Shown: one piece after another, positions 1 to 5,176 of the stretch
How the letters are laid out: each line of letters opens with the position of its first letter
Numbering within the stretch: position 1 is the stretch's first letter
UHGV virus genome: UHGV-0438775
From: a virus
DNA: 5,176 nt
Strand: one strand, 5' to 3'
Notes under the pieces: generated by a model
Databases searched by the model: none
What the model saw: only the letters and a program-made list of their open reading frames with translations
What the model was told of the DNA's origin: nothing
Program-made: the position numbers and the translations under genes

Positions 1-47
1 TCCGGCACCGGCTGAGACTGGTACGGCTCCAGTAGCCGACTAATTTA

Positions 48-155
48 AACAAGTGTGGGGGGGTTACACGGCTGTGAGCCCCCCCTCACCTCTTTTGAGG
101 TGGGGGGCGTAAGCCGTGTAATAGCCTAGGGCGCCCCCCTCCACTTGTTTTTATT
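48..155 (+). terminator. GC-rich compound hairpin (outer imperfect palindrome enclosing an inner G/C-run hairpin) followed by a T-tract; candidate intrinsic terminator and/or cruciform structural element
   Basis: The outer arm 64-73 (ttacacggct) pairs perfectly with 112-121 (agccgtgtaa). The G7 run at 57-63 pairs with the C6T run at 134-140, and caagtg at 50-55 pairs with cacttg at 142-147. The inner hairpin has C-run/tcacctc (79-92) paired with gaggtg/G-run (97-107) around a TTTT loop. It is immediately followed by tttttatt (148-155). Local GC is about 60%, against about 40% for the rest of the window. Confidence 0.45.
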
Positions 156-166
156 ATGACAGTGGA

Positions 167-200
167 TGGCGATTACCTATTACTTGACATGTAATCGCCA
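167..200 (+). promoter_or_regulatory. Perfect 10-bp-stem hairpin whose 14-nt loop carries a phiX174-like nick-site motif (ACTTG/A); candidate rolling-circle (+) origin
   Basis: tggcgattac (167-176) is the exact reverse complement of gtaatcgcca (191-200). The loop ctattACTTGACATgtaat resembles the phiX174 ori core AACTTG^ATATTAATAAC (ACTTGA.AT then TAAT). It lies about 140 nt upstream of the Rep gene. Confidence 0.35.
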
Positions 201-204
201 AGTG

Positions 205-232
205 ACACCACGATACAAATACATAGTGGTGT
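205..232 (+). repeat. Second stem-loop (7-bp stem acaccac/gtggtgt with a 14-nt loop) immediately downstream of the candidate ori hairpin
   Basis: acaccac at 205-211 pairs with gtggtgt at 226-232, and the loop is gatacaaatacata. Together with the 167-200 hairpin it forms a tandem stem-loop pair, each with a 14-nt loop. Confidence 0.3.
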
Positions 233-263
233 TGCCTATTCAAATAATTTGTAGTACATTTGT
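231..263 (+). promoter_or_regulatory. Candidate Bacteroidetes-type promoter for Rep (-7 TAnnTTTG, with a weak -33 element)
   Basis: tacatttg at 256-263 matches the Bacteroides -7 consensus TAnnTTTG exactly. gttg at 231-234 is a 3/4 match to the -33 TTTG, at a spacing of about 21 bp. The predicted TSS near 270 lies about 70 nt upstream of the Rep ATG. Confidence 0.3.
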
Positions 264-281
264 GCCATGAGCCGATAACGC

Positions 282-301
282 TTGATAGTTAAGATTATCA
301 A
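282..301 (+). promoter_or_regulatory. Short inverted repeat TTGATA-N8-TATCAA in the Rep 5' leader (possible operator or RNA hairpin)
   Basis: ttgata at 282-287 is the reverse complement of tatcaa at 296-301. The element sits between the candidate promoter and the Rep start codon. Confidence 0.2.
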
Positions 302-340
302 AGCCTGCTTTTGGACTAAACTTATATATCATTCTAGTAA

Positions 341-1279
341 ATGCAGTGTGTTAATCAAATACAAGTATTGAACCCAAAGACGGGTAAATTTATAAAAGTC
401 CCTTGCGGTACTTGTTACGCTTGTCAAAGCAACAAACGGTCATCTTGGATGTTTCGTAATACAGTTGAACTACAATATTCACAGAGTGCGTTCTTTTGTA
501 CCCTCACGTACAATGATACTGCGCTGATGGGTCTTCCGTATCACGGTACATCTAATTTGCGAATGCCCTTGAAATATCATTATCAACGCTGGTTGAAACG
601 TCTTCGCAAGGCGTTACAGCCTGCCAAGGTTCGGTATTTCTTATGCCACGAATATGGTGACGAATCGTTCCGCCCTCATTATCATGCTTTGCTATATCTA
701 GATACTGATATATCTCTTACAGATATGCGTTGTCTTATATCTGATACTTGGAGGTATGGTAATATAACCTGCGATTTTGTCTCTCCTGCTCGTATACATT
801 ATCTGACTAAGTACGTGACTAAACAGTTTCGTAACGTCAAAAGCTCTGGACGGTCTGTAGATTATATATTTAACCATACTTGGGATAATAGAGATTTACA
901 GCATCGCTATATAGTTGAGTACTACCTTAAGAAGTTTTCTTTTGTTGTAGCTAGTCAAGGCTTAGGTTGTCAGCTCCTGCGTGAGCCTGCTTTTATACGT
1001 TGGTTTTGGGATCACCTCATAGTTGGTGAATCCTATCCGAATTATGTTATTGGAGGACGCTCGTTTGCTCTACCTCGTATATACCTGCGTAAGTTGGTAC
1101 CCGAGTTGTGGAGAGATGAGATTTCCCCCGATATATCGCCCGAGGCTTATTCAGCCCGATTATCTGATCTTGCGTCTGACGCTAATCTCACCGTAAAACA
1201 GTATATAGAAAATGCGCGCTATATACAAGACAGAAAGTCTCAAATCATCCGCGCTAATAACAAAAAATCCCCTTTGTAA
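341..1279 (+). CDS. VP4: Microviridae VP4 replication initiator (rolling-circle Rep, HUH endonuclease superfamily)
   Basis: The 312-aa ORF begins at the first ATG after an in-frame TAA (338-340). An N-terminal Cys cluster PCGTCYAC (aa 21-28) is typical of gokushovirus VP4. RCR motif I is FCTLTY (nt 494-511). Motif II is the HUH triad RPHYHALLY (nt 671-697). Motif III is YLTKYVTK (nt 800-823), with the catalytic Tyr pair YxxKY. The gene sits upstream of the structural genes, as in Gokushovirinae. Confidence 0.9.
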   Translation: MQCVNQIQVLNPKTGKFIKVPCGTCYACQSNKRSSWMFRNTVELQYSQSAFFCTLTYNDTALMGLPYHGTSNLRMPLKYHYQRWLKRLRKALQPAKVRYFLCHEYGDESFRPHYHALLYLDTDISLTDMRCLISDTWRYGNITCDFVSPARIHYLTKYVTKQFRNVKSSGRSVDYIFNHTWDNRDLQHRYIVEYYLKKFSFVVASQGLGCQLLREPAFIRWFWDHLIVGESYPNYVIGGRSFALPRIYLRKLVPELWRDEISPDISPEAYSARLSDLASDANLTVKQYIENARYIQDRKSQIIRANNKKSPL

Positions 1280-1281
1280 CT

Positions 1282-1410
1282 ATGAGTTTTATCAAACCGA
1301 AACTAGGATTCTTCGCCAAGTTGCGTAAGTTCCGAATCCCTATCATCTTGCTACTTGTAGCTATTGGAGTGCTTTGCATCTCCTTTGGCTGGTCTGTAAT
1401 CTTAATCTAA
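1282..1410 (+). CDS. Small single-pass membrane protein, 42 aa (basic N-terminus plus C-terminal TM helix); candidate lysis or membrane accessory protein
   Basis: This ORF is not in the supplied track because it is below the length cutoff. ATG 1282-1284 lies 2 nt after the Rep stop, and the TAA at 1408-1410 lies 6 nt before the next ATG. The translation is MSFIKPKLGFFAKLRKFRIPIILLLVAIGVLCISFGWSVILI. It has a basic amphipathic N-terminal segment followed by about 22 hydrophobic residues. It exactly fills the Rep-ORF132 gap on the coding strand of an otherwise gapless genome. Its start context AACTATG is identical to that of VP1. Confidence 0.4.
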   Translation: MSFIKPKLGFFAKLRKFRIPIILLLVAIGVLCISFGWSVILI

Positions 1411-1416
1411 TCTAAT

Positions 1417-1815
1417 ATGGAAACTTGTAAGTATAGAAATAACCCGTTTAATATACGGTATAATGCTTCCAATAATTGGAAAGGTCAAACAGAACCTAAG
1501 AACGGATTCTGTCAGTTCTCAGAATTGAAGTACGGTGTTCGTGCTGCTTTCCTGCTTGTCTTTAACTATCGTAATTTGCACGATGCGACTACTCCACGTG
1601 ATATAATACGATATTGGGCGCCAAAGGAAGACGGTAATGATACGTCTGCTTATATAAACTTTGTCGGACAGCTCATTAACGAAGATGAGCCAATAGATAC
1701 TACTTTGGAGTATCTGATTCTGCTTTATAGTATGTGGAAAGTAGAACAAGGATGGGTTCCCAGCCTTTGGGAGTTTGCTACACTTTTGAATGCGTCACTA
1801 ATAGAAGATCTATAA
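1417..1815 (+). CDS. Hypothetical protein, 132 aa, acidic, in the VP5 position between Rep and VP1 (function unknown)
   Basis: A clean ORF on the coding strand with tight spacing on both sides (6 nt upstream, 3 nt before the VP1 ATG). It has about 17 acidic and 12 basic residues, so it is not a basic DNA-binding protein of the J/VP8 type. It contains W/G/aromatic-rich segments (NPFNIRYNASNNWKG, GVRAAFLLVFNY) suggestive of a folded domain. It ends with a TAA and is in the same frame as VP1, separated from it only by TAA-ACT. Confidence 0.6.
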   Translation: METCKYRNNPFNIRYNASNNWKGQTEPKNGFCQFSELKYGVRAAFLLVFNYRNLHDATTPRDIIRYWAPKEDGNDTSAYINFVGQLINEDEPIDTTLEYLILLYSMWKVEQGWVPSLWEFATLLNASLIEDL

Positions 1816-1818
1816 ACT

Positions 1819-3720
1819 ATGCCAAATCTAACTAAGTATTCGCTTGACCACGAGGTTCGTTCAAGCTTTGAGATGGGTCAATTGATACCCTTTCTCTGCC
1901 AGGAAGTAGTTCCAGGTGATAAATACCGTGTGCAGTCTAGTACACTTGTGCGCCTACAGCCTATGTTATCGCCACTGATGCACCGCCTTGATTATTATCA
2001 GCGGTATTATTATGTGCCTTATAGGTTGCTTATACCTCACTATGAGCAATTACTTACCGATCCTGATAGTAAGTATGTAGTGCCATCTATGGATAAGTAT
2101 CTTCAGTTTAAGGCGAAGAAGTTTAAGGATTTGTTCGCTGAAAAACCACTGCTAGAATATTTTGGTCTTGCTACATCTAATGGCGAAGCCGATCCTACTA
2201 ATGTTCTTAAGGATCTTAACGCTACTCCCCTACTCGCTTATTACCTCATATATAATCACTATTATATGAGATCTGATCTAGACAAGCGATATGTTGACCA
2301 GCTTCGCCCAGAGAATTTTGAATCTGCTGAACTGCGCAAGTATATAGGCGATGTAATGAATGTCAATGAAGGACTTGACTATTTTACCAGCGCTAAGACC
2401 TCTACTCAGTATGGTAATATGGTGCAACTTGATATGAACGGTGATAATACTATTACTGTACCCGAGATGCGTCTTGCTGAGCGTCTGCAATCGTTTAGAG
2501 AGCGGTTACTGCGTGTTGGTGGTAAGTATGTGAATTATATTAAGGAGTTCTTCGGAGTTGAACCTTTGGACGCTAGAGTTCAAATTCCTAAGTATCTCGG
2601 TGGTGATTCATATGTCCTTAACGTCTCTGATGTTGACCAGACAGCTCCCTCAGATCTTGGTTCGGTTGGTGAGAGTTACGGTAAATCTGTATCGGTTAAT
2701 CGCACGGGTCAGATTCAGTACGATGTTTATGAGCATGGCTTAATTATTGGTCTTCACTTTGTGCGTCCTCGTCCGTCAAATATTGGTGGTTGCCCTAAGT
2801 TGTTTACCCGCCGTAATTACTTTGATTTCTTCAATCCTCATTTTTCGGCTCTTGGTTATCAAGAGATAGAGGGTCGTGAGTTGGACGTTACTCGCCCTAA
2901 AGATGAAGCGTTTGGATATGTTCCTAGATATGATGATTATAGATATGGTAATGATGTTGTTAGCGGTGATTTCCGTAGGTCTCTTAATTTCTGGCATTTG
3001 TCGCGAGATATATCCAAGGAGAGATTATCAGTTCCTTTCGTGACTTGCCGTCCAGATCCTCGTATATTTAGTTATGAGGGTGAGAACGGTAGAGTTGAGT
3101 TATATTTCTTCTCAGCTGAAGCGGATCGTTTTTTGAAGAACGGTGGATCAAAACGTATTGTTTTAGAAGGTTTTCTTTGGATGCCCGTAAATTCTGTATC
3201 TGTCGGTTCTAAGGTTAAACTTGCGTCTTATATTCATACAAATATAGGTGATGCTTCTAAGGCTTATTTTGTTGATACAGTTGAGATTAAAAGTTTATTG
3301 CCTAGAGAATCTACCGCTATTTTACCTGTGATTGATATTAATCGGTCTGAGACTAAATTTGAGTATGCTCATGAACCCGTAGAATTGACTACTGTTGATA
3401 AGGTTTTTTCTATAGAGATAGGAGATGATGAATTTGTTTCTTCCGATGTGCTTGTAGCAACTTGTGGTGATAAGGTTGGTACATTTGTAATTTGTGATGT
3501 TAGACCTAAGGTAAAGGTACATCCTGGAGAATCTGCCGATGATTTTCAACAGATGTTGCAAGAGATTGATCAGTTGCGTGTTGTAGATGGTTGTGTTGCT
3601 GGCTTTGCTAGTTATCATAAATCTGGGCACCTAGAGAACAATCACGTGTTGTCAGTTACTTATAATAATGTTGACGTACTTCGTCCGCTGGCTCGTTATG
3701 ATGGTAATGTACTTAGATAG
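1819..3720 (+). CDS. VP1: Microviridae VP1 major capsid protein (F-like jelly-roll)
   Basis: The 633-aa ORF is the largest in the window. Its N-terminus, MPNLTKYSLDHEVRSSFEMGQLIPFLCQEVVPGDKY, matches the hallmark gokushovirus VP1 start (basic-Asn-x-Phe ... G-x-L-x-P ... VLPGD). Its length is in the VP1 range. It is followed 8 nt later by VP2. Confidence 0.92.
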   Translation: MPNLTKYSLDHEVRSSFEMGQLIPFLCQEVVPGDKYRVQSSTLVRLQPMLSPLMHRLDYYQRYYYVPYRLLIPHYEQLLTDPDSKYVVPSMDKYLQFKAKKFKDLFAEKPLLEYFGLATSNGEADPTNVLKDLNATPLLAYYLIYNHYYMRSDLDKRYVDQLRPENFESAELRKYIGDVMNVNEGLDYFTSAKTSTQYGNMVQLDMNGDNTITVPEMRLAERLQSFRERLLRVGGKYVNYIKEFFGVEPLDARVQIPKYLGGDSYVLNVSDVDQTAPSDLGSVGESYGKSVSVNRTGQIQYDVYEHGLIIGLHFVRPRPSNIGGCPKLFTRRNYFDFFNPHFSALGYQEIEGRELDVTRPKDEAFGYVPRYDDYRYGNDVVSGDFRRSLNFWHLSRDISKERLSVPFVTCRPDPRIFSYEGENGRVELYFFSAEADRFLKNGGSKRIVLEGFLWMPVNSVSVGSKVKLASYIHTNIGDASKAYFVDTVEIKSLLPRESTAILPVIDINRSETKFEYAHEPVELTTVDKVFSIEIGDDEFVSSDVLVATCGDKVGTFVICDVRPKVKVHPGESADDFQQMLQEIDQLRVVDGCVAGFASYHKSGHLENNHVLSVTYNNVDVLRPLARYDGNVLR

Positions 3721-3728
3721 TTATAGCT

Positions 3729-4763
3729 ATGGATCCCGTAACAATTGCAGGTCTTGCAGGTGCAGGCGCTAGCCTCTTCGGTGGTCTCGTTAATAATGCT
3801 TGGGCAGATGCCCGTAGTGATAAACAATGGCATCGCACTTTGTACATGCAGGACAAAATGAATGCTTATAATGCGCCCGTTGCTCAGATGGAGCGACTTG
3901 CACAAGCTGGATTAAATCCTAATCTTGTGTACGGTAATGGCGGTAGCGTTATACAGTCCGCTGGCGGTAATGCTCCGAATCCTCCTAATACTGCTCCTAT
4001 TGATACGCAGGGAGTGTTACAGATGGTGCAGACTGTTGTAAACGGTATGCTTGAAAAGGATAAGATTCAGGCTGAAAAGGAGATTTCAGAAGCTAAGAAT
4101 ACCACGACTAAAGAGGTTACTCAGATGCAGAATACGACTTCGGAGCGTAATGTTGATGTTACTACTCAGTCTAATGAAAAGGTTGCTACTGAACGTAATG
4201 AGACTGAAAAGGAGATTAACAAAGATCGGATTCAGTCTAACGAAAAGATTGCTTCTGAGAATCGTGCTGAGAATGCTCGTCAGTTTGATTTGTCGTTTGC
4301 TCATCAAGTTTCTGTTGATAATGCTCGTATCGCAATTGATCGGAGCTTAGCTAATTCTACTATTGCTCTGCATTCTTCTCAGATTCGGTTGAACAATTTG
4401 TCTGCTAATCTTCAAGAAGCTATACAGCCGTATTTGGTTGATAAATCTAAGTATGAGGCATTGTCTTTGGCTTTTTCGTATGGTAATGATAGGCTTAATC
4501 AGTTTTTATCTTTACCACAGTATATTGGAGAAGGTGAATTAGGTGCTGTTTTTGATGAGGCTGGTTTGCCTCGTCCTGCTGGTTATCAGCTTAAGATGAT
4601 AGCAGATTTTCATAATCAACAGTTTGAGCTATGGAAGAAAGTTGGTGAAGCAGATTATGAGCGTGCTGATGCTGCTGCTTGGTATGCTGGTTGGAATGCT
4701 TTCTTTGGCGCTGCTTCTGGTCCGTTTAAGATGGGTATTACAGCTGCTTCAATTATTAAATGA
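3729..4763 (+). CDS. VP2: Microviridae VP2 minor capsid / DNA pilot protein
   Basis: This 344-aa ORF lies directly after VP1. It has a Gly/Ala-rich N-terminus (IAGLAGAGASLFGG) and the conserved pilot-protein block NAYNAPVAQMERLAQAGLNPNLVYG (NSP..Q..R.K.AGLNP.L.YG type). The central region is a low-complexity E/K/N/T-rich predicted coiled-coil with an internal duplication. The C-terminus is Ala/Gly/Trp-rich. Confidence 0.85.
   Translation: MDPVTIAGLAGAGASLFGGLVNNAWADARSDKQWHRTLYMQDKMNAYNAPVAQMERLAQAGLNPNLVYGNGGSVIQSAGGNAPNPPNTAPIDTQGVLQMVQTVVNGMLEKDKIQAEKEISEAKNTTTKEVTQMQNTTSERNVDVTTQSNEKVATERNETEKEINKDRIQSNEKIASENRAENARQFDLSFAHQVSVDNARIAIDRSLANSTIALHSSQIRLNNLSANLQEAIQPYLVDKSKYEALSLAFSYGNDRLNQFLSLPQYIGEGELGAVFDEAGLPRPAGYQLKMIADFHNQQFELWKKVGEADYERADAAAWYAGWNAFFGAASGPFKMGITAASIIK
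4069..4281 (+). repeat. Internal imperfect direct duplication within the VP2 coiled-coil region
   Basis: ctgaaaaggagatt occurs exactly at 4070-4083 and at 4202-4215, 132 nt (44 codons) apart. cagtctaatgaaaaggttgctactgaacgtaatgag (4157-4192) is repeated imperfectly as cagtctaacgaaaagattgcttctgagaatcgtgctgag (4231-4269). At the protein level, AEKEIS...QSNEKVATERNE is followed by TEKEIN...QSNEKIASENRAEN. Confidence 0.55.
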
Positions 4764-4801
4764 TTTGTTTTATCTTTGTCGCGTAACTAATTTGTATAGC
4801 T

Positions 4802-4939
4802 ATGAATTTAATGCATTTGTTGACTTACGTCGTTATGGTTGCTATGTTCGTTGGTGCTATATGGGTTATTGCGACATTGACCCTTAGTATAATTCGAAAG
4901 ATACGTAACTTCAATAATCATGGAAAAACGAAAATATAA
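4802..4939 (+). CDS. Small single-pass membrane protein, 45 aa (N-terminal TM helix plus basic C-terminal tail); candidate lysis protein (amurin-like)
   Basis: This ORF is not in the supplied track. ATG is at 4802-4804 and TAA at 4937-4939. The translation is MNLMHLLTYVVMVAMFVGAIWVIATLTLSIIRKIRNFNNHGKTKI. It has about 24 hydrophobic residues and then an R/K-rich tail, the same layout as phiX174 E (N-terminal TMD, basic C-terminus). It fills the VP2-VP3 gap and overlaps the VP3 start by 20 nt. Its start context TATAGCTATG is a 10-mer identical to that of VP2 (3722-3731). Confidence 0.4.
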   Translation: MNLMHLLTYVVMVAMFVGAIWVIATLTLSIIRKIRNFNNHGKTKI

Positions 4940-5176
4940 GTATGTGGCTAGAGAGCCACAGAGTACAGTATCTGATACTCTACCTAATCAAACAGTAGAT
5001 TTGTCTATACTCGTCAAACAGTTAATGGACGGTCAAGCCCTTAATGTTGGGTTGTCTTTGTCTTCGGATTCTTCCGATACTTTGGACACTCCCGATATAT
5101 CTAAGTTTGATATGCGTCATATGACTGTGGCTGATGTGGATAATTTGCTTGCTAAGGTCTCGCCGGTGAAAATTGA
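4920..5176 (+). CDS. VP3: Probable VP3 internal scaffolding protein, 5'-partial (runs off the window end)
   Basis: The frame-0 ORF opens after a TAA at 4890-4892 and its first ATG is at 4920. There is no stop through 5176. The translation is MEKRKYKYVAREPQSTVSDTLPNQTVDLSILVKQLMDGQALNVGLSLSSDSSDTLDTPDISKFDMRHMTVADVDNLLAKVSPVKI.... It is acidic and Ser/Asp-rich, as scaffold proteins are. The call rests mainly on VP1-VP2-VP3 synteny in Gokushovirinae. Confidence 0.5.
   Translation, partial: MEKRKYKYVAREPQSTVSDTLPNQTVDLSILVKQLMDGQALNVGLSLSSDSSDTLDTPDISKFDMRHMTVADVDNLLAKVSPVKI

Follow-up and report, generated by a model that had tools for sequence, protein, structure and literature searches.

Does the hairpin at positions 167 to 200, which displays a phiX174-like cleavage motif in its loop, mark the place where replication of this phage starts? 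That an origin exists was to be expected; what makes the question testable is where exactly it lies, that it is conserved across the family and that two of its parts are homologous to the phiX174 origin. We regard 167-209 as very probably the viral (+) strand rolling-circle origin, presumably nicked between G186 and A187 by a two-tyrosine HUH Rep. The preliminary description of this DNA had put the hairpin forward as a candidate rolling-circle origin, and that suggestion is now supported by conservation, covariation, strand specificity, the fixed spacing of a downstream box and the match to the phiX174 core. As far as established, rolling-circle initiation in the Microviridae has been mapped only for phiX174-like phages; the searchable literature yielded neither a description of a hairpin origin or of a CTTG|AT plus TGACAC signature outside these phages, with mentions in subscription journals being possible, nor experimental cleavage data for microviruses other than Bullavirinae.

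The window, i.e., the whole stretch of 5,176 nt that was analyzed, is a complete circular temperate microvirus genome, in which all genes of the open reading frame (ORF) listing lie on the + strand (Table 1). Since the last ORF spans the window ends, which are joined without a break in a related prophage, the sole long noncoding region is 44-340; it holds zero ORFs of at least 40 amino acids on the + strand, and the candidate origin hairpin falls inside it. An Rfam scan of the whole window at an E value of ≤1 matched no known RNA family. The phage had previously been described as gokushovirus-like, an assignment that was not borne out: it is a temperate Bacteroidales-type microvirus with integrase-less prophage relatives. 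As the closest prophage (L099, 87% Rep identity) moreover lies within an uncultured Porphyromonas assembly, the phage matches the Bacteroidales proviruses of Krupovic and Forterre 2011 (PMC3091885).

Table 1. Candidate origin elements and genes of the window, with the corresponding hairpins of other microviruses
Feature	Position in window	Strand	Details
5' arm, candidate origin hairpin	167-176	+	TGGCGATTAC; perfect complement of 191-200
Loop with nick motif	177-190	+	CTATTACTTGACAT, 14 nt; predicted cleavage between G186 and A187
3' arm, candidate origin hairpin	191-200	+	GTAATCGCCA; sits where phiX174 has its AT-rich spacer
TGACACC box	203-209	+	17 nt 3' of predicted nick; candidate Rep-binding ("key") element
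Second hairpin, inverted repeat I8	205-232	+	ACACCACGAT / ATAGTGGTGT; 5' arm overlaps TGACACC box
Rep gene	341-1279	+	312 aa; Pfam PF23343 REP_ORF2-G2P, E 8.5e-18
Small ORFs 3' of Rep	1282-1410 and 1417-1815	+	
Major capsid protein	1819-3720	+	Phage_F, E 5e-53
Pilot-like protein	3729-4763	+	
Small hydrophobic ORF	4802-4939	+	
99-codon ORF, last gene	start 4920, crosses window ends, stop codon 41-43	+	
Chp2 hairpin			ctagcgtataacag-TCTACTTGAT-ctgttatacgctag
SpV4 hairpin			tggggcatat-ATTACTTGTTATA-atatgcccca
phiMH2K hairpin			agttcggctac-GGACCCTACTTGTTGTAA-gtagccgaact
Microvirus hairpin loop type			TACTTGATA

The perfect 10-bp stem is present at 167-200 exactly as the preliminary description had given it. 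Folded as single-stranded DNA, the segment takes up this hairpin as its structure of minimum energy (-9.5 kcal/mol), and none of 200 dinucleotide shuffles folds as well (mean, -2.96 kcal/mol; z = -3.94). Perfect 10-bp inverted repeats within 120 nt occur only twice in the window, as I7 (the candidate origin hairpin) and I5, and both lie inside the 44-340 intergenic region. The loop carries CTTG|AC at 183-188 on the + strand; position +1 is A, as in phiX174, and position +2 is C (ACTTG|AC), where 75 of the 82 regions compared have T and where relatives L010 and L099, unlike the window, read CTTG|AT. The resemblance of this loop to the phiX174 site was noted correctly, but by itself it proves nothing, because ACTTGA occurs in the window at chance frequency (4 observed versus 3.0 expected). 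This count is what one would expect if a chance palindrome enclosed a chance hexamer in AT-rich sequence, and for ACTTGA alone the concern that the similarity falls within chance is justified; the comparative data have to carry the argument.

The search for a conserved stem-loop with an ACTTGA-type loop among relatives gave a positive result that reaches far beyond close relatives, with a hairpin bearing a yCTTG|(A/T)T loop being present at Rep identities of 94%, 56 to 63% and about 30%. Close relatives at the 78 to 94% genome level retain the hairpin, and five GenBank genomes recovered from samples of human gut and vagina (78 to 86% identity) keep both the hairpin and ACTTGA, although relatives at 78 to 86% are not discriminating because the whole of 160-340 is nearly invariant there. 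An intermediate comparison set was formed by Rep homologues at 56 to 63% identity (L011 to L014). In L014, the hairpin is AGCGATTAC-CTATACTTGATAT-GTAATCGCT, in which the basal pair of the stem has switched from G:C to A:T by compensatory substitution, and its loop reads ACTTGATAT, a 9/9 match with phiX174. The L013 hairpin, GCGGTTACAT-TACTTGAT-ATGTAACCGC, has arms GCGGTTAC/GTAACCGC with compensatory changes relative to the window, while L011 and L012 have GCGGTT...TATACTTGATATTGT...AACCGC. For L004 (OP549878), GenBank carries a 64-aa hypothetical protein annotated across the origin hairpin (3369-3563); this annotation is probably spurious, and the window has no ORF of at least 40 aa at the matching position.

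The distant set was obtained by a Rep-profile scan of IMG/VR, which gave 80 genomes with roughly 27 to 38% Rep identity, comprising fewer independent lineages than genomes because many of them share the stem family agcactaata. Nearly all of the 80 have one strong perfect hairpin of 7 to 16 bp on the coding strand, with loops of the type yCTTGAT(A) or, in some lineages, CTTGTT, and with stems that are unrelated between lineages (e.g., agcactaata, ccgcatata, gcacagttac and gggcccattac). The classical gokushoviruses Chp2, SpV4 and phiMH2K also carry the hairpin, phiMH2K with CTTG|TT and without the TGACAC box. Among 12 GenBank microviruses picked at even steps down the VP1 similarity ranking, the full signature was found in 9, a CTTG hairpin with a different downstream sequence in 2 and nothing detectable in 1. 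The predicted nick lies outside any ORF of at least 60 aa in 69 of 82 genomes. Some contigs hold two origin-type hairpins each, namely, L077 (2008-2042 and 6672-6708), L018 (30-61 and 4623-4654) and L110 (109 and 5603); the pairs of L018 and L110 look like the terminal redundancy of circular assemblies, and L077, which is 7.3 kb long and has two different hairpins, is possibly a chimeric or dimeric assembly.

These observations were condensed into a combined rule that requires three features: a stem with 7 or more bp and no mismatch, a CTTG[AT] located within the loop or on its border, and, at +17 or +18 from the nick, TGA[CT]A. Applied to 101 microvirus genomes, including Chp2 and SpV4, the rule identified sites on the coding strand of 85 genomes (89 sites) and on the opposite strand of 3, while none of 505 mononucleotide shuffles (5 per genome) gave a match; in the window there is exactly one, on the + strand. 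It is this comparison, and not the hexamer, that is decisive: the combined signature does not fall within chance, and, with the fold z of -3.9 and the extensive covariation pointing the same way, a coincidence of palindrome and hexamer can be set aside as exceedingly improbable. About 15% of the genomes fail the strict rule, among them phiMH2K, which is without the TGACAC box, and L104, in which no origin signature was detected. The strand preference is also evident from the loops themselves, in which CTTGAT is the commonest hexamer (75 of 1,050 hairpins) and ACTTGA occurs 41 times versus 5 for its reverse complement, TCAAGT. As a separate observation on strand usage, the coding (packaged) strand of 82 microvirus genomes has 565 CTTG[AT] sites, about 2.5 times fewer than the 1,395 of the complementary strand; either spurious Rep sites are selected against, or the difference may just follow from strand composition.

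Stems differ between lineages, while loop motif and spacing stay constant. Because loop lengths vary, a MAFFT alignment of the origin regions leaves the 5' arms out of register; covariation was therefore tabulated on hairpins defined in each sequence and indexed from the nick, a table that is fitted to the structure by construction and for which the stem-length distribution at other CTTG[AT] sites serves as the independent control. The 70 distinct hairpins comprise 53 different 5' arms, and each of the stem columns from +3 to +16 shows three to four Watson-Crick pair types. In the control, stems flanking the other CTTG[AT] sites of the same genomes are mostly 3 to 5 bp long, compared with 7 to 16 bp at the candidate origins. 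The invariance of CTTG in the sequence logo is likewise due to construction, because hairpins were chosen for having CTTG; no such condition was set on box, spacing or stems, apart from the box deciding between candidate hairpins that tied.

With the regions aligned on the predicted nick, i.e., after CTTG, 78 of 82 distinct regions have TGACAC(C/T) beginning at +17 (70 regions) or +18 (8 regions), irrespective of stem and loop length, against a background frequency of TGACA of 0.00086 per nt. The box is a candidate Rep-binding element. Beside the origin hairpin, a reading of the window sequence showed a single TGACACC box and an inverted copy in the 3' arm of the 205-232 hairpin. This second hairpin is kept in close relatives and, with a different sequence, also in L014; a comparable box-containing hairpin was predicted in 23 to 35 of 74 other origins, being frequent and not universal.

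The window also encodes an enzyme of the appropriate kind. Judged by its sequence, the Rep protein is a two-tyrosine HUH endonuclease expected to nick the origin, and H113, H115, Y154 and Y158 (YLTKYVTK) are invariant in 27 homologues. Pfam detected no helicase domain in it. At its N terminus, C22, G23, C25 and C28 (PCGxCxxC; window 404-424) are invariant in 27 homologues at 26 to 63% identity; this may be a metal-binding motif, and the region could be the one that reads the TGACAC box.

The following sequence of events can be proposed: (i) the 10-bp inverted repeat of the supercoiled, double-stranded replicative form would extrude as a putative cruciform, or the duplex would melt locally, exposing the loop as single-stranded DNA; (ii) Rep would dock on or near the TGACACC box and cut the + strand 17 nt 5' of this box, between G186 and A187 (ACTTG^ACAT), a nick position predicted by homology; (iii) Y154 or Y158 would form a link with the 5' phosphate, leaving the 3'-OH of G186 to prime the host polymerase; and (iv) after one round, the second tyrosine would cut the regenerated site, and the displaced strand would be sealed into a circle for packaging. 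This cut-and-seal scheme would be that of phiX174 protein A, with the site presented in a hairpin.

A stable, noncoding hairpin on the packaged strand would also suit a complementary (-) strand origin, recognized by host primase, RNA polymerase or the PriA primosome, and negative-strand initiation was in fact raised for conserved hairpins of very small microviruses by Olo Ndela et al. 2022 (PMC9865509), who, in the passages dealing with these hairpins, did not commit themselves and stated that the role could not be certified. We consider this reading unlikely for several reasons: (i) if the host read these hairpins as priming sites, a common loop motif and +17 box would be unexpected in phages of unrelated hosts, and the known or inferred hosts here range from Chlamydia and Spiroplasma to Bacteroidales, with marine samples in addition; (ii) the shared loop motif is the cleavage site of phiX174 Rep, and phiX174 has its (-) origin on another hairpin, which is located in an intergenic region of its own (PMC9865509; bioRxiv 10.64898/2026.07.25.740675); and (iii) the GC-rich structure next to the hairpin in the window (47-150) suits this role better. 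A dual role of the hairpin, as both (+) and (-) origin, is possible.

That adjacent element is a large, GC-rich, multibranch structure just 5' of the candidate origin hairpin, with an outer stem 47-57/141-150, inner stems 64-73/112-121 and additional helices between G runs and C runs. The region 40-345 folds at -61.8 kcal/mol (z, -8.1). Among eight close relatives, compensatory changes affect 15 of 41 predicted pairs. The 47-150 structure has no Rfam match and is a candidate for a complementary-strand origin, a terminator or a packaging element.

The position of the hairpin could instead point to regulation or packaging. In the window's clade, it lies between the last ORF and Rep, 141 nt 5' of the Rep start codon, where it might act as an operator for Rep autoregulation, as a terminator after the last gene (stop codon at 41-43) or as a packaging signal. 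The earlier characterization of the element as upstream of Rep holds for the window, but it is not general: the hairpin is found 150 to 340 nt upstream of Rep in the window's clade, Chp2 and phiMH2K, whereas in a group of 4.2-kb IMG/VR genomes with agcactaata-type stems it lies 400 to 600 nt downstream of Rep and is thus not tied to the Rep promoter. A terminator would not keep its loop sequence and the +17 box while the stem drifts; moreover, there is no T run 3' of the stem, and a terminator scan of the window gave only 74-89. A regulatory or packaging function as the explanation of the hairpin is therefore very unlikely.

Since relatives of the phage are integrated in Bacteroidales genomes without an integrase, and dif-like sites have been proposed for such proviruses (Krupovic and Forterre 2011; PMC3091885), an attachment site, either a dif-like XerC/D target or a site of Rep-mediated integration, had to be considered as well. 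The prophage junctions speak so clearly against it that we give this reading next to no credence. In the L099 prophage, which comprises 5,186 bp on a contig of uncultured Porphyromonas sp. UMGS166, the hairpin is intact and internal (12013-12043), and the junctions consist of 23-bp direct repeats, ACTAAACAT(AA/TT)AACTCATTCTGA, at 6975-6997 and 12161-12183, which correspond to window 315-337 (ACTAAACTTATATATCATTCTAG), some 130 nt 3' of the nick. By eye, the repeat's left half is similar to the XerD arm of E. coli dif. A scan of genome contigs gave one locus only. The hairpin is also intact in the prophages L011 to L013. As the direct repeats do not coincide with the hairpin, junction mapping excludes the latter as a dif-like attP. 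The repeats flanking the L099 prophage indicate instead that the phage is temperate, with its attP immediately 5' of the Rep start codon.

Several further observations concern integration. The IMG/VR contig L015 (86% Rep identity) has unrelated, GC-richer sequence upstream of Rep (1-640); it departs from the window at the prophage junction point (window position ~315), ends before the hairpin and is probably an integrated copy with host flank. The prophages at 56 to 63% Rep identity adjoin DUF4301, an HTH_3 gene and RlmN (L011, 4541-6001 and 10695-11437; L012; L013, 5000-6756). In L013, the phage is inverted with respect to the HTH and DUF4301 genes, and L011 has a degenerate copy of the 5' end of the HTH gene (5811-5900 versus 5232-5330) just 5' of Rep. 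A palindrome at 281-300 (CTTGATAGTTAAGATTATCAAAG), whose arms are conserved and whose center is variable in relatives, was entertained as the dif-like site and dropped, the actual direct repeats being at window 315-337; a second CTTGAT is present in it, but this one is part of the stem and has no box at +17.

With 167-209 taken as the viral-strand origin, the replication start of these phages becomes directly testable, given a predicted nick at G186/A187 and a candidate Rep box. The non-phiX174 remainder of the Microviridae is the far larger and more abundant part of the family, and for about 85% of the diverse microviruses tested, a simple sequence rule picks out a single site in the genome. 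Such an origin offers genome annotation a natural zero point and vector engineering a cis-element, and in temperate members it is set apart from the dif-like integration site. A broader proposition, which we hold to be somewhat better than evenly balanced, is that the ancestral origin of all Microviridae was the hairpin with yCTTG^(A/T)T and a TGACAC box exactly 17 nt downstream; the origin in phiX174 gene A, which lacks a hairpin, would then be a derived remnant, in which the nick core and GAC at +18 have been kept. If this is true, origin and nick site could be predicted for thousands of uncultivated microviruses (gokushoviruses, gut and marine), and a cassette of about 45 nt together with Rep should suffice for replicons or phagemids, e.g., for Bacteroidales hosts.

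CRESS-DNA viruses carry a nonanucleotide in a hairpin loop, accompanied by iterons, and stem-loop origins are also found in rolling-circle plasmids (double-strand origins). The window element is like these in having a nick motif in the loop of an inverted repeat beside a presumptive Rep-binding sequence and in combining a variable stem with a conserved loop motif; it is unlike them in its loop motif, its two-tyrosine Rep and, as far as a reading of the sequence shows, its single box at +17 in place of iterons. Of the features of hairpin-loop origins, it shows a stem with compensatory changes, a nick motif in the loop on one strand and an HUH endonuclease of its own with the tyrosines. Closer at hand, conserved noncoding hairpins near Rep with compensatory substitutions have been described in reekeekee- and roodoodoo-microviruses, the loop being identical in wastewater reekeekeeviruses (Olo Ndela et al. 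2022; PMC9865509); the passages describing them report no phiX174-like nick motif, and our comparison is with these descriptions only.

The comparison with phiX174 is the most detailed. In that phage, cleavage takes place between G4305 and A4306, with Tyr343 and Tyr347 as the catalytic residues, and a 2026 saturation-mutagenesis preprint reports detrimental effects of synonymous changes in gene A codons 107 to 115, which colocalize with ori+ (bioRxiv 10.64898/2026.07.25.740675). The GenBank record annotates the origin at 4306 within gene A, inside CAACTTGATATTAATAACACTATAGACCAC, and this stretch is unfolded (z, -0.31), confirming the previous statement that the phiX174 site lies inside gene A and is not in a hairpin. 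The two origins thus differ in layout: that of phiX174 is located in gene A and has no hairpin, whereas that of the window is intergenic and has its predicted nick in a loop of 14 nt, with the AT-rich spacer replaced by the 3' arm of the 10-bp stem, so that an unstructured 30-nt origin with an AT-rich spacer inside the Rep gene is not what the window has. Since phiX174 works without a hairpin, the stem may be unneeded for catalysis. The downstream boxes also differ, being TGACACC in the window and AGACCAC in phiX174. On the other hand, the initiators of both are homologous HUH Reps with two tyrosines spaced YxxxY, and the nick cores, all on the viral strand, read CAACTTG^ATA in phiX174, TACTTG^ACA in the window and TACTTG^ATA in most relatives. 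Furthermore, GAC stands at +18 to +20 from the nick in phiX174 and the window alike, as G204-A205-C206 in the window, counted from the predicted nick, and as 4323-4325 in phiX174, which is codon D115 when gene A is numbered from its start and lies close to the right end of the 30-nt origin. With the nick core and the +18 GAC present in both, the window element matches the phiX174 origin in two parts and in the spacing between them.

Follow-up and report, generated by a model that had tools for sequence, protein, structure and literature searches.

The 5,176-base window, by which we mean the whole stretch of DNA analysed here, is a complete circular microvirus genome, and the gap between its replication gene (Rep) and the gene for a predicted peptidoglycan hydrolase (ORF132) is occupied by a genuine gene of 42 codons, ORF42, which is under purifying selection. 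From its genomic context, the product of ORF42 is best explained as acting with ORF132 in a compact lysis module, of which it would be the membrane component, a tentative explanation whose chances we place slightly below even. All the features involved are collected in Table 1.

Table 1. Features of the microvirus genome around ORF42, with coordinates in the window.
Feature	Position	Strand	Description
Rep	341-1279	+	VP4-like rolling-circle initiator (PF23343, phrog_942); upstream neighbour of ORF42
Rep stop/ORF42 start junction	1277-1284	+	TAActATG; spacing of 2 nt here
ORF42 CDS	1282-1410	+	ATG, 42 codons and TAA; kept in 22 variants, whose substitutions follow a coding pattern
ORF42 residues 1-18, basic juxtamembrane region	1282-1335	+	invariant K7, G9, F10, F11, R15, R18; predicted helix 6-16
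ORF42 residues 19-42, single predicted transmembrane helix to the C-terminus	1336-1407	+	invariant P20, L23-L25, F35-G36-W37, L41; predicted helix 18-41
ORF42 stop/ORF132 ATG junction	1408-1419	+	6-nt spacer; 4, 6 or 7 nt in relatives
ORF132	1417-1815	+	predicted Enc34 / PM2-P5-type (PHA02564) peptidoglycan hydrolase domain; proposed partner of ORF42
Major capsid protein (VP1)	1819-3720		Phage_F
Pilot protein	3729-4763		
ORF45	4802-4939	+	second miniprotein; predicted N-terminal transmembrane helix, basic C-terminal tail
VP3-like ORF	from 4920 across the window ends to ~43		

The ORF listing confirms both the coordinates and the 42-aa peptide (MSFIKPKLGFFAKLRKFRIPIILLLVAIGVLCISFGWSVILI) that an earlier note on this DNA had given for ORF42. 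The TAA of Rep ends at 1279 and is followed, after 2 nt, by the ORF42 ATG at 1282, while 6 nt separate the ORF42 stop codon from the ORF132 ATG at 1417. The two junctions and the 137-nt gap between Rep and ORF132 (1280-1416) are as the note had described them, and so is the start context, AACTATG, common to ORF42 and VP1. The spacing at the Rep junction, which is reduced to 1 nt in three relatives (L001, L012 and L013), suits coupling by termination and reinitiation; the frame of ORF42 relative to Rep varies. A frameshift fusion of Rep and ORF42 is ruled out by this spacing of 1 or 2 nt, and a read-through fusion of ORF42 and ORF132, which share a frame in the window, is excluded by the variable length of the spacer between them (Table 1) and by the variable stop codon.

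The reality of ORF42 as a gene follows from its conservation in sequence variants, its fixed length, its dN/dS values, the codon positions at which it varies and the fact that its frame is the only open one. In random sequences of the same composition, 137 nt accommodate an ATG-to-stop ORF of 42 codons or more in about 0.2% of cases (20,000 simulations). Eleven related loci (L001-L006 and L012-L016) have a 42-codon ORF42 in the same slot, and a 44-codon form is found in a distant sub-lineage (L028/L029 and the prophages L032-L034), in which Rep is 76% identical, ORF132 only 60% and ORF42 still 58%. The two forms align with an hhalign probability of 98.9% at this 58% identity. Together with the database proteins P0001-P0009, the related loci provide 22 distinct peptide variants from free as well as integrated microviruses, each located in this slot and 42 aa long, or 44 aa in the one sub-lineage. 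Variable alignment columns are distributed over the three codon positions as 22/13/34, with the third position dominant; pairwise dN/dS ranges from 0.04 to 0.43, with dS often above 1 or saturated, and the synonymous excess is significant (Fisher p ~1e-5). At the stop position, TAA, TAG and TGA are all seen among relatives. The ORF42 frame alone is open in all genomes, and stops interrupt the other five frames in most of them, which rules out a minus-strand or other-frame gene at this place. The description of ORF42 as unannotated also holds, since none of the five related GenBank genomes annotates it. In two relatives (L014, 1042-1170, and L015, 1054-1182), ORF42 combines a window-type N-terminal half, MSFLKPKLGFFAKLRKFRIP, with an L004-type transmembrane half, …AVVVVCVAFGWFSFL, a chimaeric structure that suggests recombination inside the gene.

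The product joins a basic N-terminal part to a predicted transmembrane helix at its C-terminus, as the earlier note had recognised. Residues 1-18 have a charge of +6 in the window and of +6 or +7 across the variants, and acidic residues are missing from this part in all of them. Residues 19-42 are uncharged and very hydrophobic, with a mean Kyte-Doolittle value of 2.72 in the window and of 2.6-2.8 across relatives, and no charge is found beyond residue 18 in any of the 22 variants. Fourteen positions are invariant throughout this set, six of them in the basic region and eight in the helix (Table 1). An AlphaFold2 model (mean pLDDT 77.6) predicts the two helices with a break at residue 17. According to the positive-inside rule, which is established knowledge, ORF42 would be a tail-anchored protein with its N-terminus inside and its C-terminus outside, essentially devoid of a periplasmic part. 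With its 42 residues it would have to insert post-translationally; membrane insertion, as well as any effect on the membrane, is what we infer for it. The strong conservation of the motifs GFF, R..R.P and FGW would also be in line with a specific binding partner, as opposed to generic pore formation.

As far as sequence comparison goes, ORF42 belongs to no described family. It has no significant match in Pfam, PHROGs, NCBIfam or PADLOC, an exhaustive profile search of 1.84 billion protein representatives returns its own cluster only, and a word-indexed protein search returns only close variants. The match to Pfam DUF5989, a family of proteins of about 49 aa with no known function, is below threshold (13.7 bits, against a gathering threshold of 27 bits; E=0.069) and places ORF42 residues 1-36 on positions 1-37 of the 49 in the profile.

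The most informative neighbour of ORF42 is the enzyme gene downstream, which two of the five GenBank relatives list as 'hypothetical' and the remaining three leave unannotated. ORF132 has no Pfam match. It matches phrog_873, 'endolysin' (E=2.5e-23), and the catalytic domain of the phage Enc34 endolysin, PDB 7Q47, with an E-value of 1.9e-6 when searched alone and of 9.8e-15 as a profile of microviral homologues. This structure is also the only significant Foldseek match of the ORF132 AlphaFold model (pLDDT 80.7; E=1.4e-5, TM-score 0.63-0.68). Residues W67, Y79 and E110 align with the W79/Y95/E131 triad proposed for Enc34 and PM2 P5 (PMC8943055; PMC9502842), and E110 is invariant. Judged by profile, predicted fold and the invariant Glu110, ORF132 is a peptidoglycan hydrolase domain of the Enc34/PM2-P5 type; the Enc34 domain itself degrades peptidoglycan in vitro (PMC8943055). 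ORF132 presents a PHA02564-type catalytic domain, but no C-terminal membrane domain in the same polypeptide. It has neither a signal peptide nor a transmembrane segment (its best 19-residue hydrophobic window reaches 1.01), so that a route across the membrane would be needed. Domains of this type are also found in virion proteins that act in entry (PM2 P5, Gp29 of 9vvp and the epsilon15 head protein), so a role of ORF132 in release is itself presumed, and it may not be a lysis enzyme at all. With a pI of 4.8, ORF132 is unusually acidic in comparison with its homologues from dsDNA phages (pI ~9). A charge complementarity between ORF132 and ORF42 is uninformative, because the enzymes of the ORF42-less prophages L024 and L027 are acidic as well (pI 5.06 and 5.81).

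Where a conserved tail-anchor miniprotein is followed, 6 nt on, by a signal-less member of the Enc34 family, the simplest interpretation is a lysis unit of two genes. In such a unit, the basic N-terminal helix of ORF42 would lie at the cytoplasmic face, while its lone transmembrane helix would end at the periplasmic leaflet. Late in infection the protein would build up in the cytoplasmic membrane and would permeabilise or depolarise it, retain ORF132 at the membrane, or both; ORF132, made without an export signal, would thereby reach the peptidoglycan. ORF42 might be the hole-former itself or an accessory to the ORF45-type protein described below, and its functional link to ORF132 is deduced from their arrangement. 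Among the functions suggested in the earlier note, a lysis-related role is the best supported, by virtue of the adjoining Enc34-type hydrolase gene, a clue that the note had missed. In favour of the lysis module are the reality of the gene, its layout, the presence of a muralytic neighbour lacking a membrane route of its own, the recurrent pairing of this enzyme family with membrane modules, the constant company of ORF132, without which ORF42 is never seen in three sub-lineages, and the lack of an identified lysis gene in such Bacteroidetes proviruses (PMC3091885). Against it stand the sister lineages that have the enzyme and lack ORF42, the position of ORF42 outside the holin classes, the more holin-like character of ORF45, the conserved motifs that fit a specific partner and the occurrence of ORF132-type domains in virion entry proteins.

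In its possible mode of work, ORF42 may be nearest to the C-terminal anchors of Enc34-type endolysins. Enc34 ORF39 of a Hafnia phage and M4Lys of the Salmonella phage BSPM4, whose catalytic domains belong to the same family as ORF132, carry a C-terminal transmembrane domain, without which cells are neither lysed nor harmed (PMC8943055, PMC7143992). The ORF132 homologue gp10 of the Flavobacterium ssDNA phage phiCjT23 (L031, 1453-2007) terminates in '...AKKKFKFNYLIIPVLLFFYTVYSVTV', where a basic stretch leads into a single transmembrane helix that runs up to the stop, and is thus the fused counterpart of the ORF42 layout; similarity between ORF42 and this tail is undetectable at the sequence level (hhalign probability 0.2%). 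In these three proteins the membrane part is fused C-terminally, whereas ORF42 is a separate gene upstream of the enzyme gene. Besides, Enc34 and M4Lys have two predicted helices, with the opposite predicted orientation in M4Lys, whereas ORF42 has one. It is conceivable, though rather doubtful, that ORF42 serves an Enc34-type endolysin as a membrane module supplied in trans, in the shape of a free-standing tail-anchor; in this 'split' form, ORF42 and ORF132 would make up a minimal, holin-independent lysis system of two genes in an ssDNA microvirus. Stand-alone homologues of ORF132 (133-144 aa) exist and lie, in phage 9g, beside genes for a holin and a spanin. Two unannotated phage contigs from the human gut (L038, 1961-2524, and L037, 1789-2304) encode, after such stand-alone homologues, proteins that combine a lipobox-like N-terminus with a transmembrane helix at the C-terminus, a layout that resembles that of a unimolecular spanin. 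No consistent pattern of small membrane ORFs was found beside the P5-like genes of distant microviruses (L019-L022 and L036).

Holins and pinholins offer a second term of comparison. Like them, ORF42 is a small phage membrane protein with at least one transmembrane helix and an endolysin gene adjoining it (at 6 nt), and it would likewise open the way to the cell wall for a cytoplasmic enzyme. Holins have a hydrophilic, highly charged C-terminal domain, which ORF42 lacks in 22 of 22 variants, and they vary fast in sequence; ORF42, at 42 aa and with only one helix, is shorter than known holins and more conserved than holins usually are. None of the curated holin models in Pfam, PHROGs and NCBIfam matches it. 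A comparable association of genes is known from PM2, in which a P5-type enzyme co-occurs with the very small membrane lysis factors P17 and P18, too short and divergent for homology searches (PMC9502842). Both PM2 and the virus described here are phages with small genomes that combine a P5-fold enzyme with tiny membrane proteins, although PM2 is a dsDNA, membrane-containing virus and its P5 is a virion protein.

The tiny membrane proteins of other small phages, MS2 L and phiX174 E, show no homology to ORF42. The earlier note had called the layout MS2 L-like, and the resemblance stands insofar as both proteins run from a basic N-terminus to a hydrophobic C-terminus. It does not extend to the sequence: L-like lysis proteins have a conserved Leu-Ser dipeptide after the hydrophobic domain, whereas ORF42 has IS, VS, FS or VA, none of them invariant, and matches no sequence model. 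In phiX174 E, an N-terminal transmembrane helix with an essential proline precedes a basic C-terminal part, and the gene is overprinted on the scaffold gene. The polarity of ORF42 is the opposite, it occupies a slot of its own without overlapping its neighbours, and the invariant Pro20 is its sole reminiscence of E. In contrast to the situation of MS2 L and phiX174 E, the genome in the window has its own muralytic enzyme.

Farther downstream, the genome encodes another miniprotein, ORF45, whose gene shares its last 20 nt with the beginning of the VP3-like gene. Its N-terminal transmembrane helix and basic C-tail give it the polarity opposite to that of ORF42, in agreement with the earlier note. 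An ORF45-type gene is present at the same position in nearly all related lineages, while sequence types of this gene turn over fast and are reassorted against the remainder of the genome. Its match to the NCBIfam model holin_2 is weak, with an E-value of 0.02 that falls far short of the cut-off. Both layout and distribution would make ORF45 a better candidate for a classical holin than ORF42, which is limited to a sub-clade and far more conserved. The note had suggested that the two miniproteins form a complementary pair; such a putative pair is possible, and the distributions of its members differ, since the ORF45 type is near-universal and fast-varying and ORF42 is restricted to the sub-clade.

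In the comparison with relatives, which the note had proposed as a check, a short hydrophobic ORF is conserved, as the 22 variants show, but it is absent from the prophages L024/L025 (Rep 63% identical) and from L027/L035 (56%). In these lineages the enzyme is kept and the ORF42 slot is empty: Rep is followed at once, after a 10-nt gap or with an overlap, by an enzyme version of 127 aa; the enzyme is therefore not universally dependent on ORF42. In L026 (Rep 57% identical), the slot contains a 35-aa ORF, MKRTLFKLSLFRVSCLLVIIAIVLLLVAVAVLLFV (2028-2135), that overlaps the end of Rep by 20 nt. As a homologue of ORF42 this ORF is only weakly supported (hhalign probability 17%), and having the same layout it is better regarded as a positional analogue. 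In three ORF42-less genomes (L024, 8107-8247; L027, 1167-1280; L035, with the same ORF as L027), an ATG-started ORF of 46 or 37 aa lies in the +1 frame of the 127-aa enzyme gene, always at the same offset (+154) and with an ORF42-like basic N-terminus and a transmembrane segment to the C-terminus, and in most of the genomes that carry ORF42 this frame is broken by stops. The overprinted ORF may be meaningless, as it is seen in two independent lineages only and T-rich alternative frames often give such ORFs by chance.

The relatives also inform on the life style of the virus. Five GenBank genomes from human samples, two of them from vaginal secretions, are 78-86% identical to the window over most of its length, and related microviruses are also integrated in bacterial contigs, next to genes for a Fimbrillin_C protein, pyrD/pyrK-like proteins and UvrA. 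From these neighbours and from the literature, the host would belong to the Bacteroidales. The virus is temperate: the prophage in L006 is bounded (3757-3769 and 8888-8900) by the direct repeat AACTCATTCTAGT, and that in L032 (~5898 and ~10950) by ACATAATTCCCATTCTG. Short flanking direct repeats and integration without an integrase are also the mode described for the Bacteroidetes microvirus proviruses (PMC3091885). A scan of genome contigs with ORF132 found no close prophage, only distant matches. In the circular genome, the repeat core, CATTCTAGT (window 330-338), is found 3 nt upstream of the Rep ATG. With the integration site just 5' of this ATG, the non-coding region of ~300 nt is shifted to the far end of the prophage and parted from the series Rep-ORF42-ORF132-VP1, a displacement that may amount to repressor-free silencing of the operon. 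Prophages with ORF42 (L006, L032 and L033) lie beside pyrD/pyrK-like genes and have no HTH_3-type repressor-like gene; those without ORF42 (L024, L025, L027 and L035) lie between rlmN-like and DUF4301 genes and have one. The non-coding region, which is kept in the L006 prophage at ~80% identity, contains nested inverted repeats of G/C runs (41-156; e.g., 41-63/134-156 and 64-73/112-121) and two further 10-nt hairpins (167-232). The inverted repeats may be an origin or a recombination structure. A search of Rfam for structured RNAs gave no match. Sigma-70 promoters and intrinsic terminators occur at chance level in a scan that is ill-suited to Bacteroidetes.

Several other explanations of ORF42 have to be weighed against the lysis module. 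ORF42 could be an accessory lysis regulator, that is, an antiholin or timing factor that binds the ORF45-type hole-former through its transmembrane helix and delays or tunes triggering. Accessory lysis regulators are usually confined to sub-clades, as ORF42 is next to a near-universal ORF45 type with a holin-like layout and a weak holin_2 match; the opposite topologies of the two proteins and the intramembrane motifs of ORF42, which suit helix-helix binding, agree with such a role. A specific pairing is, however, hard to reconcile with the fact that ORF42 is 88% identical between the window and L001 while ORF45 is quite different, and ORF42 is, to our knowledge, unlike the antiholins encoded by separate genes, so that we consider a regulator unlikely. 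A membrane function outside lysis, which could be superinfection exclusion, interference with the host membrane or the tethering of Rep or of replication, would be in keeping with a temperate virus, as small prophage membrane proteins often exclude related phages, and the start of ORF42 1-2 nt past the Rep stop suggests that both are co-expressed. We regard it as improbable nevertheless. Since integration parts Rep-ORF42-ORF132 from the preceding non-coding region, expression in the prophage is not obviously to be expected; PADLOC has no match for ORF42, the sister lineages replicate without it, and the one argument for anchoring replication to the membrane is the adjacency to Rep.

Distinctly less probable is that ORF42 is a single-gene lysis protein ('amurin') that blocks a membrane-embedded enzyme of cell-wall synthesis, in the way phiX174 E blocks MraY. 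The virus is a microvirus, and a small protein with an invariant proline at the start of its transmembrane helix and FGW inside it suggests a specific intramembrane target, but the polarity is opposite to that of E, the gene is not overprinted, a muralytic enzyme is already present in the genome and ORF42 is absent from sister lineages. The basic N-terminus and hydrophobic C-terminus are also those of phiX174 J, and the size falls in the range of 25-40 aa of the J/VP8 proteins of Microviridae, to which ORF42 would then belong as the missing small basic DNA-binding protein that enters the capsid with the genome. This is very unlikely: J/VP8 proteins are rich in Arg and Lys and encoded by a core gene, whereas ORF42 has only 6 basic residues (K+R) in 42 and, missing as it is from L024/L025 and L027/L035, does not count as a core gene, its hydrophobic part is a full transmembrane segment of 24 residues instead of a short tail, and ORF132 intervenes between it and the capsid gene. 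For both of these explanations the group leaves a vacancy, as no homologue of E is known in it and none of J/VP8 has been found in Bacteroidetes microviruses (PMC3091885). Finally, the very tight junctions on both sides, and the sister lineages in which Rep is joined straight to the enzyme gene, would be consistent with a regulatory upstream ORF or a spacer that couples the translation of Rep and ORF132 and has no function as a protein. Purifying selection at the amino-acid level, with 14 residues invariant among 22 variants and synonymous sites saturated, makes this extremely unlikely.

The membrane component of a lysis module is thus the explanation with which ORF42 is best approached, and it bears on a gap in the biology of these viruses. 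Bacteroidetes proviruses of this kind have yielded no identified lysis gene (PMC3091885), nor has one been assigned in Bacteroidetes-associated microviruses, and the release of microviruses other than phiX174 is largely obscure (PMC3091885, PMC3394797). The viruses of this group occur in human vaginal and other human-associated samples, and ORF42 has been missed by all current GenBank annotations of the clade. The locus represents a concrete and easily testable candidate lysis cassette, formed by ORF42 and the putative Enc34-type enzyme, with a second miniprotein elsewhere in the genome. For Enc34 and M4Lys, the question is how a C-terminal membrane segment helps the N-terminal enzyme toward the cell wall, and here the corresponding parts would be naturally separate. 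If the split form is true, it would be a first candidate for the way in which non-phiX174 microviruses of Bacteroidales lyse their hosts.

Follow-up and report, generated by a model that had tools for sequence, protein, structure and literature searches.

Introduction

In phiX174, protein E lyses the host cell by inhibiting MraY and needs the host protein SlyD, and the transmembrane domain (TMD) of E contains a conserved and functionally essential proline, Pro21. LysM inhibits MurJ.

According to Roux et al. (2012, PMC3394797) and Kirchberger et al. (2022, PMC9239249), phiX174 is the one case in which the mechanism of lysis is known. Genes for an M15 peptidase (and an amidase) are regarded as putative lysis genes in some microviruses outside the Bullavirinae, and in the M15-bearing genomes the hydrolase gene lies between VP4 and VP1, sometimes beside a small ORF (PMC3394797, PMC9239249). 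Microviruses outside the phiX174 group are abundant in human-associated microbiomes. In the endolysin M4Lys, the catalytic domain alone causes no cell lysis and the fused C-terminal TMD is required, where the TMD is predicted to lie N-out/C-in and has a positively charged C-terminal end (PMC7143992).

The window considered here, that is, the whole stretch of DNA that was analysed, is a complete circular microvirus genome of 5176 nt with every gene on the + strand. A sequence-only reading had placed it among gokushovirus-like microviruses, for which that reading gave no recognised lysis gene, and had proposed that a 45-aa ORF between VP2 and VP3, called tm45 below, is a candidate single-gene lysis protein with the domain layout of the amurin E. 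In the following, tm45 is set against its relatives, the other genes of the window and the lysis systems described above.

Results

Genome, relatives and hosts

The features of the window are listed in Table 1.

Table 1. Genes and ORFs of the window, with the basis of each assignment (positions in nt).
Feature	Position	Strand	Basis
Rep	341-1279	+	PF23343, phrog_942
tm42, 42-aa ORF	1282-1410	+	ORF found in the present analysis
132-aa ORF, Enc34-type (PHA02564) peptidoglycan hydrolase homologue, candidate endolysin	1417-1815	+	phrog_873, PDB 7Q47
Major capsid protein (MCP)	1819-3720	+	Phage_F
VP2 DNA pilot protein	3729-4763	+	PHROG 'pilot protein for DNA ejection', 1e-15
tm45, gene of a 45-aa bitopic membrane miniprotein	4802-4939 (stop codon 4937-4939)	+	ORF, conservation
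VP3-like 99-aa acidic protein, putative internal scaffold	4920-5176, across the circular junction to ~43	+	origin-spanning ORF

The VP3-like protein gave no significant match in the Pfam and PHROG scans; its conservation among the clade members is 83-95%. The T content of the genome is 33% overall and 39% in the VP2/VP3 gap. Five GenBank genomes from human samples, deposited as 'Microviridae sp.' or 'Microvirus sp.', are 80-86% identical to the window at the DNA level. The junction ORF is annotated in one of the five (OP549878), as 'hypothetical protein', and is unannotated in the other four; tm42 and the 132-aa lysin are likewise unannotated in most of them. Apart from this single 'hypothetical' entry, the earlier description of tm45 as an unannotated gene on the coding strand that fills the VP2/VP3 gap is borne out.

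Members of the tm45 family were also found in integrated prophages, the flanks of which are Bacteroidales genes, e.g., Fimbrillin_C, pyrD/pyrK and uvrA, and the single match among the GTDB species genomes was an uncultured Porphyromonas MAG. These flanks and the Porphyromonas match indicate that the hosts are Gram-negative Bacteroidales and that the phages are temperate. The nearest MCP relatives outside the clade show identities of 46%, 40% and ~35%, which sets the clade apart, so that the label 'gokushovirus-like' is only loosely apt. As an isolated group, the clade consists of temperate microviruses of Bacteroidales, the hosts being Porphyromonas-like bacteria of gut and mouth. Searches of viral, metagenome and genome contigs with MCP, VP2, the VP3-like protein and the lysin as queries returned the same small clade and nothing beyond it, and the co-occurrence of tm45 and the lysin described below is therefore based on few independent lineages.

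The tm45 reading frame, its helix and its tail

An ORF check confirmed the + strand ORF of 45 aa and its translation as given by the sequence-only reading, MNLMHLLTYVVMVAMFVGAIWVIATLTLSIIRKIRNFNNHGKTKI. Because VP2 ends at 4763 and the next ATG is located at 4920, tm45 occupies the whole 156-nt gap and overlaps the start of the next gene by 20 nt, as had been claimed. In this overlap (4920-4939) the two genes are read in different frames, and 118 of the 138 nt of tm45 are intergenic.

The hydrophobic stretch of tm45 extends over approximately residues 6-31, and the core of the predicted TM helix, which is the best 19-residue window, corresponds to residues 10-28 (4829-4885) with a Hessa dG of -1.96 kcal/mol. 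The N side of the helix has no K/R and the C side has five; the basic C-terminal tail, RKIRNFNNHGKTKI (4895-4936, five K/R), is predicted to be cytoplasmic. The AlphaFold2 model, for which 16 family members were used, consists of one helix at residues 3-43 with a mean pLDDT of 85.6 and with values >90 across residues 11-30. The TM helix followed by an R/K-rich tail, which had been proposed from the letters of the ORF, is thus reproduced as a predicted helix with a predicted charge asymmetry, and the likely topology places a short N-terminus on the outer side of the membrane and the basic tail on the cytoplasmic side.

The hydrophobicity of tm45 by itself is no proof of a gene. In dinucleotide-preserving shuffles of the gap, an ATG ORF of >=40 aa appeared in 6.5% of the cases and an equally hydrophobic one in 0.02%. 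However, this null is lenient, since three of the 16 overlapping + strand ORFs in alternative frames of the real T-rich genome are equally hydrophobic, and it is the conservation of tm45 that shows more than chance.

The 10-nt start context TATAGCTATG, which had been put forward as an unlikely coincidence for a spurious ORF, is found at two places in the window and no others, namely the starts of VP2 and tm45, as the sequence-only reading had noted. It is missing from these starts in most relatives and is specific to the lineage of the window; it therefore carries no evidential weight and was rejected as evidence.

Two further candidates were considered for this region and rejected. For a structured RNA or a promoter in 4764-4960, the RNA folding was unremarkable (z = -1.8), and sigma-70-like sites were at chance level in a scan that does not model Bacteroidetes promoters. 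For a fusion or frameshift product of tm45 with the VP3-like protein, L002 and L005 are the only loci with an open VP3 frame upstream, and in L026 the two genes do not overlap.

Conservation and selection of tm45

tm45 is a genuine conserved gene under purifying selection. The sequence-only reading had pointed to conservation at the VP2/VP3 junction of related genomes as a check on its proposal, and all 24 of the loci that carry the downstream VP3-like gene with its motif have an uninterrupted ORF from ATG to stop, the end of which lies at the VP3-like start or slightly within it; among these loci are chromosomal prophages, free genomes and contigs of IMG/VR. The ORFs belong to five sequence types of one common layout, which begin with MNLMHLLTYVV... 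(type A, the window), MDKIFVSVLYG... (type B), MNIFINYVLYP... (type C), MIGDIFFSILS... (type D, L023) and MIVTILFNVAA...KQLKKQFRKRKK (type E, L026). The types show ~20-35% mutual identity and 18-38% identity to the window protein, and the flanking VP3-like proteins are 52-95% identical. A single TMD is predicted in all five types with a dG of -2.0 to -4.8 kcal/mol (-2.2 to -4.8 in the types other than that of the window), and it is preceded by 0-1 K/R and followed by 4-8.

The value of pN/pS, which was computed within types A and B on the 117 nt outside the overlap with the next gene, is 0.14-0.57 in the tm45 frame and mostly 0.5-3.3 in the other two frames. The numbers of variable sites at codon positions 1/2/3 are 15/9/27 (chi-square ~9.9, 2 d.f., p ~0.007). 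The conserved ...NHGKEKL end of tm45 results from the overlap with the conserved MEKRSY start of the downstream gene. In type E, the highly basic tail KQLKKQFRKRKK is found without any overlap with the next gene, which indicates that the basic tail itself is a selected feature.

It is hence very improbable that tm45 is non-functional, either as a by-product of T-rich sequence or as a leader that is translated only for the coupling of ribosomes to the VP3-like gene. ORFs in alternative frames of this T-rich genome are often hydrophobic, the 20-nt overlap would permit translational coupling, and the VP3 frame is also open and hydrophobic upstream in L002 and L005; nevertheless, amino-acid purifying selection is seen in the tm45 frame only, and the ORF is kept across five highly divergent types with in-frame length changes and with conserved helix length and tail charge. 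The existence of the L026 ORF without an overlap and the unremarkable RNA folding of the region likewise argue against a mere leader or by-product.

A profile search of 5.8 billion proteins gave 16 members of the tm45 family, all of 41-66 aa and without meaningful names. The Pfam-A and PHROG scans of the window protein and the four other types gave no significant family, the best matches being sub-threshold and to unrelated membrane anchors. The matches to NCBIfam holin_2 (15.1 bits, cut-off 50) and Pfam Hol_Tox (12.4 bits, cut-off 23.3) were taken as composition noise, and the PADLOC defence-system models gave no match. A proline in the TMD is not conserved; it is present in some members of type B and in types C and D, and there is none in types A and E. 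tm45 belongs to an orphan family, which would probably count among the small phage lysis membrane proteins.

The 132-aa Enc34-type lysin

[quoted passage not shown] It matches phrog_873 'endolysin' at 2.5e-23 and PDB 7Q47, the Enc34 endolysin catalytic domain, with an E of 1.9e-6 in the single-sequence search and of 2.5e-8 in the profile search. The AlphaFold2 model has a pLDDT of 80.7, and the only significant PDB match of this model in Foldseek is again 7Q47 (E 1.4e-5, probability 1.00, TM 0.63-0.68). With the active-site residues numbered as in PMC8943055, W67 and Y79 of the lysin align with Trp79 and Tyr95 of Enc34. E110 is located in a nearly invariant V-E-Q-G motif in the penultimate helix, a region that the HMMER alignments do not reach, and from this motif E110 is inferred to be the likely counterpart of the catalytic Glu131 of Enc34 in R-H-E-N-G. 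The earlier premise of a missing lysis gene is thus overturned for this genome by the hydrolase homologue, with tm42 just upstream of it.

No signal peptide, TMD or hydrophobic segment was found in the 132-aa protein (KD19max 1.01). The lysin family comprises 7497 cluster representatives at E <=0.001. The best database relatives are mostly stand-alone proteins of 115-140 aa, and many other homologues have an N-terminal signal or anchor segment. Together with the fused TMD of M4Lys, the N-terminally anchored homologues indicate that this type of enzyme is usually accompanied by a membrane helix; the lysin of the window contains no such helix. The domain family is known from virion/ejection proteins too, and its annotation in other microviruses reads 'P5-like structural protein', so that the enzyme could serve entry and not exit.

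Co-occurrence of the lysin with tm45 and tm42

The lysin is present in every genome with tm45, and tm45 is the only small TM ORF shared by all genomes of the clade that carry the lysin, L026, in which tm42 is absent, among them. Neither of the two nearest outgroups, both lysin-less, has a TM ORF at the VP2/VP3 junction; the junction of L019 holds a small basic hydrophilic ORF, and VP2 and the VP3-like gene abut in L020. L021 and L022, in which no lysin was seen, have small hydrophobic ORFs of 29-38 aa. Among four independent microviruses with the lysin domain, MG945638 has a 31-aa TM ORF directly after VP2, and the small ORFs of the other three are only weakly hydrophobic.

The first 20 residues of the 42-aa tm42 contain 6-7 K/R; its TMD reaches the C-terminus, and the predicted topology is N-in/C-out. 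It has the motifs K.GFF..LR.FR.P and FGW, and its family consists of 15 proteins, which occur only in this clade. All clade members but L026 carry it; in L026, Rep and the lysin overlap, and the only candidate in place of tm42 is an alternative-frame ORF inside the lysin gene. In the window, tm42 and the lysin are in frame (starts 1282 and 1417, 135 nt apart), an arrangement that may hint at the evolutionary origin. A read-through fusion of the two, like the N-anchored homologues, was rejected as a mechanism because the in-frame spacing is not conserved, with start-to-start distances of 133, 135, 136 or 141 nt in the relatives.

The position of tm42, which ends 6 nt before the lysin ATG, is the classic one for a holin, and its sequence is far better conserved than that of tm45. 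tm42 might therefore be the actual holin and tm45 an accessory, whether as antiholin or regulator of timing, as a second subunit of the holin or as an outer-membrane factor, and the opposite predicted topologies, with both basic segments cytoplasmic, would suit a hetero-oligomer. This is considered unlikely: L026 retains the lysin and a tm45-type ORF without a tm42 gene, and the charged C-terminal cytoplasmic tail typical of holins is absent from tm42 and present in tm45.

Covariation of tm45 with VP2

The middle and C-terminal thirds of VP2 and tm45 form one hypervariable block. In L001, the identities are 96% in the N-terminal third of VP2, 58% in its middle third, 34% in its C-terminal third, 34% in tm45 and 94% in the VP3-like protein. 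L006 departs from this co-variation, with 37% in the C-terminal third of VP2 and 78% in tm45. The co-variation of tm45 with the C-terminal part of VP2 could reflect a function related to the pilot protein or plain linkage.

Small membrane proteins encoded by prophages are a common form of exclusion. With a function related to the pilot protein, tm45 would act, for example, in type-specific superinfection exclusion, in which the prophage-made protein would keep incoming phages with the cognate VP2 from delivering their DNA, or as a membrane chaperone or assembly factor of VP2. The location of tm45 directly after VP2 and within the hypervariable block, while the flanking VP2 N-terminus and VP3-like gene remain 84-96% identical, is consistent with such a function, as is the temperate nature of the phages, which are integrated in Bacteroidales chromosomes including that of the Porphyromonas MAG. 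Even so, such a function is doubtful. A co-variation over ~300 bp may be mere linkage, from which L006 moreover departs, and no PADLOC defence model was matched; the location of tm45 among late structural genes fits expression in the lytic cycle, and a scan confined to sigma-70-type promoters gave no indication that tm45 has one of its own.

Discussion

tm45 as a proposed holin-like partner of the lysin

The holin-type anatomy of tm45, its co-occurrence with the lysin even where tm42 is absent, and the lack of a TM ORF in the lysin-less outgroups place one reading first, namely that tm45 is a holin-like inner-membrane partner of the soluble Enc34-type lysin in a multi-gene lysis system. A probability of roughly 0.4 is assigned to this reading, which is accordingly tentative.

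The course of events that we infer for the expression time of tm45, its membrane lesion and its partnership with the lysin would be as follows. tm45 would be a late gene, the product of which is made along with the structural proteins VP2 and VP3. The protein would build up in the inner membrane and eventually permeabilise or depolarise it, and through this lesion the signal-less 132-aa muramidase could reach the cell wall. The tail-anchored tm42 would probably modulate or assist the access of the lysin.

Several observations bear on this holin-like reading. The TMD, the charge pattern and the helix are kept while the sequence of tm45 diverges, a muralytic enzyme without a hydrophobic segment needs help across the membrane, and the TMD of M4Lys shares the predicted topology of tm45; these are in its favour. 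On the other hand, tm45 lies 3 kb from the lysin, and the classic site directly upstream is taken by tm42. The curated holin models are far below threshold, the lysin domain family is known from virion/ejection proteins, three of the four independent lysin-bearing microviruses have no strongly hydrophobic intergenic ORF, and tm45 co-varies with the C-terminal part of VP2.

Possible lysis by tm45 alone

A role of tm45 in lysis, as the sequence-only reading had proposed, is plausible. Single-gene lysis is, however, no longer the simplest reading. With a stand-alone soluble lysin and a second TM miniprotein in the same genome, a protein antibiotic is not needed. If tm45 did act alone, its TMD would bind and block a membrane enzyme of peptidoglycan precursor synthesis or export in a Porphyromonas-like host, in the manner of E with MraY or LysM with MurJ; tm45 would be a new protein antibiotic, the TM helix of which is directed at an enzyme or a flippase for cell-wall precursors in Bacteroidales of the Porphyromonas type. 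[quoted passage not shown] The size of tm45 is typical among known single-gene lysis proteins, and the hydrophobic ORFs of the lysin-less L021 and L022 would fit a general single-gene strategy.

The comparison with the amurin E stands as regards the gross layout, an N-terminal TMD followed by a basic C-terminal region, and fails as regards kinship. tm45 has no sequence similarity to E or to other families, it is not overprinted, and it has no conserved TMD proline. In addition, the TMD is hypervariable between the types (18-38% identity), which is awkward for a conserved binding face on an essential host enzyme. Single-gene lysis by tm45 is therefore judged to be quite unlikely.

Significance

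The 5.2-kb genome contains a candidate lysis set, consisting of a soluble Enc34-type hydrolase and two orphan membrane miniproteins, which is directly testable, and the integrated copies in Porphyromonas-like bacteria could be induced. As a holin, tm45 would be one of the smallest on record and would show that multi-gene lysis is used even by ssDNA phages with genomes of this size. If tm45 works by itself, a new target for antibacterials in Bacteroidales would be indicated, and, should the amurin reading be true, tm45 would be without precedent as an amurin, both in belonging to a microvirus outside the phiX174 group and in being aimed at Bacteroidota.

Comparison with known systems

Like E of phiX174, tm45 is a small microvirus protein with an N-terminal TM helix followed by a basic region and a predicted N-out/C-in topology, and it is encoded on the coding strand among the late genes. 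It differs from E in its length (45 aa as against 91 aa), in the lack of detectable homology and of a conserved TMD proline, and in its location in an intergenic slot of its own, whereas E is overprinted inside the scaffold gene. The genome of the window moreover encodes a peptidoglycan hydrolase homologue, which phiX174 does not.

With the holins of dsDNA phages (lambda S, pinholin S21-68 and T4 T), tm45 shares a small size with at least one TMD, a highly charged C-terminal tail that is predicted to be cytoplasmic, an extreme diversity of sequence with a conserved architecture, and the presence of a soluble endolysin in the same genome. In contrast to these holins, tm45 has a single TMD in 45 aa with a predicted N-out orientation, and it belongs to a 5.2-kb ssDNA phage. 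It is not adjacent to the lysin, an arrangement that is common among holins without being universal, but ~3 kb downstream of the lysin end, with MCP and VP2 between them, and its matches to curated holin models are sub-threshold only.

The M15-bearing microviruses (PMC3394797, PMC9239249) resemble the window in that a cell-wall hydrolase presumed to serve lysis is encoded in a genome outside the Bullavirinae; the enzyme of the window is an Enc34-type lysozyme-like domain and not an M15 peptidase. Conserved membrane miniproteins are not described in either of these papers, in which there is no relevant mention of 'transmembrane' or 'hydrophobic'. A full-text literature search found neither conserved membrane miniproteins nor an Enc34-type lysin described in microviruses, which is no proof of novelty.

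The closest likeness in terms of the enzyme is to the Enc34 and M4Lys endolysins (PMC8943055, PMC7143992), as the lysin of the window belongs to the same catalytic-domain family, and tm45 is similar to the TMD of M4Lys in its predicted topology and charge pattern (PMC7143992). Enc34 and M4Lys have catalytic domain and TMD in one fused protein, whereas in the window the lysin stands alone and the helix is encoded by a separate gene 3 kb away.

Candidate lysin gene and adjoining miniprotein

The unannotated 132-aa ORF downstream of the membrane miniprotein tm42 is homologous, by its sequence and its predicted fold, to the catalytic domain of Enc34/PHA02564 endolysin. In four of five GenBank relatives this ORF is unannotated or named hypothetical, and the same domain is annotated as "P5-like structural protein" in other microviruses and as "similar to VP3", a wrong label, in MG945638.

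tm42 is a second conserved membrane miniprotein of 42 aa, with a basic N-terminus, a C-terminal TMD and the motifs K.GFF..LR.FR.P and FGW. Its gene ends 6 nt ahead of the lysin ORF, and both are in one reading frame in the window; this shared frame is not kept among relatives. Many lysin homologues elsewhere (e.g. P0118) carry a fused N-terminal anchor similar in design to tm42.

In L026, the sole relative without tm42, an alternative-frame ORF with the tm42 layout of basic N-terminus and C-terminal TMD, MKLKLLGKLSQLGRRLKKIILAIILTLSLILFFLMTL, was observed within the lysin gene. It could be an overprinted replacement of tm42, or it could have arisen by chance from the T-richness of the sequence.

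Features of the window and of related genomes
Feature	Genome	Coordinates	Remarks
Nested G+C-rich inverted repeats	window	41-232 (41-63/134-156, 64-73/112-121, 167-176/191-200, 205-214/223-232)	non-coding
28-nt sequence TTTTGGACTAAACTTATATATCATTCTA	window	309-336	shortly upstream of Rep ATG
tm42	window	1282-1410	
Candidate lysin ORF	window	1417-1815	
Hypervariable block, sharp boundaries	window	4074-4919	VP2 from residue ~116 onward, and tm45
7-bp hairpin TGTGGCT-AGAG-AGCCACA	window	4943-4960	within start of VP3-like gene
Alternative-frame ORF	L026	7155-7268	
Hydrophobic intergenic ORF	L021	1667-1771	
Hydrophobic intergenic ORF	L022	3464-3580	
Hydrophobic intergenic ORF	L035	4804-4899	
Hydrophobic intergenic ORF	L036	1742-1831	
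Basic hydrophilic ORF	L019 (PV594030)	4955-5041	VP2/VP3 junction

Variation and integration

In close relatives, the N-terminal third of VP2 and the VP3-like gene are 75-96% identical, and the middle and C-terminal thirds of VP2 and the 45-aa membrane miniprotein tm45 fall to 20-60% identity. The tm42 variants and tm45 types occur in mosaic combinations, which points to recombination.

In L010, L011, L029 and L031, the integrated copy carries the 28-nt sequence at each end; this sequence is likely the attachment core, dif-like in size. Since no integrase gene is encoded in the genome, integration by host Xer-type recombination is suggested. Several prophages are adjoined by pyrD.

The inverted repeats may represent hairpins with a role as origin, in packaging or as terminator. 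The 7-bp hairpin begins 4 nt past the tm45 stop, and its GTGGC/GCCAC stem is unchanged in all aligned relatives, a conservation that may merely reflect the conserved VAREPQ coding sequence.

Small ORFs in other microviruses

In more distant microviruses, hydrophobic ORFs of 29-38 aa occupy intergenic slots adjoining the MCP, VP2 or VP3-like genes, as exemplified by MLEFFIVAFFSFLFICLLPLIILVIFLRNLFKKK in Parabacteroides phage YZ-2015b; in MG945638, the hydrophobic ORF MDKILNFLFKL... lies immediately 3' of VP2. Small membrane ORFs may be a general, unannotated feature of such phages. At the VP2/VP3 junction of the nearest outgroup (PV594030), the place of the TM ORF is taken by a small basic hydrophilic ORF, MSKVKSSRRFLGL... 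(translated by eye), which is reminiscent of J/VP8-type DNA-binding peptides.
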